A stretch of DNA of 64,000 bases from the sequence record ON075799. One strand, 5' to 3'. Below are positions 1 to 64,000 of this stretch, piece by piece; positions within the stretch are counted from its first letter, which is position 1; each line of letters begins with the position of its first letter. The position numbers were made by a program, and so were the translations under genes. The DNA is from Escherichia phage vB_EcoM_TH18. The notes under the pieces were generated by a model. That model saw nothing but the letters and a program-made list of their open reading frames with translations, did no database searches and was not told the DNA's origin.

Positions 1-149
1 AAGGCGATGGAAAGACACAACAAGAGAACAAACAGGATGCTAAGGAACCTTTGAACAGTTCTAACAGCGATATTCCGAATATGGAATCGCCAGCACCTGA
101 GTTTGACTTCGATGACAGCATTCCTTTCTAAAAGTAACATTTGTTAATA

Positions 150-185
150 TAAAAAAGGGAGCTTTTAGCTCCCTTTTCTTTTGCT
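150..185. terminator. Hairpin (gggagcttttagctccc) flanked by A-run and T-run; candidate bidirectional intrinsic terminator
   Basis: GC-rich inverted repeat with T-run on plus strand and A-run upstream, directly 3-prime of minus-strand ORF ending at 187. Confidence 0.5.
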
Positions 186-186
186 A

Positions 187-2154
187 TCACGCCACATTAA
201 TATTAAATTTCGCCAACGGCGATGTAATGTCACCTTTACTGGTTGTTTGAACATATGCAACACCAAATAAAACCGTACCCGCAGCATATCCGTATTGTTT
301 TACTTGATCTGCGTGGGTAAATGTGTAACTATTAGTGGTCAATGTTTGTTGAGATATAACATCCCCTGTCAGGACATCAAAGTTAACAAGGGAGAACTTG
401 TTATAATCTCTGGTATCCCATGACAAAAGAATGTCTTGGTTAGCTTGTCTTACTGCCTTTCCTCCACTAGGAACTTTCATATCCACCCAAGCAGGAGGTG
501 TGCTCGACAAGTCTTCCATGTTAGCCAAGGATATCGCAGCATTCTTATAAATTGTTGGTCGGTACTGTATTCTTAAACCATTACCTGCCCCAGAAACAAC
601 ATAATTGCCATAGTCTTCAGCACCATCAACCCAAGAGCCAATTATAACGTCGCCATTGGAATCTGCCACCAACTGTTGTTGAATATTTCTATAACGATAC
701 CACTCAACACCACCTACCTCAACACTACCATCAAAGCATCTACCAAGAGTCTGCAATACAATCTTGGCTTCTGGGTTTGCAATAGCAGAACGGATATTAT
801 CAAAGATTGCGGTCATAGCAGACTGAAAACGAGCATCATCGCTATGTTTCCCTTCTTCTTTTGCTGCTGCCACCATAGCATCTTGCTCTCCTAACGACCA
901 GAAAACAGCCTTAATTTTATCCTTATAAGGTTTAACCTTCGCAAGGAATTGTGTTAGACATGGACCTGCTGTGGAGGAACTAACGTCATACCAGTAATTT
1001 GTGGCTGGCCCTGTAGAGGAGTTTGCCTGTGCTTCTGCACAAGATGCAATGAATGTGGCATTTATTGGTAATACCTCTGCTGGGTAAAACCCTTTGTGAA
1101 GAGCATACTCATTACGTGCTACGGTTGCACTTTGGCTTGTTTTGTCCCTACCGGAAAAAGAATTAAAATGCGCTGCTGCGTTATCGCCGCCAGCAAAAAC
1201 AAGCACCTCTTTAACAAAAGAGTCGTCAACAGTAACATTATTATTAAAAGCTATAGGTATTGTTTCTGGATTTGATCCTTTGATGTGCACAATAAGATAT
1301 GTAGGGGCAAATCCAAAGATAGGGACTGACTCTGTAACATCAAAGAATACAAATGTGTCTTTGGTTTTCTTACTCCACACAACCTCCATCCCCTCAGAGT
1401 CATAAACCTCTACGGTATAAATATCATCCGAGGAGGGAAATTGAACATCCCACGCTATCTTAATGTCACCATAGCTGTTGGCTACAGCAGTAGGATTTGT
1501 AAGTGCTGGAGCTATATCTACATATACATCGGTAAGTGTCGTTACTATCACATCTCTATAGGTTCCTTTCATACCACAATGCCCGACACCTCTACCAGCA
1601 CATGTAATGATACCACTAGGAGCCAGACTTAATACATCAGGTGTTTCAGAAACTGCGGTGACATAAAAATCATCATCCTCCATAACTTCTGCTGGAGAGA
1701 TGTTAAAGCCAATCATATTCCTATTCGGATTGCCTGGGTCAAAAGACGGGTCGCCTTTATAGACAAACCAGAATCTATCTCCAACACTTCTACTGCCTAT
1801 AGGATCAACATCAATGCGTAATGTGTCAACATGACCATTGATTTGTGCTGTCAAGGTCTTTTCTTCATCTCCTTTACCCGTCTTTGCAGACATTGTAATG
1901 ATAAAATCACCATCTTCAAGAAAAGATACTAACCCTGTAGGGTCAACAGATACAATCGTCGGTTTGTCTGGTGTAAACGTTATATCATGCAAGTCTGCAC
2001 CTTCCGGCACAACAGACCATATTAATTGTGCTTTGCCTCCTTTAAGACACGTACCGAGGGAGGTTAAGGAAACGGAGTTGGCTAGAGGGTTATTGGAAAT
2101 AATGATATAAAAACAAGGAATTGGATACATTACTCCTCCTAAAACAAAGGCCAC
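187..2154 (-). CDS. Tail fiber / tailspike-like protein (655 aa)
   Basis: Long ORF at distal end of tail-fiber gene block; beta-rich composition; no domain confidently recognised. Confidence 0.45.
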   Translation of the reverse strand: MAFVLGGVMYPIPCFYIIISNNPLANSVSLTSLGTCLKGGKAQLIWSVVPEGADLHDITFTPDKPTIVSVDPTGLVSFLEDGDFIITMSAKTGKGDEEKTLTAQINGHVDTLRIDVDPIGSRSVGDRFWFVYKGDPSFDPGNPNRNMIGFNISPAEVMEDDDFYVTAVSETPDVLSLAPSGIITCAGRGVGHCGMKGTYRDVIVTTLTDVYVDIAPALTNPTAVANSYGDIKIAWDVQFPSSDDIYTVEVYDSEGMEVVWSKKTKDTFVFFDVTESVPIFGFAPTYLIVHIKGSNPETIPIAFNNNVTVDDSFVKEVLVFAGGDNAAAHFNSFSGRDKTSQSATVARNEYALHKGFYPAEVLPINATFIASCAEAQANSSTGPATNYWYDVSSSTAGPCLTQFLAKVKPYKDKIKAVFWSLGEQDAMVAAAKEEGKHSDDARFQSAMTAIFDNIRSAIANPEAKIVLQTLGRCFDGSVEVGGVEWYRYRNIQQQLVADSNGDVIIGSWVDGAEDYGNYVVSGAGNGLRIQYRPTIYKNAAISLANMEDLSSTPPAWVDMKVPSGGKAVRQANQDILLSWDTRDYNKFSLVNFDVLTGDVISQQTLTTNSYTFTHADQVKQYGYAAGTVLFGVAYVQTTSKGDITSPLAKFNINVA

Positions 2155-2170
2155 AACTGTGGCCTTTTAT
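2140..2170 (-). terminator. Hairpin ggccacaactgtggcc between two fiber genes
   Basis: Perfect 6-bp GC stem with flanking A/T runs in 17-nt intergenic gap. Confidence 0.4.
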
Positions 2171-2171
2171 A

Positions 2172-3926
2172 TTATGGTTGTGGTCTGCGGACAATAACAG
2201 TGTCAACAACCCCATCTTCAACACCATTAAATGTCAATTGAAGGATGGTAACTGAATTTGCTGCTGTATTAACAGTTTCACTGTTAAGGACAACATAATT
2301 AGGATCCAGAGTTATACTGTGTCCACCTGTGGCATCCTGCGTCAGATAAATCATAGCGGAGAAAGGTTGTTGTGGGTCAGGCCATGCTCCGATTGTCAGA
2401 TTCTTATTCACTGTGACATTATAAATGTTGGATGTGCCACTTGGTGTCCATGTTGCCGTTGGGTCGCCAACTTCTTCCGATTGTAAAGTTAGGAAACCCA
2501 CATTGGTGGAAGAAAGTTGTGTCTGACCGTTAACAAATAACTGATTTGTCGTTACACTATTTTGGGAAGAGAGAGATGCTACGTTAACATTCTGACCTGT
2601 TAAATCAATCGTAATACCGGATACAGTTCCCTTGACAATCAAATTGTTTACTGTCGTTGTGCCAGAAGATCTATTTAAGACTACATCACCATCAGAGACA
2701 ATTTTACCAAGGTTAGAAGTTCCGTTAACCGTCAGATCACCGTCTACAGATCCGTCGCCAGTCGCAGTGAATCCCTCCCCCAAAGTTAATAGCCCTGTGA
2801 CATTACCAGTTGTAGAGGAGAAATCTTTGAGGCTGGCTTGCCCATTAACAACAAGGTTGTTAGTAACTTCTAAGCTCTCACATGTTGTACTGTTGAGATT
2901 GGTATTACCATTGACTTGTAAATCACCACCTACAGTAACCCCTTGTGCCGTTGTTACAGAATTAGGCGAGATATCTTCCCCATTGACAGAAAAAGAAAGT
3001 CCTGTTACAGTACCTGTAATCTTTAAGTTTTCAAGCTCTGTCATCCCAGAAACTTTAAGACGAGCTTCAGAGGGGTCTTTTTTAGAGTTGCCTGTAATAT
3101 AAACATAGTCGAAGGTATTATTACCAAGACCTGTGAAAGACATTGTTGTATTGTCTGCTACTGGCACACCGTTTATAATGATGTCTGTATGTAGCTGATG
3201 TGTCTGCGCTGAGTATGCTTCAAGCCTTGTTTTTATAAACGTCGGGTTAGAATCATCACTGTAGGCAAAAGATAAACTTGAATTATCTTTTGTTAAGATA
3301 AGATTCTGGAATTTTCCTGTTTGATTGTCAGCGTTAACAGGCCCATTAAATGTTGATACACCGCCAACAGAAAGCGTATTAAGACTCGCTAAACCTGTTA
3401 CAGTAAGATCCGCGAATGTACCATTTCCACCCGCAATCCCAGCTAAAGCAGTAGCAATAGCTCTAGTAACGAATTGTGTTGTTGCTAGTGTTGTGCTGTT
3501 ACTATCTGCTGATGGTGTTGGTGCTTGAGGGTTCCCTGTAAAGATAGGACTGTCAATAGGCGCAAATAGTTGCGACATAGATTCTGAATCGTTGTATAAT
3601 CTCCAGTTAACATTGTTGATCGGGTTAGAAGGCAACACCACCGGAGAGCTTTCAGTTGCACCGGGGGCATACCACCATTGGACACCTCTTTCCCCTGTAT
3701 AAGCATACAACTGATTAAATACTGTTGCCTGTTGCCCAGCAACCCACGGCAGTGGAGGTGTTTTAAAGAATAAATTGTCAAAAAATGCTTTTCTGACTGT
3801 AGGTATCAGACTACCATCCTCTGTAACTACAGTTTCAGTTGCTGTTCCATTGACAATTTTATGAAGGCGTTCAGAATCTTCTACAACCTGATCTACCGCC
3901 TGTTCAAATTTAGTCATGTCCGCCAC
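2172..3926 (-). CDS. Tail fiber protein (584 aa) with SPIFTGNPQAPTP motif
   Basis: Motif DSPIFTGNPQAPTP is a recurrent tail-fiber motif (recognised from memory); Asn/Thr/Gly/Val-rich repetitive C-terminal part. Confidence 0.6.
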   Translation of the reverse strand: MADMTKFEQAVDQVVEDSERLHKIVNGTATETVVTEDGSLIPTVRKAFFDNLFFKTPPLPWVAGQQATVFNQLYAYTGERGVQWWYAPGATESSPVVLPSNPINNVNWRLYNDSESMSQLFAPIDSPIFTGNPQAPTPSADSNSTTLATTQFVTRAIATALAGIAGGNGTFADLTVTGLASLNTLSVGGVSTFNGPVNADNQTGKFQNLILTKDNSSLSFAYSDDSNPTFIKTRLEAYSAQTHQLHTDIIINGVPVADNTTMSFTGLGNNTFDYVYITGNSKKDPSEARLKVSGMTELENLKITGTVTGLSFSVNGEDISPNSVTTAQGVTVGGDLQVNGNTNLNSTTCESLEVTNNLVVNGQASLKDFSSTTGNVTGLLTLGEGFTATGDGSVDGDLTVNGTSNLGKIVSDGDVVLNRSSGTTTVNNLIVKGTVSGITIDLTGQNVNVASLSSQNSVTTNQLFVNGQTQLSSTNVGFLTLQSEEVGDPTATWTPSGTSNIYNVTVNKNLTIGAWPDPQQPFSAMIYLTQDATGGHSITLDPNYVVLNSETVNTAANSVTILQLTFNGVEDGVVDTVIVRRPQP

Positions 3927-3936
3927 AAGAATCTCC

Positions 3937-4200
3937 TTATTGGTCTGACTCTTCTCTACGTTGTGATTCTACACCCCAGCGTAGGGATATTAACTTACTT
4001 ATTAACTGTGGAGCAGCCACTGTGGGGGCATACACCCACATATACCACTCCGTTAATGTGCCTTTGAAACCCCAATCTAAAAAAACTGCTGTCATTGCAG
4101 CTAATCCGATATTACTCCAAAATTTAGTGTGGGAGGCCTTTTCTGGATTTACTGGGGATCTGACAAGATCTTTTAAAAATTTCAATATTGATTTTAGCAT
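3937..4200 (-). CDS. Small hypothetical protein, possibly membrane-associated (87 aa)
   Basis: ORF tightly packed between fiber gene and membrane-protein gene; hydrophobic central segment. Confidence 0.3.
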   Translation of the reverse strand: MLKSILKFLKDLVRSPVNPEKASHTKFWSNIGLAAMTAVFLDWGFKGTLTEWYMWVYAPTVAAPQLISKLISLRWGVESQRREESDQ

Positions 4201-4215
4201 AATACATTAGAATCC

Positions 4216-4689
4216 TCAATAATTTACTCCAGGAACAATTCTGGCTATAATTATGAAACCAACAACAACAGAAGTCTCAAGCAATTCTTTTATTGTACCG
4301 CTTTTGTATGCGGCGCATAATAAAAGAACTTCCATAAATGTTGGATATGATGAATTTATCGTGAAGCCTAATGCGTTTGGTAAAATAAATGGGAACTGCA
4401 TAACTAAAATTTGGCAAAACAGAACAGGAAGAGATAGTACAAGCATTAGCTTTTTTCTCCATCCTGTCAAAACACATGCAGTAAAGAAAATCAGAGATAT
4501 ATCAAGGAACCAACAGAAAGTTAGGTAGAGTGACAAGTCAAATGCGTAGATATGGTAACAGAACCACCAGTATAATATATTCTCTGACACGATATGAACC
4601 ATGCCAAATACTGACATGGCTCGGATCCCCTTATCATTATCAAGAAGTAGCACTGCAAAGCATATAAAGTACAGTGCAGAACTTATCAT
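4216..4689 (-). CDS. Multi-pass integral membrane protein (157 aa)
   Basis: Several hydrophobic helices in translation; overlaps upstream ORF by 4 nt (operon coupling). Confidence 0.35.
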   Translation of the reverse strand: MISSALYFICFAVLLLDNDKGIRAMSVFGMVHIVSENILYWWFCYHIYAFDLSLYLTFCWFLDISLIFFTACVLTGWRKKLMLVLSLPVLFCQILVMQFPFILPNALGFTINSSYPTFMEVLLLCAAYKSGTIKELLETSVVVGFIIIARIVPGVNY

Positions 4690-5000
4690 TTCATTTGGCT
4701 CTCTATAAGAATTTTAAGTTGATCTATAAGATCAACTCTCAAACTGCTCACATCCTCTTTTAAATCTTTTCTAAAATCTGAAACATCGTCGCGGACAGCT
4801 TTCAGCTTTTTATCAAGAATCTCATCAAGTTTCTCTTTAGTGACCATCTCTGCCTTAATTCTTATGATGTCCCTATCAAGTTCATCAAGACGTTGTTGTG
4901 TCTTTTTATAGTCTGAGTATGTTAACTTCAGAACACCAACTAAGAAAAACGTCAATACGCCCCATACGGCTTTTAAGATAGCAAATAGGTCAATAGACAT
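4686..5000 (-). CDS. N-terminal transmembrane helix plus coiled-coil protein (104 aa)
   Basis: Hydrophobic N-terminus followed by charged heptad-like region. Confidence 0.35.
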   Translation of the reverse strand: MSIDLFAILKAVWGVLTFFLVGVLKLTYSDYKKTQQRLDELDRDIIRIKAEMVTKEKLDEILDKKLKAVRDDVSDFRKDLKEDVSSLRVDLIDQLKILIESQMK

Positions 5001-5011
5001 TCTTTAGCTCC

Positions 5012-5596
5012 TTAATCAACAGATGGTCTTAGAGGCCACTCTATGTTTGGGGCATCCTCTGTTTTAATGCTTAGTATTTCACAACGATACATCTTCAGTT
5101 TCTTAAGCGTGTCCTCCATGTGTTTCGGTAGTTTTTTACCTGTTACCTGTTCATAGTCCCCATATGTTTGGATATATTGACTTGCCCAAGCAATTTCCTT
5201 ATCCTTGCGGAGTTTTGCTTCCTGTATAGATCGAAAATAGGTATAAGCAAATTCTCCATCTTTAAATGCCACGTCACCGAGGTCATACTCAATGCCTTTA
5301 GGCAAATTTTCTACCGAAACAACGGCTATTTTCCATCCGCTGAAAGGAGTACACCCATCAAAACCTTCATAGCAAACGCAGCAAACCCTATCGTCGAGGT
5401 CCAGCGAAAGAAAGGCATATTTTCCCGGATCTATTTGGGAGTTCAATTCTTCTGCTATTTCATAATAGTCTTTCCCCGTGGATTCTTCGTAGAAAAAAGG
5501 GGCGAAAGGGTTAACTTCCAACAATCTTTTCGTGGCTCCTGTTGCATTATCAGGGAGGGGAGAATAAGGGAAAAATGGTCCAAATATTTTGTTCAT
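5012..5596 (-). CDS. Hypothetical protein (194 aa)
   Basis: ORF in tail fiber block, same strand, short intergenic gaps. Confidence 0.4.
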   Translation of the reverse strand: MNKIFGPFFPYSPLPDNATGATKRLLEVNPFAPFFYEESTGKDYYEIAEELNSQIDPGKYAFLSLDLDDRVCCVCYEGFDGCTPFSGWKIAVVSVENLPKGIEYDLGDVAFKDGEFAYTYFRSIQEAKLRKDKEIAWASQYIQTYGDYEQVTGKKLPKHMEDTLKKLKMYRCEILSIKTEDAPNIEWPLRPSVD

Positions 5597-5613
5597 GCAA
5601 CTCTCCTGAATGA

Positions 5614-6708
5614 TTACACTCTACTTACGTTGTGCCAGACACCATTAACTTGTTTCTGGATGTATGCATAGTAAACCCCACCAATGTTGTCTGCTGAGTT
5701 TTTACCAACATCTTGAGGATAGATACCTGTCATAACTGCACCCGCTGGCGCTTGCCAGTTCCAAGATATTTCGTTACCACCGGGCCAGTACCATGTGTTA
5801 CCTGTTAATCTAACATCTTGAACACCACCTGTTTGGATATTGACATTGCCGTTACCATCTGCACCAACACCATTAACAGATCTTACGATATTTCTCCCAG
5901 CAACTGTAGCAGAGTTATTATTTACAATTAGTGCATTTACGTTTGCTGTCCCATTAACTCTTGCAGATGGTGTTGTTAATGAGCTTGTTGCTACAACAGT
6001 CTGACCTTGAATTTGTCCTGTAGCCGTCAAAGAGGATGTTCTTGTTGTGGTGAATGTTGCATTTGTGCCATTAACATTTGTTCCTTGTACAGTGCCTGTG
6101 GCAACAACATTTCCTGTTACTTTACACAAAGCCGCTGAGGAGCTAATAGCATTAAGCTCCATCATAGTAAACATCCCAGAGTTACCTGAAGGAGAGAATC
6201 GGAAACGTATAGAATCTACACCGTTTGTCCCTGCTGTTCCTGGATTATCTCCAAGAACAAAATCCCAGTACGTCCAGTCAGAAGCTGGATTCGTAGTTGT
6301 GATATACGCAGTATCTGTTTCAGAAGGTTGAAAATTCAATCTCGGCAATGACAAAGCTCCTGTCATTGTATCTCCCGTTACATTCACGTAACGGTTGTCG
6401 GCTTCTGATCTACTCCACACATCAAGGTTGATTCTGGATGTTTCCTTGTCAGCTAAATCAGACAGATTTTCACTTCTTCTTAAAAATCTTGTATCTAATT
6501 CAGGTATCTGATCTCCTGTAACATATTTTATCCAACTTGTCATCATATAAAGAACATAGTTAAATTCTTCACAAGCTGGTTTTTCTCCCATATCCCAACC
6601 TTTTAACCAAAGATCGTCAATAGGTCTTATTTTATTCTCCCCATGAGTATTAGGGAGAATCACATCTCCCGCTGCCCAAATCTCGATTGGTATACTTGGT
6701 ATAGCCAT
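5614..6708 (-). CDS. Tail fiber protein (364 aa)
   Basis: Gly/Thr/Asn/Val-rich repetitive central region typical of fibrous beta-structure. Confidence 0.5.
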   Translation of the reverse strand: MAIPSIPIEIWAAGDVILPNTHGENKIRPIDDLWLKGWDMGEKPACEEFNYVLYMMTSWIKYVTGDQIPELDTRFLRRSENLSDLADKETSRINLDVWSRSEADNRYVNVTGDTMTGALSLPRLNFQPSETDTAYITTTNPASDWTYWDFVLGDNPGTAGTNGVDSIRFRFSPSGNSGMFTMMELNAISSSAALCKVTGNVVATGTVQGTNVNGTNATFTTTRTSSLTATGQIQGQTVVATSSLTTPSARVNGTANVNALIVNNNSATVAGRNIVRSVNGVGADGNGNVNIQTGGVQDVRLTGNTWYWPGGNEISWNWQAPAGAVMTGIYPQDVGKNSADNIGGVYYAYIQKQVNGVWHNVSRV

Positions 6709-6723
6709 AAAAGTATCTCCTTC

Positions 6724-8787
6724 TTAAACTTCTGGTGGGGTATCTTTTAAATACCCTTTCAATGCTGTATGCCCCATATGAAAGACTGCGGATTGAGAGT
6801 TGTGCACTGTTATAGAATCATGCATTACTTGTGGATACGCCCATATGTATTGATAAATATCTGGAAACTTAAACTCATTAAGAACAATGTTCCCTATAAT
6901 CATTTTCCAAAGATATTCTCTATAATTAGAATTAGGGTCAAATCCGTATAATGGTGCTAGCCCTTCGTCTGGAACAAATCCTGCCAGATAATGTATCTTA
7001 TCTTCTTTAAATTTTAAGACATCTCGCGGAATGGTGATGGCCTGGAATGATTTTTCCATTTTTCCTTGAAGTAACCAGTCATAGCACTCGGAGCAATAGA
7101 AATCAAAATTCTCAGGTGTATAACTACCACTAGGGAAATTTATCTTTTCCATAATACCATTACCAATAATGGATGGTAAGAACGGTAAAAGTGTTATTTT
7201 TGCATTAGGATAAGATTTTTTAAGATCAGCACCGAATTTTACCACTCGCTCTCCTAGACACTGTCTTAGAAAATCTACATACTCATCATAGGGCGTTCCG
7301 GTCTTAAAGTCATAAATTGTTCCCATGTCTTGAGCATACAATCCAGTCTCTTCATTAAAACGCGCTTTTGTAGTATAATCATACACACAAGGTAAATTTG
7401 TAGCAGTATTATACCACCACCAAGGTTCCCCTATCTGAATGATAACAACCTGGTTAACTTGTTCGCATGTGGCTGCTATTTTATTTATTACACTTTGGAT
7501 ATATTGCATACCCTCGTTAATATTAGGTGATAATACCCAACTTGGTGGTGTGTATCCTGTTTCAGCTAATGCATCATTCCAGTCGTGCTGAACCCACTCT
7601 GGAGGACAAACTGTACTCATCAACTCAAAACTAATAGAATTGATAACCTTATAACCATTTGCTCGTGTCAGTGCGAAATAGTTATTCATCCATTGTAGGG
7701 TTGCATTATTGACAGGGACATCTTTGTTCAGTTTCCATGCGGAGCTTTCCCAAGAGAACTCGTAATAATGCGACATACCATTATAGTGATTTATCATATC
7801 TCTATAACCGAGTTTTAAGCAGTTATCCACCACTCTCTCCGGTGTAAGATTATACATATCATCATAAGATGTACACATGCGTATATCATGAGCAGGAATT
7901 GTCAAATTATTAACTCTCATCATTGTATAGCCTGTATCAGGCTCTTTAAGAGTTATTTTCAACATAAGATTCTGATTTTCTTTAGGGACAATATCTTCTC
8001 CTTCTGCATACTTCTCAGATATCATAGAAAAGAAAAACTGATCCACTTGAGAGGTATCCACTGCCACGTCCACATCAGGACCAGATTTTAAATTTGAAAA
8101 ATCAAGTTTGATTGTGGCCCTTTTATAATCCTCGCTGATATCTTCAGCATAAGCGTACAGAGGGATATAATGGGTTGCCCCATCTAAAAGTTTAAGAGTT
8201 AATGTTGGGGTCAATTTCTCATTATTGAAATCAGGCATTCCGTCGCCCAACTCTATATCGAACCACAGTTTAGCGTTTCGAAGGTCTGTGTGATCTTGAA
8301 AAGAGATCCCTTTATGATCATACTTATCTTTTGTGCTCCAAATAACCCCTGCCAGACCACTGACAGTTCTATTAGTCATATAAGCTGTAAGTATATTACC
8401 ATTAGATATTATAGAGCAACTTTCTGTGGGTTGAGAATCAATTGTCCAATATTTAGGTAGAAACATTTTCTCTTCTTTTGTTCCCCATCCCAACTCAGAC
8501 ATGTCCTCCTTGGTGCTAATAACACATCTGGAAGCCAGCCTGTCTAGCCTTGCACCAAAAGACGGGTTACTCATTTTTAAAGTAAATTCCCTTGGTAATG
8601 AGTTTTTAGGATGTTGTTTTATCTCCACAGGTATTTGTACAGACTTTTCCCCTTTAGGAATTGTTGCCGTACCTACCTTGGGTGTGTAATCTCTTCCAGC
8701 AATAGCTGTGTTTGATATTGTTTCATAGTCAAAGCTAACAGCTACAGAGTCATCTTCTCTTCTGGCTGTGAAAATAGCCTCTGCCAT
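6724..8787 (-). CDS. Large tail fiber / baseplate-associated protein (687 aa)
   Basis: Position between baseplate genes and distal fibers; no specific motif recognised. Confidence 0.45.
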   Translation of the reverse strand: MAEAIFTARREDDSVAVSFDYETISNTAIAGRDYTPKVGTATIPKGEKSVQIPVEIKQHPKNSLPREFTLKMSNPSFGARLDRLASRCVISTKEDMSELGWGTKEEKMFLPKYWTIDSQPTESCSIISNGNILTAYMTNRTVSGLAGVIWSTKDKYDHKGISFQDHTDLRNAKLWFDIELGDGMPDFNNEKLTPTLTLKLLDGATHYIPLYAYAEDISEDYKRATIKLDFSNLKSGPDVDVAVDTSQVDQFFFSMISEKYAEGEDIVPKENQNLMLKITLKEPDTGYTMMRVNNLTIPAHDIRMCTSYDDMYNLTPERVVDNCLKLGYRDMINHYNGMSHYYEFSWESSAWKLNKDVPVNNATLQWMNNYFALTRANGYKVINSISFELMSTVCPPEWVQHDWNDALAETGYTPPSWVLSPNINEGMQYIQSVINKIAATCEQVNQVVIIQIGEPWWWYNTATNLPCVYDYTTKARFNEETGLYAQDMGTIYDFKTGTPYDEYVDFLRQCLGERVVKFGADLKKSYPNAKITLLPFLPSIIGNGIMEKINFPSGSYTPENFDFYCSECYDWLLQGKMEKSFQAITIPRDVLKFKEDKIHYLAGFVPDEGLAPLYGFDPNSNYREYLWKMIIGNIVLNEFKFPDIYQYIWAYPQVMHDSITVHNSQSAVFHMGHTALKGYLKDTPPEV

Positions 8788-8799
8788 ATGTGGTCTCCT

Positions 8800-9477
8800 C
8801 TACTCTGTTGCATCTACAGAAATATTGTCAACATAAATAAGGATGTCATCCGATGTTCTTGGTGGATCCGGTACGTAAACTAGATGGGCTAAACCACCAT
8901 CACCAGTTCTTGATTTCTCTGTCACAGATCCGAATCCAAGTGCATGTTTGTCATTCTTAAAACCAAACGCTAAACCCACAGACTCTGTTAGTCTAAGATG
9001 CGTTGGTAACGGTAATAGGTCAAGTATCTCATCTATCGCTGCTGCTAAGTCGAAACAGCTTTTTGATACGTTTACGTCAAAGCGATAATTATCCCCTTTG
9101 TATGTTGTAAAATTTCCAGTACCAAACAGTTGATTTAATGTCTCAATAAATTCTGGTCTTGTACCGTGTCTTGCAGATCCAGCAGCCAAGATCATTATTA
9201 TTGCCCGATAAGTGGCATCATCAAGTCCATTTCTCTCAATACCAACTTGATTGCCTATCTCATCAAGATTCAGCCCTGCGGCATTCCTTAATAATCTTCC
9301 TTCTGATAGCTTTACAAGCATCTCATCAATAGCTTTCAATCTTTCAAGGTATATTGTCAGAAATTTTACAAGATTCTTTTTCTCTTTCAGAAAATCACCA
9401 GGGAGATAATCAATACCTCCCTCAACGAAATCTGGCAGTGTGTGTATATGATTTACATCTTTCAAATAGTCTGCCAT
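8800..9477 (-). CDS. Baseplate protein, P2 gpI / Mu gp48-like by position (225 aa)
   Basis: Immediately downstream of baseplate J-like gene in conserved order. Confidence 0.4.
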   Translation of the reverse strand: MADYLKDVNHIHTLPDFVEGGIDYLPGDFLKEKKNLVKFLTIYLERLKAIDEMLVKLSEGRLLRNAAGLNLDEIGNQVGIERNGLDDATYRAIIMILAAGSARHGTRPEFIETLNQLFGTGNFTTYKGDNYRFDVNVSKSCFDLAAAIDEILDLLPLPTHLRLTESVGLAFGFKNDKHALGFGSVTEKSRTGDGGLAHLVYVPDPPRTSDDILIYVDNISVDATE

Positions 9478-9487
9478 AATAATATCC

Positions 9488-10981
9488 TTAAAGAACTTGC
9501 TGGAAAGTTATGTCATTTAACTCCACAGCGAAAACTTCTGTCATAGTAGCAACAATATCGTTATTAGTATACGTACTGTCTGGCTCACCTTTGTTTTTGA
9601 CATCTACAAAAAGTTGAGTAAATCTACCTGATGAGATGGAAGACCCTACAGCAGAAACAAGTTGGATATTGTATAATGTATCTGCAATACTAAGTGGATC
9701 AACAACAGCTTTAAGGGAATCCCTGATCGTGTTCTGTTCTGTAAGGGATAGTAATTTACCTTTATACCTGACACGAATTTCAAGTTGCCTTACTTTTGCC
9801 TTGCTATGATAAATTCTTTCTACTTGGTCATCCTCTGTAGTCACATCATAGAATACATCCCCATAAGTGGCATTAGAGAGTGCTATAGTATTATAAAGCG
9901 CCTTACTAATATCTTCTGTAGCTCCACCATAAACTACTGTCTCAAACTTATACGCTGGGACACCGTACTCGTTTGTCACACCAGTATTGTTGGAGAAAAT
10001 TTTAACCTTACTTACACCCGGCACATTTAAAACAGCAGAAACAATCGCAGGTCGTGTTGCGGCAGCGCCTGCTGATGTAGTGTTTGAAGCCCTCAACTTA
10101 TATTCGGTATCCGTCTCAACATCTGTACCATCACTAAATGCTTCCCTGTTCGTCAAGCTAACAAAACCACTTGGTGTTGGGCTTATGTTGGTAACTGTCT
10201 CTGCTTCTCTAGATATCTCCCCAGCTTCAACAGCGATAACATCCATGGTTATTGTTCTTTGACCAAGTAGAGGTGATGTTCTAAAGTCCACAGGGGCATT
10301 AAGACCAATCATTTTCTTATTTTGATCATAACCTATAAACATACTTCCTGAAGAAGATTCGATGAAGATCTTATCTTCGTTCAGATAAGTTGTATTATCG
10401 ACTATAAACTCTTTCATAGCCATCATAAAAGAGTTTAATTCGGTGCTGTTTGGGGTTTTGTTTTTCAGAGATAGGTTCAGTGTCTTTGTTGTCCCATCAT
10501 TCTGGTTAACTATCTGAATGATGTAGTTACCAAGAACCCAATCTTGATTAGTTATCTGCTGCGCTATGATATTACCAGCAACGGCGGTATCTTCTGTTAA
10601 CACAAAATTTCCACCGTCAATACTGTATGTTGCGGCATCATAAATCATATTATACGGCACTGTGTTATTAATTACCATTTGAACAGTACCGGACCCTTTG
10701 GTTTTTCCTCTACGGAATATCCCACGACGACCAAGAATCTCGTCAAGATATATACCTTCTGCCCCTGCTAGTGTTTGTGCTGCATAAATAGATGCAGCCA
10801 AAAGAATTAATTGATATTCCCTTTCGTTGAAAATAGTAGTGATCTTATCAACAACGGAGTTAGTTTGGGTGTTAAAGTTTTCACCAAAAGCTCTAATAAG
10901 GGATTGCTTAGTATCTGTTATCAAGTCATCAAGGGACGGAATTGAAAAACCGTAGTCATTTAATCCAAATTGAGCAGCCAC
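9488..10981 (-). CDS. Baseplate J-like wedge protein (497 aa)
   Basis: Size and position in TMP-hub-spike-wedge-J-I-fiber order. Confidence 0.5.
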   Translation of the reverse strand: MAAQFGLNDYGFSIPSLDDLITDTKQSLIRAFGENFNTQTNSVVDKITTIFNEREYQLILLAASIYAAQTLAGAEGIYLDEILGRRGIFRRGKTKGSGTVQMVINNTVPYNMIYDAATYSIDGGNFVLTEDTAVAGNIIAQQITNQDWVLGNYIIQIVNQNDGTTKTLNLSLKNKTPNSTELNSFMMAMKEFIVDNTTYLNEDKIFIESSSGSMFIGYDQNKKMIGLNAPVDFRTSPLLGQRTITMDVIAVEAGEISREAETVTNISPTPSGFVSLTNREAFSDGTDVETDTEYKLRASNTTSAGAAATRPAIVSAVLNVPGVSKVKIFSNNTGVTNEYGVPAYKFETVVYGGATEDISKALYNTIALSNATYGDVFYDVTTEDDQVERIYHSKAKVRQLEIRVRYKGKLLSLTEQNTIRDSLKAVVDPLSIADTLYNIQLVSAVGSSISSGRFTQLFVDVKNKGEPDSTYTNNDIVATMTEVFAVELNDITFQQVL

Positions 10982-11039
10982 GATTATGCCTCCTCTTGTA
11001 AATTATTATAAGATGTGGTTATTTTACCACAATATGTCT

Positions 11040-11080
11040 TAATTATAAATAGTAAACACAAATAAAGGGGCATAAGCCCC
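11040..11080 (-). terminator. Hairpin ggggcataagcccc with T-run on minus strand
   Basis: GC stem-loop followed by U-rich tract in minus orientation, just 3-prime of ORF ending 11087. Confidence 0.45.
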
Positions 11081-11086
11081 TTTCCA

Positions 11087-11614
11087 TTATTCATTAGTTG
11101 CCCACTTATTCCACCAAGTTGCGTCGCCTGTACGAGGCAAACGGAAATTGATGAGATAATAGAGTTTGTTAGCCCAAAGTATCCAGCCATCATCATCGCA
11201 AAGGATTGTTGTCCCTGCATCAGCTTCTGGATAATAATACTCATCCTGCCCTATAAAGGCAATCCTAACAACCTCTTGTTCTTTGGTTGTCACTTCAAAA
11301 TATGCTTGATAGCTTCTTGTCCCTGAGTCCATTGTGGAATGAAAATAAGTTATTTCCAAAACGTCCGGTTCCTGCCTCGTCACCTCTTTTATCTTATTAT
11401 CAAGTACAGTCTTCATAACCTTCTTGCTAATATATGTTCGATATGGAAATCCGAATGTCTCATCGAAATACCAGTCTCCTTGCCAGACATTAAACCTTAG
11501 CCACAAACGTTGACGAAGACTAACTTGGTTTGATTCTATCAGTTTAAGACCTTCTGAGACATCGAGATCCCCAGTAACAGGATCCATTAATAAATCAGAA
11601 TAGAGAGTTGCCAT
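11087..11614 (-). CDS. Baseplate assembly protein (175 aa), gp25/W-like by position
   Basis: Position preceding J-like gene; Trp/Tyr-rich. Confidence 0.4.
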   Translation of the reverse strand: MATLYSDLLMDPVTGDLDVSEGLKLIESNQVSLRQRLWLRFNVWQGDWYFDETFGFPYRTYISKKVMKTVLDNKIKEVTRQEPDVLEITYFHSTMDSGTRSYQAYFEVTTKEQEVVRIAFIGQDEYYYPEADAGTTILCDDDGWILWANKLYYLINFRLPRTGDATWWNKWATNE

Positions 11615-11623
11615 TTACACTCC

Positions 11624-12325
11624 TTATTTGTTAGGGACATTTGTGTCACTTTCACCAGATGGGTCTGTCCAAACATAGTGATGTGTGTGTCTTGTAAACC
11701 AGTCGTAGAAATCATTTAGATTCACACCTCTAGCTGTCACAATATTCCCATCTGGTGTCACCTTCGCCCCATTCATCTCTATATTCCCATCGGGCTTCGC
11801 TGTCAATGTCGCAGACCCGTTGGTAAAAGACATTTTGCCATCTTTATCAACAGTAAATGTTCCCACTGGGCCTTTTAATACAAAATCCCCTTCAGGGGCA
11901 AGAGAGAAATGAACTTGATCGTTCCATAATTCCACATTGTTTGGGTCGATAACCATTGCATTCCCATCACTGTGAACACCAATGATTGACCACCCAGGAA
12001 ATAAACCGTGTGTCGTTAAGTCATTAGCATCTGACTCATTTCTCTCTGAAAAAGATAACCCGACAATATCACCTGGTTTAACAGGCAATGTAAGTCTTGC
12101 CTTACCGCCGTTTGCGCTTGGCATCGAAAGCGGCACATCGAAAACAGCAGGATATGCATCTACTGTTCCGTCATCGAAATTAGTGGATGCTAAAGGTTGT
12201 ACAGTTGCTGAGGGTATGCTATAATCAACCTCAACAACCTTCGCCCTTAATCCTGTATGGATGTCTCTAGCTTGTCTCGCAAACCACTGATTCAATGCTG
12301 CGTCCATTCTTTGAATTGCTGCCAT
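11624..12325 (-). CDS. Baseplate spike/central protein candidate (233 aa)
   Basis: Position between hub and wedge genes. Confidence 0.4.
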   Translation of the reverse strand: MAAIQRMDAALNQWFARQARDIHTGLRAKVVEVDYSIPSATVQPLASTNFDDGTVDAYPAVFDVPLSMPSANGGKARLTLPVKPGDIVGLSFSERNESDANDLTTHGLFPGWSIIGVHSDGNAMVIDPNNVELWNDQVHFSLAPEGDFVLKGPVGTFTVDKDGKMSFTNGSATLTAKPDGNIEMNGAKVTPDGNIVTARGVNLNDFYDWFTRHTHHYVWTDPSGESDTNVPNK

Positions 12326-13323
12326 TATTCCTCCACAACACCACCACGGGCTTCAGCAAGGCCAATTTCGGAAATCCAATCTCCACCTTCAAGTTGCCCT
12401 TTGTGTGTCAAATATACTACTTTATAAAAACCTGTATATTTATGACTCTTCAAATAAATTGTGCTCTCAGGAATAATTGCCCCATTAAGCTCTGTGGTCA
12501 CAACCAGCCCAGCGTCCTCTTTTATTCTTGCTCTACTTGGTCTTGTATCCGTGCCAGGTTTAGGTTTCCTTTTTTTCTTTTTGCTTTCTTTCTCAAGTCT
12601 TCTTTTAGCAGGTTCTGGATTCTGTGGGGTTGGAGAATCATGCATCCCAGATTCTGCGCTTATTTCAAAAACAGCGTTCTTAAATCTTTTACCTTGGGTT
12701 GTCCAGTACACAGCGCCGTCTTGGACACTAAATGTGGAACCTGTATTTCTAGCTAATCTCTCAAGATTATTAGCAGCATTCCCTGTGAATGCCATTGATT
12801 GTTGTAGAGTCTTATTCCCGAATTTAACAACTTTTCCGATAGGTAATTTTAAATCGGAAATTAAATCATTAAGGACAGTGTCTAAAGGTGTTCCTTTTTT
12901 ATATGATCTTGCTGTTTTAGCAGTCATAATATTTGTGGTTGCATCACCAAGGATCATTTTTGTTTGGCGAGTATTTCCATCCCATTTATCCTGAACAAAC
13001 TCTACTGTCCCAGAGAATAACATTTGGTTTTCACCATCAAACCCAGCCTCCAACACTATGGCTATAGATTCTCTCTGGTTGGCATCTAAATAGCTAACTG
13101 TTTCATCACTCAAATTGTAAATTGTTACGTAACCTTTGTTAGGGTCTTTTGAGTTGTCTTTTTTAACTTCAAATTCTATATTTGCAGAACCGTACTCATT
13201 ACTTACAACATAAGCATCCTTATTATTCCGATTTGTATAATCTGAAATATTTGTCGGCTTCTCTCCAATATATACTGGTTTACCTATTGTTAGTTTGTAT
13301 GTTCTTGTTCTATAAGATGGCAT
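12325..13323 (-). CDS. Baseplate hub protein candidate (332 aa)
   Basis: Position after tape-measure-proximal genes; Lys-rich basic segment. Confidence 0.4.
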   Translation of the reverse strand: MPSYRTRTYKLTIGKPVYIGEKPTNISDYTNRNNKDAYVVSNEYGSANIEFEVKKDNSKDPNKGYVTIYNLSDETVSYLDANQRESIAIVLEAGFDGENQMLFSGTVEFVQDKWDGNTRQTKMILGDATTNIMTAKTARSYKKGTPLDTVLNDLISDLKLPIGKVVKFGNKTLQQSMAFTGNAANNLERLARNTGSTFSVQDGAVYWTTQGKRFKNAVFEISAESGMHDSPTPQNPEPAKRRLEKESKKKKRKPKPGTDTRPSRARIKEDAGLVVTTELNGAIIPESTIYLKSHKYTGFYKVVYLTHKGQLEGGDWISEIGLAEARGGVVEE

Positions 13324-13328
13324 AATTA

Positions 13329-13679
13329 TTACTCCTCACCTGTTAACTCCTCATCAGGAGATGAATAAAGAAGTTGGAGATCTGCAAGAAATCCGATATT
13401 GTACCTTCCGACACGTTTTGTAGACTGTTTAAAAGAAAAGACCCTTAATTGCCCAGACGGAATATTTTCAAGATACTTGAAAGGCTCGAAGATATCAAAT
13501 ATAGTTGTCAACTTAAAAGAAATTGTTGGTGTTGCTCCAACATCACCAAAATATACCAACCAAGATTCATCTCTCTCATTCCATTGAAATCTAATCTCGT
13601 ATGTTTGGCTGTCCAAGACAACTCTCATTGTTTGATCAGCAAAACCATCTATATCCCACACAAAAGTTATTTTGGACAT
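13329..13679 (-). CDS. Small tail/baseplate assembly protein (116 aa)
   Basis: Compact ORF in baseplate block. Confidence 0.35.
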   Translation of the reverse strand: MSKITFVWDIDGFADQTMRVVLDSQTYEIRFQWNERDESWLVYFGDVGATPTISFKLTTIFDIFEPFKYLENIPSGQLRVFSFKQSTKRVGRYNIGFLADLQLLYSSPDEELTGEE

Positions 13680-13701
13680 ATGTATTCTCCTGTTTGCAAA
13701 A

Positions 13702-14553
13702 TTATTTCATAGGATTACCATCCAAATCCTTCCATTGGCCTGTTGTAGGATTGTATGTACCTGCTTTGCGTAACACTGTCGCACCATCCCAATGCATATC
13801 TTTAGCCATTTGTGCATACGCATCTTTTGTCCAAGGACCATTAAAAATACTTTTATGCACCATGATATCAACTTCTTGTTGTGTAGCAGATGACTGGACA
13901 GCGCCTTTTTGTTTTGTTTTACCTGATTTTTTAGGATCTGTGTAGATAGTAGCTAAAACAGTCTTTCCTAATGTGAATGTACGGAACTCTGTGAACTCTA
14001 ATTGAAAAACTAATGCCGCACCATCTGAATTGCTACGAGATGCCTCCATTGAAGTAAGGATGTAATTATCTAAGATTCTATCCTCTGTCACAAGGGTTAC
14101 AATTTGTCGTTGATCTATGAGACGCTCAAGCACTTCCAGAGCTTTTTCTGGTCTTTTTGAGGCAGCGGGGTTCTGATTATCGGTGTCTTTATCTATATAA
14201 TTAAACTGAATAATTGAAAGTGGTGATGAGCTAACCCTCGCACTAAAAGAGAATTTCCCATCTTCTATTACACCGTGGTCACTGAACTTAACCCTATCTT
14301 CAACTGCATACGAAGTTTTATCCACAGTTCTTGTATAGGAGTGTTCTTCAACAACATCAAAAATTATAGCTAAATCATCTGTATAATTTTTATCTTTCAG
14401 TTCAATATTACGCCCACCATAATTCAAGCCACTTGCGAAAAGTGTATACTTAATGCCGGAACTTGTTTCCTGTGCACTACTCACCTTTCTTTCGACATTT
14501 GCTGTGGCTTTCCCTTGCTGTGGTTTTGACTGGTTATTGGAAACTGAAGCCAT
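13702..14553 (-). CDS. Tail protein immediately distal to tape measure (283 aa)
   Basis: Position only. Confidence 0.4.
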   Translation of the reverse strand: MASVSNNQSKPQQGKATANVERKVSSAQETSSGIKYTLFASGLNYGGRNIELKDKNYTDDLAIIFDVVEEHSYTRTVDKTSYAVEDRVKFSDHGVIEDGKFSFSARVSSSPLSIIQFNYIDKDTDNQNPAASKRPEKALEVLERLIDQRQIVTLVTEDRILDNYILTSMEASRSNSDGAALVFQLEFTEFRTFTLGKTVLATIYTDPKKSGKTKQKGAVQSSATQQEVDIMVHKSIFNGPWTKDAYAQMAKDMHWDGATVLRKAGTYNPTTGQWKDLDGNPMK

Positions 14554-14597
14554 AGAAACCTCACTTGTTATTGTATGATTTTATCATAAATATTTTA

Positions 14598-14627
14598 TTA
14601 AAACAACAAAAAGGGGCAAAAGCCCCT
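14598..14627 (-). terminator. Hairpin ggggcaaaagcccc with U-run on minus strand after tape measure gene
   Basis: GC stem-loop plus T-run in minus orientation directly after stop of 14633..17017. Confidence 0.5.
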
Positions 14628-14632
14628 TCAAA

Positions 14633-17017
14633 TTATTGAGGGACAGCGAGAATAAGATTAATGTTATCCATGTTAGCTGTCTCTATTTGCTGATCAATCA
14701 TATTACGCAATTCTCCAGCATCTATTTTAATTGTTATTTCACCACTGACAGGCTCGGTAGGAATAACCATAGGAGCTACAGTTTGACCTGTAGCAGATCC
14801 GCCAGGCATTAGATTATGGGATTGAAGATAGTTGGCTTTATCCTGCATATGCCCAGCCCATAAACTATCCCACCATTGAGAAAGGCCGCCTGAAATACTC
14901 CTGTTCTTAACAAAATCTTCCTGCATTGATTTTGTAGGTATTTGGTCAGAACTTGGTTCTTCGGAGTCATCAACATCCAAACCTGTTGCTGCTATAGCGG
15001 CTGTTGCTAACAAACCGATCCAACCTTTCCCGCGTCTCAGGAATTTTGGTATTCTTGGTTTTCTTGGATTTTTAGGTTTATCACCTCCAGAGCCGTCACC
15101 ATCACCAAAGATATCCTTCAATACTTTCAATGTTCCAGTTATTCCAGCAATTTTAGCCAAGATTCTGAATACTCTAACCAAGGAAGCCGCGAAGAATAGA
15201 GCACCGAGACCCCAACCTATCCAGTTAGTCGCTTTTTGGAATGTCTCACTCTCTTTTACCCACTGTGGTATAGAATTTTTTATTGCCAGGTTGATAAACA
15301 GAAGTGTATCTACCACCGTTAGGGATATATCCTTAAACCCCTGTATAAATCTTGCAACAAATTCCCCTAAATTAGTGGCTAACTCTCCATTGGTATCCAA
15401 TACGTCAGCTAGGGTATTAAACGTTTTAGTTAATTCATCCCCAAATCCACTTTCAAATATCTTATTTTGAAAGTTCATCCACGTTTGTTGTAAACGCTGC
15501 ATAGCAACACGGTTGCTTTCTTGTGCCTTGGTAAGTGCACCACCTTTTCTTGCGGCCTCGGCATAATACTTAGCGACCAAAGGAAGAATTTCTGAAGCCT
15601 TTAGCTCTCCCTTCTTCATCATATCCATTAATTTTGCAATGTCTATAGATGAATCATTGAATGCTTCTTGTGTGGCTTTAAGGAATACATTAAGAGAACC
15701 TGGAATACCTTCGGAAAGTTGTGATTTTAACTCCTCAGCCATGATCTGACCTTTACCCATCATTTGTTGGATAGCGGTAATACCACGCTGGTATTTTACA
15801 GGATCAACCTGAAGTGCAGTAGCATATTCTGAGAAACCTTTGAATAGTTCGTCATTTTGCGCCTTGCTCAAAACACCATTAGCAGATATAGCCATTTGGG
15901 TATAACCTTGGGCGGCTGTTTTTAAATCCAAACCCAATCTGTAAGATTGCTCCCGAACAAACTGCATTCTTTTCGCAGCTTCTTCTGAATCATCAGAAAC
16001 CATTAACATGGTAGCTTCCATGCCTTGAAAGAATTGCCCTGTTTTCACAACACTCGCGGCAGCATTAAAAGCGCCATAAGCAGCAGAGACACTAATTAAT
16101 GTGCTACGAAGGTTTTTCAACCCTTGGTCAAGAGATAGTGTATTTGCCTTAGCTTTGCGGAGTCCTGTTTCCATTGCTGCCAATTCAGCACGGAAATTAG
16201 AAGCTCTCATAGTCTGGCTTTGCATAAATCTCTTTTCCAGATCATCATAACCTTTAATTTTAGATCTGAAATCGTCACCATACTTAGCACGAAGTCTTAC
16301 AGCAGCGTTAGCAATTGTTGATTGTTTTGCAGCCTTTATCCTTTCTGCTCTTAACGCTTCTCTTTCTTTCTTTTTATTGGCATCTTTTTCTGCCTTAATC
16401 TCATCCGCTGTTTTTTCTTTCGGGATAGATTTATGATAGCGTTCCATAGCAGAGTTCTGAGCAGCCACAAGACTTGGATCGTGACGACTATTAGGATCCC
16501 CAACAATACCAGAGGCCGATCCTGAAGACCTTCTTGCTGCAAGTTCTTGCTGTAATCTTGCTTGACGGGCAGCAGATATTTCTGGATTTGTCCCATATCC
16601 AGAACCTGTTTTTTCCATCTGCTTCAACTTTGATTTTAATGCATTATATTCTTTTTGTTCTTCAGGTGTTCTTCTGTTTGTTAGTCTGGCTACTGCTTGC
16701 TTTCTTCTCGCACTCTCAACTTTAGCTATTTGTTCACGAGCACGAGCTTCCTTTTTTGCCATTGCAATAGCATGTGCTGTAGATTTTGCTTGCTCTGCAC
16801 GTTCAGTTTGGTGTAATCTTTTAGCTACAAGACGAGCCTCTTGCGCGGAACGTTTATAAATTGCTGCCGGATTACTTTTATTAGAAGTGAAAGCTCTGTT
16901 AGTCTTTTCCCATTCACTTTTCAGGGATTTTATAGCTTTCATTGCACGACCGTAACTGGTGCGGTCTACAGACCACTCGACAGTATTTACGGTTTTAGTT
17001 ACTATGATATTCGCCAT
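14633..17017 (-). CDS. Tail tape measure protein (794 aa)
   Basis: Long Ala/Lys/Gln/Glu-rich predicted coiled coil; hydrophobic segment near C-terminal third; located after tube and chaperone genes. Confidence 0.8.
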   Translation of the reverse strand: MANIIVTKTVNTVEWSVDRTSYGRAMKAIKSLKSEWEKTNRAFTSNKSNPAAIYKRSAQEARLVAKRLHQTERAEQAKSTAHAIAMAKKEARAREQIAKVESARRKQAVARLTNRRTPEEQKEYNALKSKLKQMEKTGSGYGTNPEISAARQARLQQELAARRSSGSASGIVGDPNSRHDPSLVAAQNSAMERYHKSIPKEKTADEIKAEKDANKKKEREALRAERIKAAKQSTIANAAVRLRAKYGDDFRSKIKGYDDLEKRFMQSQTMRASNFRAELAAMETGLRKAKANTLSLDQGLKNLRSTLISVSAAYGAFNAAASVVKTGQFFQGMEATMLMVSDDSEEAAKRMQFVREQSYRLGLDLKTAAQGYTQMAISANGVLSKAQNDELFKGFSEYATALQVDPVKYQRGITAIQQMMGKGQIMAEELKSQLSEGIPGSLNVFLKATQEAFNDSSIDIAKLMDMMKKGELKASEILPLVAKYYAEAARKGGALTKAQESNRVAMQRLQQTWMNFQNKIFESGFGDELTKTFNTLADVLDTNGELATNLGEFVARFIQGFKDISLTVVDTLLFINLAIKNSIPQWVKESETFQKATNWIGWGLGALFFAASLVRVFRILAKIAGITGTLKVLKDIFGDGDGSGGDKPKNPRKPRIPKFLRRGKGWIGLLATAAIAATGLDVDDSEEPSSDQIPTKSMQEDFVKNRSISGGLSQWWDSLWAGHMQDKANYLQSHNLMPGGSATGQTVAPMVIPTEPVSGEITIKIDAGELRNMIDQQIETANMDNINLILAVPQ

Positions 17018-17068
17018 AGATTTTCCTCAATAAAAAAGCCAGGTTCCGAGAAGGAACCTGGCTTGAGA

Positions 17069-17311
17069 TTAACCTCTTCTACCTCGGCGCGACCTATTTG
17101 CAGCGGCGGCAGCATTGGCTGCACTTTGTTCCTCTCTCTCCTGTACGTCTTGGATAAACTCTTCAATATCAAGATATTCGTTCAGTTTAAGCAGGTAGGC
17201 CATGTCAGCAGACTCAAGTGAGGAATAAGACTCACCTTTAAAACTCTTCAGAGCACGACACCACAAATAATCGAACCAAGTCAATGAGCTATTTTTTCTT
17301 GCATAATTCAT
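17069..17311 (-). CDS. Tail assembly chaperone, downstream frame (80 aa)
   Basis: Small acidic ORF between chaperone ORF and tape measure; reading frame is -1 relative to 17347..17880. Confidence 0.35.
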   Translation of the reverse strand: MNYARKNSSLTWFDYLWCRALKSFKGESYSSLESADMAYLLKLNEYLDIEEFIQDVQEREEQSAANAAAAANRSRRGRRG

Positions 17312-17346
17312 AGCTCTCAGGACAACTTTCGAAATATTAGACGGTG

Positions 17347-17880
17347 TTACTCCGCTTCCTCTGCCTGATCCATCGTGTTCAGTTGATGGGTCTGACCCAG
17401 GCGTCCCAGAAGATCCTGAAGGTTTGCGAAACCGTCTTTCGTGAAAAAACAGCCGTAGTTAACCTCCAGCACTTTTGCCACGAGTTTGATAAGGTCCATC
17501 ATCTTCCCTTGGAAAATATCATCAATGTCTACCTTACCTGCCATACCATCAACAGACACATCGTCCAGAATTAGCGCAAAAAGTTCTTCAATATTATCTT
17601 GCTCCATCTGGTCAAACAGGTATAATACTGCTGTTGGGATAGCATCAGAAAGATTCTGCCCACCAGACATAAGTGCTCCAGAAATGGATGCCATTGGAAC
17701 AGCAATATAACGTCCTATCTTAGGAATATTTTTAAATGCTTTTGTTGGGGACCAATGTGTAATAACAAAGTTGTGACCCGCCAAGTCAATTTCAGTTGTT
17801 TGTCTGATTTTCATGCACGCTCCTGCGTCTTTAGAAGTTGAACTATCCTTACGTGTATAAAGGCCACATCCATGTGGCAC
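17347..17880 (-). CDS. Tail assembly chaperone (up to 177 aa; true start may be the internal Met near 17814)
   Basis: Canonical position between tube and tape measure; acidic C-terminus. Confidence 0.45.
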   Translation of the reverse strand: MPHGCGLYTRKDSSTSKDAGACMKIRQTTEIDLAGHNFVITHWSPTKAFKNIPKIGRYIAVPMASISGALMSGGQNLSDAIPTAVLYLFDQMEQDNIEELFALILDDVSVDGMAGKVDIDDIFQGKMMDLIKLVAKVLEVNYGCFFTKDGFANLQDLLGRLGQTHQLNTMDQAEEAE

Positions 17881-17889
17881 ACGAAATTA

Positions 17890-18363
17890 TTAAACGATAC
17901 CGGAAAGTCCAGCGAGGCCAAAGCCAACAGAGGACAGAGTATCAGGACTCAACCAAGCATCCAGAATACCAATTTCCCAGTCCATCTGACCAACTTCCGT
18001 TCCATAAGTCAGATCAGGCTGTTTCTGAATCCATCCAATTGTACTCAAACCCATACCTTGAGAACCTTCCAGAAGAACAGGGAAGAAAATAAGGCCAGTT
18101 ACGGATGCTTGTTTTTGCCAGTTTGCTAAATTACCATTCCATGATGCTGTATTCTGAAGAGAAACCGTCATAACACCAGATTGGTTACGGGACAGTGCAG
18201 CAGATAGCTCACCATCAACCCCCATGTGGGGGTTGATATTGTCTTCGTTACGTGACACAACAATTTTCGTGTCCGCTGCGAATCCTGTTACTCTTTGAGT
18301 CATCAGGTACAGTTTTACTTTTTTAGGGTCATATGCATACGGCGTTAGAATAGCTGTATTCAT
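17890..18363 (-). CDS. Tail tube protein (157 aa)
   Basis: Immediately downstream of sheath gene with 3-nt gap; size typical. Confidence 0.65.
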   Translation of the reverse strand: MNTAILTPYAYDPKKVKLYLMTQRVTGFAADTKIVVSRNEDNINPHMGVDGELSAALSRNQSGVMTVSLQNTASWNGNLANWQKQASVTGLIFFPVLLEGSQGMGLSTIGWIQKQPDLTYGTEVGQMDWEIGILDAWLSPDTLSSVGFGLAGLSGIV

Positions 18364-18366
18364 TTA

Positions 18367-19779
18367 TTACACTCCTGCTGTTACTGTCTGTGCGTTACCA
18401 GAATTTGAACCTGTTTTGTCCAGCATGACAGTCATACGGATCTTGACAAAATGTAGCGGTGTGTTGTATACCAGTTCCACTTTCACGTTGTTAAGTGTAC
18501 GTGCTGCCAGATCGTTAGTAGGTATGCTTCCACGCAGAGGGATTGTGATTACAGGGTCGAAGAAGACCTTGTTAACCTCATCATAACCTGTTAAAATAGC
18601 CCCGTTAGAAATACCTACGTTGATAGGGTTATTCATGATGACAGACTTCAGATTAGGAAGGTCATCATCGCTCATTTTAACAGACAGCCCCATGTTGGAT
18701 CTGCGAGACATATATCCGAAAACACTTTCTTCGGTGCGGAACTTAAGCCAGTGACCAAATCTCACAACATCTACATAATTACCAGAAGCGCACTTACCTT
18801 CATAGAAGGAGCCTACACCATTAATCATGCGGTAGAAGTTAAGATTCTTACCCCAGATTGTCATGCGGTCAGTGGCACTCAAGGTAGGTGCAATAACTCC
18901 GTCCATAGTCTTCAGGTGAATAGAATCCCCGTAAGAAGGATCGTTAGATGCCATTGCCCCGATAATTCCTCCTTCTGGGTAGGCGCTGTCTGCCAGCGGA
19001 TCGTACATACCAATAGATGTGTCGTATTGCAGAGCTTTCAGTTCATCTGCAATAGAGTCACTATCGGCAGTTTTAGATTTTTCATCAGCAGTTGAGTAAA
19101 CATGCATCTTGTAATTTGCAGCGGCGAATGCGGCGGCACTTAAGATAGATGTTTTTGTATGTGACTCAGTACTGACAAAATACCAGTTCTCATTTGCGGT
19201 CATAACCTGCGGAAGAACAGAAGAAACTGTCTCATCGGAGGTATTGGTGATGACCATATTTCCGCTATCTTTACCAACACTAAACTTGCCACTGTCTTTT
19301 GGGGCAATTGTTACTTTAGCTTCGCTTGCTGTTGCCGTAAGTACAGTCTTCAGCGTTGTATCCGCATTAATAGCGTCAGCCAGAGATGTGGCGATTGCAG
19401 AAGGCTCTGAAGATACATTTACATTGACAAGTATGCTCTTTTGATAAGCCCCTGTCACAAAGTTTAGAGCTACAGGTGTTTCTGGGTCTGTATTTGTCTG
19501 GTCTGTAAAATCCACAACCGTATTGGTGAAGCCTTGGCGACCAATCATCAAATATTGTGGACGGAATGTTCCAGAAAATGCCTTAGATGCATAATTATAT
19601 GCAGGTGTTCCAACAGCAAATCCATCATCAACTAATTGACTAAGTTCGGTATAAGCACGAACTCTTTCTGGGAAGACATTATGGATCGCAAGGAACAGTG
19701 GGGTTTCAAACCCTTTTGTGTCGATTGGTTGAGTACCAAGTGTGACTGTTACATCAACCACCTTGTCATTATAAGCCAT
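18367..19779 (-). CDS. Contractile tail sheath protein (470 aa)
   Basis: Size, position before tube gene, high-expression codon bias. Confidence 0.8.
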   Translation of the reverse strand: MAYNDKVVDVTVTLGTQPIDTKGFETPLFLAIHNVFPERVRAYTELSQLVDDGFAVGTPAYNYASKAFSGTFRPQYLMIGRQGFTNTVVDFTDQTNTDPETPVALNFVTGAYQKSILVNVNVSSEPSAIATSLADAINADTTLKTVLTATASEAKVTIAPKDSGKFSVGKDSGNMVITNTSDETVSSVLPQVMTANENWYFVSTESHTKTSILSAAAFAAANYKMHVYSTADEKSKTADSDSIADELKALQYDTSIGMYDPLADSAYPEGGIIGAMASNDPSYGDSIHLKTMDGVIAPTLSATDRMTIWGKNLNFYRMINGVGSFYEGKCASGNYVDVVRFGHWLKFRTEESVFGYMSRRSNMGLSVKMSDDDLPNLKSVIMNNPINVGISNGAILTGYDEVNKVFFDPVITIPLRGSIPTNDLAARTLNNVKVELVYNTPLHFVKIRMTVMLDKTGSNSGNAQTVTAGV

Positions 19780-19905
19780 CGATTTCCTCTTTTATTTCTG
19801 TACGTACAGTTATTGACCAGCACTTATTTGTGCTGTGTTATGGGTTATTTCCCCACATCGTGATCACCAATAAGCCAGTGCTTATCAATAACCAAAATAT
19901 TTCTT

Positions 19906-20436
19906 TTAATCCTCTCTCGGAAAATGATATGAAAGTTGCGCATTGAGGGTTTCCAAATCTTCGAAAACTCCAGTGTCTGTTTCTGCAAAGCAAACATTAA
20001 AAGTTATCAGCACTACAGCCCGAGTTTCATATTTTTGGACATTCAAAGGAACTCTCAACCGAGATATTGTTGAAGAGGAGGAATATGCAAAAGGTGAATT
20101 AGTTGGGAAATACTTATCGTATATAAAAGGTAAGTTCATAGCCTGTAGAATACGACTTAGGGCATTTGGTGCTTTACCACGATAAGCAGTCAATGTATAT
20201 ACAACTTCATAGTTATGGACTGTCATCGCTCGACCATCATCAGTAAATCCATCGTCTGATTGCCAGTCAAGCTGATCTACAGCAGTGAGGTCCACTAGAA
20301 TAAACTCACCATCAACTTTAGGTATTTCATCTTCCCCTGCCAGCACGACTTTCCTACCAGTAACTTCTTTACAAAAAGAACCTATTGTTTTCGTCAAGGC
20401 ATCGAAGATTTCATCTGTACTGATAAAATCAGTCAT
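19906..20436 (-). CDS. Head-tail joining / tail completion protein (176 aa)
   Basis: Block of four small co-directional ORFs between head module and sheath. Confidence 0.4.
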   Translation of the reverse strand: MTDFISTDEIFDALTKTIGSFCKEVTGRKVVLAGEDEIPKVDGEFILVDLTAVDQLDWQSDDGFTDDGRAMTVHNYEVVYTLTAYRGKAPNALSRILQAMNLPFIYDKYFPTNSPFAYSSSSTISRLRVPLNVQKYETRAVVLITFNVCFAETDTGVFEDLETLNAQLSYHFPRED

Positions 20437-20870
20437 TAAATACCTCCGTTTGTTCCTTCTGGTATTGCCACCACATAGGCTCTGAACCTAGAGACACCTG
20501 TGGTCTGATACAAATCAGATTTAATAACTGTGAACCACTCCATCTCACCACGAGAGTTCATTAATAGGATCTGATCAGCCATGTTATCAGATCCTTCTAC
20601 TGGGCCTTTTAACATCACAGATGAATACACTGTAAAGGAATCATACTGTCTGCCACCTTCAGGAACTAATTGGGACGTGTAATCCCTAGCTGCTTTACCA
20701 CTAATAGGTTGAACAACACATTCAGGTACATCAAATTCAACATACTCAATATCCAACCCACCATTTTCAAATGGGTTATCTAAGTCTGTCTTTTTGAACT
20801 GTCTGTGTCTACCTTTCATGGTGACTCTGGGTATCAATTTGTTCTTTCCTATAAGTTTGTATCCCGCCAT
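20436..20870 (-). CDS. Head-tail joining protein (144 aa)
   Basis: As above; start overlaps stop of upstream ORF. Confidence 0.4.
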   Translation of the reverse strand: MAGYKLIGKNKLIPRVTMKGRHRQFKKTDLDNPFENGGLDIEYVEFDVPECVVQPISGKAARDYTSQLVPEGGRQYDSFTVYSSVMLKGPVEGSDNMADQILLMNSRGEMEWFTVIKSDLYQTTGVSRFRAYVVAIPEGTNGGI

Positions 20871-20873
20871 AAT

Positions 20874-21350
20874 TTACGCCCCTGAACCTCTTCTGTTCGA
20901 AATTTTATAAGTCGTGGAATCTCTTAAATCCCCATAGTGATACATAGCTGCACTAAAACCTTTGACATCTGCCCATGCATCTGATACAGTATTATGAGGG
21001 AAAAGCCCAGAGTCTATTACAAACTTAATTTTTTCAGCACCTGCTTTACCAATTTTTTTCAGCATTGGGGTTGGATTATTACTTCCAGATACTAACGTGC
21101 CGAATAACTCCTTCTGTAATTTCTCCAAATCCTTTTGAAAGGACACAGCCGCGCTAGTTATGAATGTACGGGCTGGAAGATTATTCCAGCCTTGTTCATG
21201 GATAGCTGCCAGAGTTGCAGTATTCAGTCCTGAATAGTGTGGGTCATCATAATAACCATAAGAGACTTGTTTTTTATCAAGTTGCTGTACAGAATTATAA
21301 AAATTCTCCACAGCACTTAAATCTTGATGAGATTTAAATTTTGTTCTCAT
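20874..21350 (-). CDS. Head-tail joining protein (158 aa)
   Basis: As above. Confidence 0.4.
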   Translation of the reverse strand: MRTKFKSHQDLSAVENFYNSVQQLDKKQVSYGYYDDPHYSGLNTATLAAIHEQGWNNLPARTFITSAAVSFQKDLEKLQKELFGTLVSGSNNPTPMLKKIGKAGAEKIKFVIDSGLFPHNTVSDAWADVKGFSAAMYHYGDLRDSTTYKISNRRGSGA

Positions 21351-21415
21351 GAGAACTCCCGTTAAGGTATTTTACCACATTATTCAAGCAAAATCAATAA
21401 TTAGGAATACGATTG

Positions 21416-21934
21416 TCAATAATACCTGTGTTTTGGGTATCTCCGAGGAATACCGGGGACTCCTGTTTGAGGAACTATACCAGAAACATCAAACGGGCTT
21501 CTGGAGTTTGGATTGTTCTTGACACGCCAAAACTCATCCTGCCGCACACCACCCACAATAATCAAACCAGAGACACCATTCAGACAACTATTGACGTAAT
21601 CAGGGTTTTGCAGTAGCCAGTCCAGAAAATCTTTCCAGTTCTGGTATGACGAGCCACCTTTCACCTGTATTGTCTCATCACCTATCTTTTCCAATCTTTC
21701 TGTGATGGATGCCTCACCAGAATTTATCTCTTGAAGAATTAACCATCTTAACACAGCTACCATTGTGTTATAGACCACTTTCCACATATCGCAGGGCGTA
21801 GATGATGGATTAGGCCAGTTTGCTCTTTTTTTCTCCATCTCAAGGAATGCCATAATAACTTCATCAGGTAATGTCTCTGGGGATATTGACCCGAGCAGGA
21901 GCCTGATGTAATCAACAATTTCTTGGTCTGTCAT
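21416..21934 (-). CDS. Head-tail connector/adaptor candidate (172 aa)
   Basis: As above. Confidence 0.4.
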   Translation of the reverse strand: MTDQEIVDYIRLLLGSISPETLPDEVIMAFLEMEKKRANWPNPSSTPCDMWKVVYNTMVAVLRWLILQEINSGEASITERLEKIGDETIQVKGGSSYQNWKDFLDWLLQNPDYVNSCLNGVSGLIIVGGVRQDEFWRVKNNPNSRSPFDVSGIVPQTGVPGIPRRYPKHRYY

Positions 21935-22006
21935 CTAACTCTCCATTCTATGTTACTTGTTAGTAACTATATTATCACAAAATACAATTTTTGTCATTAA
22001 AAACGC

Positions 22007-22035
22007 TTGACACGAAAAATTCCACAGGTAAGATA
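22007..22035 (+). promoter_or_regulatory. Sigma70-like promoter (TTGACA, 17-nt spacer, AAGATA) for plus-strand moron
   Basis: Consensus -35 hexamer at 22007-22012 with weaker -10, about 25 nt upstream of SD GGAGGA and ATG at 22062. Confidence 0.4.
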
Positions 22036-22061
22036 AGTACAACAATTGCTATGGAGGATTT

Positions 22062-22466
22062 ATGAAAAATATTTTAAAAATTACAATTGGCCTGTGCGTC
22101 TGTGCTGTTATTGCAGCGGGAACTCTCCAATATGTGAAAAAGAACCCAGACATTAATGATTATAAATCTGTCGAGGCAAGTTGGTTGTCGCCAGAAGAAA
22201 AAGATGAGGCAATCAGCCGTATTGTGCAATTATCTTGCGATAAAAGATTCAGAGAAGCATTTAAGCCAGACGTTATTGTTGTGTCATCAGGCTTTGAAGG
22301 CAGGATCGCAGAGCAAGCGGAAGCATATCAATATTTTGATGATGTCGCAATTATCTCAGGAAAACAATCTTACACTGGAAAATACATCTGTACTTTTTAC
22401 AAAGATGGGCGTGAACCGTATATTAATGCAAACTTGAATAAGGGAGTACAAGAACTCCTAAAATAA
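22062..22466 (+). CDS. Secreted or lipoprotein-like protein (134 aa), opposite-strand insert in late module
   Basis: N-terminal signal-peptide-like hydrophobic segment (MKNILKITIGLCVCAVIAAG); own promoter, SD and terminator; only plus-strand gene within about 37 kb of minus-strand genes. Confidence 0.6.
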   Translation: MKNILKITIGLCVCAVIAAGTLQYVKKNPDINDYKSVEASWLSPEEKDEAISRIVQLSCDKRFREAFKPDVIVVSSGFEGRIAEQAEAYQYFDDVAIISGKQSYTGKYICTFYKDGREPYINANLNKGVQELLK

Positions 22467-22492
22467 AAGACCCCGAAGGGTCTTTTTATTAC
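22467..22492. terminator. Bidirectional intrinsic terminator (aagaccccgaagggtcttttt)
   Basis: Perfect GC-rich hairpin flanked by A-run and T-run, between convergent genes. Confidence 0.7.
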
Positions 22493-22746
22493 GACATAAT
22501 ACCAGCGGCTTTCAACTTGGCAAGCAAAGCATTAAAATCACTTACCAACGTAGAGACATCTGAAGCCATAGAATCTGCTTGTGTTTGTGCTTTCTTAACA
22601 CCTCCTAATGCCGATTCCGTAGCCGCTGGAAGAACATAGCTATCTGAGCCTCCAGCAACAATATCTTCGATTTTCACAGATTTTCCAGTTTTTATATCAA
22701 TAAGGCTTGATGCATATACTTTACCAGCCACACCTGTAGTTGCCAT
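22489..22746 (-). CDS. Small fiber-like protein (85 aa) sharing N-terminus with the 416-aa fiber protein
   Basis: N-terminal MATTGVAGKVYASSLIDIKTGK resembles MTATTGVGGLIYGRALVDQKTGK of 25110..26360. Confidence 0.45.
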   Translation of the reverse strand: MATTGVAGKVYASSLIDIKTGKSVKIEDIVAGGSDSYVLPAATESALGGVKKAQTQADSMASDVSTLVSDFNALLAKLKAAGIMS

Positions 22747-22756
22747 AATTATCCCC

Positions 22757-24547
22757 TTAGTTGTTTAGATAAGAATATTGCAAGAAATATTTAAATTCGT
22801 GGACTTGTTCGTCCGCTCCTGCAATAGGAATGATTCCATTAAGTCCTGATAAACCGTCTCCACGAAGAAGTTTAGTTATTACCTTCGTCTTAGGATCAAT
22901 GGTATGCGTAGGGACTGTTGGTAAAATAAGCCATACAGCCACTGTAGGTTGCCCTGATCCGACAACACTTGGATATTCTGCATAGATATCATAATCAAGA
23001 TACGTACCGTCTTCCGTACAAGGTATCTCTGTCAAACGAACATCCACCATAACATCTGTGCTGCCAGCAGGTGATCTGTTCAAATAAACTGTTGTTTTCA
23101 AATATATAGAAGACCCTGATCTTCCTGCTGCGTTTTTCGCTGAAGGTATGTCACTATAATTGAAAGAGAAATTCCCAGATGTTGCTGACAACCTCATAGT
23201 CGGCTGAGGAGAAAATGGGATATTAAAGCTCGCTTGTTGACTTGAATCATCTGTCATTGTAAAAGTTAGTGTAACCTGTTGTGCACTATCTATTTCTTTA
23301 ACAACAGCATTAACAGATTTTATTGTTTGTCCATCAGCACCTTTAGGAATACCTAAGTTAAGAACTTGTGAAGGGGAATCACCAGTTATTGATGCGGTCG
23401 CCTGTTGCCCACTTTGCAAAGAGGAAACTGTGCCGATAGATAGTGAATAGGTGGCAGAACTTCCTCCAAGGTCTACCCAAGAAACAGGGGTACTAGGGTC
23501 TGAGCCTCTAATTGTATACTTAACACTACCATCCGCGCCATAAAACAAGATCAACTTACTTGCCGTTGCTGAAGTTTTATCGTTTTGCCAATTATCTAGC
23601 CATATTATTTCAAATACGCCAGAGTTTGCTGGGGATTGTATATGGGCATAATACCTCCCCGGCATGGTCTGATTGGCAAGAGAAGCGATCTCATCAATGT
23701 TTAGCAACGATAAGGTGACACCATCACTCGCTGCCATACCGTACCCAAAACTTCCCGGTATGGCAGCAACACCAGCCGTGCGATCATGAATATTCGCTTG
23801 TTTGGCAGTTAACAAATCATACCACACTGCTGGGTCACTTAGATTGTTACCACGGATCGTATATTTCATATGACCGTCTTTACCAAAAAAGAGAACCAGC
23901 TTTGTTGCTGTCTGGCTTGTTTTGTCACCCCAGCCATTATCCAGCCAGATAATTTCTGTTATTCCTGTCATTTCCTCCGATTTTGTGGTGAAAGTATAAT
24001 ACCTTCCCGGATGTAAGTTATGGGCAGAACGCGCAACATCACCAAGACTGTTAGCAATAAGTGAAGTTCCTCCAGGATTTGTCATTCCGTAGCCGAAAGC
24101 GCCAGGCAAAGCTGCAACACCAGGTGCAGAATCATAAAGCCATTCTTGCACTTTGGTAGGAGCAACATACAACCCCTCTTCTCCTTCAGAGGTTATATTT
24201 GTTAAAGCGTTTCCTTCTTTAGGAGAAATCGGAATATTTATTTCAGGTGCTGTTACATATAATGCTCCTTGCTTCAACTCCAGCAGGTTATTTGCAGCAG
24301 GACTCACCTTAACAGCTAACCCATTATCTCCAGCTTGGAGAGCATTATTTTCATCTTCTGCCACCACAACAACACCTTTAAGAGGTGTAGCTTCTCCCCC
24401 ATCACCTAATAATTTAAGCGTGAGGGTATCTTCCGTATGCAACTTAAATTTATCTCCGAGTGTACCGCCAGAAGTATCTATACTATAACCGTTAGGTAAG
24501 ATAACTTCAGCATTTACAACTTTATCTTTATAATCCATAACTACCAC
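22757..24547 (-). CDS. Fiber-like protein with internal tandem domain duplication (596 aa)
   Basis: Two consecutive ~90-aa repeats (…PGAFGYGM…PGRYY…EIIWLDN…KYTIRG…); same domain present once in 25110..26360. Confidence 0.5.
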   Translation of the reverse strand: MVVMDYKDKVVNAEVILPNGYSIDTSGGTLGDKFKLHTEDTLTLKLLGDGGEATPLKGVVVVAEDENNALQAGDNGLAVKVSPAANNLLELKQGALYVTAPEINIPISPKEGNALTNITSEGEEGLYVAPTKVQEWLYDSAPGVAALPGAFGYGMTNPGGTSLIANSLGDVARSAHNLHPGRYYTFTTKSEEMTGITEIIWLDNGWGDKTSQTATKLVLFFGKDGHMKYTIRGNNLSDPAVWYDLLTAKQANIHDRTAGVAAIPGSFGYGMAASDGVTLSLLNIDEIASLANQTMPGRYYAHIQSPANSGVFEIIWLDNWQNDKTSATASKLILFYGADGSVKYTIRGSDPSTPVSWVDLGGSSATYSLSIGTVSSLQSGQQATASITGDSPSQVLNLGIPKGADGQTIKSVNAVVKEIDSAQQVTLTFTMTDDSSQQASFNIPFSPQPTMRLSATSGNFSFNYSDIPSAKNAAGRSGSSIYLKTTVYLNRSPAGSTDVMVDVRLTEIPCTEDGTYLDYDIYAEYPSVVGSGQPTVAVWLILPTVPTHTIDPKTKVITKLLRGDGLSGLNGIIPIAGADEQVHEFKYFLQYSYLNN

Positions 24548-25113
24548 CCAACTTTTATCCTTTGTAATTCCTCAACTGTAGAGGCTGAAAGCACTTGGTC
24601 TTTCATTTCTCGTTGCTTAGTGTATATTGAATCATTCTTAGTTGCCAACTCGGAAGACATAGCTACAACAAAATTTTCAAATTCAGAACTACTCATCTCA
24701 ACAGGTTTGTTATCAGCATCTCTCCAAATCACAGCTTGTTTAGCCGGAGATGCTTTTTGTGCTAATAATACTGGATAAATACGACATAAGGTTGCATTAT
24801 CAACATCATACCTTGCACCATTATAAGAAACAATAGTCGTAGAGCTTTCTTCCAGTTTTCTCCACTCTTTTATTTCTGATAACATCTGTTGCTTTAATGC
24901 CTCGATAAATTGAGGGTTTGCTGTATACGGGGCAATCTCTCCAAAACTACCAGATTGTAAGGAATCCCAAACTGCTTTCCCAGTTTCACTATAGTCGTTG
25001 CTAGAAGCGGTGTATGGGAGATAATCAGAAAAACCATTAAAAAGTACCAGACAATCAACGTCACCATTAAGAAGATATTGTGGAGACTTAATATCTTTAA
25101 TATCCAGCATCAT
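24541..25113 (-). CDS. Hypothetical protein (190 aa)
   Basis: ORF overlapping neighbours by a few nt. Confidence 0.4.
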   Translation of the reverse strand: MMLDIKDIKSPQYLLNGDVDCLVLFNGFSDYLPYTASSNDYSETGKAVWDSLQSGSFGEIAPYTANPQFIEALKQQMLSEIKEWRKLEESSTTIVSYNGARYDVDNATLCRIYPVLLAQKASPAKQAVIWRDADNKPVEMSSSEFENFVVAMSSELATKNDSIYTKQREMKDQVLSASTVEELQRIKVGW

Positions 25114-26360
25114 GCGATCCTCATAAAAAGACCAATATAACCTGTATCAGTACCATTTTTATTGCTTGGTGAACCGGATAAGGCTATAAACGTACCTCGC
25201 TGTGTTTCAGTACTGTGTGTAACAGAAACTGGCGTACTTTGAAATGCACCTGTTGTGGAAACCTTACTATAAAGAGTTATACAGCCTATGCGGGAACCTG
25301 GGATGGTCTGACCACGAACAAGTTTTCTGTTTGAATCAGTGTTCGAAGCGCCAAGATACACTCCCAACATCACCCCTCCAACATCAGGACTTCCCCATGT
25401 GTTTCCTACGGTTGATTGTAAATAGGAGAATTGTCCTTTTATATTTACCCAATCACCATCAGCAAAACTGGTTAGTAAGCGATAATAATACAATTCACCA
25501 TTTATGCCATAAAAATAGGCATGTTTACTATTTTTTGCTGCTTGCTCTGCATTCTCTGCTGGATATGGTGACAATACCTCAACCATACCTTTAAAAGTAA
25601 TCCCTTCAATAATACGTGTGTCACCTGAAGATAAATCTTGGTGAACAAGGTAACGACCAGGTTGTGCACTTCTCAACCAAGAAACCCATTCCTCTGGCCC
25701 ATTCTTCTCTTGAAAAACAACTTCTTTCTCGGCAGGGATAAACGCCCCAAAACCAAATGCCCCTGGTAAAGATACTACCCCATCTGTGGCATCATAGATA
25801 TCGTTTTGTACACCTTTTGTGGCAGCGGTTTTTATACCCAAGTAATCAAGAACCCCAGTTTTTGAATCTTGCCCTATGATAACTCGACCAACAGCAGAGA
25901 GATTTGCCAAAGCCATTACGTTTTTATCACTGAAATAAGCTAATTTATTTCCAGCAGTAATCAATCCTGACAAAGATGTCAGTATTTCACTCAACGGTTG
26001 TTTACCAGCAAGAGCGTTAGTGATTGTTGTTGCAAAGTTCGGGTCATCGCCTAATGCCTTCGCTAATTCATTGAGAGTATCTAATGTTTCAGGCGCTGAG
26101 TCAGCCAATTTTGCAATTAAACCCTTCACATATTCTACATTAGCTATTTCCTTTCCAATAGCATCATCCAACGGTGTTGGTGCTTGAGGGTTCCCTGTAA
26201 AGATAGGACTGTCTAAAGGAGCTTTGGATGCAATAAGATCCGTTATATCTTCTGGAATATTCCCACCACCCAACTCATCAAAATTTATTTTCTTTCCTGT
26301 TTTCTGGTCAACCAATGCACGACCATAAATTAAACCACCAACACCTGTTGTTGCTGTCAT
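25110..26360 (-). CDS. Fiber protein with SPIFTGNPQAPTP motif (416 aa)
   Basis: Same motif and identical 41-bp nucleotide stretch as tail fiber gene 2172..3926; shares C-terminal domain with 22757..24547. Confidence 0.55.
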   Translation of the reverse strand: MTATTGVGGLIYGRALVDQKTGKKINFDELGGGNIPEDITDLIASKAPLDSPIFTGNPQAPTPLDDAIGKEIANVEYVKGLIAKLADSAPETLDTLNELAKALGDDPNFATTITNALAGKQPLSEILTSLSGLITAGNKLAYFSDKNVMALANLSAVGRVIIGQDSKTGVLDYLGIKTAATKGVQNDIYDATDGVVSLPGAFGFGAFIPAEKEVVFQEKNGPEEWVSWLRSAQPGRYLVHQDLSSGDTRIIEGITFKGMVEVLSPYPAENAEQAAKNSKHAYFYGINGELYYYRLLTSFADGDWVNIKGQFSYLQSTVGNTWGSPDVGGVMLGVYLGASNTDSNRKLVRGQTIPGSRIGCITLYSKVSTTGAFQSTPVSVTHSTETQRGTFIALSGSPSNKNGTDTGYIGLFMRIA

Positions 26361-26389
26361 TGCTTAACTCCTTGAAAAAAAAAAACATT

Positions 26390-26899
26390 TTATGATGCTT
26401 CTAATTCAGATTTAAGATCAGCAATCATCTTTTCAAAGGATTTGTTTTTAGTTAGTGTAACACCTTTAGAAAGTGCAAACTCAACTAATCTATCTTTACT
26501 ACCTTTTTTATCAGCTTCATCATTCAGAGACATTGCTTCCTCTAAAATCAGATCAATAGATAGATTTTCTTTATCAGCCTTTTTATCTTGCACTTCTACA
26601 ATCTTGGCATCAACTACCTTACCCAAGTTTTTCGGACTAGGGATATCTTTGTTGAAGAACACGATATAAGATCCCATACGAATAGTAGAGTGCTGTGCAT
26701 CAACATCTAAACCAGACAGCTCTGCAAGAGCAGTGAAAAACTCAACAGTGTTTCTGAATGCTTTGTGTTGTGTTCCCACACATAAACCGTTCAAAGGTAG
26801 TCTTGCTGAGACCGCTGCATTTAATTGCGGGGCGTATGCACCAAAAAACTTAAATAATTCCACCTTATTAGGGAAAATACGATAATTTTGATTCGCCAT
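26390..26899 (-). CDS. Hypothetical protein (169 aa)
   Basis: ORF downstream of major capsid gene. Confidence 0.4.
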   Translation of the reverse strand: MANQNYRIFPNKVELFKFFGAYAPQLNAAVSARLPLNGLCVGTQHKAFRNTVEFFTALAELSGLDVDAQHSTIRMGSYIVFFNKDIPSPKNLGKVVDAKIVEVQDKKADKENLSIDLILEEAMSLNDEADKKGSKDRLVEFALSKGVTLTKNKSFEKMIADLKSELEAS

Positions 26900-27030
26900 A
26901 AAATCTCCTTTTATTCCTTAGTAAAAACCACTTCACACCACAGGATAAGCGGCTATTATTAAGGCCGGAATGTGAAAAAAGGGGAGGTGATAATTCACCT
27001 CCCCTCATTAGAGGTAGCATTTAAGCTATC

Positions 27031-28044
27031 TTATTCGAAAGTACCAGTAGAACGTACAACCAGTTCAGGACGGGTGTTAACCGTCAAGAAGGAAGTTTCA
27101 GATTCAACTTTCTCTTCACGCAGATATGCAGAAGATTTGTACCACAGATACAGTTCTTCAGCTACAGTGTTTGCTTCACGAGCATCATCTGCCGGAGCAT
27201 AATGGATCTGGAACATATCATCAATACCTTGCGGCAGGATGTATGCTTCACCATCTGGGATATATCCAGAGATGTCTTCAATGTAGGTTACGTTCTTGTG
27301 AACAAACATACGGTTGTTGGCATTCTCAGAACCCATACCCAGACGACGACGCAGCGGCTCTTGGGTAGAAGAATAATACTGGTATGCATTCATGATCAGC
27401 GGATGGGCGATCAGAGCAGAGAACCATTTACGAGAAGCCAGAACAATGATATTGTAGTTATTACCGTTATCACCTGCATTGTCGATGATGTATGCGCGAG
27501 CGTCTTTCTCAATCAGGTCAGACGGGTCAACCGCAACATCTGTGAAGTTGATATTGGCAGTGTGCTGGGTAACTCCCCACTCAGTAAAGTAGTTGTACTG
27601 TGCGGTAGGATCTTGTGGAGACCATGATTTACCCATGATTGCCTGAACCATTGCTTTTTCTTTCAGTTGTTCATGAGAAACGCGAATACGCTTAACTACG
27701 CGAGCAACTACGTCTTCAACAGTTCTAGGAGCGTCCGTAGTGAAGTATTTACGGAAGTTCTGAACATCTGCCGCAGTGATCTGACGATCCAGAGGGAAGA
27801 ACGGAATGTTGAAGTTCTTGATTTGGGCTTTTTCACTACCAACATAGTTACGTTCTCCACCACGACGACGTGCAGGAATATCCGCAACAATTTCGTCAAC
27901 ACGCTCAACACGAGCAATTGTGGTTTCACCATGATAAGCGGTGAACAGATCCATGTTGGTAATCAGGCGATACTGACGTGGAACAAGTTCCAGTGCTGCG
28001 CCAAGGTTTACGATTTGAAAGTCGTTAGTCTGTACTGCTGCCAT
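27031..28044 (-). CDS. Major capsid protein (337 aa)
   Basis: Position after scaffold and decoration genes; markedly different high-expression codon usage. Confidence 0.7.
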   Translation of the reverse strand: MAAVQTNDFQIVNLGAALELVPRQYRLITNMDLFTAYHGETTIARVERVDEIVADIPARRRGGERNYVGSEKAQIKNFNIPFFPLDRQITAADVQNFRKYFTTDAPRTVEDVVARVVKRIRVSHEQLKEKAMVQAIMGKSWSPQDPTAQYNYFTEWGVTQHTANINFTDVAVDPSDLIEKDARAYIIDNAGDNGNNYNIIVLASRKWFSALIAHPLIMNAYQYYSSTQEPLRRRLGMGSENANNRMFVHKNVTYIEDISGYIPDGEAYILPQGIDDMFQIHYAPADDAREANTVAEELYLWYKSSAYLREEKVESETSFLTVNTRPELVVRSTGTFE

Positions 28045-28067
28045 TTATAAATTCTCCTTGATGCAAA

Positions 28068-28490
28068 TTAGCTGATAGCCGTTACTTTAATATCTTCAGA
28101 ACCATCGTAATATTTATCGGTGATTTTCAGACCTCTTGCCTCAAGAGCTTTAATAGCAGTCTCGTCAATTCCAGTAGAACCATCAGAGAACACAATCTTG
28201 GACTTATTCAGAGTAAGGCCACGAACAGCAACAACAAAATTATATTTAGTTCCTACTTGGAACGGGGTAACAGGTTCGTATGCAGGTACAAGGTCATGGT
28301 CAACCAGAACACCATAAGCCTGAGCAGCATCACCAGATGCAGCCAGAGTACCGTCTTCTTTAACGATCATACCAGCTTTCATACCTGCTGCGTACTGAAT
28401 CTCCATTTCCTTGAAGCTATAGCCTTGGTCAGAAGAATCAACTTTACCCAGTACAATGTCAGAGTAGAAACCTTGAATTGGATTAGCCAT
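28068..28490 (-). CDS. Head decoration / minor capsid protein candidate (140 aa)
   Basis: Position between scaffold and capsid; high-expression codon usage. Confidence 0.45.
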   Translation of the reverse strand: MANPIQGFYSDIVLGKVDSSDQGYSFKEMEIQYAAGMKAGMIVKEDGTLAASGDAAQAYGVLVDHDLVPAYEPVTPFQVGTKYNFVVAVRGLTLNKSKIVFSDGSTGIDETAIKALEARGLKITDKYYDGSEDIKVTAIS

Positions 28491-28508
28491 TTATTTAATC
28501 TCCTCGAA

Positions 28509-29510
28509 TTACGCGTTCATTGCAGCCGCTTCGCGTGCACGGGCGCGAGCTTTTTCTACGTTGGCTTTCAGAATATCTTCAGCAGACTTATTAATATCGT
28601 CTGTAGTAGCTTCAGCACCGGAACCATGTTCAGCAGTAGCAAATTCTTTTTTCACAGTTTCAACTTCTTCTTCAAGCTCTTTAATACGAGCTTGTGCTTT
28701 TTCCAGAATAGCCACCATGGGTGCATTAGCTTTCTCGATAATGAAATTAGCCAGTGCTTCATGATCAGAGTCAGCAGCGAAAGTGAAAGTTTTTGCTTTA
28801 TTCAGAGCTTCTTTCTTTTCCACTTCAACAGCAGCTTTGATAATTTCATCAGCTTTAGCAGCTTTGGCTTCAGCTTCTTCTAATTTTTTAACCAGATCCA
28901 GATATTCCTGAGATTTGGTCACATCAACATTATTAGACACTGAGGTCTCCTCTTTTTTCTTGGATTTATCAACTACAGGATTTGAACCTGCTTCTTTGAC
29001 GACCCCAGTCACCTGGAGATCTTTATCATCACCCTCTACGAAAGTGATTCCTAATTCTGCAACACCTTTTTCAAACAATTGTTGTAATTTTAACAACTCA
29101 TATTGCTTAGCGAGATCTAATTCTTTACCTTCGTGAGCAGCTTTAGCAATTGTTATTGCTTGCACGCGTTCTTCAAGAAATTCTTGATGTTGTGCATTCC
29201 ACGCCACAATAAATTCATCATCAGGGTTTTGCGCCGCATCGTATTCAAGTTCAGTTTCAAAACCAAGAAGTTTTGCCAGCAGTTCTGCATCATCATGCCA
29301 CATGTAGAAGAATCTACGCAGAAATTCTTCAAAGCTCATGGTAACAGTTACTTGCTGTAGGGCTTTGATAACGTCTTTAGTAAGCTGCTCTGGTTTAAGA
29401 TCAGACTTCATAAGAAGTGACACTGGTCTTAAATTAGCAGAATACCCTTGAAGCTCATGACACAGTGCAATACCCTTCTCCTTAATGGCTTTGGCCTTTA
29501 CAATTGTCAT
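28509..29510 (-). CDS. Scaffolding protein (333 aa)
   Basis: Highly charged Ala/Glu/Lys-rich helical sequence; upstream of capsid gene. Confidence 0.6.
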   Translation of the reverse strand: MTIVKAKAIKEKGIALCHELQGYSANLRPVSLLMKSDLKPEQLTKDVIKALQQVTVTMSFEEFLRRFFYMWHDDAELLAKLLGFETELEYDAAQNPDDEFIVAWNAQHQEFLEERVQAITIAKAAHEGKELDLAKQYELLKLQQLFEKGVAELGITFVEGDDKDLQVTGVVKEAGSNPVVDKSKKKEETSVSNNVDVTKSQEYLDLVKKLEEAEAKAAKADEIIKAAVEVEKKEALNKAKTFTFAADSDHEALANFIIEKANAPMVAILEKAQARIKELEEEVETVKKEFATAEHGSGAEATTDDINKSAEDILKANVEKARARAREAAAMNA

Positions 29511-30196
29511 TCGTCCTCTTCCTCTGTTTCATCTAGATAACCCAGACATTCGATACCGAAATCAACATCTGTTATTTCTCCTGTTGCTGTGTCCACACGC
29601 CCAGAGCACTGGATGCTTAAACCACCAACAACATTTGCTTTTTTCAAATTCCACAAATCAGGATCATTATACTTAACCTTGGCTACCCATGTTCCTGCTT
29701 TAATTATCTGTTCCGTCCCAATGACCACAACATCCAGTTCTTCTTGAATCCAAGTTTTTTCAATAGTGAATGCATCAGTCTCGCTAAGATGGAATAAATT
29801 TTCTTTCACCAAACCAGCAGCGAGTGCCTTATCGTAGGATTCTTTTGCCTTTACTATCGTTTCAGGAGACATCCACTCTCCATGGGCATCCTTAGTATTT
29901 GGCTCATAAATAACCTCATAAGAGATCATTTGTTCCGCATCTTTTTGGATATTAACTACAGATGTTTCTTTATTAAGACTCTTTTTAATATTTAGAGATA
30001 AAACTCTCTCAGAAGCCTTTTCTACAGAGATTCCTGGAGAATGGCCTGAAGCAATCAGGCCATTAGCGATATTCAGTATCTTGCTCTTTTGAACAAGAGA
30101 CAGATCAGATACTGATGAAGGAAGGTCTTTAATGCTTTTAAATTTCATTATTTCCCCATTAACAGTTATTTTAACATCGTTCTTTTTCTTTTGCAA
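29507..30196 (-). CDS. Prohead protease-like / head maturation protein (229 aa)
   Basis: Position between portal and scaffold; acidic C-terminal tail; function by position only. Confidence 0.35.
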   Translation of the reverse strand: MQKKKNDVKITVNGEIMKFKSIKDLPSSVSDLSLVQKSKILNIANGLIASGHSPGISVEKASERVLSLNIKKSLNKETSVVNIQKDAEQMISYEVIYEPNTKDAHGEWMSPETIVKAKESYDKALAAGLVKENLFHLSETDAFTIEKTWIQEELDVVVIGTEQIIKAGTWVAKVKYNDPDLWNLKKANVVGGLSIQCSGRVDTATGEITDVDFGIECLGYLDETEEEDE

Positions 30197-30217
30197 GTTA
30201 TTTCAGAAGGTTGGGTG

Positions 30218-31759
30218 TTAATTCTCTAAATTAGAAACAGAATTATCCCTCACTGTTGATATTTTTGATGTTCCGTTACCTGTTGACCCCGGAGTCATCC
30301 CATCCCCAGAACGACTTACATCCTGACCAAGAATTTGCAACAACTCCTCAAGATCCATATCTTCTGGGATTTCTTCGTCAAAACCACCAACCTCAAGAAT
30401 TTTATTAATAACTGTAGGTGTTTTAGGCAAATATCCAACAGCACCGATACGCTGAACAAATTTAGAGAATCCTTCCATATCAACTTCTTGAATAAGCCCA
30501 GGTTTTAATCTTGGCATATCTTCGTCAGATAATCTTATATCATTCAAAGCAAGAAGTTGGGGTATTAAGTTCTTATTGAACGCCTCGGTAATAATATCAA
30601 TATCTCTCTGGACAAAATGACCATGGATAGTTTGTTTTGATTCTGAAAGATTATAAGATCCCTGCCCGTCGTTACCTAAGTTAATAAACCCAGCACCAAA
30701 GCGATCAAGAATAGCCTTCTTACGAGAATTAACAAGCTCTTGAGTGCTGTATTGTTTACCTGCCCCATCTATCCCTTTGAGAGACATTTCATATTGTTTA
30801 CCACCTTGGTTATTGAGATCAGATGGTAAAATAAAGTAGGCTTGTTCTCCAGCATGTGCGTTAGCAGCATCTGCCATTAGTCCTTGCACCATAGCAGCTT
30901 CTGGTGATGTTGGGTCTATTGCTGCTTTATTAAGGATCTGGGAAGGTATTTTAAGTTCTATGATGCCACCAAGATCTTTAGATGCCCCAATAGTCTCCAA
31001 ATTTTCTATAAGGATCTTCTCTCGGAATGCCCTATAACAACCTACTAACGGTGATACCCCAGCCGGGTTGGATTCCGTACCTCCCAAACTCATTATCATC
31101 AACTTATTAACTGGAATAAAAACATCATCACCATTAGTTAATTTACGGATAATGCTTAAAGTGTCACCTAGCATTCCGTTTTGTAAATTAGAGAAAGCCA
31201 AACTGCTTTGGTTAATGCCCTTCAGCGTCTTGCCATCGGCATCAAATACCCAAGGCTTTGATCTGGAAAGACTGCACTGCGGCCTGAATGCAATTTTATC
31301 AATCGTAATATACCCAGCATACCTTGAAGTATCTGGCTCAGTACGATAAACTTTTTCAAATATCGAAAACCCATACTCATTGAACGTTGCTGCGCTTCTG
31401 GCTATATCACGCAGAGTTTGTTGATTAGCAAGATTCTTCAGTGCATACTCCACAAACTCAGCAGCTTTCTTAGATTTTCTGCTATCTCTGTTATACAAGA
31501 TTTTAAAATCATTGAATGCTTTGGTTACAAAGACATATTTTGTATCAAGGGCTGTGGAAACTGTGTGGTCTTGCTTCATGGCTTCAACAGTGGCGATGAA
31601 ATTAGGCCATCTCAACTCCTTAACTTTCATAATCTCTGATTCAGCCCTAAGTTGAGAAAGAGCACCAGAGCCTAACTCCCCAGTGCGAAGACGACTAACA
31701 GCAAGTCTCTCATTACCTGCTTTAGAAATCTCTTCTTGTTGTGCAAATCTTGTTGACAC
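30218..31759 (-). CDS. Portal protein (513 aa)
   Basis: Size and position immediately downstream of large terminase. Confidence 0.6.
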   Translation of the reverse strand: MSTRFAQQEEISKAGNERLAVSRLRTGELGSGALSQLRAESEIMKVKELRWPNFIATVEAMKQDHTVSTALDTKYVFVTKAFNDFKILYNRDSRKSKKAAEFVEYALKNLANQQTLRDIARSAATFNEYGFSIFEKVYRTEPDTSRYAGYITIDKIAFRPQCSLSRSKPWVFDADGKTLKGINQSSLAFSNLQNGMLGDTLSIIRKLTNGDDVFIPVNKLMIMSLGGTESNPAGVSPLVGCYRAFREKILIENLETIGASKDLGGIIELKIPSQILNKAAIDPTSPEAAMVQGLMADAANAHAGEQAYFILPSDLNNQGGKQYEMSLKGIDGAGKQYSTQELVNSRKKAILDRFGAGFINLGNDGQGSYNLSESKQTIHGHFVQRDIDIITEAFNKNLIPQLLALNDIRLSDEDMPRLKPGLIQEVDMEGFSKFVQRIGAVGYLPKTPTVINKILEVGGFDEEIPEDMDLEELLQILGQDVSRSGDGMTPGSTGNGTSKISTVRDNSVSNLEN

Positions 31760-31774
31760 GAATTATCCCCTCTG

Positions 31775-32560
31775 TTATATTCTTTTATACAAGGTAGGAG
31801 CTACAATTTTTGGAATAACAACAGGTTTGACTATTTCTTCTTTTTCAAGATAATTTATCCCAGAAGAAATGGCGTCGACCCAATCGTCTTTTCTTGTCGT
31901 TGTACTCCTTTCCCCATTGAACTTTTCAAGCTCTGTCATAAGGGCTTCATAAGTTTTAGGATCAAAACTATCACGAACTATTCTCACCATACCTGCTTGA
32001 GCAAGTTTTGCAAAAGGTGTAAATCTTGTTAATTTTGATTTATTGGTTGGTGTAGGATCTTTTTCTACTGTAAATCCTTCCGCTATTAGTTCACGAGAGC
32101 TTGTTAAAAATTCACTTATTCCTGCTTGTCCTGGGTCAACACTGAAAATTATGGTAACATCATCACCATCAAAATAAGCCTGTTTCTTAATGATAACATC
32201 ACGTTCCCCAGCTTTTTTACAGAATCTCCCCTGCGTTTGAGTTGAATATCTACCATCATCAAAAAATTCAGGACAATAATCACCAGACAAATAGTAAAAG
32301 CCATCATTGTCTTTACTTACCTTAACAGATGCTGTAAAGTCAGGATATCTGTTTCCAGATGTTCTTTCTGTACCTGCTTTATCATACGGACGAACAGATA
32401 CAACACCGAGAGGTAAGCAGGGAACCTCTTTTAAATAAGATCTCTGGAAATAGTTTGCCCCTTCAGGTCTTGCGTTCCAGTTTCCATGCAATAACTGGGC
32501 TTTTTCTACCTCTGGAAGACCTTCAAGGAATGCTAGATAATCTGGGTTATTCTCCAGCAT
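31775..32560 (-). CDS. terL: Terminase large subunit, exon 3 (nuclease domain; 5-prime boundary approximate)
   Basis: Open frame continues upstream of the listed Met; acidic motif KDDWVDA near C-terminus; preceded by group I intron core. Confidence 0.6.
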   Translation of the reverse strand: MLENNPDYLAFLEGLPEVEKAQLLHGNWNARPEGANYFQRSYLKEVPCLPLGVVSVRPYDKAGTERTSGNRYPDFTASVKVSKDNDGFYYLSGDYCPEFFDDGRYSTQTQGRFCKKAGERDVIIKKQAYFDGDDVTIIFSVDPGQAGISEFLTSSRELIAEGFTVEKDPTPTNKSKLTRFTPFAKLAQAGMVRIVRDSFDPKTYEALMTELEKFNGERSTTTRKDDWVDAISSGINYLEKEEIVKPVVIPKIVAPTLYKRI

Positions 32561-33575
32561 GGGAGGATTATCGAATCCTTGTATTCAAGGTTGGACGCAA
32601 CGCCAACCCCCGCACCACTACGTGCTGCTGCATGTCACCATGCAGAGTAGACTATATCACCACCCACACATAATGGGTGCTTCGCTTTTCGAACGCCATT
32701 AGCTTGCGATCTACTCCCTTGCGGGATAGTCGTTGAACTACATTACCATTCATAGTTGTTTGAGATATAGATGTAAGTTTTTCTATCTTTTATTCTTCTA
32801 ACAAGATTAAAACTAACACCCCATTTTTTAGATATCTTATTAATGCTTAGGATACCGTCTCTCAGATCTTCACATATCCCTATAACTTTGGATTCACTAA
32901 TTCTGTTGGAAGAAGGAACCATCCTGAAATTAAACTCTTTAGAAATGTCTGGGTAGACTCTCCCAGCTTTGATACTACTAACCACAGTCTGCCCAATACC
33001 AAACATCTCACTGATATCCTTTACTCTAGCACCCTGCTCAAGTAATCTGCATATCTCAAGGGCAGTGTTATCATCAAGAGGCCTGTAACTGTTTACATAA
33101 GACTTCTTAAGCCCTATTTCATGTGCGTGATGTGTGCTTTCCTTTGCAGTTGTCCACTCAAGATTCCACGCTGCGTTATTAAGTTTGTTTCCATCTAAAT
33201 GGTTCACTTGAGTTTTTGTATCAGGGCTATCATTCTCGACAAAAGCAAAAGCAATAACCCTATGGACAAGAACTTGAAACTTTTTACCATCCTCACACAA
33301 CGTTAACATTGCATAGCCAGTTTTCTTATGGACATTAGGATGTAAAAATTTGTGGGAATACAAACTATAAATTCTTCCATCATACGTCGCACAATAATGG
33401 GAATACCCTAAAAATCCTAAATTTTTCATCTCAAACATTCTCCCTACTACAGTTTCGGAAAAGTAATTATAGCTGCTGATTGCCCTTATACAAAGGGTTT
33501 CCCAGCAATTAACGAAGTTATTCGACATGCATTACTGCATGAAGCCACTATTCTTTTAATGGTTGCGGAAATGAA
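32561..33575 (-). mobile_element. Group I intron 2 carrying an HNH homing endonuclease ORF (boundaries approximate)
   Basis: Minus-strand reading shows P-like AAUUGCUGGGAAA, P5 hairpin, Q-like AAUCAGCAGC upstream of ORF, and R-like GUUCAACGACUAUC plus S-like GAUAUAGUCU downstream, giving P7 pairing GACUA/UAGUC. Confidence 0.65.
32743..33438 (-). CDS. HNH homing endonuclease (232 aa from MFEMKNLGF…)
   Basis: Typical N-terminus (KNLGFLGY…YDGRIYS) and HNH motif VNHLDGNKLNNAAWNLEW; SD AGGGAGA upstream of Met; lies inside intron between P/Q and R/S elements. Confidence 0.75.
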   Translation of the reverse strand: MFEMKNLGFLGYSHYCATYDGRIYSLYSHKFLHPNVHKKTGYAMLTLCEDGKKFQVLVHRVIAFAFVENDSPDTKTQVNHLDGNKLNNAAWNLEWTTAKESTHHAHEIGLKKSYVNSYRPLDDNTALEICRLLEQGARVKDISEMFGIGQTVVSSIKAGRVYPDISKEFNFRMVPSSNRISESKVIGICEDLRDGILSINKISKKWGVSFNLVRRIKDRKTYIYISNNYEW

Positions 33576-33914
33576 GGAAAATGAAAGCGGTTTAGGCTTT
33601 CTTTTCTCATCCTTGCCATCCCAATACTTTTCAATTAATTCTTGCTCTGAGTCACCCCAGATAAATTCTCCGTCACGTCTTATAAACCATCTAATCACCC
33701 CATCTCGTTCAGGTATAGGATATCCCTCATCGTCTAAATACCAAGAAATCAACTCCTTAATCTTATGATCTGGATCAGGGTTACAAGAGATAACCATCCT
33801 GCTCGGATATTTAGAGTTTGAACGTAGACGAGATATCAGATAATCTATCTGTGACCATGTGAATTGTGTTCCCTCATCAAAGCCGATGAAGGTATACTGC
33901 AACTTATTGTCCCC
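33572..33914 (-). CDS. terL: Terminase large subunit, exon 2 (Walker B region; boundaries approximate)
   Basis: Hydrophobic stretch ending in FIGFDEGT (Walker B-like), then ISCNP (coupling-motif-like); no ATG start; flanked by intron cores. Confidence 0.6.
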
Positions 33915-34141
33915 TCAGTTCGCTACACTGAGGCGGTGTGCCAAGACACCCGCCACATGTTTCCATGTGGAACAGACTATATCTTCCATCCTTGGCGTGC
34001 CGTTTGGATCACCAATCGCTTGTGATTCTACTCTCCTACACTCATCGGAGATAGTCGTTACACCCAGATTTTATATTTCCATATTCTGTGGCACGGTATT
34101 TTCCCATAGGGAGTTCCACCGTTATAGGCACGAAGGGCAAG
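33903..34141 (-). mobile_element. Group I intron 1, ORF-less (boundaries approximate)
   Basis: Minus-strand reading contains R-like GUGUAACGACUAUC and S-like AAGAUAUAGUCU (near-consensus), several hairpins, no ORF; separates Walker A and Walker B coding segments. Confidence 0.6.
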
Positions 34142-35512
34142 CTATTCACCCTGATGATCTAATTTGTTATTCTCATACTCCATGTGTCTCCACAACACCT
34201 TTGCCCCAGATGGGAAAATTGCTTCCAGAGCTTTCTCCCTGAACTTCGGCTTCCATTCCTTATCGAGTTGCAAATAAATACTTTTTGCTGTATCAAAAAG
34301 CCCACCTGCACCTGTCAATTGAGGTGTTGTCCTACGAAACATTATACATGCTGTCTGCGGGTCATCGACATAAGCAAGCGGCATCAATTGTAGGAGATAT
34401 GATTTTCCACTATTCCCAGTGACAACCACACAATCTTCTAGTCTGGTAACAAAGAAACCTGTTTGTGTTACAAAGCAGTATTTAAACCCATCCGTAGGTA
34501 TAAACTCTTTAAACTCAGCTTTTCTGTCTTTATTAGCCAGTGACCTTAATCCTTTTCCTCTAGCCATAATATTAACAGTATAACTGTCCTTTCCACTTCT
34601 TGTATCATGGTTTATGGTGGTATTATAACCAAGAGAAGATCCTACAAACTGAACAAAATCAGCGTTCATCTTATGGACAGTAAAATATCTACCTGTAAAG
34701 CTGTTATGTGTTTTACCGCCATATGGCTTACAAAAAGAACCATCCCAATGAAAAATCTCATCAAGTATTATCTCCAGTTGTTCATTTGAACACTGATAGT
34801 ATTTCTCTGTAAATTTTTTATCAGGATATTTAGGCCATACAATAACCTCGTACTGTTCCCCAGTGGTATATCTTTCACTGGGTTTTGATCCTCTATCTTC
34901 ATATCTTAATCCAAACTTTTTACAAAGTTCGATTAAGCGGTCATATTTACGCTTTTTAGCAAAGCGCATCTGTGTATAATTATCTTTCCCTTCTTTAACA
35001 ACTCTCCCATCAGCCATGACAGCAACCTGAAGCCGTAATTCCCCTTCTGTCATGTCTATCCCAGGACCATCATAGTTAAATGTAGTTATGAACTTACCTG
35101 TCCAACCTTTTTTAACAGAGTTGTTATGTCTTTCTGCCACTTCAGAAAAAGAAAGTGTTCTTGGCTGTGATTTATAGTCTGGTTTATAAATCACAGTATG
35201 TTCGTCAGATAGCTCTTGACAAATGCCATTACCTTCTATTCTTGTAAGTTTTTCGCAAGGGAGTTTAACAAACTCTAAAGGGGGGATAAATTTAGCCTCC
35301 CCAGTGGCTTTGTCATATTGCAGAATGTCCTGCCCTGACCATTCTGATATCTTAATCCAGCCAGATGGTGTCAACACCTCGTGGTCTTTAGACAAACACC
35401 CGGCGGCCCCACCAATTATTAGAATTTGGGCTTTACTCTCCAAAATCATTTTTTGCTTAGGACTGGCAGGTCCAAATACTTTACTCAAAAGACCTCCATA
35501 TTTTCTATTCAT
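34142..35512 (-). CDS. terL: Terminase large subunit, exon 1 (N-terminal ATPase segment including in-frame intein)
   Basis: N-extein ends IIGGAAG; C-extein resumes SGKSYLL, restoring Walker A GGAAGSGKS. Confidence 0.7.
   Translation of the reverse strand: MNRKYGGLLSKVFGPASPKQKMILESKAQILIIGGAAGCLSKDHEVLTPSGWIKISEWSGQDILQYDKATGEAKFIPPLEFVKLPCEKLTRIEGNGICQELSDEHTVIYKPDYKSQPRTLSFSEVAERHNNSVKKGWTGKFITTFNYDGPGIDMTEGELRLQVAVMADGRVVKEGKDNYTQMRFAKKRKYDRLIELCKKFGLRYEDRGSKPSERYTTGEQYEVIVWPKYPDKKFTEKYYQCSNEQLEIILDEIFHWDGSFCKPYGGKTHNSFTGRYFTVHKMNADFVQFVGSSLGYNTTINHDTRSGKDSYTVNIMARGKGLRSLANKDRKAEFKEFIPTDGFKYCFVTQTGFFVTRLEDCVVVTGNSGKSYLLQLMPLAYVDDPQTACIMFRRTTPQLTGAGGLFDTAKSIYLQLDKEWKPKFREKALEAIFPSGAKVLWRHMEYENNKLDHQGE
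34412..35398 (-). mobile_element. Intein (about 329 aa) inserted in the terminase Walker A P-loop
   Basis: Begins CLSKDHEVLTPSGWIKISEW (intein block A-like), ends …VVTGN followed by Ser; size suggests nested endonuclease, with weak LAGLIDADG-like segments (AVMADGRV, ILDEIFHWDGS). Confidence 0.65.
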
Positions 35513-35583
35513 ACCATAGAGGGTAGTTTACCACGAATAACGATAAAAATAAAGCCCTTATCATTAAATAAGGGCATTGTCAA

Positions 35584-35877
35584 CTATTTATCTGAAGTAA
35601 ATATTGTCTTTACATACTGTTGTAGCGTTCTTAATTTCATACGATCTTCAGCAGCCTTAATGTTGTTTTTCTTGATCACCTCTATAGCATCCGCATTACT
35701 AAGACCACCTGGCAATTTTTCAGGTTCTTTCGGTGGTATCATAGCTTCAGCGGGTGGTCTTGCTAAGATATCGCTTATTATGATCTCTTTTGCAACAGGA
35801 ACAACTCTCTCAGGCGGTGAAGTGCACCCTGTTAACATCAATAATAGAAAAGGAACCATGATGACACACTTTTTCAT
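35584..35877 (-). CDS. o-spanin-like outer-membrane lipoprotein (97 aa)
   Basis: Signal peptide with lipobox-like LTGC, Pro-rich mature part; starts 4 nt inside upstream i-spanin-like gene. Confidence 0.55.
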   Translation of the reverse strand: MKKCVIMVPFLLLMLTGCTSPPERVVPVAKEIIISDILARPPAEAMIPPKEPEKLPGGLSNADAIEVIKKNNIKAAEDRMKLRTLQQYVKTIFTSDK

Positions 35878-36275
35878 TTCACCCCCAGACTATCGTTATA
35901 AATATCAACAAACTGGTTATCTAGGCAAACCTGTTTTCCTGCTTGTGTTTTGCTATAACTTTTAACCTTTTTATCAAGGTCTTCTTTCAGTTGGTTATTA
36001 ATTTCTCTCTCTTTCACCAACATGGTTGACAACTCATCGATCTTATCCTGCTGTTGTTTTTTAAAAGCGTTGTTGTGATCTCTAACTTGCTGGTTAATCC
36101 TCTCCCATTTAAGGTCAGTATCGCTGACACCTGCGTTGTAGGATGATGTTAACTGGTCATTATACCAATGCTTTATCTCCACAACACCCCAAACGAGCAT
36201 CACACAACACAAAACGACACCTATCTGTTTTATGTTCTTAGAAAAGAAAGTTAACAGCGTTTTAAACCATATCAT
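35874..36275 (-). CDS. i-spanin-like protein (133 aa)
   Basis: N-terminal transmembrane helix followed by charged coiled-coil region. Confidence 0.5.
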   Translation of the reverse strand: MIWFKTLLTFFSKNIKQIGVVLCCVMLVWGVVEIKHWYNDQLTSSYNAGVSDTDLKWERINQQVRDHNNAFKKQQQDKIDELSTMLVKEREINNQLKEDLDKKVKSYSKTQAGKQVCLDNQFVDIYNDSLGVK

Positions 36276-37609
36276 GATATATCACCATCACACTCAATAA
36301 TATTTTCAATCTTCAACGTTGTTTTTCTGTTTTCAGAAATACACAGACTATTAAAATTGCTAATATCGTACTGGATCTTAGATGTATCGCTTACAGAAAC
36401 CTCTAACAGAACTGCTCCAGGCTGATATATTGTAAACCCATAACTATCTCCCTCCCCGTTCTCACACAGAATTTTGTACTCTCCTCTTGCCTCCGCTTCA
36501 TCAACATAAAGTCTGAGAGTTGGAAAATTATTTGCTATATCTTCTTTGTGAAGCCCAACATGATGTTTATCTTTTGTTGGCATCATGAGATAGAAAACTT
36601 CCGCAGGACAAACTCCATATAGTTTTGTAAAATATTTCCTACCTGTTGCTTTTCTTAATCTTTGGAAAATACTGAACATATTAACTTTAGATACATCATT
36701 AAACGGCAACGGTTGCACAGGGGTAACATTTTTGTCTACCTGCTGGCAACAAGATTCTAATCTGTCTAGGAACTCAACCAAAGAATCAAGTGAAAACTGT
36801 TTTGTCTCATCAAAGATATCTGACAGTTTCATTCCGTACATCCCGCTAAGATGTGACTTTGCCGATTCCCAACTTTCTATCTGAAGGCTGGCAATAGCCA
36901 TAGCCAGTTTCATTGTCTCTTTTTTCGAAATTGTATAGCCACGAGATTTGTATTTTTCAGATCTCAAAAGTGATATAATCGGGTATTCAGTCTTATGATT
37001 TACAACTAAGACTCTTTGAGCAATATGTTTTAAGAAATTGCTATCAAATTCCCACACACCATCCTTGAAGTTAAAAGCGCCCATGTTGATTGTAAAATCA
37101 ACTTTGCTAAAGATATCTTCTGTTGTTTTGAACACATCCACAGCAACACACTGTAATACAGGATCCTGCCCAAAGTACAGCGTTACGCTCTTATCTGTCA
37201 CACCAACTCTGGTAAGATTTGGGAGATCATCTTCTTCAAGATGAAAATTTTCACATCTGGACAAAGGGTCTGTGAAACATAAATGCGTATCCTGCCCATT
37301 ATCAAGGTTATAAAAATACCTAAAAGTTCTTTTTTGATTTTCCCATCCGTTTGTCTGTGCGGTTAAATCATACTTTCCACTTAAAAGATTTTTATCCATC
37401 ATGTACGCAATGAATATCTCAAGATTTTCCCAAGATGGGAAATACAAATCAAGATCGTTGACTTTACTATTAGAGAACAAAGAGGTTATTGCCCCGCCAG
37501 CTATCTTAACATCCAGCTTCGACAATAAATCATAAACACCTTTTGGTATAAAAGAGCACAAAATGTCGTACTCTCTTTGAAAATCTTCTTTTTTGAAAAC
37601 ATGCAACAT
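36272..37609 (-). CDS. Pol-beta-superfamily nucleotidyltransferase-motif protein (about 445 aa from MLHVFKK…)
   Basis: Motif GGAITSLFSNSKVNDLDLY has the same G-G-x12-D-x-D spacing as the CCA-adding enzyme head-domain signature GGAVRD…DRD. Confidence 0.5.
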   Translation of the reverse strand: MLHVFKKEDFQREYDILCSFIPKGVYDLLSKLDVKIAGGAITSLFSNSKVNDLDLYFPSWENLEIFIAYMMDKNLLSGKYDLTAQTNGWENQKRTFRYFYNLDNGQDTHLCFTDPLSRCENFHLEEDDLPNLTRVGVTDKSVTLYFGQDPVLQCVAVDVFKTTEDIFSKVDFTINMGAFNFKDGVWEFDSNFLKHIAQRVLVVNHKTEYPIISLLRSEKYKSRGYTISKKETMKLAMAIASLQIESWESAKSHLSGMYGMKLSDIFDETKQFSLDSLVEFLDRLESCCQQVDKNVTPVQPLPFNDVSKVNMFSIFQRLRKATGRKYFTKLYGVCPAEVFYLMMPTKDKHHVGLHKEDIANNFPTLRLYVDEAEARGEYKILCENGEGDSYGFTIYQPGAVLLEVSVSDTSKIQYDISNFNSLCISENRKTTLKIENIIECDGDIS

Positions 37610-37814
37610 CTTAGCTATCCTTAAGTACAAAACAAGATGCGTAGAGACTAGCACATAAAGAAAAACCCCGCAAGAGGCGGGGTTAGGCATAGGAGAGGAG
37701 ATTGATTGGATTATTATTATAGTTATTTGAGAAAAGTGGCGAAGGAACCTTTACATGTCGAGAGTGTCTTACCGTTTACTCAGCCACGACCCTCCTTAGT
37801 GTCCACTTTAATTC

Positions 37815-37893
37815 TGGTTGCGAGTATTGGAATCGAACCTGCAATCTTCAGGGTATGAACCTAACATGGTAAATCCATTTCCACCAATCTGCA
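37815..37893 (-). tRNA. tRNA-like element, degenerate (possible anticodon CAU); likely pseudo-tRNA
   Basis: T-loop-like GGUUCGAUUCC and D-arm found, but acceptor and T stems pair poorly in hand fold. Confidence 0.25.
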
Positions 37894-37899
37894 ATAATT

Positions 37900-37975
37900 T
37901 GGTGTGACGGACAGGATTCGAACCTGTGACCACCTAGTCTTCAGCAAGGCACTCTACCAACTGAGTTACCGTCAC
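37900..37975 (-). tRNA. tRNA-Phe (anticodon GAA)
   Basis: Hand-folded cloverleaf: acceptor GUGACGG/CCGUCAC, T-arm ACAGG-UUCGAAU-CCUGU, anticodon loop CUGAAGA, CCA encoded. Confidence 0.75.
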
Positions 37976-37980
37976 ATAAT

Positions 37981-38057
37981 TGGTGGGCGATGAGGGACTC
38001 GAACCCCCAAAATTCAGGTTCTAAGCCTGACATGTATACCAATTCCATCAATCGCCC
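37981..38057 (-). tRNA. tRNA with anticodon UAG (Leu by anticodon) but class I architecture
   Basis: Acceptor GGGCGAU/AUCGCCC, anticodon arm UCAGG-CUUAGAA-CCUGA, 5-nt variable loop, A73, CCA encoded. Confidence 0.6.
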
Positions 38058-38305
38058 ATCTATATTAACAGTTATGGTTTTCCACGATACACAGAAATAG
38101 TTTTCCCATTAGCATTGATAACATAAGCGGTCTGATCCTCAGACAAAAACACTTTTTGATCAATGCCGGAAATAGCTATAGACTTTTGATGAGCACAATA
38201 CCCAACAATTTTCCCACAAAAAATTTGTTCATCATTTGGAGAGACGACTTTAACTGTTAACATGGTATCCTCTGTACATTTCTGCTTTGATATGTTTATG
38301 TTTGT

Positions 38306-38383
38306 TGGTCTGTCCGGTTGGATTTGAACCAACGACCTGGTCATCCCAAGTGACCCGCGCTACCCAAGCTGCGCTACGGACAG
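38306..38383 (-). tRNA. tRNA-Pro (anticodon UGG)
   Basis: Acceptor CUGUCCG/CGGACAG, anticodon loop CUUGGGA, T-arm GUUGG-UUCAAAU-CCAAC. Confidence 0.75.
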
Positions 38384-38467
38384 AGAAATGTAGATTTTAA
38401 TTGTCCCAGAATCTACTAACTGGTATCGCTGGCTAGGTGATATCTGTGACTTGATTAAGTCAAGAAT

Positions 38468-38559
38468 TGGCGGTTCCTGAAGGATTCGAACCTTCGGTGG
38501 GGAGATTCATTCCCAACGGCTTAACAGGCCGTCACCATCGACCACTCGGTCAAAGAACC
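38468..38559 (-). tRNA. Class II (long variable arm) tRNA with anticodon GUU (Asn by anticodon)
   Basis: 92 nt; acceptor GGUUCUU/AGGAACC, D-arm with CCGAGUGG, anticodon arm ACGGC-CUGUUAA-GCCGU, 20-nt variable arm, T-arm GAAGG-UUCGAAU-CCUUC, G73, CCA. Confidence 0.6.
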
Positions 38560-38568
38560 TGAATATTT

Positions 38569-38645
38569 TGGTGGATCTGGTTGGGGTCGAACCAACAATC
38601 TCTCGATTAAAAGTCGAGTGACTTAAACCATTTGGCTACAAATCC
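38569..38645 (-). tRNA. tRNA-Lys (anticodon UUU)
   Basis: Acceptor GGAUUUG/CAGAUCC, anticodon arm CUCGA-CUUUUAA-UCGAG. Confidence 0.75.
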
Positions 38646-38878
38646 GTTAAATTATCTTTAAAATAGCTAATTACTCGCACATAATTAGCTATACGCAACA
38701 ACTCTCCAAGGAGAGCACACTAATGATCGATTACGATTATATGACTAAATTTAGACCATCATAAGTGTTTGGCTTACGCCAGTAAAGAGCGGACTGCTCT
38801 GGGGTATCGGTAAGATGGTTGCAGCCATCTACCGAAAAATCACACCAAGCAACTAAACAAGCTACATTAAAGATAACT

Positions 38879-38967
38879 TGGAGGAGGCTGACAGAATCGA
38901 ACTGTCACCATATCTCTACAGCGGGACTGGGTTCAAACCAGCTTGTGCACCATGCACCCCAGCCTCC
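38879..38967 (-). tRNA. tRNA-Ser (anticodon UGA), class II
   Basis: Acceptor GGAGGCU/AGCCUCC, anticodon arm GCUGG-UUUGAAC-CCAGU, long variable arm, T-arm GACAG-UUCGAUU-CUGUC. Confidence 0.7.
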
Positions 38968-39038
38968 AAAGATAGCCTCTGCCGAGGATATACACCCAAC
39001 AAAGGAGGCGCTCAGGTCAGAAGAAATCTGAGCCTTAA

Positions 39039-39132
39039 TGGAGGAAGATGCCAGACTTGAACTGGCACACCCATTTCTGGGTTACTATCTCCTTAGCAGG
39101 GAGATCCCTTACCAAATTAGGGTTAATCTTCC
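39039..39132 (-). tRNA. tRNA-Ser (anticodon GCU), class II
   Basis: Acceptor GGAAGAU/AUCUUCC, anticodon arm UCUCC-CUGCUAA-GGAGA, long variable arm, T-arm GCCAG-UUCAAGU-CUGGC. Confidence 0.7.
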
Positions 39133-39153
39133 AATACCTTAGTAATTAAAAAC

Positions 39154-39243
39154 TGGTGGAGAAGGAGAGAATCGAACTCTCAAGCCGTTTTACCAGTCAG
39201 CACATTTCCAATGTGCTTTCGTCGCCAATCGATTTGCTTCTCC
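39154..39243 (-). tRNA. tRNA-Ser (anticodon GGA), class II
   Basis: Acceptor GGAGAAG/CUUCUCC, anticodon arm GCACA-UUGGAAA-UGUGC, T-arm GAGAG-UUCGAUU-CUCUC; D-arm irregular. Confidence 0.65.
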
Positions 39244-39252
39244 GTTTTAACT

Positions 39253-39328
39253 TGGCAGGGGATGGTTGATTCGAACAACCGATCACGGGGTCAAAGCCCG
39301 TTGCATTAGGCCACTATGCTAATCCCCT
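39253..39328 (-). tRNA. tRNA-Gln (anticodon UUG)
   Basis: Acceptor AGGGGAU/AUCCCCU, D-stem GCAU/AUGC, anticodon arm ACGGG-CUUUGAC-CCCGU. Confidence 0.75.
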
Positions 39329-39331
39329 TTT

Positions 39332-39409
39332 GCACGAGAGTGAGGAATAGAACCTCTTAGTCACTGGTTTTGGAGGCCAGCCTTCACCCAGTGAAGTTAC
39401 GCTACTCTC
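39332..39409 (-). tRNA. tRNA-like remnant (probable pseudo-tRNA)
   Basis: Acceptor-like GAGAGU/ACUCUC and T-arm-like GAGG-UUCUAUU-CCUC, but no canonical anticodon arm. Confidence 0.2.
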
Positions 39410-39417
39410 ATTAAAAA

Positions 39418-39975
39418 CTATTTTCGAAAAGGACTTATGAAAAATGCCAACATCACTCTCTCTCTTGAAAAAGCTCTGTCTTCAGGAACCACACTCTTCA
39501 GTTTCCAACCGACATAAATTCGCCAGTAAAATTGTTTTCCAAACAATCTAAAAGACGGGACAAACGCGAATACACCCCACGCATTGTCATTCCACATCAA
39601 CAAATAGCCTTGTTGGTTATCCTCCACATCAGAGCTTACATGGAGGTTTCCTTTCCACTTTGTCACAGATGTGATTTCACGTCCAAGTACGTGATAGGAG
39701 AAATTGTAGGCTTTATTTCTCCACAACCAAGCAACTCGTTGTAGGTAAACACCAAAACTTCCTATTTTACGGACTTCTTCCCATCTCTCTATGTGTCCTC
39801 TATCACCGTCTATAGGATTATCATATGTCTCCATCCACCTGAAAATATAAGGCAGATGCCCTGTCTTCTCATTATAGAACGGAACAACAAAAGGAGCCAG
39901 AATAACACAGAGAACCGACATAACTGGGTCAAGAGGTGCTAACAGGATCCACGATAAATATTTTAAGTATCTCAT
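39418..39975 (-). CDS. Hypothetical membrane-associated protein (185 aa) embedded in tRNA cluster
   Basis: Hydrophobic N-terminal helix; Trp-rich. Confidence 0.35.
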   Translation of the reverse strand: MRYLKYLSWILLAPLDPVMSVLCVILAPFVVPFYNEKTGHLPYIFRWMETYDNPIDGDRGHIERWEEVRKIGSFGVYLQRVAWLWRNKAYNFSYHVLGREITSVTKWKGNLHVSSDVEDNQQGYLLMWNDNAWGVFAFVPSFRLFGKQFYWRIYVGWKLKSVVPEDRAFSRERVMLAFFISPFRK

Positions 39976-40327
39976 GCAGGATCAAGCCTAGATATAATGT
40001 ACTGGTTTAAATCTGAATATGGGAAGATACTTTCAAAGATAACCTGTTTAAATCTGAAGCCGCACAAACCGAAAAGTACCTTCTGACACTCACCAAAAGA
40101 GCAATCTTTACCAACTTTTATCACAACCGTATCGGCAATCTGCACACTTTCTATCTCTTTAGATTCATGATGCCGTACTATGATTACTTTAGAAACCATC
40201 ATACTCGTCCATATTAAAGCCTTCTACTAAAGATAGTAGATGTCTAGGGTTGGACCGCAAACGCAACCCCATGGAATTTGTTACGGTCTTCAGTTGACCC
40301 AAGCGGATTTCATTGACATCTTTTAAC

Positions 40328-40402
40328 TGGAGCATCCAGAGGGTATCGAACCCTCGACTTCAGCTTGGAAGGCTGTAGTTTTCCCAATTAAACTATGGAT
40401 GC
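40328..40402 (-). tRNA. tRNA-Gly (anticodon UCC)
   Basis: Acceptor GCAUCCA/UGGAUGC, anticodon loop CUUCCAA, T-arm GAGGG-UUCGAUA-CCCUC. Confidence 0.7.
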
Positions 40403-40407
40403 ATATT

Positions 40408-40483
40408 TGGTGGGAGTGGTAGGCTCTGCCCCTACGTCCTCTCGATTATCGGTCGAGCGATCTACTAACTGATCTACACTCCC
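40408..40483 (-). tRNA. tRNA-shaped gene, anticodon GAU (Ile by anticodon), with non-canonical D-, anticodon- and T-loops
   Basis: All four stems perfectly paired, but T-loop is GGCAGAG (no UUC), D-loop AGUUAGUA lacks GG, anticodon loop CCGAUAA has C33. Confidence 0.55.
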
Positions 40484-40551
40484 AAACTGTACTGGCCCAA
40501 CAACCACGATTGGAGGGTATCGTCACACATCAAAGCCAGTACAGTTTTAGT

Positions 40552-40641
40552 TGGTGTGCCGTGATAGAGTCGAACTACCCGAGTCCCTTTCGAGACAGGA
40601 GATTTACAGTCTCCCCCGCTACCCCTACGGTCTAACGACAC
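40552..40641 (-). tRNA. tRNA-Tyr (anticodon GUA), class II
   Basis: Acceptor GUGUCGU/ACGGCAC, anticodon arm GGAGA-CUGUAAA-UCUCC, long variable arm, A73. Confidence 0.7.
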
Positions 40642-40642
40642 A

Positions 40643-40990
40643 TTAACCTTGTTTGAATTGAACAATATCCGTCGAGAACGGTTTAGCTGCCTTAATAGGT
40701 GCTTTTTCTGAGTTATCTTTTTCGAGTAACTCTTCGTTTTCCTCATCAAAGTAATCAGAAAGCATCTGCTCACCTTTCTCAATAACATAACGAGCTATAT
40801 TTTCTCTGATATTGTCTTTTGTATTCACATTCTTCATCAAATCCCTAAGAACCTGATGAGCTTCAGGAATCATTGCAATCAGATTCGTTTTTAAATCTAG
40901 GATATTTTTCTCTAACTGAATTGCATTAGATTCCTCTTTCAGAGGACGACCTTTTCCTCTTCTACGTTTTGTAAGCTGCTTAGTAGCCAT
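40643..40990 (-). CDS. Hypothetical basic/acidic protein (115 aa from MATKQL…)
   Basis: ORF trimmed to Met downstream of a consensus sigma70 promoter; longer listed ORF would overlap tRNA-Cys. Confidence 0.4.
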   Translation of the reverse strand: MATKQLTKRRRGKGRPLKEESNAIQLEKNILDLKTNLIAMIPEAHQVLRDLMKNVNTKDNIRENIARYVIEKGEQMLSDYFDEENEELLEKDNSEKAPIKAAKPFSTDIVQFKQG

Positions 40991-41009
40991 TTTAAAACCC
41001 CACTTAATG

Positions 41010-41038
41010 ATATTATCAAATAAAAACATATCTGTCAA
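41010..41038 (-). promoter_or_regulatory. Consensus sigma70-like promoter on minus strand (TTGACA, 17-nt spacer, TAATAT)
   Basis: Minus-strand reading TTGACAgatatgtttttatttgaTAATAT, about 20 nt upstream of ATG at 40990. Confidence 0.55.
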
Positions 41039-41075
41039 GTGGTATTTTAACATATTTACCAAGAAATTGAAAGTT

Positions 41076-41152
41076 TGGAGCACGGTGTCGGACTTGAACC
41101 GACATATATCTGTTTTGCAGACAGATCCGTAACCAAATTCCAGCAACCGTGC
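41076..41152 (-). tRNA. tRNA-Cys (anticodon GCA)
   Basis: Acceptor GCACGGU/ACCGUGC, anticodon arm UCUGU-CUGCAAA-ACAGA, T-arm GUCGG-UUCAAGU-CCGAC. Confidence 0.7.
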
Positions 41153-41228
41153 AATAAGTACCCCAGGTAGAGAACCTATAGAGTGGGTCTTACGAGCCGC
41201 GCTGACGATTCTCAAGTTGGGGTTAATC

Positions 41229-41305
41229 TGGTCGAGGAGACAGGATTCGAACCTGTGACCTACGGCTTAGAAGGCCGCTGCTCTATCCAACTGAGCTACA
41301 CCCCG
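41229..41305 (-). tRNA. tRNA-Arg (anticodon UCU)
   Basis: D-arm GCUC-AGUUGGAUA-GAGC, anticodon arm GCGGC-CUUCUAA-GCCGU, T-arm ACAGG-UUCGAAU-CCUGU; acceptor has one U-U mismatch. Confidence 0.7.
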
Positions 41306-41505
41306 AAAATAAGAATGCTTTATAGTGTATGGTTACTCAACCTCACTCCAACTTCCACAGTTGGTGCTCTACGAGCATGACTACGTTTGAAATCAACGTT
41401 GCGCACCGATAGCTTTCTCACGCATTGTATGCCTCATTCCCAACAAATGCTGATCAGACATTTATATCGAATAATATAAGCTAATACACTATAAAACAAA
41501 CTTGT

Positions 41506-41602
41506 GGCTGGGTGATGGAATCGAACCACCTATGTATTCAACGGCTTCCCCGTCTATTTTCAGGATTATAAATCCTCGCCCTTGCCAAAGGGCTTACCCA
41601 GC
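41506..41602 (-). tRNA. Atypical 97-nt tRNA-like gene (possible anticodon UAU) with about 30-nt extra segment
   Basis: Canonical acceptor GCUGGGU/ACCCAGC, D-arm GCCC-UUUGGCAA-GGGC, T-arm GGUGG-UUCGAUU-CCAUC; anticodon region is a 4-bp stem with loop UUUAUAA followed by 30 extra nt; CCA not encoded. Confidence 0.35.
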
Positions 41603-41604
41603 AT

Positions 41605-41679
41605 TGGTGCTCGCAGCAGGTTTCGAACCTGCAACCCCCTGCTTACAAGGCAGGTGCTCTACCGTTGAGCTATACGAGC
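41605..41679 (-). tRNA. tRNA-Thr (anticodon UGU)
   Basis: Acceptor GCUCGUA/UGCGAGC, anticodon arm CCUGC-CUUGUAA-GCAGG, T-arm GCAGG-UUCGAAA-CCUGC. Confidence 0.75.
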
Positions 41680-42044
41680 AATAAGACATTGCTTCCGATT
41701 AACAGCCTTGAGGCTTTACAGACCATATCTTGTGAGCCATAACCTGTGCCAAGGATTTCAGATGATAAACGAAATTTTATCTTTCAAGAGTCAACTTTCA
41801 AGTTTCATCTTTTACATTTAACCATTGACCTTTATTGTATGAACTTTTACTTAGTGGAAACAACAAGGCATCTTCGTGTGCCTCGCTGCATCTATGTCCT
41901 GTATTATCCTCATACATATACGATACATGGTGGGGGATATTTAACCTCCAACCCCCAGGAGGCAAGATGATGTAAACTTCGTTAATCAAAAGCAATGTTT
42001 TAAATTTCAAAACAAAGGAACGATAATGATATTATCAGAGCCTT

Positions 42045-42692
42045 TTAGAGAGAGTGCTCAATCTCAATTTCTGTCTTAGCGTTTGACTCAGACAACGCAA
42101 AATCAACGTTAGACAAGAAATCTTCAATCTCTTCTTCAAGAGAACGAATCTTAGAAGCCAGTTCAAGAGGATCCACAACCGATGGTGTGTTCATCATTCG
42201 AATAGGAGCTTCCACAGTCTTAATCTGCTCTGCATCTGGCGCTTTATCACGTTGGATATATGGCGCTCTTGCATTTTCAAGTTTATCTTCCAGAGATTTT
42301 TCTTCTTTTGCCAGAAGAAGCTGTGCAGAAGCACGCTGTGCACAAAGTTTGTTTAACAACTCTTGTTTAAAGCAAATCGTCCGTTTGCGTTCGATTGCCT
42401 CAGCAACTGTCATAGACACATTACCAATTTTGACAATTGTCTCAGCATTAGACTTAACAATTTTTGCTTTCAGTTCATCACGCACTGCCAAGAGGTCTTG
42501 CAGACTTTGATAGTCGTTGATCGCAGATTTCTTAAAATCATCAACAGAGCCGATATAACCCGGAATCTTACAATTATTCTCAGTTCCTTTTGCAATCTTA
42601 ATACAATCAAGATTGTAGATACGCTTATTGATCTTATCTTCAATTTTAGAGATAGAAGCAAGTGCACGAGTTACGGAAATCTTAGTAGACAT
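42045..42692 (-). CDS. Hypothetical protein (215 aa)
   Basis: ORF with coiled-coil-like charged regions. Confidence 0.4.
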   Translation of the reverse strand: MSTKISVTRALASISKIEDKINKRIYNLDCIKIAKGTENNCKIPGYIGSVDDFKKSAINDYQSLQDLLAVRDELKAKIVKSNAETIVKIGNVSMTVAEAIERKRTICFKQELLNKLCAQRASAQLLLAKEEKSLEDKLENARAPYIQRDKAPDAEQIKTVEAPIRMMNTPSVVDPLELASKIRSLEEEIEDFLSNVDFALSESNAKTEIEIEHSL

Positions 42693-43033
42693 GCGATCTC
42701 TCCTATGTAAATCAGCTTTGATAAAGTAACTATCCAGAAAAACAAAAACTATGTCAAGAAAAATTTTAATCTTTTACAGCATCTTTTATAGAATCACAAA
42801 GATCTTGAACAACATCAGATGTCGGTGACAAAATCATCTCGTCGGCTGCTGCTATAGCATCTGATGCTAAATCAACAAACGGAGTTGTTACCGCAGAAGT
42901 CACTTCAACAGCCGTTATTGTTACTTCGCTTGCAATCTTAAGCAAAGATCCTATCATAATCTCAACCCTCCTGAATATCCGTGATTCCCTTTATTTAACG
43001 ACGCTGGCTCACGGTGGCACTCTCGTCAATAAA

Positions 43034-43357
43034 CTATTTTTTAGTTTTCTTACCGTTTTCTACAGAAATGCTTGTTTTCTGTTTCGCTTCTCGTTCGCGC
43101 TTTGTTTTCCCAGTGCGAATACGATATGAAGCAGAAATAACTTCACCACCAATGACACGAGACACAGATTCGTAATACATTTCAGTATTACCGTCTTCAT
43201 CTTTGCGTTTTTTCAGAACTGCTACAGTTTGCGTTTTACCACCAAGGCGCACATCGTGCGGTGCAGAATGTGTCTGCGTGGATTTTGATCCAAACTGAAA
43301 AGGTTGCTTTATCGCCTCGATAGCTGACACCTTTTTAGCAGACTGTTTCTTAGCCAT
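43034..43357 (-). CDS. Hypothetical basic protein (about 107 aa from MAKKQSAKK…)
   Basis: Lys/Arg-rich small protein. Confidence 0.4.
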   Translation of the reverse strand: MAKKQSAKKVSAIEAIKQPFQFGSKSTQTHSAPHDVRLGGKTQTVAVLKKRKDEDGNTEMYYESVSRVIGGEVISASYRIRTGKTKREREAKQKTSISVENGKKTKK

Positions 43358-43409
43358 TAAGTTTTCTCCTCCGAAAACAATAAACATAGTTTATTTCGTG
43401 TGCCACATT

Positions 43410-43486
43410 TGGTGGCCCCTGCTGGACTTGAACCAGCGACCAAGCGATTATGAGTCACCTGCTCTATCCAACTGAGCTAAGGGGCC
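43410..43486 (-). tRNA. tRNA-Met (anticodon CAU; elongator-type or lysidine-modified Ile2 not distinguishable)
   Basis: Acceptor GGCCCCU/AGGGGCC with G1-C72, anticodon loop CUCAUAA, T-arm GCUGG-UUCAAGU-CCAGC. Confidence 0.75.
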
Positions 43487-43818
43487 GAATCTCTTAATAT
43501 GAGATGATATTATCCTGTATGATCTACATTGTCAAGAGATATTTTAAAATTTTATACATCCCAGTTTTCTTCTTGATAACAACCTTCCCCGAATCCAACT
43601 TCTTTTTCAAAATCAATACCTTTTTTCATACATTCCTCACATTAACAGATATTGTTTTCAAACTCAAAACGTAAAATACGAACTCTGTCAATACACTGCT
43701 GTAATCTACAAAGCAACAACTCAACTTGTTTATGCGTCTCTTCAGTATACGTTTTGGTCATCTTGCTTTTCTCCGTGATCTTTTCATTGCAGCTTCTGCA
43801 CGTCTTTGTTTACGATTT

Positions 43819-44067
43819 TTAGATGGTTGTTCTAAGGATCCTGATAACGTACTTTGTTGTGCTAATCCCTTCGATGGGGTAGAAATAATATAATCCCCCT
43901 TCTTCACCGAACGATGCAATATATTTCCAGGATTCAATTCCAAAACCAGTTGTAGAAAAAGCGACATCATCCGCTTCTTCAAGCGCATCATCATGTGTTT
44001 TATGGAAAGACTCATGTTCTACGTACTCCCCGTTATCAGACTTAAGAACCATTTTTAATTTAAACAT
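43819..44067 (-). CDS. Hypothetical small protein (82 aa)
   Basis: Preferred over overlapping alternative-frame ORF 43758..44015 on composition. Confidence 0.3.
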   Translation of the reverse strand: MFKLKMVLKSDNGEYVEHESFHKTHDDALEEADDVAFSTTGFGIESWKYIASFGEEGGLYYFYPIEGISTTKYVIRILRTTI

Positions 44068-44135
44068 AACAAATCACCACTAATTTTATTTTTATCTTGT
44101 TATTAGATCTTATCAGTGGTGTTTATTTTTGTCAA

Positions 44136-44342
44136 TTAAACTATTCCAAAAGCCTTGACACCACGCTCGTATTCTGCTACTGCAAGCTCATGAGGAGAAA
44201 GGTCACATGAGGCATCCTTGCAAAGACCGACTTCGATGTAATGTTCTTCTAGTCCATCAAGGATATCTGGCTCCCACGCTTTTTTCATGTCTGGATGGAC
44301 TGATGCACGATTTCTATCGTACTTCGCTACGAGATTTCTCAA
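44136..44342 (-). CDS. Hypothetical small protein (68 aa)
   Basis: ORF with plausible SD. Confidence 0.35.
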   Translation of the reverse strand: MRNLVAKYDRNRASVHPDMKKAWEPDILDGLEEHYIEVGLCKDASCDLSPHELAVAEYERGVKAFGIV

Positions 44343-44395
44343 AACATTCTCCTCAAAATAAAAACCCCTCCATGTGGAGGGGAATGATTATGGTG

Positions 44396-46111
44396 TTAAA
44401 GCTGTGATAAGGCTCTTTGGCGAATTTCTTCAAGATCCTCATCCACAAGCAGCTTACCATTAACAAAAACTGTTCTAAGCTCGTTATCATGGTCAGATAC
44501 TTGGTTAATACCAAGATTATCTACCAGCTTCAACTCGCCATCATCACCACGAATAACTTTAACAAAACCTTTCGCAGATTTCTTCCCAAGATCAGTCTTA
44601 GGCTCTTTTACGACCATTACTTGTCTGCCATCAATCACAGCACCAGTAGCTTTTACAGCCATCCCAAGAGAATCACGGGTTGTATATTGCGTTGTATAAG
44701 ACCCTACACCAAACACAATGTTACTGGAAGCAAACCCTCGTTCTTCAAGGCGCTCAAAGATCTCTTTAGCACGGGAGATTGTGATAGAGTCTCCGTAGAT
44801 TAAACCAACATGGCTATCAAGAACTTTGTAACCCAAAGAGTTTACACTACCACCAAAGATTTCCCACAAGCATTGTACAGCACCCTTAACTTCCTCTTTT
44901 GTCAGATAATTTGTAAATTCATCACCTGTCAAAGATTTCCAATCTACGAGGTTGCCTTCCGAATCTCGCATCCATGAAGTGTCTCTGGACATCTCGTATA
45001 AAGTGACATATTTGCCATTTTTAAACAGCACAGCATCCATGTCACAGCACTGCCCCGTTGCCCATTCTTCCTGAGAGCACACGCGATAACCAGCAATGAT
45101 GTGCTCTGGGATCCCACTGTCAGGTCGGAAGACCAGCTTGCCATCACGAGACATAATCTCATCTTTCAGGATTTTTGCTGCCTGTGTAATGATTGCCCAA
45201 AAATCATAGCTGTCAGCGACGTATGAAGCATAACCTGATGGGAAAATCTCTGTCACATAACGCTTTAAGAACTCAACTTCAGCACGAAAACGTGCTTCAT
45301 CAAGCGGCATATCAGGATTTTCCTGCTGGATACGCTCAACAATAAAACCAATGTTCGTTGTCGCTACGCTATGCTCAGATGCGGGAATAGACCCAGCAAC
45401 AAAGCGACCTTTCATGTTGTAATAGCGATTTGCGTAAACAATCGCTGGAATTGTATCTGTGCCCATTGAGCTAATCAGTTGCCCAAATTCGCTCTGTGCT
45501 GCGTCATGTGTTCCAGCTTCACCACGGTATGCAAAACAATGGTTCTGGAAAGGAACATGATCGTTGTTATCACATGTTTTCTTTGCCCACAGTTCTGATA
45601 GTTTACGGTATTGCCAGAAAGTCGTTGCCGTGGTAATTGTCTTCCAAGTCTCCGATGAGATCACGCTCTCAAGGAAGTTCGGCAGCCAGTAAAAATCAGG
45701 ATGCGTGTTCTGAATCGTGAACATGGGAACCTGAACAGGAACAAGAGTTCCTTCAGGCAAAGCCCTAATTTCAATTGGGAGATAACCAAGGTCATGCAAT
45801 TTCTCAAAACCCCAAGTTTCAACAGCATCCTTCCCAATGCTCAAATCACAAATCTCTTTGTAATCCTGAATCGCCTTTTCTTTCGGTAAAGCGAAGAAAT
45901 TATTATTAAACATGTCGATCAGGAACCACTTGATAAATCCCTGAAGACCTGCAAACATCACACGATGGTCATCATCTGCAAAGTGTACAAAGTGTTTCAC
46001 ATTGCGTGGGGTCATGTTGTCTTGAACAAACTGTGAACGTCTATCGTACATCGAGATGTGACTTGGTTTATAAAAATCTGCGAACAGCAATGGACTTTCT
46101 TTGTGAAGCAT
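44396..46111 (-). CDS. Nicotinamide phosphoribosyltransferase-like protein (NAMPT family; possible Namat-type) (571 aa)
   Basis: Family assignment by overall recognition and size, not by a single diagnostic motif; immediately downstream of and co-oriented with PRPS-like gene. Confidence 0.6.
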   Translation of the reverse strand: MLHKESPLLFADFYKPSHISMYDRRSQFVQDNMTPRNVKHFVHFADDDHRVMFAGLQGFIKWFLIDMFNNNFFALPKEKAIQDYKEICDLSIGKDAVETWGFEKLHDLGYLPIEIRALPEGTLVPVQVPMFTIQNTHPDFYWLPNFLESVISSETWKTITTATTFWQYRKLSELWAKKTCDNNDHVPFQNHCFAYRGEAGTHDAAQSEFGQLISSMGTDTIPAIVYANRYYNMKGRFVAGSIPASEHSVATTNIGFIVERIQQENPDMPLDEARFRAEVEFLKRYVTEIFPSGYASYVADSYDFWAIITQAAKILKDEIMSRDGKLVFRPDSGIPEHIIAGYRVCSQEEWATGQCCDMDAVLFKNGKYVTLYEMSRDTSWMRDSEGNLVDWKSLTGDEFTNYLTKEEVKGAVQCLWEIFGGSVNSLGYKVLDSHVGLIYGDSITISRAKEIFERLEERGFASSNIVFGVGSYTTQYTTRDSLGMAVKATGAVIDGRQVMVVKEPKTDLGKKSAKGFVKVIRGDDGELKLVDNLGINQVSDHDNELRTVFVNGKLLVDEDLEEIRQRALSQL

Positions 46112-46174
46112 GATCTCAACCCTCCAACCTAAAAGCGTATTTTTTCACTAAAACGTATCTTTGTCAAGATGTAA

Positions 46175-46984
46175 TTAAAAATTTTCTGTCCAGTCGTAGT
46201 ACGCATAGATTTCGTCAACGCCACCGTTGAGAATAAATTCTTTCCCACGAGAGAAAATCCCATGCGTGACATACAAGATAACACGTTTAGCACCAGCAGC
46301 TTTCAAGGCTTGAGCTAAGTTTGTAAACGTAAACCCACCATCGCAGATATCATCAACAATCAGGCACATCTTCCCATCGACATCACCAAACACTGTTGTG
46401 CCTGTGATTGCCCCTGTTCCCACATCACGGATTTTACCAGCTTCAACCACAGATAGTTCCAAGGCATCAGCTACCTTCTGGGTCTTCTTGCGTGCACCTG
46501 CATCTGGAGCAACCAACACAAGCGATTCGTCCGTAAGCAGATCAAAATCAAACTTCATGTTCAAGAACAATTCAGTCTGAGAACGAATTTTCACGTTATC
46601 AAGCAGTGCTGCGGATACGTCACTGTGTGGGTCATCGACGATGACTTTGTGGAAACCCAGCGAGTTAATCATTGTGGCAAAGACTTTCACCGACAGAGCT
46701 TCACCAGGGTTCATAACTCGGTCTTGTCGAGCATACGGGATGTACGGCAGGTGTAAAACCTTTTCCACACCAACATCCAAATTGCCAAGACGATTGACTG
46801 CATCAACAAGCAACGCAAGACACATCACATCTTGGGAGTGCTTAATGCGAGCGAAGATATCCACAAAACCAATCGAACCCTTAGGGATATAGTGCATATC
46901 GATCTTCACCTGCTCCTCACCACCACTGAAGGTAAAATGGTCAACTGGAACATGCAACTTGTTCAAACTCAAACGAATATTCAT
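46175..46984 (-). CDS. Ribose-phosphate pyrophosphokinase-like protein (PRPP synthetase family; possible Adps-type) (269 aa)
   Basis: PRPS signatures PYIPYARQDR, VLVAPDAGARKK and PRPP-binding loop LIVDDICDGGFT. Confidence 0.75.
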   Translation of the reverse strand: MNIRLSLNKLHVPVDHFTFSGGEEQVKIDMHYIPKGSIGFVDIFARIKHSQDVMCLALLVDAVNRLGNLDVGVEKVLHLPYIPYARQDRVMNPGEALSVKVFATMINSLGFHKVIVDDPHSDVSAALLDNVKIRSQTELFLNMKFDFDLLTDESLVLVAPDAGARKKTQKVADALELSVVEAGKIRDVGTGAITGTTVFGDVDGKMCLIVDDICDGGFTFTNLAQALKAAGAKRVILYVTHGIFSRGKEFILNGGVDEIYAYYDWTENF

Positions 46985-47382
46985 GATTTATCTCCTCTAG
47001 CACGATTGACGATAATATAATTTCTTGGTTTCACGTTACCATCAGAATCCTGAAATCCTGATCTGACACGCCTGACATAACCAAAGCTCTCCATCCGAGA
47101 CAGAAATTCAGACACTTTGGTTCGTGAGTTTTCGTTCCACCCCAACAGACCACACAAGGATTGCTGTGACGGAAAGAATACCAGTTCCCCACCCAAGGGG
47201 TTCCGACTCTTGAAATACTCGTATCTCCACAACAAGCGTATCAGTCTTTGCAGATCGCTTGGTGATAACCGTTCATCAAAAACCCACTCTGTCGGCACAG
47301 CGATGTACGACCCAGCTTTCGGATTTACATGGAAACCCCCAACATTCGATTTCAAGGCAAACTCCGGTGTGTAATTCAACAC
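46981..47382 (-). CDS. Hypothetical protein (133 aa), first gene of the leftward unit
   Basis: ORF overlapping PRPS-like start by 4 nt. Confidence 0.4.
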   Translation of the reverse strand: MLNYTPEFALKSNVGGFHVNPKAGSYIAVPTEWVFDERLSPSDLQRLIRLLWRYEYFKSRNPLGGELVFFPSQQSLCGLLGWNENSRTKVSEFLSRMESFGYVRRVRSGFQDSDGNVKPRNYIIVNRARGDKS

Positions 47383-47451
47383 CGAGAATGCTACTCATAA
47401 CACCACACAATGTCAACCCCTCCCATATGTCCCCATTTCAGGGACATTATG

Positions 47452-47549
47452 ATCTAATATAATATATATTATATAATATAATTTAATATAATACTACGTA
47501 TTATATATATTATAATATATATATATAATTTATATAAAATACACTAAGT
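47452..47549. repeat. AT-only low-complexity (TA-rich) palindromic tract at the strand-switch region
   Basis: About 100 bp of only A/T with alternating TA runs and a central TACGTA palindrome. Confidence 0.8.
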
Positions 47550-47976
47550 CTTGAAGAATGTCAAGACTTGATTTTAAATATTTTTGTTGATATGATTCGA
47601 TTGAGTCGAATCGTATGGTTCGATGATTTCGAATCATAGAGTTCATGTTGTTTTGCCTGAAATCGTGAGTCGATGAGACTCTTCAGGCAATACGTGAGTG
47701 TGTAAGATGCTCACTGCGCTGATAGCTTGTGATCATCTAACCCTCATGAGCCATTCTGAGATAAACCCACATCAACAAACCCCACAGGTTTGTCTCTGTG
47801 TGTTAATCTCAATCATGGATTCGGGTTGTCACAAGTCACTATGTGACTCTGTGTGGGGATTTCGAATGTGTACCGGAGCATGGCGCACAGGACTGGTTCA
47901 TCTGTCCGTCTCAACTGGGGCGCGGCGGGGGTTAAGGTTTAGTTTTACGTTTTGTGTGGGTGTGGAGGAGAGTTTT

Positions 47977-48255
47977 ATGGCCTACGATGAAAATTCTATC
48001 CGGGTGCTGTCACCTGATGATATCAAACAACGATTTGACTGGGTACGCATCGGGGATTTGGTTCACGAATATAACTTACCTGTGGATTGGGTCAGACGTG
48101 GCTTTGAAGCGTGCTGGAGGTTAAACATCGAGCCTGATTATTTTATCAACAAGTACATCCTCAAGCAGGATGTTGAACCTGTACCTGATTTCGAGGTTGT
48201 TTTTAAAGAGATTGTTATGGAGTCTCGATTCAAGGATCAGGTATGCTCCAGGTAG
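47977..48255 (+). CDS. Early protein (92 aa from MAYDENS…)
   Basis: SD GGAGGAG 6 nt upstream; first plus-strand gene after AT-rich switch. Confidence 0.5.
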   Translation: MAYDENSIRVLSPDDIKQRFDWVRIGDLVHEYNLPVDWVRRGFEACWRLNIEPDYFINKYILKQDVEPVPDFEVVFKEIVMESRFKDQVCSR

Positions 48256-48373
48256 TCTCAAAAACGCACCTGTGAATCAGATTTGCAAATGTAGTCCACA
48301 GATAGGTAAAAACATCAACGCAAATCGATTCTCCGCTGGATCTACAGAGTAAATTTTCAATTTTCGGAGAAAA

Positions 48374-48748
48374 ATGATGAAACGTACCATGACAGACAAA
48401 GAGCGCGAAATTGCCCTCCAGTTAGCAAGAGAAAAAAGAGAGCAACAAAAGCGAGAATGGGCTGCGCTGGCAGAAGCGGGAAAAATACGCCAACATTTCG
48501 CTGACGCTAATCACTGGGCAAGGCTCCGTAGTCAATACGGGATTACATCTCCGTACAAATTAGCTCCGGCAGAAAGTGATCATGGCATGAAAATTCTTAG
48601 ACGAACGATCAGACTGACCGGAGGATTCGAGTGGTTCAATGAGTCTTTCGGTATGGACATCAAGCAGTTTGTCAGAATGAACCCTACGTGGTCTGCATAC
48701 GCTATTCAGGGGGTAATCCTTGAAGAGTGGGATGATTATCAGAATTGA
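48374..48748 (+). CDS. Early hypothetical protein (124 aa)
   Basis: SD GGAGA upstream. Confidence 0.5.
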   Translation: MMKRTMTDKEREIALQLAREKREQQKREWAALAEAGKIRQHFADANHWARLRSQYGITSPYKLAPAESDHGMKILRRTIRLTGGFEWFNESFGMDIKQFVRMNPTWSAYAIQGVILEEWDDYQN

Positions 48749-48841
48749 TTTTTGTTGTGTTTCTGGTAATCAACTGGTATGTTTATTACAGGGAGTGATA
48801 ACCACTCCCGTGTTACTTGTTTTATACAGGAGTATTAATAT

Positions 48842-49465
48842 ATGTCTTGGCCTTTTTTGATTTATCTTATTGATGTTCTTAGCACAGACGGGAAGTATGA
48901 AGGTTGGGGATTCTTGTTGTTTCTGTGTGTTATTGTATACATGCTGATGCGTATTCTTCCAAAGATCCTCGAAGAACCTAAGCTGGATATCTATCCAGGA
49001 CAAAACCTTGTTTTAGCACAAGACTGGTCACGATTTAAAGCCGGAGATGTTCTTGTTGTGAAGGATACTGCGGGTGGTGATGTTCTTCTTCGCCACGGGG
49101 AGGAATCACTTGGTTCTTGGGTGAGTAAGAGCATTTTACGAAAAGTGTGTAAACTTGATGAAAAACAAGGATATATCCCACAGCAAGATGCGATGGAAAC
49201 ACCGCGAAAGTTAACTGTGATTGCTATGGTTGTCTGTGTGATGGGTATTCTATACGCCAACTTCATGCCGCAGAAAGAGACTTCTTACAAGATGCTTGCT
49301 GCGTATGTTGGTCAAAACATTGTAGAATCTCCAAGGACTCAACAACTTGCGGATAGCACAATCAAGTATCTGGATGCCCAAATCAAGAAGTACACTCAAG
49401 AATTAGGTGATACTTCAGGAGTGGCGAGTAAGGATTCTAAGCCTGGTGAGAAGGTGAAAGAGTGA
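48842..49465 (+). CDS. Early membrane protein (207 aa)
   Basis: Two to three hydrophobic helices; SD AGGAG upstream. Confidence 0.5.
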   Translation: MSWPFLIYLIDVLSTDGKYEGWGFLLFLCVIVYMLMRILPKILEEPKLDIYPGQNLVLAQDWSRFKAGDVLVVKDTAGGDVLLRHGEESLGSWVSKSILRKVCKLDEKQGYIPQQDAMETPRKLTVIAMVVCVMGILYANFMPQKETSYKMLAAYVGQNIVESPRTQQLADSTIKYLDAQIKKYTQELGDTSGVASKDSKPGEKVKE

Positions 49466-49827
49466 TGGGAAAGTCATTTGAAACAAAACGAATAGCGTTG
49501 GACTTTGATGATACTTTCACGCTAGAGCCTGAGAGATGGTCACAATTTGTTGCTCTATTTGCAGCAAAGGATTCAGGTTGGTGTGTTAAATTTGTTACTT
49601 ATCGCTTCGATTCAGATGATAACTCTGATATCCAGTTTTGGGCTGAAAAACTAGGTATCGGAATAATTTATTGCAATGGTGTCCAGAAAGCACAAGTTTG
49701 TGCGGAACTTGGCTGGATCCCAGATGTGTGGATAGACGATTTTCCTGTTCTCATCCCTGTGAAACAACAACTACAGGGTATGCTTTTAGGGATAGAAAAT
49801 AACGAAGAAAAACATAATGTTAAGTAG
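49462..49827 (+). CDS. Early hypothetical protein (121 aa)
   Basis: Start overlaps upstream stop. Confidence 0.45.
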   Translation: MMGKSFETKRIALDFDDTFTLEPERWSQFVALFAAKDSGWCVKFVTYRFDSDDNSDIQFWAEKLGIGIIYCNGVQKAQVCAELGWIPDVWIDDFPVLIPVKQQLQGMLLGIENNEEKHNVK

Positions 49828-50064
49828 TTTAAGGGGGAGTGTTGAGAAGCATTGCGTATTACAAATTCAAATGTTGGGAGAAACTCTATGATTTGAGCTA
49901 CCTTATTTTTGGGAATCTCCCTGTCACTGAAGACATTAAACACAAAATGTATCTTTCATACATGAAATACCGTCTCCACGAAAGAAAGAGTGGTTGATGA
50001 GAATGTTATAATGCCCTGTAGAGAGTGTCTACAGGGCTTTAATGCTTAATCACAGGACTTACCA

Positions 50065-50895
50065 ATGACAAGTATTTTACACACGACAGGTATTTTACCA
50101 CACTATCAGAAGGAATATTCTTTCCCTGATTTATCTGGGGATATGTTGCAAATATACGACAAAGTGCAAGGCGAAGTGTCGGAGCTACAATTTAGTTCAG
50201 ACCCTGATGATGAGCAAGAGTTTGATAAACAGATTTGTCGTGTAGAAAACGAGCTTATAGAGCTACAATCATTAGCCAAATCAACAGATATCGAAGACTT
50301 AAGGCGACACGTTGAGAATCTTGAAAATTTAGTGTTCGGGCTTTCGCAAGCTATTATAAACATTGGTGAAATTGCTAAAATTGCCTCTGACAAGTTGCCA
50401 GACAACACAGAAGATATTGAAGAAGCGTTGCAGAATATCTGCTATGAAGGAAGTTCTGCTCTCGGTTGTGAATGTAATCTAGGAAATGCTCTTGAAGAGC
50501 GTGGGTGGAACCTGTTCCAAAAAACTTTTGTTTATCGTGTTATTGGTGGTGAGTTTCCTCGGCTCATACAACTTAATGCCCTTTTTGGAAACAGCCAGGG
50601 TGATAATATTGCATTAGGTATTGATGGCTGGTTCTGTTTAAGAGGTAAAGAATTAGCATTTTGTTGTGGCGATGATGTGTTAATTCTCAATGCTTATAAA
50701 CCAGGTGTTGAAATAACAACAAAATTAAATGGTAAGTCCACTAAATTTCACACCAGAGAGTTGGAAGATATTTTCATGGACATATTTGATCCTACAGAAG
50801 ACGAAATTCTTATGTATGAAATGACCAGTGGAAAAAGATATGATATTTTGTCGTGGAGAAATATTTTTGGCAAGAAGAGAAAGCCTGTAGCGTGA
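50065..50895 (+). CDS. Early hypothetical protein (276 aa)
   Basis: Long ORF followed by hairpin ccctgtga…tcacaggg. Confidence 0.5.
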   Translation: MTSILHTTGILPHYQKEYSFPDLSGDMLQIYDKVQGEVSELQFSSDPDDEQEFDKQICRVENELIELQSLAKSTDIEDLRRHVENLENLVFGLSQAIINIGEIAKIASDKLPDNTEDIEEALQNICYEGSSALGCECNLGNALEERGWNLFQKTFVYRVIGGEFPRLIQLNALFGNSQGDNIALGIDGWFCLRGKELAFCCGDDVLILNAYKPGVEITTKLNGKSTKFHTRELEDIFMDIFDPTEDEILMYEMTSGKRYDILSWRNIFGKKRKPVA

Positions 50896-51158
50896 TATTT
50901 TATCACTGATATTTGTTTTCCCTGTGATATTTTTGTCACAGGGAAAGTTTCAATAGTGGATATTTTCTTGATACTTTAAATTCCTACCAGAAATTTAAAT
51001 TCTGTAAATTTAGAAAACTATTACTTATAGGCGTTTCGACACAATTTTGTTATGAAAGCCTTGTTTTTATATAAAAACCTGTTTTAGCATGGGTGGTAGG
51101 ATCACACTCCATACTACCTTTATTCCTACAGATGAGCATCTCCATGTTCGAAAACTCG

Positions 51159-51340
51159 GTTCTCGATCGAAAATTCATTTTCCAGATCGTATTTGCTCCT
51201 TACGGAGAAAATTTTTTAGGGCTACAAGTTTCAGTTCTCGATCGGTTTTTCGATTTCAAAATCGTATTTGTTTTTTCTTGCGAAATTTTTCGCACGCTCA
51301 GTTCTCGATCGAGTTTTCAAAATCGAAATCGTATTTGCTC
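51159..51340. repeat. Three tandem direct repeats (about 67-75 bp), each containing GTTCTCGATCG and AATCGTATTTG
   Basis: Repeat units begin at 51159, 51234 and 51301; each includes a GATC site; no ORF. Confidence 0.8.
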
Positions 51341-51742
51341 TATAGTGCGAAAAAATTTTTATGGGTATCATAATTCTATCACACACTTAAACGCAAAGCA
51401 ACATAAAAATTTTTGTTGAATGATAATCATTCTCATTTGCAGAATGACAGGTAGGATCAGTGTCTTATCCTCCCCCGTTGACCATCGTCGCCGTAGTTTG
51501 AAGTTTATAGCCGTTCTCGGCTTATCTCTTTGTTAGAGATAGATTACCATAATTGATAAAGAAAGCAAGCGTTAATTGTAATCTTTACGTTTCTTTACAA
51601 ATTTATTTTAGACAAACTACCGGCGATCGACCTTCCAACCAGCGCCCTGGTATGTTAGCCCCGCCTTTACGCCGTGGGGATGGCGTTGCCTCTTCTGTAT
51701 GTTAGGCATTATAAGCCCAATCCCTGGGCTTGTCAAACATTT

Positions 51743-52006
51743 TTATTTATTTTCTTGCCAGGTTAGGACACCTAACCAGAAATGGCAATCACCTTTCGCC
51801 CATTGTGGTATATTGCTTTCTTTCCCACCTTCCCGCGCCCAGGAATAACCGCCCGTGTAACTTTGTAATTGATAACTATCCTCGACCTTATAATCTGACA
51901 GGTTGAGAACTGTTTCTACCTTTAAGCCTGTTGCGCTCGCTACCTGGTGGATAGTTCCCCCTTGCCAGCCTAACGCGTGCATAAGGTGCATTGTGGTAGT
52001 GGTCAT
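51743..52006 (-). CDS. Hypothetical small protein (87 aa), lone minus-strand gene in early region
   Basis: ORF divergent from 52186 gene. Confidence 0.4.
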   Translation of the reverse strand: MTTTTMHLMHALGWQGGTIHQVASATGLKVETVLNLSDYKVEDSYQLQSYTGGYSWAREGGKESNIPQWAKGDCHFWLGVLTWQENK

Positions 52007-52102
52007 TTTTTCTATTCCTCTGTTAGTTGGTTGTCAGAATTGTATCTATAACCAACCAGGTTAGCAAGATAAATAAAAGAGAAAAATTTTTTAAAAATAC
52101 TA

Positions 52103-52131
52103 TTGACAGCTAGATAGTATAGGTCTACTAT
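52103..52131 (+). promoter_or_regulatory. Sigma70-like promoter (TTGACA, 17 nt, TACTAT)
   Basis: Consensus hexamers upstream of gene at 52186. Confidence 0.5.
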
Positions 52132-52185
52132 GTGCACATCAAGGCGATACACCGCCACCAACCAACCTAAAAGGGGTAAATCAAT

Positions 52186-52809
52186 ATGAAAACCATTGTT
52201 AACGCTGAGAATGTATCTTTCGATAAGTTGAACGACGCACAAAAAGAAAAAGCCATTGATCTTATTCGTGAGCGTGAAAGAGAAAGCGCCGATAATTTCT
52301 TTGCGGATAGTGTCATTGAAGACTATAAGAATGACATTTTACCAGAGTACGGGATCGATGACGCGGTTATCTATTGGTCAGGATTCTGGTCGCAAGGCGA
52401 CGGCGCATCTATCAGCACTGATCGCGTGGATATTGAAAAATTTTTAAGAAAAGTTAAATCTTTAACAAAATTTAGAGGTATCCGCAAACTATTTGATCTT
52501 GGTGAATATAGTCAGTTATACGCAAGCATTGAGCGGGATAATTACAGCCGCTACCATCATGAAAATACTGTTTCCGGTTACGTTGAAACTATGTATTGTG
52601 GTGATTTAACGGCAAAACAGGAAGATCTAGCCAATCAGCTTGAAAACTTGTTAACTGAAACGATCCGCGATCTGTCTTGTAAACTTTACAGAGATTTAGA
52701 ATCAGCCTATGATGACCAGTTTACAGATGAAGCCATCACCGAATCAATTGAAGCCAATGATTATCGTTTTGATATTGATGAAGATGGAGAAGTTTACGCT
52801 ATCGCTTAA
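52186..52809 (+). CDS. Early hypothetical protein (207 aa)
   Basis: SD AAAGGGGT upstream. Confidence 0.5.
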   Translation: MKTIVNAENVSFDKLNDAQKEKAIDLIRERERESADNFFADSVIEDYKNDILPEYGIDDAVIYWSGFWSQGDGASISTDRVDIEKFLRKVKSLTKFRGIRKLFDLGEYSQLYASIERDNYSRYHHENTVSGYVETMYCGDLTAKQEDLANQLENLLTETIRDLSCKLYRDLESAYDDQFTDEAITESIEANDYRFDIDEDGEVYAIA

Positions 52810-52896
52810 AAGTACTTGCATTCAGTTTTAAAATAGTATTATACTACTAAAACAGGACGGGGAACTGCTCCCCGTCACATTCAGGAGATCATCAAA

Positions 52897-53109
52897 ATGG
52901 CTAATATTCGCACCTTGTTAAAAAATGCAAAGCAAGTTTTATTTTCCGATCACGATTATTTCAATAAAGACATTACAGGCGTAAAGAATATCAAAGACGT
53001 AAAAAATGTCATGGGTATCTATTGCAATATGAAGCGAGTAGGCACATTTGGCAATAAAGTATTATATCAGGCAGGTGACTATAATTTTACTTTGACAATT
53101 ATTTCATAA
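52897..53109 (+). CDS. Early small protein (70 aa)
   Basis: SD AGGAGA upstream; preceded by hairpin gacggggaactgctccccgtc. Confidence 0.45.
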   Translation: MANIRTLLKNAKQVLFSDHDYFNKDITGVKNIKDVKNVMGIYCNMKRVGTFGNKVLYQAGDYNFTLTIIS

Positions 53110-53174
53110 AACCACTTGCAAAGTTATATAGCTCTGTTATACTACCAACATTGACAAACGAGAGGTAAATAAAA

Positions 53175-53531
53175 ATGGCAATCCAGGCAATCATGTTAGA
53201 ACTTACAGATTTCCGTAATACTGTAAAAAATTTATCTAAGAAACAGGTTGACAATATCATCAACGGATACCGTAGCAAGATTAAAGATCTTCCGCTTAAA
53301 CGCGATCAACATGCGGCTAATATGATGTTTAATGCTATGATTAAAAAGATGATCCAATGTGATCTTTCTCTGGCTTATGAATACGCTGGCGATCTCTTTG
53401 CAACGTATAACAAGCCCGTGCTAGGTATGAGCACCACGGAAGAATTACACGCCTTAAATCTGCGGCAAGATGCTTGGGATAATATGCACCGCGTTATGGT
53501 GTGGGTAGAAAGCGGTAAAATTTATCAATAA
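53175..53531 (+). CDS. Early hypothetical protein (118 aa)
   Basis: SD GAGAGGT upstream; promoter-like TTGCAA…TATACT upstream. Confidence 0.5.
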   Translation: MAIQAIMLELTDFRNTVKNLSKKQVDNIINGYRSKIKDLPLKRDQHAANMMFNAMIKKMIQCDLSLAYEYAGDLFATYNKPVLGMSTTEELHALNLRQDAWDNMHRVMVWVESGKIYQ

Positions 53532-53537
53532 AAGTAG

Positions 53538-53574
53538 TTGACTTTTAGTTATGCCGTGATAGAATACACGGCAT
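53538..53574 (+). promoter_or_regulatory. Promoter (TTGACT, 16-17 nt, TAGAAT) with -10 inside 8-bp inverted repeat ATGCCGTG/CACGGCAT
   Basis: Consensus -35 and -10 with the -10 hexamer in the loop of a perfect palindrome; duplicated at 57772-57808. Confidence 0.5.
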
Positions 53575-53607
53575 AGATAAGAGAAACTACTTATCAGAGT
53601 TTAAAAG

Positions 53608-53826
53608 ATGAAAAATATTACGGGTAAAACCGAACTATTAAAGGCGCTTTCTGTTGGTGAGTCAGCTTTATGGGTATGTGAAAAAGATCGCCTACCATCG
53701 CGAGAGATGGCCTTATTTAAGGCTTTATCTCTGAAGCTGAAAATTAAATTATCCCAAAAATTAGCGGTTGTTGCCGCACCGAGGGAAACCGCTTTCAGTG
53801 TTGTAATGGTTAAACGGTTGGAGTAG
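53608..53826 (+). CDS. Early small protein (72 aa)
   Basis: ORF downstream of palindromic promoter. Confidence 0.4.
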   Translation: MKNITGKTELLKALSVGESALWVCEKDRLPSREMALFKALSLKLKIKLSQKLAVVAAPRETAFSVVMVKRLE

Positions 53827-53912
53827 AAAAAAATTAAAAATTATCTTGACAAGCAAAACAGCAAAAATTAAACTTACACACAGTTAAACAAACAATATTG
53901 ACGAGGTAAATC

Positions 53913-54284
53913 ATGAAACAGTTAACCGCTTCCCAAAAAACAATGATCCGTGAGTATGTTTTAAATTCTCTTTCTTTTGATCTTGAATCTGATCTCAAAC
54001 AAGATCAGATTCAAGAATTAAAAAACCGCTTTGAATCTGAATACTGGTACGATAGCAACAAGAAACGCTATCAAAATGATAAAGTACAAGGCCTTAAAAA
54101 CTGGCTACAAGGCTTGCCAAGCGGTGTTGATATTGATTTCACTTATTACGATATTGAGCAACGCCTTAAGGATTTTGGAATCATCACCGACACGACCAGA
54201 GAAAGCACCATTGAAAAATATGTTTCTGAGTGGTGGGATCTAGTAGCGCCGTTTTATGTGGGTCTGATCGTAAACTTAAAATAA
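53913..54284 (+). CDS. Early hypothetical protein (123 aa)
   Basis: SD GAGGT upstream; TTGACA…TAAACT promoter-like upstream. Confidence 0.5.
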   Translation: MKQLTASQKTMIREYVLNSLSFDLESDLKQDQIQELKNRFESEYWYDSNKKRYQNDKVQGLKNWLQGLPSGVDIDFTYYDIEQRLKDFGIITDTTRESTIEKYVSEWWDLVAPFYVGLIVNLK

Positions 54285-54361
54285 TTCTTGAAAACTGTTT
54301 TAAATTGGCTTAAATTAAAGGGGTGAATTTAATCACCCCCAACATGAAAGAGGTTAATCAA

Positions 54362-54673
54362 ATGAATACTTATTTTTCTACTCGTTCACTTGCACGCATT
54401 GCAGCGAAAGAAACAGGCGGTAAAGTTTTAGACAATGGCAAAGATTCACCGATCGGTAAACGTTGGCAGGTTATCCCCGGTTATGTTGTCGAAGCCTCCC
54501 AGGATACAGCAAAACAACGCGCGGAGATGGAAAATAAACCAGTAGTTACCTTATCCATCGGCAAGCGTAGCAATGTAGCGAATAAAGCCCGTAAGGCGCT
54601 TTATTACGCCATCAATTACGCAAGAAATAATAAAACTGTACCAGTTTATCATAAGCGTTCATTTAAGAAATAA
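54362..54673 (+). CDS. Early hypothetical basic protein (103 aa from MNTYFS…)
   Basis: SD AAAGAGGT upstream of this Met; upstream hairpin ggggtgaatttaatcaccccc. Confidence 0.45.
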   Translation: MNTYFSTRSLARIAAKETGGKVLDNGKDSPIGKRWQVIPGYVVEASQDTAKQRAEMENKPVVTLSIGKRSNVANKARKALYYAINYARNNKTVPVYHKRSFKK

Positions 54674-54743
54674 TTTTTAATTAGATAAAAAAGCGCCCTA
54701 GGAAATGGGCGCTAAACAAAAACACTTAAAGAGGTAAATTATT

Positions 54744-55094
54744 ATGACTAATATTGCAGAAGCTTTTCAAAAAGCTATCGAAAATAAAAACGCTGAGTTG
54801 TCTTTAACTTCTCTGGATTTTACGGATGTGTACGGTAACACTTATTTTGTTTATGAGCTTGCTTTTACTTGTCCTGAGTTAAAAACATGGGAAACGTTGC
54901 ATAAATCTCGCGAGCTGCAATATGGTTATGGCGATCATGTTCTTCATGTTGCAATGAAAGACCTTTCAACTATCGCCGAGGTAAAATCTGAGGCCGCATA
55001 TATTACCCGTTGGGCGCATGACAACGGCTTAAAAATTAGTGTCAACAAGCGCACCAATTGCCGGAAAAAAGATTTAAAACAGTTTATCGCTTGA
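54744..55094 (+). CDS. Early hypothetical protein (116 aa)
   Basis: SD AAAGAGGTAAAT upstream. Confidence 0.5.
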
Positions 55095-55119
55095 TCCTGT
55101 TAATCATCTTGGTGGTTGT

Positions 55120-55470
55120 ATGATTCAGTTTTATATAATCATCGCGGCGCTTGCAATTTACTTAGGATTGCACAAAAAAGTATTCAGGTTAATTCTCTGG
55201 TTTTATTACGAGTACAGGATCAGAATGGTTTTCCATTATATTGAATACTCTTTCCACGGTGAGAGATACCACACAAGGAGATCCGGCCCATTAAATGATC
55301 TTGAGGGAAACGGTTTAATCTGTGAGGTTAAAAAGCGTGGCGGGAAAATTCTTTACCACAAAGAGGGCACTTTTGATTATATTGATGAGGTGATTAATTT
55401 TAGGCAACAAGCCGTAAAAGATCACGCAAGCAAAATAATCAACGGCAGCTATAAACGCAAAGCGGGGTAA
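55120..55470 (+). CDS. Early membrane-anchored protein (116 aa)
   Basis: N-terminal hydrophobic helix. Confidence 0.4.
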   Translation: MIQFYIIIAALAIYLGLHKKVFRLILWFYYEYRIRMVFHYIEYSFHGERYHTRRSGPLNDLEGNGLICEVKKRGGKILYHKEGTFDYIDEVINFRQQAVKDHASKIINGSYKRKAG

Positions 55471-55471
55471 T

Positions 55472-55654
55472 ATGCGGAATTTTGAAAAAATTGTTAAAGC
55501 TAATCGCCTGGAATACGGGGAAACAGACGAAAAACGGGAACGGGTAGGCAAACGCCACAAGCCTAAAAAGGTTCCTAAATTGTGGTGCCCTGATAAATAC
55601 GACCACAAATTAAAACAACGCATCGCTGAAAAACAGCGATTAAATGCAAGATAA
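55472..55654 (+). CDS. Early small basic protein (60 aa)
   Basis: Lys/Arg-rich; followed by terminator. Confidence 0.4.
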   Translation: MRNFEKIVKANRLEYGETDEKRERVGKRHKPKKVPKLWCPDKYDHKLKQRIAEKQRLNAR

Positions 55655-55660
55655 CAGACA

Positions 55661-55686
55661 AGGCCGGAACTATCCGGCCTTTTTAG
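55661..55686 (+). terminator. Intrinsic terminator (aaggccggaactatccggccttttt)
   Basis: GC hairpin plus T-run. Confidence 0.65.
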
Positions 55687-55873
55687 CACCTAGTAGCGCC
55701 TGTAACGATTAAAAAGGCCAACGGTGGCATGATGCACCACAAAATAAAATAGCTCGTTAGAGAGTGTTTTAGAGGCCTTAAAATCGATCCGAAAAATATC
55801 TATAAAAATGCTTGCAATGCTTTCCCGCTATCGTTATAGTGTTCCCAACAAGCAAGCAAACGAGGTAACGGCA

Positions 55874-56011
55874 ATGATTGAGATTCTTAAAAATCCTATT
55901 TTGTGTGGTATGGTTGTTTCTGTGTCACTTCCGATCGTGCTGTTAGTCGTTAGCGAAATAGATGATTTTATTTTCAATAAAAGACTTGCCAACAAGTCAA
56001 AAACAAATTAA
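55874..56011 (+). CDS. Small hydrophobic peptide (45 aa)
   Basis: SD GAGGT upstream; single predicted transmembrane helix; promoter-like TTGCAA…TATAGT upstream. Confidence 0.35.
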   Translation: MIEILKNPILCGMVVSVSLPIVLLVVSEIDDFIFNKRLANKSKTN

Positions 56012-56048
56012 TATAGTACCAACATACTAACTAGCGAGGTGATTTAAT

Positions 56049-56267
56049 ATGTTTGGTTTTATTGTTCTATCTTGTTCTCTTTCTGTTACTGCTGCAAAGG
56101 TAGAATGTAACTACACTGTAAAAGAGACTTTTAATGATGAAAAGTCTTGCAATGTATACGAAAATAATTATAAACTAGGAGACGGGGAGCAGTTCGGGAT
56201 CTGTGATGAATTAAAGGACGGTATCAAGAAAGGCGATAAGCGCCCGATCTTGGTCCTGAAAAAATAA
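56049..56267 (+). CDS. Early small secreted protein (72 aa)
   Basis: N-terminal signal-peptide-like segment; SD GAGGTGA upstream. Confidence 0.45.
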   Translation: MFGFIVLSCSLSVTAAKVECNYTVKETFNDEKSCNVYENNYKLGDGEQFGICDELKDGIKKGDKRPILVLKK

Positions 56268-56308
56268 TTTTTCTAATCATGTTGATCAATTTTTAAGAGG
56301 TGAATAAA

Positions 56309-56596
56309 ATGTTTGAAGTTTTCGCGGGTATGTGTTTTTATACAGCTTTGGCAATTCGTCAGTGTGATGATTATATCGTTGAATCATACGATGATCAGCT
56401 GACTTGCGAAATAGTCGCTAATGACTACGGCAAAAAAGATCGCTGGATTAATCCGGCTTGCATACCATCCCCAGAGGTAGAAGCCATGCCGGAAGGGGAA
56501 GAGGTATCAGATCCAGTTGTGGCGGTATCCTCCTTTTTCGTTGACAACCTGGACGCCCAAGAATTGATCGACATGTATGTAAAAAATCAAAAATAA
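56309..56596 (+). CDS. Early hypothetical acidic protein (95 aa from MFEVFAG…)
   Basis: SD AAGAGGTGA upstream of this Met. Confidence 0.45.
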   Translation: MFEVFAGMCFYTALAIRQCDDYIVESYDDQLTCEIVANDYGKKDRWINPACIPSPEVEAMPEGEEVSDPVVAVSSFFVDNLDAQELIDMYVKNQK

Positions 56597-56599
56597 CGC

Positions 56600-56635
56600 T
56601 TGACGTTGATTTGTGCCGCTTTATAATAGGCGGCA
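56600..56635 (+). promoter_or_regulatory. Promoter (TTGACG, 16-17 nt, TATAAT) with -10 inside inverted repeat TGCCGC/GCGGCA
   Basis: Consensus hexamers; palindrome arms flank the -10. Confidence 0.5.
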
Positions 56636-56686
56636 TAGGCAAGCGAAAGCGGATATAAATCTTAAACAAGTTAAGAGAGGTAAATC

Positions 56687-57007
56687 ATGGAACAAGCGAA
56701 TAAATTTTTCTTTCTGGCTGGGATCGTGGATAATGTGAAATGTGATTTCAAGCGTGAAAATGATAAGACGTTACTCACTTTCTGCGATATGCTTGATCAT
56801 GAGAATGCCGACACGTTACGAATCGAGATCCGCACGATAACCAATATCGACAATTTAAGCCGTTTAATTTATAAATCTCATTCTATAGCCTACAACCTGG
56901 AAACATCAACAAGCTGCCTCCAACAAGGAGAGAGCTTGCCCATTCTAAATAGTGCCGATGTATTTGGCGCGGTTGTTGCAATTGTAAATGATGTTTTTTC
57001 TCGTTGA
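56687..57007 (+). CDS. Early hypothetical protein (106 aa)
   Basis: SD AGAGAGGT upstream. Confidence 0.5.
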   Translation: MEQANKFFFLAGIVDNVKCDFKRENDKTLLTFCDMLDHENADTLRIEIRTITNIDNLSRLIYKSHSIAYNLETSTSCLQQGESLPILNSADVFGAVVAIVNDVFSR

Positions 57008-57223
57008 TTGGTGTTAATATTATGTTAGAGAATATTGTGTTCTTGTGTGGTGTCGTTCTTGCTGTTGTGGTTGGCCTCCTGGCGACGATGGCGAATATTG
57101 TGATCTCAAACAACCTGGCAGGGTAAAAATTTTTAAAAATAGTATTGACATACTTGCGGCATATGGTATTATTTACCACATGAAGGGGCAAGATTGACTT
57201 GCCTCACTAACGAAAGGTAAATA

Positions 57224-57493
57224 ATGATGAACATTTCTAAAACTACTTTTAACTTTGCTAAAAAGCGCGGTATTGAGCTTGAGCTGATCGAAGCGGATGA
57301 TCGCTTGGTCCTGGCTTTTTATGAGGCTAAAAATGAATGTGAATGGATGTTCTCTTATAATGTTAATCATGATTGCCTAACATGGCGCGGCAATATCTAT
57401 CTTTCAAACGAAGTAAAAGAGGAGTTACCCGCCACGATCACGACTGAGAAAAAACTACGTGAGGTTATTGATTTCATCTCTAAAAATATCTAA
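57224..57493 (+). CDS. Early hypothetical protein (89 aa)
   Basis: SD AAAGGT upstream; promoter-like TTGACA upstream at about 57144. Confidence 0.45.
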   Translation: MMNISKTTFNFAKKRGIELELIEADDRLVLAFYEAKNECEWMFSYNVNHDCLTWRGNIYLSNEVKEELPATITTEKKLREVIDFISKNI

Positions 57494-57540
57494 GATTACA
57501 TGAAAAGGGGCGAAAGCCCCTACCGAAGAAGGTAATAAAA

Positions 57541-57765
57541 ATGGATAAAGTAACAAAGATTGAGCATGAGGTAATTGACTTGGCACGGGCCAACAAGCCA
57601 TTTGATAAGATTTATTCTAAGGAGAATAAAGAGATCTTGAAAGACCTAACGCAAGGTCAAAAAGATGGCTTGCGCCGCTTATATCGTGAGGCGTATGACT
57701 ATTTTCGTTGGTGGGAAATAGAAGAGGCTAACGCGAAAATAGAAGGCCTAGAAAATTTAGTATAA
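57541..57765 (+). CDS. Early small protein (74 aa)
   Basis: SD AAGGT upstream. Confidence 0.45.
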   Translation: MDKVTKIEHEVIDLARANKPFDKIYSKENKEILKDLTQGQKDGLRRLYREAYDYFRWWEIEEANAKIEGLENLV

Positions 57766-57771
57766 AAGTAG

Positions 57772-57808
57772 TTGACTTTTAGTTATGCCGTGATAGAATG
57801 CACGGCAT
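57772..57808 (+). promoter_or_regulatory. Second copy of palindrome-embedded promoter (TTGACT…ATGCCGTGATAGAATGCACGGCAT)
   Basis: Near-identical to 53538-53574 (one mismatch in the loop). Confidence 0.5.
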
Positions 57809-57860
57809 AGATAAGAGAGACGGCACAAGCCATTGATTAAACTTAAAGAGGTAAATTATT

Positions 57861-58262
57861 ATGAATACTTACAAAACTGTTTTTAATTTCGACAATTTCA
57901 AAGCTATCTGCGACGACCAGATCGGCAAGTGCCGTAAAGAAAAAGGATTCTATAAATCTTATAAGTTGATTGCGGTTGTTGATGAAGAGATCACCGAAGT
58001 GGCAACGCTCAACCTGTACCACACTAACGCTACTAATTACGCTTGCTTATGGATGCACTGGGCCAATATTAAAGGTTGGGATCATGGCTATGTTGGCGGG
58101 AAAGCAAGCGGATACGGTTACAACAGGGAGGAGGCCGCGATCCATGTCGCAGCTAATAAACTCGGTATCACTGGCAACTGGTTTAACGGTGAACAATTGT
58201 TAGATGCAATGGCACGTAATTTTGATATGAAAGGCGCGAAGGTTATCTGCTGCAACGCGTGA
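57861..58262 (+). CDS. Early hypothetical protein (133 aa)
   Basis: SD AAAGAGGTAAAT upstream; followed by perfect palindrome agcggggaatattccccgct. Confidence 0.5.
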   Translation: MNTYKTVFNFDNFKAICDDQIGKCRKEKGFYKSYKLIAVVDEEITEVATLNLYHTNATNYACLWMHWANIKGWDHGYVGGKASGYGYNREEAAIHVAANKLGITGNWFNGEQLLDAMARNFDMKGAKVICCNA

Positions 58263-58309
58263 TCACTCAATAGCGGGGAATATTCCCCGCTTATAGATAG
58301 GGCATAATC

Positions 58310-58768
58310 ATGATTTACGATCTTAAATATTACGACGAATTGAGTATTGCAGCACAATTAACCGCCCGTGTCAATATTATAGCAGACCTGGAAAATCACC
58401 ATAGAAAGCGCATAGTCCAGACTATAGCCAGTTTTAAAAATGATCCTCATAAAGTGATTAATGACACGAAGCACATTCAACGCCTCATAAACGGCGCAAA
58501 GACGCTTTATAGTGTACGTCATTACGGGGATGATTACCTTATAAAGTTTATTCGTGATAATCGTTTGATCTTTACCCCTGGTGGTAGCTATATAACCTAT
58601 AGCGACGGCTTTATGATGATTATTGGAGGTAAGGAATACACCCCCACGGCCTCACAACAAAAAGCATTGAGAGAGCTTTATATAGCCATTAATGAGCGTG
58701 GTCAATCATATCATGATTGGTTATATAGAATGCACCACAAAATAAAAATTTTTATGATTCCCGCTTGA
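58310..58768 (+). CDS. Early hypothetical protein (152 aa)
   Basis: ORF. Confidence 0.45.
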   Translation: MIYDLKYYDELSIAAQLTARVNIIADLENHHRKRIVQTIASFKNDPHKVINDTKHIQRLINGAKTLYSVRHYGDDYLIKFIRDNRLIFTPGGSYITYSDGFMMIIGGKEYTPTASQQKALRELYIAINERGQSYHDWLYRMHHKIKIFMIPA

Positions 58769-58793
58769 CACCTACATAAAAACGCCTTATTAT
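58765..58793 (+). promoter_or_regulatory. Sigma70-like promoter (TTGACA, 17 nt, TATTAT)
   Basis: Consensus hexamers followed by shared TATTATCTATCT element and 5-prime UTR hairpin ggcggggagcggttccccgcc. Confidence 0.5.
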
Positions 58794-58846
58794 CTATCTC
58801 ATAAGGCGGGGAGCGGTTCCCCGCCACACTTAAGAGGTAAATAATC

Positions 58847-59236
58847 ATGCGTAACCTGGTTCATGTTTCCAACGTTGAAAAATTCCAATCTTTACAGGCT
58901 ATCGTAAACGATACAGCGCCTTTTATCGTTAAAGGCTTGATTGCCAGAATGCAACAGAAAAAACCTGAAATCTGGGCTAATTATTGCCTTGATAATGATG
59001 ATCAGGCTGCCGCTTTCATGGTTGGCGAACTGCTGGGAAGTGTAGGGAACATGCTACCGGAAAACATCGCAGAAGAGATCACCTACCGTTATAATATGGC
59101 GATAACTTATCAGGAAGTCGCACAATTTAACCTGATGGATGACGACGAACAACAGGATCAGGAAATTTTCTGGGAGTATGCCGACCGCCAAGCCGTTTTT
59201 GATGAGCGGTTAGAGATGTACTATAACGAATGGTAA
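58847..59236 (+). CDS. Early acidic protein (129 aa)
   Basis: SD AAGAGGTAAAT upstream. Confidence 0.5.
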   Translation: MRNLVHVSNVEKFQSLQAIVNDTAPFIVKGLIARMQQKKPEIWANYCLDNDDQAAAFMVGELLGSVGNMLPENIAEEITYRYNMAITYQEVAQFNLMDDDEQQDQEIFWEYADRQAVFDERLEMYYNEW

Positions 59237-59239
59237 TAA

Positions 59240-59270
59240 ACAGGCCGCTAATATGCGGCCTTTAATTTTT
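59240..59270 (+). terminator. Intrinsic terminator (aggccgctaatatgcggcctttaattttt)
   Basis: GC hairpin plus T-rich tract. Confidence 0.6.
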
Positions 59271-59868
59271 CTATTGACAATATCGCACTAACCTTTAAAA
59301 TGTTCTTTGTTAAGTATCTTTAAAGGTGTAACATGTTCCAATCAATCATTGATATTCTATCAGTCGCTAATAACGTGATGAACGTAATTACAATGATTAA
59401 ACTTGTTGCGTGGTTTGTTTCCGGGGATTATCGCTATATTAAATGGCGCAAGCCAACCATAAAAGACGTAGTGAAGATCTCATTTGAAGCAATGACAGAA
59501 TATTATCTATAACGATTATTTTTTGTTGACATCCAAAAGATTTTTCAATACCATTGATCACATAAGGGCGGCAATGATGCTGCCCACAACTGAAAGAGAA
59601 ATCACCATGGCGCTTAAAAAACTAACAAGTAATACACGTTGGGATGAAATCGGCGGGGAAGTATACATTTTTACCCGTAAACCAGGTGACCAAAAATGAT
59701 CAAAGGCTTTTACTTGCCACCCTGCAACCATAGACCTGATAAAAAGGGAAGGTTTACGCGAAGCAGTAGCAAGAAGTTTACTGATCCCTTATAAAAAATA
59801 GTTTGAAATTAATTTCACTATTGATAAAATATTATATAAAACTTTAACCTAAAAAGGGGTAAATTAAT

Positions 59869-60069
59869 ATGAAACGTTTTACTTATGGTGTGGTTGATGG
59901 TTATGTATCTAACCGTTTTTACAATACCGAGCGTGGTGCTAAAAATGCGGCTACCCGTGAACATGGCAATAGTGTAAATTTACAAGTTGGCTATATTAGC
60001 AAAATTAGCGGTATGTTTATTCCGGTTGCTCAACGCGGCATGTATTGCATAAACTGGATGCCAATGTAA
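59869..60069 (+). CDS. Early small protein (66 aa)
   Basis: SD AAAGGGGT upstream. Confidence 0.45.
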   Translation: MKRFTYGVVDGYVSNRFYNTERGAKNAATREHGNSVNLQVGYISKISGMFIPVAQRGMYCINWMPM

Positions 60070-60084
60070 AAAGGAGTAATAAAA

Positions 60085-60276
60085 ATGGATGTATCACAAG
60101 TTAGAAAGGTATTAGCAGCGTTACGCTATCACAATCATAGCAAGGTGAAGAATGATCCTGATTATGTTGATTCAAGTCTGGAGGAAGACACCTTGCAAGC
60201 TATAAGCCATATGCAGGAATTGCTTAAGCGTATGACAGAGAAGAACAGATCTGACTATATAGGTGACGAGATCTAA
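60085..60276 (+). CDS. Early small acidic protein (63 aa)
   Basis: SD AAGGAG upstream. Confidence 0.45.
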   Translation: MDVSQVRKVLAALRYHNHSKVKNDPDYVDSSLEEDTLQAISHMQELLKRMTEKNRSDYIGDEI

Positions 60277-60294
60277 TCTTTACAATCTCGCCTA

Positions 60295-60323
60295 TTGACA
60301 CCGGATCACGCTTACATTATTAT
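60295..60323 (+). promoter_or_regulatory. Sigma70-like promoter (TTGACA, 17 nt, TATTAT)
   Basis: Consensus hexamers; same TATTATCTATCT element as the 58765 promoter. Confidence 0.5.
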
Positions 60324-60372
60324 CTATCTTGTAGGGCAAGCAATACCGCAAGCCCACAAAGAGGACAATAAA

Positions 60373-60741
60373 ATGAGCAAATCAGCAATTAAAGCACTTG
60401 AAAAAGCGCAAAAAGTGATCGCTACTTCCACCACTGGCGCAAGTATTAATCTGATCGCTTACTTGGAAGATGAAACTATCCGTAAAAATTGGCGTAATAC
60501 TGATTTGCTGGCTTGCTTATTGATTAATAGTGTTGCTAATGCTTTCCAGTGTGAAACAGCCGAGAGCCTGGAAGAAAACTTGTTTGACAATATGGATCAA
60601 GCCATTGAAACCTATATCCAATCAAATCTGGATAGCTGGAACAGTAAAACATGGCCCGACAGCTTACGCGATACAACTGACCAACTGATCCGCCTTGCGG
60701 TGATGGTTGAACGCGATAACGTTTACAGCCGCACAAAGTAA
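60373..60741 (+). CDS. Early hypothetical protein (122 aa from MSKSAIKAL…)
   Basis: SD AAAGAGGA upstream of this Met; followed by terminator. Confidence 0.5.
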   Translation: MSKSAIKALEKAQKVIATSTTGASINLIAYLEDETIRKNWRNTDLLACLLINSVANAFQCETAESLEENLFDNMDQAIETYIQSNLDSWNSKTWPDSLRDTTDQLIRLAVMVERDNVYSRTK

Positions 60742-60772
60742 GATAGTACAAAGGGCGCTTAATGCGCCCTTT
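60742..60772 (+). terminator. Intrinsic terminator (aagggcgcttaatgcgccctttcttttt)
   Basis: GC hairpin plus T-run; last plus-strand signal before the repeat-rich region. Confidence 0.7.
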
Positions 60773-60779
60773 CTTTTTG

Positions 60780-62600
60780 CCCTAACAAACATGATAAGTT
60801 TTATCTATCAAAACACCACACAGAAAGAAAGTGAATAAAACGCGGTATCGAGCTAAACGAGGGTGGGCAATACAACGGCAAGGCTAAACAATTAAGGCTG
60901 TTATAACGCGATTTAGGCCGCTTAAAATCGATCCCCACCACAAACAACACCCACAAAATGACCAAAACGACACAACATGACTTAAATGATAACCATTCCC
61001 AACAACATAAGCATTTTTATGCAATTTGAGTGAATATCTATTTAAATGATAATGACTCTCAACAACAAACTAACACGACCGAAGCGATTCAATCGCCTAC
61101 CACAAAATTAATCACTTGTAAAGAGTAATTTGAAAAAAGCTGCGTAGGTGGCGCGACCGTAGGGAGCGACACAATAACGCAGTAGTAGCCCCTCACCCCT
61201 CCTTCCAGTCGCCCCCGGTATCGGGGCAGCGTTATTGTGTCGCTAAGCGACAACGCGTTAACAATTTTGCAAGATTTTATTAATACTTTAACTGTTATAA
61301 TTTTATTGCAAAATTGTTAACCTACTGCGTTATTGTGTCACGTAGTGATTAGTTACATATGTAACTAACAGCTATCACTGCAAAATTGTGTCACGTAGTG
61401 ATTAGCTGAGAATCAGCTAACCCGTAAAACGGGCTAAATTGTGTCCGGTACGGATGAGATAATCTCTCATTAATCCCCGATTATTACGCAGTAAATCACC
61501 ATGAATCACCTGTTTTTAACCCTGTTATTGTGTTCTTGCCCAGGGATAACCGCTTACTATGCGGTTAAATGCTGTATAGTCGCTACGCGATTAAGCGCGA
61601 TGCGCTTAACCTGCAAAGCAGGCTTCTAAGTGCCTGAAATGCCAGATCAATTTGGTCACTGCGTGATCATGATTGCGACAATAATTTGCTTATGATTTGC
61701 TATTTATTTGTTTGTAGTTGGTTATAGTTGTTATGGTTTGTTTGTTAATAGTTGCTATAATTTTGCTTTATTTGATTTTATTTGTTAAACACCCTTTTAT
61801 CATTCCTCTTACATTTTCGCAATATTTATTTTTGTTATCGTTTTCCCTCATTTCATTTCGTTATTGAAAACAAGAATTATTATCAATGCGCCTTAACAGG
61901 CTGACAGGTCTGTTAGTGGGCTAGCTCTCTGTGTGGTTATGTGTCGGCTGTTATTGTTAGCTTGCTTATTGTTGTGTGGTGTATGTACCAGTTAACTAGT
62001 ACATTGTGTGGTGCGCATAACGTGTATTATGTTAAATCGCTAAGCCCACAAATCAGGTGACTTGTCAATAACAATAAGTGCTGTGTGCGGTAGGTCTGAC
62101 CTATCAGTGTGCCCCTTTGTTGTGTGGTGCTTCCAATGGCTGGTCTGCCTGCTGTCTGTGCTGCGTCAGGAATCGAGGGGACTCGATCGCAATAGCTGTA
62201 AGATATTTTGTAAAGATTCGTAGTTTTTCTTGACACCCACAATCGTCTGCCTAACCCTTCAGAGATAAATACTTCAGAGATTTATCTGGGCTTTTTACCC
62301 TTCAGGTATAGAGACGTGTGTTTTATCCCTCACTTCTGAGATAAAGCCGTAGATATTTTCACTCTTCACATCATGTGCAAGTTAATACATGTATGTCTTT
62401 ACAGACGGGGTGGGGTAACAATCAGGAAGTGGTCTGGCAGTGATAACGCACTGGATAAAAGCTCTGTGTGGATTGTCGATGATATTTGTGTGTGTGGGAA
62501 ATGCTGATAGGCAAGAGATAAGACACTTGTCTCCGGCAGGGGTGGGGTGTGGAAAAGAAATGGGCCTGTCCGACCCATTGTGTTACAGAGATGAAACGCC
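60780..62600. other. About 1.8-kb repeat-rich non-coding region (nested inverted repeats, direct repeats, GT-rich tract, TTGTGTGGTG motif family)
   Basis: No ORF with SD; 15-bp inverted repeat GCGACACAATAACGC/GCGTTATTGTGTCGC; 16-bp inverted repeat GTTAACAATTTTGCAA/TTGCAAAATTGTTAAC; direct repeat ATTGTGTCACGTAGTGATTAG x2; perfect palindrome AGTTACATATGTAACT. Confidence 0.7.
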
Positions 62601-62604
62601 TATC

Positions 62605-62856
62605 TCACCATTGACCAGGTAAGCCAATATCAAGGCCAAATTCGTGACATTCATCCCAGTCAAGACTTTGATTCCAGTTTGTAACTGTTTGCTCTGTGTG
62701 GTGGGTGTGTGATGCTCTCTGTGACTGCTTGGGCATCTTTTTTGTCTGGGATTTCCCGAAGAGAGGTGTGTTGTCATTAAGTCTTCCGGCAGCCTTTTCA
62801 CCCTTTTTGACTTGTCTCCCACGGGCATTCCACTGCTCCAGTGTCCTGTAACACAT
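62605..62856 (-). CDS. Hypothetical small basic protein (83 aa)
   Basis: SD AGGAGA 8 nt upstream of ATG on minus strand. Confidence 0.4.
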   Translation of the reverse strand: MCYRTLEQWNARGRQVKKGEKAAGRLNDNTPLFGKSQTKKMPKQSQRASHTHHTEQTVTNWNQSLDWDECHEFGLDIGLPGQW

Positions 62857-63247
62857 AAAATGATTCTCCTGTAATATCTGGTGTGGGAATGATAGTGGAG
62901 AATGTCAGTCGTGTCAAGTAGGTTGCTCAGAGGCGCTATTATAAAAATTTTTTGGTGGCTTTCTGGGGCTTGTTGTGGGACTGTAAACAAGCTGTGGAGC
63001 CAGATGTGACGGGGCTTTCAGCCATGTTGTGTGTTGATAGCAAATAAGGATAAAATAATCAATATAAATGCGGATAAATGTTGTTTTATTGCGGTTGTGT
63101 GACTAGTGTGTCAATTCTTGATAGGCTATGTCTTGTACATATTTTGTACAATTGTGTGGTGTGTGGAGTTTGGGTGGCAATTCCCCAGACGGGGTAGGGT
63201 AGGTTATGGTGGGGAGCAGGGGCATGGTTAGCCCCATATGATCAGGG

Positions 63248-63565
63248 TTATGCGTCTGTTTGTTTGAACTGGTCTTTTGAACGTATTATATAGCTGCATC
63301 CGTATTTTCTTAGCCAGACAAGTTCCCATGGACTATCACTCAGGTTCTTCCTGTTTATCTCTTTTAGCTGGGCAACCGCATCGTCCCATGATGTGACTTC
63401 GAGATAACCGATAAGACAGTCCTCTCCAAAATCTCCGTAATCAAATGTGCATCTGACCTTGGCGATAAACTCTGTTTGTGGGCTTGTTGGTTTTACAAAA
63501 GCCCGGTGAAAGATTTGTTCTGTGCAGTGCTCATTAACCCATCTGATTTGTGTGGTCATAATCAC
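63248..63565 (-). CDS. Hypothetical protein (105 aa)
   Basis: ORF, co-oriented with downstream genes. Confidence 0.4.
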   Translation of the reverse strand: MIMTTQIRWVNEHCTEQIFHRAFVKPTSPQTEFIAKVRCTFDYGDFGEDCLIGYLEVTSWDDAVAQLKEINRKNLSDSPWELVWLRKYGCSYIIRSKDQFKQTDA

Positions 63566-63568
63566 CCC

Positions 63569-63772
63569 TCATCGTATAATTTCGCCTCGGAAAACTGTCT
63601 CTTGCTCCTGAAGATGCCTTGTCATGTAGTCTTTGATCCGATCATCAACCCATTTAATACGTTCTGGGTTGGTGTGGCAATTAGCGTTGGTACTTTCCAA
63701 CCAGTAAGCCGCCTGGTCCGTGGCGAATGGAAAATTCAATGGACGACCCGCAGCTACGAATTGTGCTTGCAT
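63569..63772 (-). CDS. Hypothetical protein (67 aa from first Met; frame may extend upstream)
   Basis: ORF adjacent to 63248..63565. Confidence 0.3.
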   Translation of the reverse strand: MQAQFVAAGRPLNFPFATDQAAYWLESTNANCHTNPERIKWVDDRIKDYMTRHLQEQETVFRGEIIR

Positions 63773-64000
63773 CTCCCGAAGTAAGTTATCCCTTTCTCGC
63801 CATGACCAGCGCCATTCTGCATAAGCCTTCAGATTGTTTTTCAGGCCTGTCTGTGTTGAAAACTTATACCCTAAATATTTGTCAGGGTCATTAAGCCATT
63901 TCTGGTAAGCCGTGTAAAACTCATACAGTTTTTCACTTGAAACTTTTATCTTTGTTGCCTGTGTGGGTGGCAGAGGCAGATATCTCCAGTGTGTTGGTTC

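Follow-up and report, generated by a model that had tools for sequence, protein, structure and literature searches.

A phage tRNA-Ile(GAU) gene with C33 and a covarying A18/G55 elbow

The window analysed here is the whole 64,000-nt stretch of Escherichia phage vB_EcoM_TH18 (ON075799). A tRNA-Ile(GAU) gene with an encoded CCA lies at 40408-40483 on its minus strand, between genes for tRNA-Tyr and tRNA-Gly. Since the tRNA is 76 nt long, its sequence index equals standard tRNA numbering. The features are as follows.

40408-40483, minus strand: tRNA-Ile(GAU) gene, 76 nt including the 3' CCA (sequence, Rfam, minimum-free-energy cloverleaf, orthology to annotated tRNA-Ile)
40477-40483, minus strand: acceptor stem, 5' strand, positions 1-7, GGGAGUG; pairs with 40412-40418
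40412-40418, minus strand: acceptor stem, 3' strand, positions 66-72, CACUCCC (sequence, Rfam alignment, stem-covariation test)
40408-40411, minus strand: discriminator A73 (40411) and encoded CCA (40408-40410); ACCA is invariant among homologues
40459-40474, minus strand: D-arm, positions 10-25, stem GAUC/GAUC, loop AGUUAGUA (sequence)
40465-40466, minus strand: A18 (40466), in place of the near-universal G18, and G19 (40465), which is kept
40441-40457, minus strand: anticodon arm, positions 27-43, CUCGA CCGAUAA UCGAG (sequence)
40451, minus strand: C33, replacing the near-universal U33 (sequence)
40448-40450, minus strand: anticodon GAU, positions 34-36, reading AUC and AUU (sequence, Rfam alignment)
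40436-40440, minus strand: variable loop AGGAC, positions 44-48; A47 here, U47 in relatives
40419-40435, minus strand: T-arm, positions 49-65, stem GUAGG/CCUAC; G53-C61 kept
40424-40430, minus strand: T-loop GGCAGAG, without U54/U55; G54.G58 instead of T54.A58, C56 retained
40552-40641, minus strand: tRNA-Tyr(GUA), upstream neighbour and synteny anchor (ARAGORN; Tyr-Ile-Gly order in relatives)
40328-40402, minus strand: tRNA-Gly(UCC), downstream neighbour, beginning 5 nt past the tRNA-Ile CCA (synteny in relatives)

Read from 40483 to 40408, the first half of the gene is GGGAGUG UA GAUC AGUUAGUA GAUC G CUCGA CCGAUAA UCGAG and the second half, after the anticodon arm, is AGGAC GUAGG GGCAGAG CCUAC CACUCCC A CCA. 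All 21 of the 21 stem pairs are Watson-Crick, which agrees with the four perfect stems listed in a preliminary description of this DNA. When the whole window was searched with Infernal, Rfam family RF00005 matched 40411-40483 with 53.4 bits (E=1.2e-8), the gathering score being 29; the alignment covered model positions 1-71 of 71 and flagged no non-canonical pairs. The minimum-free-energy fold was the cloverleaf (-26.6 kcal/mol, z=-2.6). An alternative canonical register was ruled out, as evidenced by the fact that Infernal and the minimum-free-energy fold both returned the register first proposed. The other Rfam matches over this stretch, to permuted tmRNA (20 bits) and metK RNA (11 bits), were far under threshold. 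ARAGORN did not report the gene at its default setting or at -ps90, -ps80 or -ps70. The remaining 16 tRNAs of the window, which ARAGORN did report, all carried canonical GTTCRA T-loops, and U33 was seen by eye, without a systematic tally, in those of their anticodon loops that were inspected. Two other stretches of the tRNA cluster, 39333-39407 and 37815-37893, are weak remnants that resemble tRNAs. The spacer hairpin arm was not a dispersed repeat within the window.

In standard teaching, G18, U33, T54 and Psi55 count as near-universal in tRNAs. The D-loop of the phage tRNA-Ile reads A14 G15 U16 U17 A18 G19 U20 A21 and its T-loop G54 G55 C56 A57 G58 A59 G60, so that five near-universal positions are changed (G18 to A, U33 to C, U54 to G, U55 to G and A58 to G). 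The near-universal tertiary positions U8, A14, G19, G53, C56 and C61 are present. The earlier claim of a departure from near-universal loop positions was therefore borne out by the sequence, and C at position 33 of CCGAUAA had been read correctly. Two of its particulars needed amendment: T-Psi-C was said to be missing from the T-loop, where T54 and Psi55 (and also A58) are indeed replaced but C56 is present, and G18-G19 from the D-loop, where G18 is replaced by A18 but G19 is present. With both bases retained, a G19:C56 tertiary pair is still possible. Because the substituted bases at 18/55 and at 54/58 change together in many tRNAs, the tertiary architecture is probably kept despite the five changes.

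We compared the gene with its relatives. It is the sole tRNA-Ile(GAU) gene in the genome of this Av-05-like Escherichia phage and is found with 100% identity in five Av-05-like records. Wherever annotation shows the slot, its Tyr-Ile-Gly position is shared with annotated tRNA-Ile genes across Vequintavirinae. The orthology and synteny partners, annotated as tRNA-Ile(GAT), came from four genera of this subfamily (Seunavirus, Mydovirus and Henunavirus being the three named), and several of these orthologues have entirely canonical elbows. Identity to the tRNA-Ile genes of PVP-SE1, Seu621, Mydo, Hena1 and 4MG was 75.6-88.6%. Stem pairing was intact in all 231 of 231 cells of the 11 homologues, with 10 of the 21 pairs changed on both sides, and none of 500 shuffles (0/500) matched the observed values for pairing and covariation. 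Every private stem difference from PVP-SE1 was compensatory: acceptor pair 7:66 is G-C where relatives have A-U; D-stem pair 11:24, next to an invariant U12-A23, is A-U where relatives have C-G or U-A; and T-stem pair 50:64 is U-A where PVP-SE1 has C-G. The preliminary description had considered absence or decay in related phages; the gene is instead conserved there, with compensated stems. This pattern of substitution indicates that the structure of the tRNA-Ile is under purifying selection.

The variant allele was nearly the same in Seunavirus PVP-SE1, where it carries A54.A58, and in Mydovirus KpS8/Seu621. In the congeners of these phages (4MG, Mydo and Ro1) the elbow is canonical. Since phages of different genera share the variant while their congeners lack it, the comparison suggests that the allele moves between lineages. 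A host or prophage origin of the gene was rejected, with 0 matches in 5,426 complete E. coli genomes.

The census of elbows was made with our own scanner, which is blind to T-loop sequence, because ARAGORN misses such genes; the covariation sample comprised 1,631 cloverleafs. Among the 69 with a G55-C56 T-loop, 62 had A18-G19, 6 had G18-G19 and 1 had neither. Cloverleafs with UUC T-loops had G18-G19 in 1,417 of 1,428 cases and A18-G19 in 4. This 18:55 covariation was highly significant (Fisher p=1e-97), and the known 19:56 pair, which served as positive control, covaried in the same data. Positions 54 and 58 also covaried; their combinations were limited to U.A, G.G, A.A, A.U and C.A, with G.G found in 14 distinct tRNAs. 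Furthermore, the T-loop GGCAGAG recurred, identical, in an unrelated viral tRNA-Val (L033) and an unrelated viral tRNA-Phe (L138). The variant elbow was rare in unselected viral tRNAs (13/851) and was spread over at least 23 anticodon classes, in tRNA arrays, without obvious isotype logic. An Ile-specific variant elbow, as seen in the window and in L170, L211, L230, L243 and L199, was rejected as a general rule once the wider scan had returned these classes. A Watson-Crick 20:55 pair was likewise rejected as the basis of the variant: only some two thirds of the variant tRNAs had C or U at position 20, a fraction read off the listed D-loops and not a computed tally.

The covariation indicates that the D- and T-loop changes are a swap of G18:U55 for A18:G55, in which the tertiary contacts are probably not lost. 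Judged by the same covariation, from which its geometry is taken, the swap matches the YGNRA, intercalating-adenosine T-loop of other RNAs. T-loops outside tRNA, for example those of riboswitches, follow YGNRA with an intercalating A (bioRxiv 10.1101/2022.12.26.521914), and the UGCRA loops of tRNAs in tRNA arrays fit YGNRA exactly. We found no earlier description of the A18/G55 variant in the literature; reviews of T-loops and of non-canonical tRNAs contained neither G55 nor A18.

C33 was invariant in all 11 phage sequences of the homologue alignment; the remaining row, E. coli tRNA-Ile, carries U33. The anticodon arm was identical in 25 IMG/VR contigs whose tRNA bodies otherwise differ greatly. 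Viral tRNA-Ile(GAU) had C33 in 21 of 111 cases (19%) and other isotypes in 36 of 1,174 (3%; Fisher p=1e-9), so that C33 is about six-fold commoner in viral Ile(GAU) than in co-resident isotypes. In addition, tRNA-Ile genes with C33 were found beside tRNA-Ala in the rRNA-operon context (16S-23S spacer) of some bacteria, in five assemblies. Because C33 also occurs in these rRNA-operon genes, it does not preclude decoding, and by this comparison it is compatible with it. An obligatory linkage between C33 and the variant elbow was rejected outside Ile (6/53 vs. 73/1,267). The two occurred together in 16/16 Ile, which is largely a product of sampling: part of the sample was chosen for C33 tRNA-Ile, and the co-occurrence is therefore not independent evidence. 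The alignments indicate that C33 and the elbow change are two separate oddities, of which C33, common to the 11 phage tRNA-Ile homologues, is the older.

The explanation that we tentatively prefer is that the gene encodes a working phage elongator tRNA-Ile(GAU) with an alternative elbow, selected for escape from host tRNA-targeting factors. Host IleRS would presumably charge the tRNA, and ribosomal use would follow. The identity set that Nureki and colleagues are said to have described for E. coli IleRS in 1994 comprises G34, A35, U36, t6A37, A38, A73, C4-G69, U12-A23 and C29-G41. Judged on sequence alone, all members of this set are present in the phage tRNA except at 4:69, which is A4-U69. 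In the proposed elbow, A18 instead of G18 would intercalate into the T-loop and touch position 55, a G and not a Psi. The intraloop 54.58 pair would be G.G for T.A, with the outer G19:C56 and G53-C61 retained. The L-shape would thus be reached by the 'generic' T-loop solution, a G at loop position 2 plus an intercalating adenosine, as in riboswitches. Because U54 and U55 are missing, TrmA and TruB would be unable to act on this tRNA. The uridines at or beside known tRNA nuclease cleavage sites (U33, U54 and U55) are missing as well. The selective value would be that AUC/AUU decoding goes on during infection while host tRNA-targeting factors are escaped.

Several known nucleases bear on this proposal. 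CdiA-CT(EC536) cleaves E. coli tRNA-Ile(GAU) between C32 and U33, and CdiA-CT(EC3006) cleaves tRNA-Ile, the isoacceptor being unspecified in the passage that describes it. CdiA toxins are interbacterial weapons and not demonstrated phage defences. HepS also cleaves tRNA-Ile(GAU), but its model invokes recognition of the anticodon bases rather than position 33. T-loops are the target of the Schlafen nuclease CbCash, which cleaves them at U54-U55 and which a mutation of either uridine alone is enough to block; T-loop-cutting prokaryotic Schlafens are newly described, and the authors state that phage tRNAs await assay. At these sites the phage tRNA-Ile has C33 and G54-G55, and the host tRNA-Ile has U33 and U54-U55. 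That phage tRNAs evade host tRNA nucleases was hypothesised by van den Berg et al. (2023, eLife, PMC10264068), whose article mentions neither Ile nor position 33 nor the T-loop. The tRNAs of T5 counter retron PtuAB and PARIS AriB (PMC11555353, PMC11464382). The Sf14 study gives a phage Sf14 tRNA-Ile with a canonical CUGAUAA loop. Nuclease evasion by the phage tRNA-Ile is plausible as a hypothesis. Besides the points on CdiA and HepS, four observations count against the preferred explanation: the A4-U69 pair stands where the reported E. coli IleRS determinant is C4-G69; only 1 of the roughly 17 tRNAs of the phage is variant, although selection by a broad T-loop nuclease would be expected to act on every one; the C33 enrichment could be isotype-specific permissiveness, since housekeeping tRNA-Ile genes tolerate C33; and few unselected viral tRNAs have the variant elbow.

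A possible alternative, to which we give a lower probability, is a functional elongator whose unusual loops are without adaptive meaning. An accessory tRNA covered by the host's own would be under weaker constraint and could drift neutrally, G18:U55 and A18:G55, like U54.A58 and R54.R58, being equivalent compensated states and C33 being merely tolerated in Ile(GAU). The occurrence of C33 in rRNA-operon tRNA-Ile genes favours this, as do the many anticodon classes of the array-borne variant elbow, the single affected tRNA of the phage and the weak association of C33 with the variant elbow outside Ile. Drift is less easily reconciled with the six-fold enrichment of C33 over co-resident isotypes, its invariance in the 11 homologues, or a variant allele common to genera with canonical congeners, and the recurrence of GGCAGAG on unrelated tRNA bodies argues for a tightly specified motif. 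We also considered a decaying pseudogene that still folds by chance, which we disfavour as very improbable. The lack of an ARAGORN call, the five altered near-universal positions and the tRNA-like remnants elsewhere in the cluster would fit decay, but there are no mispairs among the 21 pairs even with three private compensatory double changes. Moreover, the gene is fully conserved in the Av-05-like records, members of Seunavirus and Mydovirus have kept the same loop states, and the loop changes covary likewise in unrelated tRNAs.

The preliminary description had proposed a specialised RNA such as a decoy, linked to defence, rather than a standard elongator. The defence link is worth considering, but we found the second half of that proposal unsupported. 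The gene is a positional orthologue, in the Tyr-Ile-Gly order, of annotated tRNA-Ile(GAT) genes, several with canonical elbows, and is the phage's only tRNA-Ile(GAU) gene. It keeps the anticodon, A37, A38, A73, U12-A23, C29-G41 and the encoded CCA, and all its stem differences from relatives are compensatory. C33 occurs in bacterial 16S-23S spacer tRNA-Ile, and the elbow swap covaries and reproduces the generic riboswitch T-loop architecture, preserving the elbow and not abolishing it. Searches of the neighbouring ORFs against Pfam and PHROGs returned only PHROGs of unknown function, DUF7338, a tail-fibre PHROG and NAMPT; nothing tRNA-directed was seen, and no Fem-type transferase, nuclease, toxin or tRNA-binding partner was recognisable nearby. 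A non-translational tRNA-shaped RNA, whether a decoy or sponge for a host nuclease, toxin or sensor or an aminoacyl donor to a non-ribosomal transferase, is thus improbable. It draws some support from the many adjacent ORFs of unknown function and from the loss of T54, Psi55, G18 and U33, which resembles tRNAs diverted from the ribosome. The comparison for an aminoacyl donor is the non-proteinogenic tRNA-Gly species of S. aureus, which are without G18-G19 and T-Psi-C.

Set beside canonical tRNA-Ile(GAU), such as E. coli ileT/U/V and the genes of Mydo and 4MG, the phage tRNA-Ile has the same stems of 7/4/5/5 bp, 5-nt variable loop, GAU and CCA. It also shares A37, A38, A73, U8, A14, G15-C48, G19:C56 and G53-C61, and it occupies the same Tyr-Ile-Gly slot as the tRNA-Ile of Mydo, Ro1 and Hena1. 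It differs in having A18, G54, G55 and G58 for G18, T54, Psi55 and A58 and A4-U69 for C4-G69, and it cannot receive m5U54, Psi55 or Gm18; C33 for U33 sets it apart from E. coli tRNA-Ile but not from its phage homologues. Like nuclease-resistant phage tRNAs, it is a phage copy of a host tRNA that differs at loop sites of nuclease action. In those tRNAs resistance is demonstrated and the changes lie in the anticodon loop of other isotypes, Lys and Tyr among them, whereas here they lie at position 33 and in the elbow and are known from sequence. As in the T-loop of the FMN/cobalamin riboswitch, there is a G at loop position 2 (55), a purine at 4 (57) and an outside adenosine (A18) for the 4/5 gap. 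Unlike in the YGNRA riboswitch T-loop, positions 1/5 are G.G and not Y.A, the context is a tRNA elbow and not a riboswitch or rRNA, and the geometry comes from covariation and not from a solved structure.

Eukaryotic initiator tRNA-Met has an A54.A58 pair and, in some species, C33. The phage tRNA-Ile likewise has a purine-purine 54.58 in place of T54.A58, but the initiators keep G18 and Psi55 and the phage tRNA is a bacterial-type elongator with A18 and G55. tRNA-Pyl and many mitochondrial tRNAs depart from the universal D-/T-loop signature, as do the S. aureus tRNA-Gly species and the tRNA described here. Those tRNAs have lost G19:C56 or have shrunken loops and altered stems, whereas the phage tRNA-Ile has standard loop sizes, G19:C56, G53-C61 and a one-for-one covarying swap.

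The gene replaces near-universal bases while clearly under structural selection, and the 18:55 and 54:58 rule spans dozens of unrelated tRNAs of phages and tRNA arrays. It is conceivable, though rather doubtful, that A18/G55 elbow tRNAs form an undescribed recurrent class, mainly in phages and mobile tRNA arrays, with U.A, G.G or A.A at 54.58, invisible to host enzymes that depend on T54 and Psi55 and resistant to defence nucleases that cut T-loops, prokaryotic Schlafens for example. A second natural solution of the tRNA elbow would bear on folding, on chaperoning by TrmA/TruB and on how RNase P and the ribosome recognise tRNA. There is also an annotation blind spot: ARAGORN does not see such genes even when relaxed, and the Av-05 GenBank record annotates zero tRNAs, so that phage tRNA repertoires are likely undercounted. 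Finally, the variant tRNAs would offer concrete, cheap substrates for the question of whether phage tRNAs escape immune tRNA nucleases, including Schlafens.

The tRNA-Ile gene of the window reads, on the minus strand from 40483 to 40408, GGGAGUG-UA-GAUC-AGUUAGUA-GAUC-G-CUCGA-CCGAUAA-UCGAG-AGGAC-GUAGG-GGCAGAG-CCUAC-CACUCCC-A-CCA. Since the gene is 76 nt long, the sequence index equals the standard tRNA numbering. Each of the 21 stem pairs is of the Watson-Crick type, and the same cloverleaf was the thermodynamic optimum (-26.6 kcal/mol, z=-2.6). The Rfam tRNA model scored the gene at 53.4 bits (gathering score 29; E=1.2e-8 over the whole 64-kb window), and its end-to-end alignment was identical to the register proposed in the preliminary description. 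ARAGORN seeds on a GTTC-type T-loop consensus, which is the likely reason that 40408-40483 was not called at either default or strongly relaxed thresholds; GTTCRA T-loops were present in all 16 other ARAGORN tRNAs of the cluster (37.8-43.5 kb, all minus strand). The gene is non-canonical at C33, A18, G54, G55 and G58 and canonical at G53-C61, U8, A14, G15/C48 and A21. It belongs to the tRNA family by score and structure, but five positions depart from the 'universal nucleotide' signature. The preliminary description had implied a loss of C56 and G19; both are present in the sequence, so that G19:C56, the outer pair of the elbow, is able to form.

The tRNA-Ile region matched Escherichia phage Av-05 at 99-100% identity, as it did three related records (Vequintavirinae, Avunavirus). 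The Av-05 GenBank record (KM190144.1, L001) annotates zero tRNA genes, although the cluster has about 17, and ARAGORN-based pipelines would miss its tRNA-Ile anyway. The remainder of the Av-05 genome contained no further tRNA genes and no second GAU anticodon arm, so the window gene is the phage's sole tRNA-Ile(GAU). No similar sequence was found in 5,426 complete E. coli genomes. Homologues annotated as tRNA-Ile(GAT), with 75.6-88.6% identity, were found in the following phages.

Seunavirus: PVP-SE1, 4MG
Mydovirus: KpS8/Seu621, Mydo, Ro1
Henunavirus: Hena1
Certrevirus: KaOmega
Straboviridae: phage FBB1

The Tyr-Ile-Gly order of the window also appears in the annotation of PVP-SE1, Seu621, Mydo, Hena1 and Ro1, and the window gene is a member of the Vequintavirinae tRNA-Ile(GAU) orthologue group. 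Given that GenBank already annotates the PVP-SE1 and KpS8 orthologues as tRNA-Ile, the gene itself is not new. The tRNA-Tyr/tRNA-Ile spacer (40484-40551, minus strand) is 68 nt and folds back on itself as a long hairpin whose perfect stem spans 15 bp (-26.3 kcal/mol); the gap is only ~7 nt in related phages, and the hairpin arm had no further copy within the window.

We asked whether selection acts on the gene. In an alignment of 11 Vequintavirinae-type tRNA-Ile homologues, standard pairs occupied 231/231 stem cells, with changes on both sides in 10 of the 21 stem pairs; 0/500 shuffles and 0/6 slid registers came close to this. The window and PVP-SE1 genes have nine differences. Three lie in loops (positions 47, 54 and 58), and the other six form three compensatory double changes.

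7:66, window G-C, PVP-SE1 A-U
11:24, window A-U, PVP-SE1 C-G
50:64, window U-A, PVP-SE1 C-G

The window tRNA-Ile also has, save 4:69 (A-U), all the positions that we take to be E. coli IleRS determinants (G34, A35, U36, A37, A38, A73, U12-A23, C29-G41 and 4:69). Together, these results make a decaying pseudogene very unlikely.

C33 and the elbow change are two separate oddities. The anticodon loop CCGAUAA was unchanged in all 11 phage homologues aligned, including those with fully canonical elbows. In IMG/VR, the identical anticodon arm occurred with C33 on 25 contigs, within very different tRNA bodies, and with U33 on 7. A scan allowing either base at position 33 gave C33 in 22 of the 119 viral tRNA-Ile(GAU) genes among the matches listed; on the contigs of these listed matches, ARAGORN gave C33 in 21/111 tRNA-Ile(GAU) versus 36/1,174 other tRNAs (Fisher p=1e-9). 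Among bacterial assemblies, the tRNA-Ile genes with C33 lay mainly within dense tRNA arrays (10-32 tRNAs per 8 kb), and in at least five assemblies the gene adjoined tRNA-Ala in a 16S-23S rRNA spacer context. C33 thus recurs as a characteristic of phages and arrays, yet it is compatible with housekeeping decoding. One Candidatus Stahlbacteria assembly (L225), whose rRNA operon also has a C33 tRNA-Ile, carries a group I intron (Rfam 50.4 bits) within its 23S rRNA gene (3040-3321). The phage tRNA-Lys(UUU) (38569-38645, minus strand) has the same anticodon stem as tRNA-Ile, CUCGA/UCGAG, with a canonical loop, CUUUUAA.

Within the Vequintavirinae, a non-canonical T-loop together with A18 was found only in the following phages.

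GGCAGAG: window/Av-05 group
AGCAAAG: PVP-SE1, Salmonella phages 41 and 19, KpS8/Seu621/BIS47
AGCGAAG: KE22

Mydo, Ro1, Hena1, 4MG, KaOmega and FBB1 have a GG D-loop with a UUCRA T-loop. The variant allele was near-identical between one Seunavirus and one Mydovirus. The congeners of both are canonical, suggesting that the allele has been exchanged between lineages. The loci retrieved yielded, in all, 211 distinct tRNA-Ile(GAU) sequences. Those with N54-G55-C56 (n=16) had C33 in 16/16 and A-G in place of G-G in the D-loop in 15/16; with UUC, GG occurred in 166/168 (Fisher p=5e-19). The known 19:56 Watson-Crick tertiary pair covaried among the same sequences (GA with UUU), which validates the approach. 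This positive control, G18-A19 with U54-U55-U56 and 19:56 changed from G:C to A:U, was seen at five loci (L037, L039, L042, L100 and L114).

The AG/NGC combination was found by Infernal across many isotypes in Verrucomicrobia and Myxococcota arrays (12 tRNA-array loci). A purpose-written cloverleaf scanner that ignores the T-loop sequence returned 1,631 distinct class-I cloverleafs. NGC loops were accompanied by AG in 62, GG in 6 and neither in 1, and UUC loops by AG in 4 and GG in 1,417 (p=1e-97); all covariation counts are of sequences, not independent evolutionary events, in a sample partly chosen for C33 tRNA-Ile. Nevertheless, the variant elbow occurred in at least 23 anticodon classes, and this spread over isotypes and taxa makes a single inherited event impossible. 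In viral loci unselected for the trait, it made up ~1.5% (13/851) of tRNAs. Positions 54 and 58 also covaried: variant loops had U.A (45), G.G (14), A.A (4), A.U (3) or C.A (3), and never mixed G/A. The exact window loop GGCAGAG recurred in an unrelated viral tRNA-Val (L033) and tRNA-Phe (L138). L033 (IMGVR_UViG_3300000271_000011), an uncultured phage, has a C33 tRNA-Ile with a canonical T-loop; its tRNA-Val(CAC) and tRNA-Val(GAC) have T-loops GGCAGAG and GGCAGGA with A-G D-loops, the same elbow module in another isotype. In three Verrucomicrobia assemblies (L188, L226 and L260), 7-8 of the 8-9 detected array tRNAs had an N-G-C T-loop with an A-G D-loop, suggesting that entire tRNA sets use the alternative elbow.

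In canonical tRNA, G18 is intercalated between 57 and 58 and hydrogen-bonded to Psi55, with T54.A58 as a reverse-Hoogsteen pair and G19:C56 as the exposed outer face. T-loops outside tRNA (FMN and cobalamin riboswitches) have the sequence YGNRA, in which loop position 2 is G, and an intercalating base that is almost exclusively adenosine; tRNA, with U at position 2, is the exception (bioRxiv 10.1101/2022.12.26.521914). By this analogy, the variant elbow (N-G-C-R-R plus A18) appears to be the generic T-loop solution moved into tRNA. A precedent for a purine-purine 54.58 pair is A54.A58 of eukaryotic initiator tRNA. The window RNA is thus expected to be still L-shaped, with the G19:C56 platform intact.

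The most economical reading is that the window gene is a working elongator tRNA-Ile(GAU). The loop changes leave it with no conserved loop uridine. Because U54 and U55 are missing, neither m5U54 nor Psi55 can be made, and the RNA cannot serve as a substrate for TrmA or TruB; without G18, no Gm18 is possible. U33 is absent, and in the window so is U47. Published work names several nucleases that act on host tRNA-Ile(GAU). CdiA-CT(EC536) cleaves it precisely at the C32-U33 junction, and CdiA-CT(EC3006) is assayed by cleavage of tRNA-Ile. A CRISPR-associated prokaryotic Schlafen nuclease cleaves at the UUC motif of T-loops, and mutating either U54 or U55 singly blocks it; the authors of that study state that phage tRNAs are still to be tested. 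Escape of phage tRNAs from anticodon nucleases through loop mutations is an established idea. Given the uridine loss, the attack on the host tRNA and this precedent, we propose with moderate confidence that the selective value of the changes is evasion of putative nucleases or enzymes.

Several observations count against evasion: the variant elbow is on 1 of about 17 tRNAs of the phage, housekeeping tRNAs tolerate C33, and HepS, a nuclease targeting tRNA-Ile(GAU), appears to recognise bases of the anticodon and not position 33. The chief competing explanation is that an accessory tRNA has drifted neutrally, with compensation. A decoy role, as suggested in the preliminary description, or a non-ribosomal one has lower probability: anticodon, CCA and identity positions are all conserved, and no recognisable partner gene was found among the neighbouring genes. 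Small ORFs of unknown function (PHROGs only) are scattered through the tRNA cluster, along with a DUF7338 protein and a PHROG 'tail fiber' homologue.

44396-46111, minus strand: nicotinamide phosphoribosyltransferase

In Av-05, a tRNA nucleotidyltransferase (Av05_0068, record positions 37094-38338) is encoded outside the window. Other tRNA-like elements of the cluster, all on the minus strand, were as follows.

37815-37893: ARAGORN's first 'tRNA-Met(CAT)'; Rfam 25.1 bits, below the gathering score; no cloverleaf fold; doubtful as a gene
38468-38559: tRNA-Asn(GUU), 92 nt, Rfam 56.8 bits, whose long variable arm forms a stem (class-II shape, in bacteria normally Leu, Ser and Tyr only)
39333-39407: weak element immediately upstream of tRNA-Gln, at the site of tRNA-Trp in PVP-SE1; ARAGORN Trp(CCA) at -ps80 only; Rfam tRNA-Sec 32 bits, below threshold; fold no better than shuffles; may be a degraded tRNA-Trp
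41506-41602: 97-nt tRNA-like RNA, Rfam tRNA 33.1 bits (E-value mode only), with a 6-bp D-stem, 4-nt loop, long extra arm and canonical T-arm; called by ARAGORN at -ps90 only, with a 4-base anticodon; the anticodon may be UAU if the anticodon stem is 4 bp
43410-43486: second 'tRNA-Met(CAT)', 65 bits; closely similar to the E. coli ileX-type tRNA-Ile2 (lysidine, reads AUA)

If the last is Ile2, the phage has a canonical Ile2 beside a non-canonical Ile1.

Full-text searches and reviews on T-loops, the elbow and non-canonical tRNAs, a coverage that takes in few subscription journals, gave no description of a covarying A18/G55 elbow or of G54.G58 T-loops, and no report of C33 enrichment in phage tRNA-Ile. 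The alternative elbow follows rules and recurs, and it can be tested directly against tRNA-cleaving defence systems of recent discovery.

Follow-up and report, generated by a model that had tools for sequence, protein, structure and literature searches.

The window analysed here is a stretch of 64,000 nucleotides from Escherichia phage vB_EcoM_TH18 (ON075799), and a tRNA-like RNA gene of 97 nt was found on its minus strand at 41506..41602, the discriminator C at 41506 included. Directly upstream and in the same direction lies tRNA-Thr(UGU) (41605..41679, minus strand), which was called by both ARAGORN and Rfam and encodes its CCA; just 2 nt (AU) separate this CCA end at 41605 from G1 of the element at 41602. 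An earlier note, made from the letters of this DNA, had described a 97-nt tRNA-like gene with acceptor, D and T arms placed close to tRNA-Thr, with about 30 extra nucleotides containing a small hairpin after the anticodon stem and with no encoded CCA. This description was borne out by the sequence and by the cloverleaf obtained on minimum free energy (MFE) folding: 30 nt, including a 5-bp hairpin, run from the anticodon-like hairpin to the T stem, and the discriminator C is followed by ACA, not CCA.

Reading along the minus strand from 41602, the element begins with the 5' strand of the acceptor stem, GCUGGGU (41596..41602), whose partner ACCCAGC lies at 41507-41513, followed by AA and by a D arm made up of GCCC, the loop UUUGGCAA and GGGC (41578..41593); of the two adjacent Gs in this loop, the latter (G19) pairs with C56 at the elbow. 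The anticodon-like hairpin AGGA-UUUAUAA-UCCU (41562..41576) is 15 nt long, has the invariant G41577 and G41561 at its flanks and leads into a conserved, A-rich, single-stranded linker, AAAAUA (41555..41560; GAAAAUA when G41561 is counted). The extra ('variable-arm') hairpin GACGG-GGAAG-CCGUU (41540..41554) has 5 bp and differs from that of phage rV5 by a compensatory change (GACGA/UCGUU). It is followed by a second conserved single-stranded linker, GAAUACAUA (41531..41539), the AAUACAUA part of which is invariant family-wide, and by the T arm GGUGG / UUCGAUU / CCAUC (41514..41530), which was placed by the Rfam alignment and by covariation; ACCCAGC and the discriminator C complete the gene. The acceptor stem thus comprises seven pairs, and both the D arm and the T arm are of canonical size. 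Positions 8 and 14 are A8/U14, the inverse of the usual U8/A14, in 26/26 sequences of the family described below, which may be an isosteric swap.

MFE folding of the element gave a cloverleaf with one extra hairpin at -37.3 kcal/mol (z = -3.28 against shuffled sequences, with equally good folding in 1/200 shuffles). The 4-bp stem with a 7-nt loop, UUUAUAA, that the earlier note had drawn was found to be one reading of the anticodon-like hairpin; in the MFE fold the same 15 nt are drawn instead with 5-6 bp and a 5- or 3-nt loop. Automated detection, proposed in that note as a check, gave a divided result. ARAGORN left the element uncalled in the window and a default filtered Rfam scan did not detect it, but a sensitive scan with the Rfam tRNA model RF00005 matched it over model positions 1-71 with 33.1 bits (E = 3.5e-5; gathering threshold 29 bits). 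To align it, position 27 had to be deleted and 26 nt inserted ahead of the T arm. By comparison, those cluster tRNAs that Rfam detected scored 41-74 bits and the rV5 homologue 35.5 bits.

A sigma-70-like promoter match, TTGAAA-16-TAAAAT (41774..41801, minus strand; a consensus match only), lies about 95 nt upstream of tRNA-Thr, and no terminator-like site was seen from there to the element. From this site the Thr gene, the tRNA-like RNA, a second structured RNA (here called Y) and the Arg and Cys genes may be transcribed. Y is likewise conserved and extends from about 41498 to 41316 (minus strand), between the tRNA-like RNA and tRNA-Arg. It is closed by a stem of about 13 conserved pairs, which lengthens to as many as about 17 bp in the fold of the window copy, and a D-stem-like GCUC/GAGC holds an insert of about 108 nt. 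An anticodon-like hairpin of 6 bp and a mini T-like one are also present. Folding gave z = -3.57, and RNAalifold on nine Avunavirus/Seunavirus sequences returned 50 pairs, compensatory changes being seen at 17. In other genera an X element of about 190 nt with a 17-bp closing stem is situated directly after the CCA of the tRNA-like RNA. The neighbouring open reading frames matched only families of unknown function and gave no lead to a protein partner; the adjacent 215-aa protein (T5.085 / PHROG 1491 family) yielded a confident all-helical model (pLDDT 87.6) with no informative PDB match.

The region of the window is identical to that of Escherichia phages 18-1-2, 19-1-2 and 24-2-1, and is closely similar to that of phage Av-05 (Vequintavirinae, Avunavirus), with 99% identity in the 500 nt around the element and about 94% over 20 kb. 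When the element was used as a blastn query, matches were obtained in about 200 phage records. From phage homologues together with IMG/VR and metagenome contigs, 26 distinct sequences were assembled, one copy per genome, from five genera and from metagenomes. The genera are Vequintavirus (rV5), Avunavirus, Seunavirus (PVP-SE1, 4MG, GAP31), Henunavirus (Hena1) and Mydovirus (BIS47, Mydo, Ro1), and the element is conserved throughout the Vequintavirinae (rV5-like phages), as judged from the sequences compared. A covariance model built on the family (R1) gave a single match in the window, which scored 102 bits, with real tRNAs at 22.6 bits or less. Searching the first 100 of 120 IMG/VR loci with a matching D-arm pattern with the same model returned ordinary tRNAs only (at most 22.5 bits), and scans of IMG/VR and metagenomes for the 3' motif returned Vequintavirinae-like contigs only. 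No member from outside the Vequintavirinae-like group was thus seen in these IMG/VR and metagenome scans. Between the window phage and rV5 the element is 92.8% identical, compared with 71-76% for six canonical tRNAs, making it the best-conserved RNA gene of the cluster between the two genera.

Across the alignment of the 26 sequences every stem cell was paired (520/520, 100%), and 10 of the 20 pairs had changed on both sides: four in the acceptor, three in the D stem, one each in the anticodon-like and T stems and one tertiary. All seven acceptor pairs were kept, three of the four D-stem pairs covaried, the anticodon-like stem exchanged A-U for G-C and the T-stem pair 51:63 exchanged U-A for C-G. 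The tertiary elbow pair 19:56 was changed from G:C to U:A in 8/26 sequences, the G:C form combining the D loop UUUGGCAA with the T loop UUCGAUU and the U:A form combining UUUGUCAA with UUAGAUU. None of 500 covariation shuffles reached the observed values, and pairing fell to 30-47% in controls in which the partners had been slid. The same five-way junction was obtained by independent MFE folding in 17/17 distinct homologues, and RNAalifold independently gave the same helices. The element consequently has a tRNA body, in which a 7-bp acceptor stem is accompanied by D and T arms and the elbow between D loop and T loop is intact. A shortened anticodon-like hairpin and an extra hairpin set between invariant linkers join this body in a five-way junction, and compensatory substitutions have preserved every helix as well as the 19:56 pair. 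The earlier note's wording of a 'tRNA-derived structured RNA' is strongly supported by this covariation of all stems and of the elbow pair and by the conserved linkers at the extra hairpin.

The comparative covariation is the decisive evidence that the element is beyond chance. Together with the identity values, it excludes a chance fold and also two overlapping fragments, as covariation within the acceptor requires one continuous molecule. An intron or split-gene reading was rejected as well, since conservation is highest at the flanks of the insert, and to our knowledge no bacterial mechanism for such a reading exists. Decay of a former tRNA, for instance a tRNA-Gly or tRNA-Lys that had suffered an insertion, would account for the loss of CCA and for the discriminator C or U in Avunavirus, and the disagreement of annotation pipelines over the element points the same way. 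However, a pseudogene would not be expected to keep all stem pairs in 26 sequences by compensatory changes, a tertiary pair among them, to surpass the other RNA genes of the cluster in conservation between two genera, or to persist in five genera and in divergent metagenomic lineages, and this explanation is regarded as most improbable.

The unpaired segments on both sides of the extra hairpin are conserved. GAAAA, on its 5' side, is invariant in 26/26 sequences and was unpaired in 17/17 independent MFE folds, and AAUACAUA, on its 3' side, is invariant in 26/26 despite covarying stems at its flanks. In a search for base-pairing targets, the complement of the conserved linker (TATGTATTC) was not enriched in the window, where 2 matches were found against 0.73 expected, one of them being the element itself. 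The extra hairpin, on the other hand, takes at least three forms, longer or different hairpins occupying the same place in other lineages, and FENT2 and LNA4 have different forms of it and are identical elsewhere. This contrast suggests that the arm may be exchangeable as a module. Putative kissing of the loops of the anticodon-like and extra-arm hairpins (UCCA:UGGA; in 4MG, GCCA:UGGC) represents a single event, and in the other arm type it is lacking.

A further possibility is that the tRNA shape serves RNA processing alone, having been kept only for precise cutting of the polycistronic transcript by RNase P and the 3' enzymes, with release of the neighbouring tRNAs and the Y/X elements. In keeping with this, the element always starts 2 nt past the CCA of the upstream tRNA, even though that tRNA varies (Thr, Ile, Arg or Leu), and in many genomes a structured RNA of about 190 nt begins directly at its 3' end. 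In rV5, however, the element lies between tRNA-Ser and tRNA-Thr with X and Y absent nearby. RNase P moreover needs only the stack of acceptor and T arm, which leaves the linkers, the D arm and the elbow covariation unexplained, and it gives no account of a genus-invariant hairpin or of 93% identity across genera. Processing punctuation is therefore considered very unlikely.

The anticodon-like hairpin is where the family departs from tRNA. It measures 15-16 nt between two invariant Gs, compared with 17 in tRNA, and is invariant inside each genus, yet ten variants with nine loops (5-7 nt, depending on how closing pairs are drawn) occur among the 26 sequences, with U, A or C at position 33. The loop is UUUAUAA in Avunavirus, the window phage included, UUUUUAA in Vequintavirus and C/UAUCAAA in Henunavirus and two divergent metagenomic lineages. 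In Seunavirus and Mydovirus there is an additional closing C-G pair and the loops have 6 nt (CAUCCA, CUUCCA, CCUCCA, CCGCCA or CAGCCA). As possible anticodons, UAU is found only in three Avunavirus sequences and UUU in rV5, the others having UCA, UCC or GCC. ARAGORN rejected the homologues everywhere except in rV5, where it reported a 4-base 'anticodon'. In the related loci scanned, tRNA-Thr has the anticodon UGU wherever it is present. An anticodon arm 2 nt (one base-pair layer) short, with a variable loop and position 33 beside neighbours that keep their anticodons, argues that the element is probably non-decoding.

It had been proposed in the earlier note that the element might be a variant tRNA reading AUA. 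In the window the case can be made: with the 7-nt loop reading the hairpin offers U33, the anticodon UAU and A37-A38, and the pairs that close the loop, G30-C40 and A31-U39, are identical in the phage's own tRNA-Ile2 and tRNA-Lys. Its top, GA-UUUAUAA-UC, has only two differences from the Ile2 arm (GA-CUCAUAA-UC) and likewise two from the tRNA-Lys arm (GA-CUUUUAA-UC). When codon frequency was checked, as had been suggested, AUA proved frequent in phage genes: its frequency was 17.7 per 1000 across 40 long phage ORFs, where it served for 28% of the Ile codons; the phage's use of AUA is several-fold higher than that of E. coli. That much favoured the proposal, but a family-wide AUA role remained unsupported, as the hairpin of 15-16 nt, the lineage-specific loops and the variation at position 33 do not fit a shared decoding function. 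Gene 43410-43486, called by ARAGORN as tRNA-Met(CAU), shares 96% identity with the usual AUA decoder of E. coli, tRNA-Ile(CAU), and with this ileX-like gene present the element fills no AUA gap in the decoding set of the phage. Moreover, IleRS prefers A73, a determinant that is absent from both the window phage (discriminator C) and Av-05 (U). CCA is not encoded, the element being the only one without it among 18 tRNA-type genes of the cluster (17/17 others encode it). An AUA-decoding role is accordingly judged possible but unlikely.

The nucleotides read by synthetases were also compared across the family, in which N73 is U, A or C (C or U inside Avunavirus) and CCA is encoded in most lineages. 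In the Seunavirus and Mydovirus loops positions 33 and 34 vary and C35, C36 and A37 are constant; these copies also have U73, G1:C72, C2:G71 and an encoded CCA. The combination of U73, G1:C72 and C2:G71 with C35-C36 is the glycine identity set of E. coli (PMC9976931). A canonical tRNA-Gly(UCC) is also present in the lineages with such a Gly-like loop, so that decoding by the Gly-like copies would be redundant. The rV5 copy combines UUU with A73, the lysine identity set (PMC9976931), and none of the six canonical tRNAs of rV5 is for Lys. C2-G71, an antideterminant for SerRS (PMC9976931), is invariant in the family, which argues against charging with serine by way of the long arm. The pattern, which represents few independent events and is suggestive only, would fit selection for recognition by synthetases or other readers of the anticodon arm without selection for the ribosomal U-turn.

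The main competing explanation is an aberrant tRNA that remains active in translation in a lineage-specific manner, as tRNA-Ile(UAU) reading AUA in the window phage and as tRNA-Lys(UUU) in rV5. Its altered anticodon stem and extra arm may then confer resistance to host nucleases that attack the anticodon arm. Here rV5 provides the strongest case, for with its lysine-type anticodon and discriminator and in a genome lacking a canonical tRNA-Lys the element could be a working Lys tRNA. The BASEL annotators, too, labelled the element tRNA-Lys. The anticodon-like loop and AUA usage of the window phage can be read in the same sense, and so can AriB cleavage at anticodon-stem positions 40/41, from which T5 escapes by changes there (PMC12409363). 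These phages also carry further odd but probably working tRNAs (a 92-nt tRNA-Asn in the window phage and an 86-nt tRNA-Lys in PVP-SE1), so an odd shape alone is no proof of non-decoding. Against translation stand the anticodon helix, one layer short in all members, the 6-nt loops or A/C33 of most lineages, the Avunavirus discriminator, the unencoded CCA that is unique in the cluster, the ileX-like AUA decoder that the phage already has and the low RF00005 score relative to the detected cluster tRNAs. A translating tRNA is consequently judged unlikely, though it deserves to be kept in view for the E. coli-phage branch, where the loop looks like a genuine anticodon loop (U33, A37-A38 and shared closing pairs).

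The reading preferred here, at a probability of roughly 0.55, is that of a non-decoding tRNA mimic that would be matured like a tRNA, is possibly chargeable and would act on tRNA-recognising enzymes. The element would be co-transcribed with the tRNA cluster from the cluster promoter or promoters, cut by RNase P at G1, 2 nt past the CCA of the upstream tRNA, and given a tRNA-type 3' end, to which the host CCA enzyme would add CCA in the window phage. It would most likely read no codons on the ribosome, its tRNA-shaped body, perhaps aminoacylated, being presented instead to proteins that recognise tRNA. The most plausible role would be that of a decoy or competitor aimed at defence enzymes of the host that act on tRNA, with a non-ribosomal aminoacyl carrier as the alternative.

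Precedent comes from the PARIS effector AriB, which cuts tRNA-Lys(UUU) as well as tRNA-Thr(UGU) and tRNA-Asn(GUU) in the anticodon stem, and against which T5 tRNAs rescue infection (PMC12409363). More generally, phage tRNAs counter tRNA nucleases such as AriB, and some viral tRNAs have been proposed as competitive inhibitors (PMC12409363). It is on account of these known countermeasures and of the proposed competition that a decoy or competitor is preferred as the specific mechanism. The top of the window hairpin would, on such a mechanism, imitate an Ile2/Lys anticodon arm. A more elaborate version, which we consider quite unlikely, is a chargeable non-decoding decoy whose arm top and discriminator evolve to imitate the host tRNA targeted by tRNA-directed immunity, the linkers and the swappable extra arm forming a second surface for binding the nuclease or toxin and thereby trapping or inhibiting it. 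The imitation would then follow host range, being Lys/Ile-like in phages of E. coli and Gly-like in phages of Salmonella, Klebsiella and Cronobacter. In the literature we found neither a published description of the element nor published evidence for a decoy or carrier role.

The element is known to annotation pipelines, and as far as we found it has not been described as a family. Depositors have labelled it as tRNA-Lys, as tRNA-OTHER "???(atcc)", as tRNA-TERM in the form of Stop(tta) or sup(tca), as small hypothetical CDSs or as nothing at all, and in the Av-05 records no tRNA is annotated in the region inspected. Such inconsistent labels in about 200 GenBank genomes mislead surveys of tRNA repertoires and of stop-codon recoding, and a dedicated covariance model would mend the annotation. 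Phage tRNA clusters are now viewed as weapons against tRNA-cleaving bacterial immunity; if the element is indeed a conserved and probably non-decoding tRNA shape, a layer of RNA mimicry would be added to this conflict. It is a testable candidate in well-used model phages (rV5, PVP-SE1 and BASEL Bas48-52).

When known RNA classes were compared, the element was not filed as an ordinary tRNA in spite of passing the RF00005 threshold, because the anticodon-arm feature (17 nt, U33 and a stable anticodon) failed. Like canonical and long-arm class II tRNAs, it sits in a tRNA operon and combines a 7/5 acceptor/T architecture with a D stem of 4 bp and with the G18-G19/T-loop elbow. The variable arm of class II tRNAs emerges directly at positions 44/45-48, whereas the extra hairpin of the element is set off by 6-7 and 9 unpaired conserved nucleotides. 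Identity as a Ser, Leu or Tyr class II tRNA was rejected on these long unpaired linkers, on C2-G71 and on N73, which is U, A or C rather than G73 (Ser) or A73 (Leu, Tyr). The tRNA-Sec model (RF01852, threshold at least 47 bits) reached 39 bits at best (Hena1) and 23-27 bits in the other homologues scanned, and tRNA-Sec, with its 8/5 architecture, 6-bp D stem, UCA and G73, differs from the element (7/5 architecture, D stem of 4 bp, U73, and UCA in some lineages only). No tmRNA was reported by ARAGORN, and the element has 97 nt and no ORF. The YrlA/Y RNA-like model (RF02553, at least 69 bits) gave 14.5 bits in an alignment that ran across two genes. Beyond tRNA and tRNA-Sec, no matching family was found in Rfam.

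Among RNAs that accompany or resemble tRNAs, the T4 tRNA cluster contains stable non-tRNA small RNAs (species 1 and 2, RNA C/D) that are matured together with the tRNAs. The likeness to these is one of description, and the element differs in keeping a complete tRNA core. The staphylococcal non-proteinogenic tRNA-Gly of cell-wall synthesis is a precedent for a tRNA of glycine identity acting off the ribosome, and the Seunavirus and Mydovirus copies keep C35-C36, U73, G1:C72 and C2:G71; that tRNA has a normal architecture, unlike the element, and no partner transferase was identified in these phages. The allo-tRNAs, with 8/4 or 9/3 acceptor/T architecture (PMC5389517), were rejected on the 7/5 architecture of all members.

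The tRNA mimics (plant-virus 3' TLS, mascRNA and YrlA; PMC9976931) present a tRNA fold to tRNA enzymes without decoding, as is proposed for the element, and likewise carry identity-like elements. They show no sequence or model similarity to the element, which has a small gene of its own within a phage tRNA operon and is neither a genomic 3' end, like the plant-virus TLS, nor a Ro-binding RNA, like YrlA. The nuclease-evading phage tRNAs, exemplified by T5 tRNA-Lys, tRNA-Thr and tRNA-Asn against PARIS AriB (PMC11464382, PMC12409363), are also phage-encoded, sit in a cluster and have changes in the anticodon arm, and the rV5 copy likewise has a Lys anticodon with A73. The T5 tRNAs are otherwise canonical, with decoding shown and a tie to PARIS, whereas the element has a shortened arm, an extra domain and doubtful decoding and is likened to them from its sequence. 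In function, the element would appear to stand closest to the tRNA-like mimics and to the nuclease-evading phage tRNAs.

Next to the tRNA-like RNA, the 97-nt conserved gene of the tRNA cluster, a further conserved structured RNA of about 180 nt, here named Y, was located between this gene and tRNA-Arg (41316-41498, minus strand). Its closing stem comprises about 13 conserved pairs, and as many as about 17 bp when the window's copy is folded by itself. Y also has a D-stem-like GCUC/GAGC pairing, which encloses an insert of about 108 nt, as well as a 6-bp anticodon-like hairpin and a mini T-like hairpin. The Y fold gave a z-score of -3.57, and RNAalifold analysis of nine sequences from Avunavirus and Seunavirus found compensatory changes at 17 of the 50 pairs. 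No match to Y was found in Rfam, and it looks like another tRNA-derived RNA.

A second element, X (about 190 nt), is distinct from Y and missing in the window. In PVP-SE1 (Seunavirus; locus L001, approximately 410-596, minus strand) it begins immediately 3' of the CCA of the tRNA-like RNA, and it is also present in Hena1 (Henunavirus), Ro1 (Mydovirus), FENT2 and K54rec4. The X closing stem is 17 bp long and shows covariation between PVP-SE1 and Hena1. Over the same stretch, a 56-amino-acid CDS is annotated in some records; its reading frame is broken in Hena1. As with Y, comparison of X with Rfam yielded no match.

The tRNA-like RNAs of FENT2 (L016) and LNA4 (L014), compared over positions 228-335, differ in the extra arm only, this being the additional hairpin between the anticodon-like hairpin and the T arm. 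The two copies are otherwise identical and their extra arms belong to two unrelated types, which suggests that the arm is swapped as a cassette.

Unusual architecture was also observed among the cluster's tRNA genes. The 92-nt tRNA-Asn(GUU) (38468-38559, minus strand; Rfam tRNA model, 56.8 bits) carries a long extra arm, GGGA-AUGAAUC-UCCC, together with G73-CCA, and is a class-I isoacceptor with a class-II-like body; its PVP-SE1 equivalent is 85 nt long. A tRNA-Ile(GAU)-like gene (40411-40483, minus strand) was detected by Rfam only (53.4 bits), with no call from ARAGORN. In this gene GG is absent from the D loop (AGUUAGUA) and GGCAGAG takes the place of UUCRANY in the T loop, and the elbow is therefore altered; CCA is encoded. 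A further architecturally aberrant tRNA within the subfamily is the 86-nt 'tRNA-Lys' of PVP-SE1 (L153, 6079-6164, minus strand), read by ARAGORN as ???(ggca), in which the CUUUUAA loop is normal and an insertion of about 10 nt lies between the D and anticodon arms. In metagenome contigs L169 (2791-2865) and L160 (7862-7934), both of which carry the tRNA-like RNA in a divergent form, a tRNA with the amber-suppressor-type anticodon CUA, labelled tRNA-Pyl by ARAGORN, lies in the same tRNA cluster.

Adjoining the window's cluster is a gene for a 215-amino-acid protein (42045-42692, minus strand). Its homologues occur across 737 phage records that span many groups, among them the T5-like, Bacillus, Vibrio, Pseudomonas and jumbo Erwinia phages. 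This is the T5.085 family, corresponding to PHROG 1491, whose label, 'tail fiber', looks doubtful. Sequence searches of Pfam, NCBIfam and the PDB returned no match. AlphaFold gave a confident model (pLDDT 87.6) made up entirely of helices, and fold comparison with it gave no informative match.

The gene at 43410-43486 (minus strand) was called tRNA-Met(CAU) by ARAGORN. It shows 96% identity to E. coli tRNA-Ile(CAU) of the ileX/ileY type and is thus the AUA decoder of this phage and not a Met tRNA.

Follow-up and report, generated by a model that had tools for sequence, protein, structure and literature searches.

The window analysed here, a 64-kb stretch of phage DNA, carries two co-directional open reading frames (ORFs) on its minus strand, 63 bp apart. 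It is byte-identical to Escherichia phage 18-1-2 (Avunavirus) over the kilobase compared and about 94% identical to phage Av-05. The original prediction had placed two back-to-back genes at this locus, and ORFs with exactly those boundaries were recovered. Table 1 lists the pair, here named adps and namat, together with the features that surround it.

Table 1. Features of the adps-namat locus (window coordinates).
Feature	Position	Strand	Description
hairpin resembling an intrinsic terminator	44365..44382	-	CCCCTCC-ACAT-GGAGGGG followed by TTTTTATTTT; 14 nt past the namat stop
namat	44396..46111	-	571 aa, ATG start; predicted nicotinamide ADPR-transferase, Nampt family, Adps-associated clade
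adps-namat spacer	46112..46174	-	63 nt; GGAGG ribosome-binding site 8 nt before the namat ATG
adps	46175..46984	-	269 aa, ATG start; predicted ADPR-pyrophosphate synthetase, Prs family, phage Adps clade
orf133	46981..47382	-	small protein, phrog_8453; weak sub-threshold HTH match
candidate promoters of the orf133-adps-namat unit	47388..47564	-	divergent AT-rich intergenic region; consensus matches only

The layout is consistent with a single leftward unit, which would run from the AT-rich divergent promoter region through orf133, adps and namat to a terminator just past namat. Gene orientation and GC skew flip at about 47.4-48 kb of the window, and a consensus scan of the divergent region returned three sigma-70-like matches at 10/12 (47564-47536, 47538-47509 and 47416-47388). 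The stop codon of orf133 overlaps the adps start (ATGA), so the two genes are probably co-transcribed. Within the spacer, the same kind of scan gave a promoter-like match, TTGACA-17-AAAAAT with a TG extension, at 46167-46139. The hairpin has a 7-bp stem with six G-C pairs and a T run after it, and is likely to mark the 3' end of the namat transcription unit.

The 269-aa protein clearly belongs to the Prs (PRPP synthetase) superfamily. The three signatures from which its membership had been predicted, PYIPYARQDR, VLVAPDAGARKK and LIVDDICDGGFT, are all present in the translation, the PRPP-type loop DDICDGGFT occupies residues 211-219, and the protein matches Pfam Pribosyltran_N, Pribosyl_synth and Pribosyltran, phrog_619 (6.8e-92) and TIGR01251 (146.7 bits). 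As had also been noted, it is shorter than cellular Prs, which measures about 315 aa: the alignment with E. coli Prs (315 aa) spans Prs residues of about 33-270, and the phage protein has no counterpart of the cellular N-terminal helix or of the final ~45 residues. An AlphaFold2 (AF2) model is confidently folded (pLDDT 94). A PDB search with this model ranks PRPP synthetases first (TM about 0.78) but cannot separate Adps from Prs, because the PDB holds no Adps structure and only PRPP synthetases come back.

Family membership alone would fit a boost to canonical salvage, in which Prs makes PRPP, NAMPT makes NMN and host NadR/PncC finish NAD+, the two genes acting as metabolic auxiliaries. The names given by Pfam, PHROG and NCBIfam (ribose-phosphate pyrophosphokinase, nicotinamide/nicotinate phosphoribosyltransferase) point in this direction, and the protein passes the cutoff of the broad TIGR01251 subfamily (146.7 vs 113 bits). 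This, however, is the sole Prs model that it passes; every equivalog Prs model fails, including NF002320 (121 bits vs a cutoff of 297). Its scores follow those of the validated Adps enzymes of phages Bas63 and SpβL1 rather than those of a real Prs: on TIGR01251 the window protein reaches 147 bits, Bas63 139, SpβL1 106 and E. coli Prs 423; on NF002320 the corresponding values are 121, 101, 74 and 533; and on phrog_619 they are 309, 333, 248 and 193.

By BLASTP the protein is 92% identical to its Av-05 counterpart; identity is 43% with Bas63 Adps (152 bits) and 28% with E. coli Prs (82 bits). Since SpβL1 Adps, at 89 bits, barely stands apart from the 82 bits of E. coli Prs, the clade placement depends on the tree together with the Bas63-like relatives. 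In a neighbour-joining tree that included four cellular Prs from three phyla, cellular Prs split from all Adps-like proteins, including those of Bas63, SpβL1 and the window, in 100/100 bootstraps, and the window protein was nested between Bas63 and SpβL1 Adps. Its best 120 database relatives are all short Prs-like proteins of 257-301 aa. In specific-model score, in length (~315 aa) and in clade, the protein therefore departs from canonical class I PRPP synthetases, and the sequence comparisons support its assignment to the phage Adps clade.

The assignment of the 571-aa protein to the NAMPT family, originally offered with less certainty, was borne out by PF04095 (2e-28), phrog_448 (8.9e-195) and NF006629 (476.5 bits). 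Pfam, PHROGs and NCBIfam cannot tell Namat from Nampt, as was found when phrog_448 and NF006629 were checked as discriminators, and finer distinctions come from direct comparison. The best PDB matches are 9W5X and 9W5W (E 1.3e-124), the crystal structures of SpβL1 Namat (PMC12774641), followed in third place by 9KE8/9KEO, whereas cellular NAMPTs score from 2e-49 to 2e-52. By BLASTP, Bas63 and SpβL1 Namat reach 414 and 397 bits (42% and 40% identity), while the NARP2-type Nampts from VH7D and Miller stay at 123 and 87 bits, with 29-31% identity over fragmented alignments. Among the matches listed in a phage-wide tblastn, one group lies at E <=1e-83 and a T4-like/KVP40-like group at 1e-13 to 1e-26.

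Lan et al. 2026 (PMC12774641) described a Namat selectivity signature, GSXΦXΦXΦTRD, in which positions 3 and 7 are aromatic, and a clamp loop that has Arg, Lys or Tyr as its third residue; after Lys or Tyr, it is the following residue that stacks on adenine. The clamp helix of the window protein, G470-SYTTQYTTRD-480, fits the signature, with Tyr472 at position 3, Tyr476 at position 7 and Thr, not Tyr, at position 5. The NARP2 Nampts read GGGLLQQLDRD or GGGLLQEVTRD here, with Gly and Gln/Glu at the aromatic positions. The predicted clamp loop, TPRNVK39-H40-F41, has Lys at the expected site and His next to it, in a part of the AF2 model that lies below pLDDT 50; the model as a whole, built from eight sequences, has a pLDDT of 61.5 and falls under 50 in the N-terminal loop and the clamp helix region. 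The adenine-clamp motif argues against the salvage reading too, as it is absent from PRPP-using Nampts. Compared with SpβL1 Namat, the window protein carries two insertions (about aa 254-278 and 343-408), which Bas63 Namat has as well, and His247 aligns with the conserved EHS histidine. Taken together, the comparisons support a place in the Adps-associated Namat clade and not in the Nmnat-associated one.

Both genes appear to be maintained. Lys184 of Adps corresponds by alignment to SpβL1 K162, whose replacement by Ala inactivates the enzyme, and Arg329 of Namat corresponds to R306, a position at which mutation abolishes SpβL1 NARP1. Neither K184 nor R186 varies among 65 Adps-like sequences. 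Two features could instead suggest decaying or inactive NARP1 remnants. The Adps C-terminus is the shortest among those aligned, ending in ...DWTENF without the 25-40-residue tail of Bas63, SpβL1 and others, and His40 (or Phe41) stands at the predicted clamp-loop stacking site, in place of Trp in Bas63 and Arg in SpβL1. Such decay has next to no chance of being correct: neither reading frame is interrupted, conservation extends to the residues that align with the SpβL1 inactivating mutations and to the nearly invariant positions of the family, and the Adps model folds with the high confidence given above. Av-05 and metagenomic relatives of about 90% identity share the short Adps form, and dN/dS against Av-05 (0.13 for adps and 0.055 for namat) reveals purifying selection on both genes.

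An NMNAT, which canonical synthesis from NMN would need, was not found in the window, in 33 kb of 18-1-2 or in 114 kb of Av-05, either by tblastn or phmmer with NadD and NadR or by the motif GxFxPxHxGH, which both query proteins carry. The search covered ~210 kb of lineage sequence with a sensitivity limited to relatives detectable from NadD and NadR; it agrees with the original prediction for the window and extends the same result beyond it. A 'nucleotidyltransferase' annotated in Av-05 was considered as a hidden NMNAT and rejected, being of the RlaP/pol-beta type. These searches bear on the proposal of a NARP2-type system, in which the 571-aa protein would be a true Nampt working with a phage NMNAT encoded elsewhere. 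The window is only part of the genome, and phages with unlinked Nampt and Nmnat genes exist, KVP40 being one example. Yet such an arrangement is extremely improbable here given the negative searches, the low identity to NARP2 Nampts, the missing GGGLLQ motif and the adps gene that adjoins namat, no phage with both pathways having been found in Osterman et al. 2024.

The evidence instead converges on NARP1, the NAD+ reconstitution pathway whose mechanism was established with the homologues from Bas63 and SpβL1 (Osterman et al. 2024). The original prediction had described this literature accurately and had proposed a counter-defence module rather than housekeeping metabolism. Gene structure, family and clade, specificity motif, key residues, linkage, selective constraint and the outcome of the NMNAT searches all agree with that proposal. 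We place the probability that the pair is the core NARP1 operon of an Avunavirus (Vequintavirinae) E. coli phage at about 90%. A Namat homologue within 10 genes of adps is the linkage expected of NARP1, and here the two genes are adjacent and co-directional. Osterman et al. 2024 list the Av-05 Prs/Adps homologue in Table S1 with 'Namat within 10 genes: Yes', and label the Av-05 Namat 'Adps-associated' in Table S2. The pair is a catalogued member of a published system, and the NARP1 reading is correct but not new.

According to this mechanism, NAD+-depleting defences (SIR2-HerA, DSR1/2, Thoeris, SEFIR) would split NAD+ into ADP-ribose (ADPR) and nicotinamide. The 269-aa Adps would transfer the pyrophosphate of ATP onto ADPR's terminal ribose to form ADPR-pyrophosphate (ADPR-PP); the 571-aa Namat would exchange that pyrophosphate for nicotinamide, forming NAD+ directly without an NMN intermediate or an NMNAT. 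Tyr472 and Tyr476 of the helix, and Lys39 with His40/Phe41 of the loop, would grip the adenine moiety of ADPR-PP and give this substrate preference over PRPP. The two reactions, ADPR + ATP to ADPR-PP by Adps and ADPR-PP + nicotinamide to NAD+ by Namat, were demonstrated only for the SpβL1 homologues, while the overcoming of defence was demonstrated for Bas63, Fado and SpβL1 knock-ins (Osterman et al. 2024). By analogy with these systems, with which Adps/Namat identity is only 43%/42% (Bas63) and 34%/40% (SpβL1), we infer both enzyme activities and the anti-defence effect for the window orthologue.

The same biochemistry bears on the salvage reading. Namat enzymes keep PRPP-to-NMN activity in vitro (PMC12774641), so some salvage function is possible. 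A canonical salvage boost as the role of the pair is nonetheless very unlikely: besides the model scores, the tree and the clamp, the SpβL1 homologue gave no product in a PRPP-synthetase assay, and a ΔpncC ΔnadR host did not stop Bas63 from overcoming defence.

Regarding possible accessory genes of this putative core NARP1 operon, a Pfam scan of the flanking ORFs (orf133 and ORFs of 68, 82 and 117 aa, among others) found no Macro (Adpp) or RyR gene within two genes of the pair, by hmmscan, which is less sensitive than the HHpred used in Osterman et al. 2024. The locus would therefore correspond to core NARP1 and not to an extended form. The overlap between the orf133 stop and the adps start raised the idea of orf133 as a third component, which was rejected. 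Homologues of orf133 occur in only 73 Vequintavirinae-type phage records vs about 1,500 with Adps, and a word-index protein search with orf133 gave a single match. The homologue of phage W70 stands first in the corresponding leftward unit, and no NARP1 genes follow it; in GEC_vB_MG and ABPH49, adps is separated from the homologue by another gene. Thus, orf133 is a conserved first gene of the leftward unit in Vequintavirinae and not a NARP1 component. Separately, a 70-aa ORF of Av-05 annotated 'phosphoribosylpyrophosphate synthetase' (Av05_0027; window equivalent 52897-53109) has no Pfam match, and this label is probably a misannotation.

An Adpp-like Macro gene does exist in the lineage, outside the window and about 68 kb from the NARP1 genes (18-1-2 positions 7591-8112, equivalent to Av05_00156). 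Its product is 36% identical, over its full length (E 8e-29), to the phosphatase in the Adps-phosphatase-Namat operon of Vibrio phage Cody, and its closest characterised PDB relative is yeast Poa1p, an ADPR-1''-phosphate phosphatase. A tentative and rather improbable extension of the core reading is that the Avunavirus lineage runs an unlinked NARP1-AP, in which the Macro protein would make ADPR from ADPR-1''-P for Adps. The alternative is a role in RNA repair, in keeping with the RNA ligase 2 gene beside the Macro gene. Were NARP1-AP unlinked in this way, the phage would also resist aRES-type defence, and extended NARP1 would be undercounted by the published survey, whose scan reached no further than two genes on either side. 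Two other Av-05 candidates were rejected as NARP1 accessories for this lineage. The second Macro gene, Av05_00193, is 96-100% identical in DNA to T4-like phages and has no match in 18-1-2, 19-1-2 or 24-2-1; the Nudix gene was set aside by extension from Av05_00193, as it sits among T4-typical annotated genes.

These results add no new biology, since earlier publications already cover the pathway and its structural basis and list the near-identical pair of Av-05. Their value lies mainly in annotation: generic HMM libraries still produce the names 'ribose-phosphate pyrophosphokinase' and 'nicotinamide phosphoribosyltransferase', which appear in public records for this phage group and should become Adps and Namat (NARP1 counter-defence). 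They also lead to the prediction that NAD+-depleting defences of the SIR2, TIR and SEFIR types would meet partial resistance in Avunavirus phages, for instance Av-05, which was isolated on E. coli O157:H7.

Among known systems, the pair of Av-05, of the same genus, is the nearest counterpart. Its genes (KM190144_00031 and _00030) encode proteins of 269 and 571 aa in the same order and spacing with orf133 upstream, and differ by 21 (adps) and 15 (namat) amino acid substitutions, at 92% and 97% identity. Bas63/JohannRWettstein (genes 79-80), whose NARP1 was validated in vivo against SIR2-HerA, likewise has Adps followed by Namat in one operon. Its Namat is also the long form with both insertions. 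Its clamp loop is built as Lys followed by a stacking residue, Trp; the window protein has Lys at the corresponding site, with His40 or Phe41 as the putative stacking residue. The clamp helix reads GSYTYQYMTRD in Bas63 vs GSYTTQYTTRD in the window, with Tyr against Thr at position 5. Bas63 differs further in being a Felixounavirus and in having an Adps of 293 aa with a C-terminal tail that the window protein lacks.

Bacillus phage SpβL1 offers the biochemically characterised version of the two-enzyme pathway. Its Namat H245 corresponds to H247 of the window, and its clamp aromatics F392 and Y396 to Y472 and Y476; unlike the window protein, it has 491 aa without the two insertions, and Arg40 itself stacks on adenine. 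The extended forms, NARP1-AP (Adps-Adpp-Namat, Vibrio phage Gary) and RyDEP-containing NARP1 (mycobacteriophage DyoEdafos), have the same core of Adps and Namat, but the window pair lacks the neighbouring Macro gene of the former and the neighbouring RyR gene of the latter. KVP40-type NARP2 (Nampt and Nmnat) and the cellular Prs and Nampt enzymes are related through protein superfamilies and folds and differ in clade; the Nmnat of NARP2 was not found in the lineage sequence searched. Finally, the clamp positions occupied by Gly and Gln/Glu in cellular and NARP2 Nampts are aromatic in the window Namat.

The adjacent genes adps and namat, which encode a Prs-like and a NAMPT-like protein, form on sequence grounds a NARP1 system, and the biochemistry and phenotype of this orthologue would be those of NARP1. 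In the definition of Osterman et al. (bioRxiv 10.1101/2024.02.11.579819), the Prs homologue Adps carries out the ATP-dependent pyrophosphorylation of ADP-ribose, and the Nampt homologue Namat combines the resulting ADPR-PP with nicotinamide to yield NAD+. The same study validated the route in vivo for the Bas63 and Fado systems and in vitro with SpβL1 enzymes, and described Adps as a phage-specific clade with an adjoining Namat gene in 97% of its members. The original prediction had proposed such an Adps-Namat counter-defence module, and it was right, as indicated by the Adps clade, the Namat scores, the clamp motif and a listed pair in Escherichia phage Av-05.

Both reading frames begin with ATG at the predicted positions, and all three Prs motifs quoted beforehand occur in the 269-aa translation. 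Profile searches matched this protein to Pribosyltran_N, Pribosyl_synth and Pribosyltran in Pfam, to phrog_619 (6.8e-92) and to TIGR01251 (146.7 bits), and the 571-aa protein to PF04095, phrog_448 (8.9e-195) and NF006629 (476.5 bits), leaving no doubt, at the level of profiles, about either superfamily. A further profile of 547 positions, phrog_12872, is labelled "nicotinamide phosphoribosyl transferase"; Adps matches it at 2-222 and Namat, through its C-terminal half, at 254-539. Since the two proteins match different parts of it, fused or mis-called Adps-Namat ORFs are suggested in some phages.

The 269-aa protein is closer to Adps than to cellular Prs. BLASTP gave 43% identity to Bas63 Adps (152 bits), 34% to SpβL1 Adps (89 bits) and 28% to E. 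coli Prs (82 bits), and its best 120 relatives in a collection of 5.8 billion proteins were all short (257-301 aa) and Prs-like, many of them on phage-sized contigs. A neighbour-joining tree combined validated or listed Adps with 11 of the 120 relatives and with cellular Prs, four sequences representing three phyla; these four come from Table S1 of Osterman et al. and carry the entry "Namat nearby: No" there. The split between cellular Prs and every Adps-like protein was recovered in 100/100 bootstraps, and Bas63 and SpβL1 bracket the group that contains the window protein. The profile comparison proposed with the original prediction agreed: with TIGR01251 the window protein, Bas63, SpβL1 and E. 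coli Prs scored 147, 139, 106 and 423 bits, and with NF002320 121, 101, 74 and 533 bits, the last three serving as score controls. Lys184 corresponds to K162 of SpβL1 Adps, whose K162A substitution is inactivating (bioRxiv 10.1101/2024.02.11.579819), and is invariant in a 65-sequence alignment. Our alignment further distinguishes Adps from Prs by K-x-R-(D/N)-x-x-T-G-x-I in place of the KRRPR loop, (D/E)PHS in place of DLHA, and DD(I/L)(C/S)xxGxTF in place of DDMIDTGGT. An AF2 model (pLDDT 94) superposed on PRPP synthetases with a TM of about 0.78, the PDB holding no Adps structure for comparison. The window lineage, Av-05 included, has the shortest C-terminus in the alignment (...YAYYDWTENF), lacking the 25-40-residue tail of Bas63, SpβL1, Staphylococcus and Pseudomonas phage Adps.

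The 571-aa protein likewise sides with Namat. Its best PDB matches were 9W5X and 9W5W (E 1.3e-124, 420 bits), which are SpβL1 Namat bound to nicotinamide or NAD+ (Lan et al., PMC12774641), against about 170-180 bits for cellular NAMPTs. BLASTP scores were 414 bits for Bas63 Namat and 397 for SpβL1 Namat, as opposed to 123 for the NARP2-type Nampt of VH7D, a KVP40-like phage, and 87 for that of Miller, a T4-like phage, and a phage-wide tblastn reproduced this two-group division. The clamp-helix motif, GSYTTQYTTRD (Tyr472, Tyr476), fits the Namat signature GSXΦXΦXΦTRD of Lan et al., which has aromatics at positions 3 and 7; the corresponding sequences are GSYTYQYMTRD in Bas63, GSFTYQYNTRD in SpβL1, and GGGLLQQLDRD and GGGLLQEVTRD in the two NARP2 Nampts just named. 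The selectivity-clamp loop may be of Bas63 type, in which a Lys precedes the stacking residue; Lys is in place, but the window protein continues with His40 and then Phe41, where Bas63 has Trp. Arg329, the counterpart of R306 in SpβL1, is conserved; the conserved EHS histidine is matched in the alignment by His247. Two insertions, at about 254-278 and 343-408, account for the 571-aa length, and are not unusual because the validated 593-aa Bas63 Namat shares both. The AF2 model (pLDDT 61.5) was too poor for use. In phage phiTE (JQ015307, 4903-8739), an HNH endonuclease gene cuts namat into two ORFs within the variable first insertion region, which explains the half-length PHROGs 16547 and 15800, and another HNH gene lies between adps and namat.

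The rival NARP2 route joins a true Nampt to an Nmnat, and no phage was found to carry both routes (Osterman et al.). The window yielded no NMNAT, and neither did 114 kb of Av-05 or 33 kb of phage 18-1-2 starting upstream of the window, in tblastn and phmmer searches with E. coli NadD and NadR, which detect NadD- or NadR-like enzymes only. The GxFxPxHxGH motif, whose presence in both queries validates the pattern, was also absent from all three. Of two Av-05 "nucleotidyltransferases", the one considered as an NMNAT is of RlaP/pol-beta type and the second is a CCA-adding enzyme.

Gene orientation and GC skew both change at about 47.4-47.7 kb, the point of divergent transcription, and the tRNA cluster, oriented like the pair, follows immediately after the NARP1 terminator. 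Relative to Av-05, dN/dS was 0.13 for adps and 0.055 for namat; both genes are therefore under purifying selection.

Coordinates of the window features discussed here
Feature	Position	Strand	Remarks
Structural genes	0.2-37.7 kb		
16 tRNA genes	37815-43486	-	Met x2, Phe, Leu, Pro, Asn, Lys, Ser x3, Gln, Gly, Tyr, Cys, Arg, Thr
Strong terminator-like hairpin	44382-44365	-	14 nt past namat stop
namat	44396-46111	-	571 aa
adps-namat spacer		-	63 nt; GGAGG ribosome-binding site ahead of namat
adps	46175-46984	-	269 aa
orf133	46981-47382	-	First gene of unit; stop codon overlaps adps ATG
Intergenic region	47383-47697		Divergent promoter region
AT-rich low-complexity tract	47448-47541		TAATA and TA repeats
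Three promoter-like sites	47564-47388	-	In AT-rich sequence
70-aa ORF	52897-53109	+	Orthologue of Av05_0027

The leading gene, orf133, was rejected as a NARP1 component: it is restricted to phages of Vequintavirinae type, in phage W70 it leads the same unit and no NARP1 genes follow, and phages of other genera have another gene between it and adps. In Vequintavirinae-type phages it is always first past the strand switch, with or without NARP1 downstream. It belongs to phrog_8453, has a weak sub-threshold HTH_Crp_2 match and may be a DNA-binding early protein; an in-frame TTG start at 47355, preceded by GGAG, would be better supported than GTG at 47382.

Escherichia phages 18-1-2 and 24-2-1 match the region at 100% identity, and Av-05, of the genus Avunavirus in subfamily Vequintavirinae, matches it at 94%. 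The first kilobase of the window equals positions 32001-33000 of the 18-1-2 scaffold byte for byte, and on these grounds the window is DNA of a virulent phage. In GenBank, the scaffolds of 18-1-2, 24-2-1 and 19-1-2 all stop exactly at window position 47447. The adjoining AT-rich tract, where Av-05 has a ~106-bp indel, may be an assembly breakpoint, a genome end or an origin-like region. At window 26378-26383, Av-05 (NC_025830) position 41740 is joined straight to 114107, and Av-05 41.7-68.2 kb is in reverse orientation. One Av-05 gene, at 111388-111855, shares 96-100% identity with T4-like phages (378 records), gave no match in 18-1-2, and has T4-typical annotated neighbours (about 103-114 kb). 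Because of this junction, gene and neighbourhood, the Av-05 record looks chimeric or misassembled in the 41.7-114.1 kb region, as do phiE142 and phiC120. The label "phosphoribosylpyrophosphate synthetase" on Av05_0027 is apparently wrong, its window orthologue having no Pfam match.

Two NARP1 operon extensions are known: Adpp, a Macro-domain ADPR-1''-phosphate phosphatase that counters aRES (NARP1-AP), and RyDEP, a RyR-domain glycosidase. Since a Pfam scan found neither domain in the genes flanking adps-namat, the pair is, by domain content, the core two-gene form. An Adpp-like Macro protein is encoded outside the window, ~68 kb from the pair and adjoining an RNA ligase 2 gene (18-1-2 scaffold OK136180.1, 7591-8112; Av05_00156, Av-05 94634-95155). 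The protein shares 36% full-length identity (E 8e-29) with the phosphatase of the Adps-phosphatase-Namat operon of Vibrio phage Cody, its closest characterised PDB relative is the ADPR-1''-P phosphatase Poa1p, and it could serve NARP1 as an unlinked accessory or else act in RNA repair.

The Av-05 genes appear explicitly in the supplementary tables of Osterman et al., with KM190144_00031 in Table S1 as a Prs/Adps homologue marked "Namat within 10 genes: Yes" and KM190144_00030 in Table S2 under the genomic environment "Adps-associated". Since the window proteins share 92% (Adps) and 97% (Namat) identity with this catalogued pair, they are, by homology, a known member of a known system.
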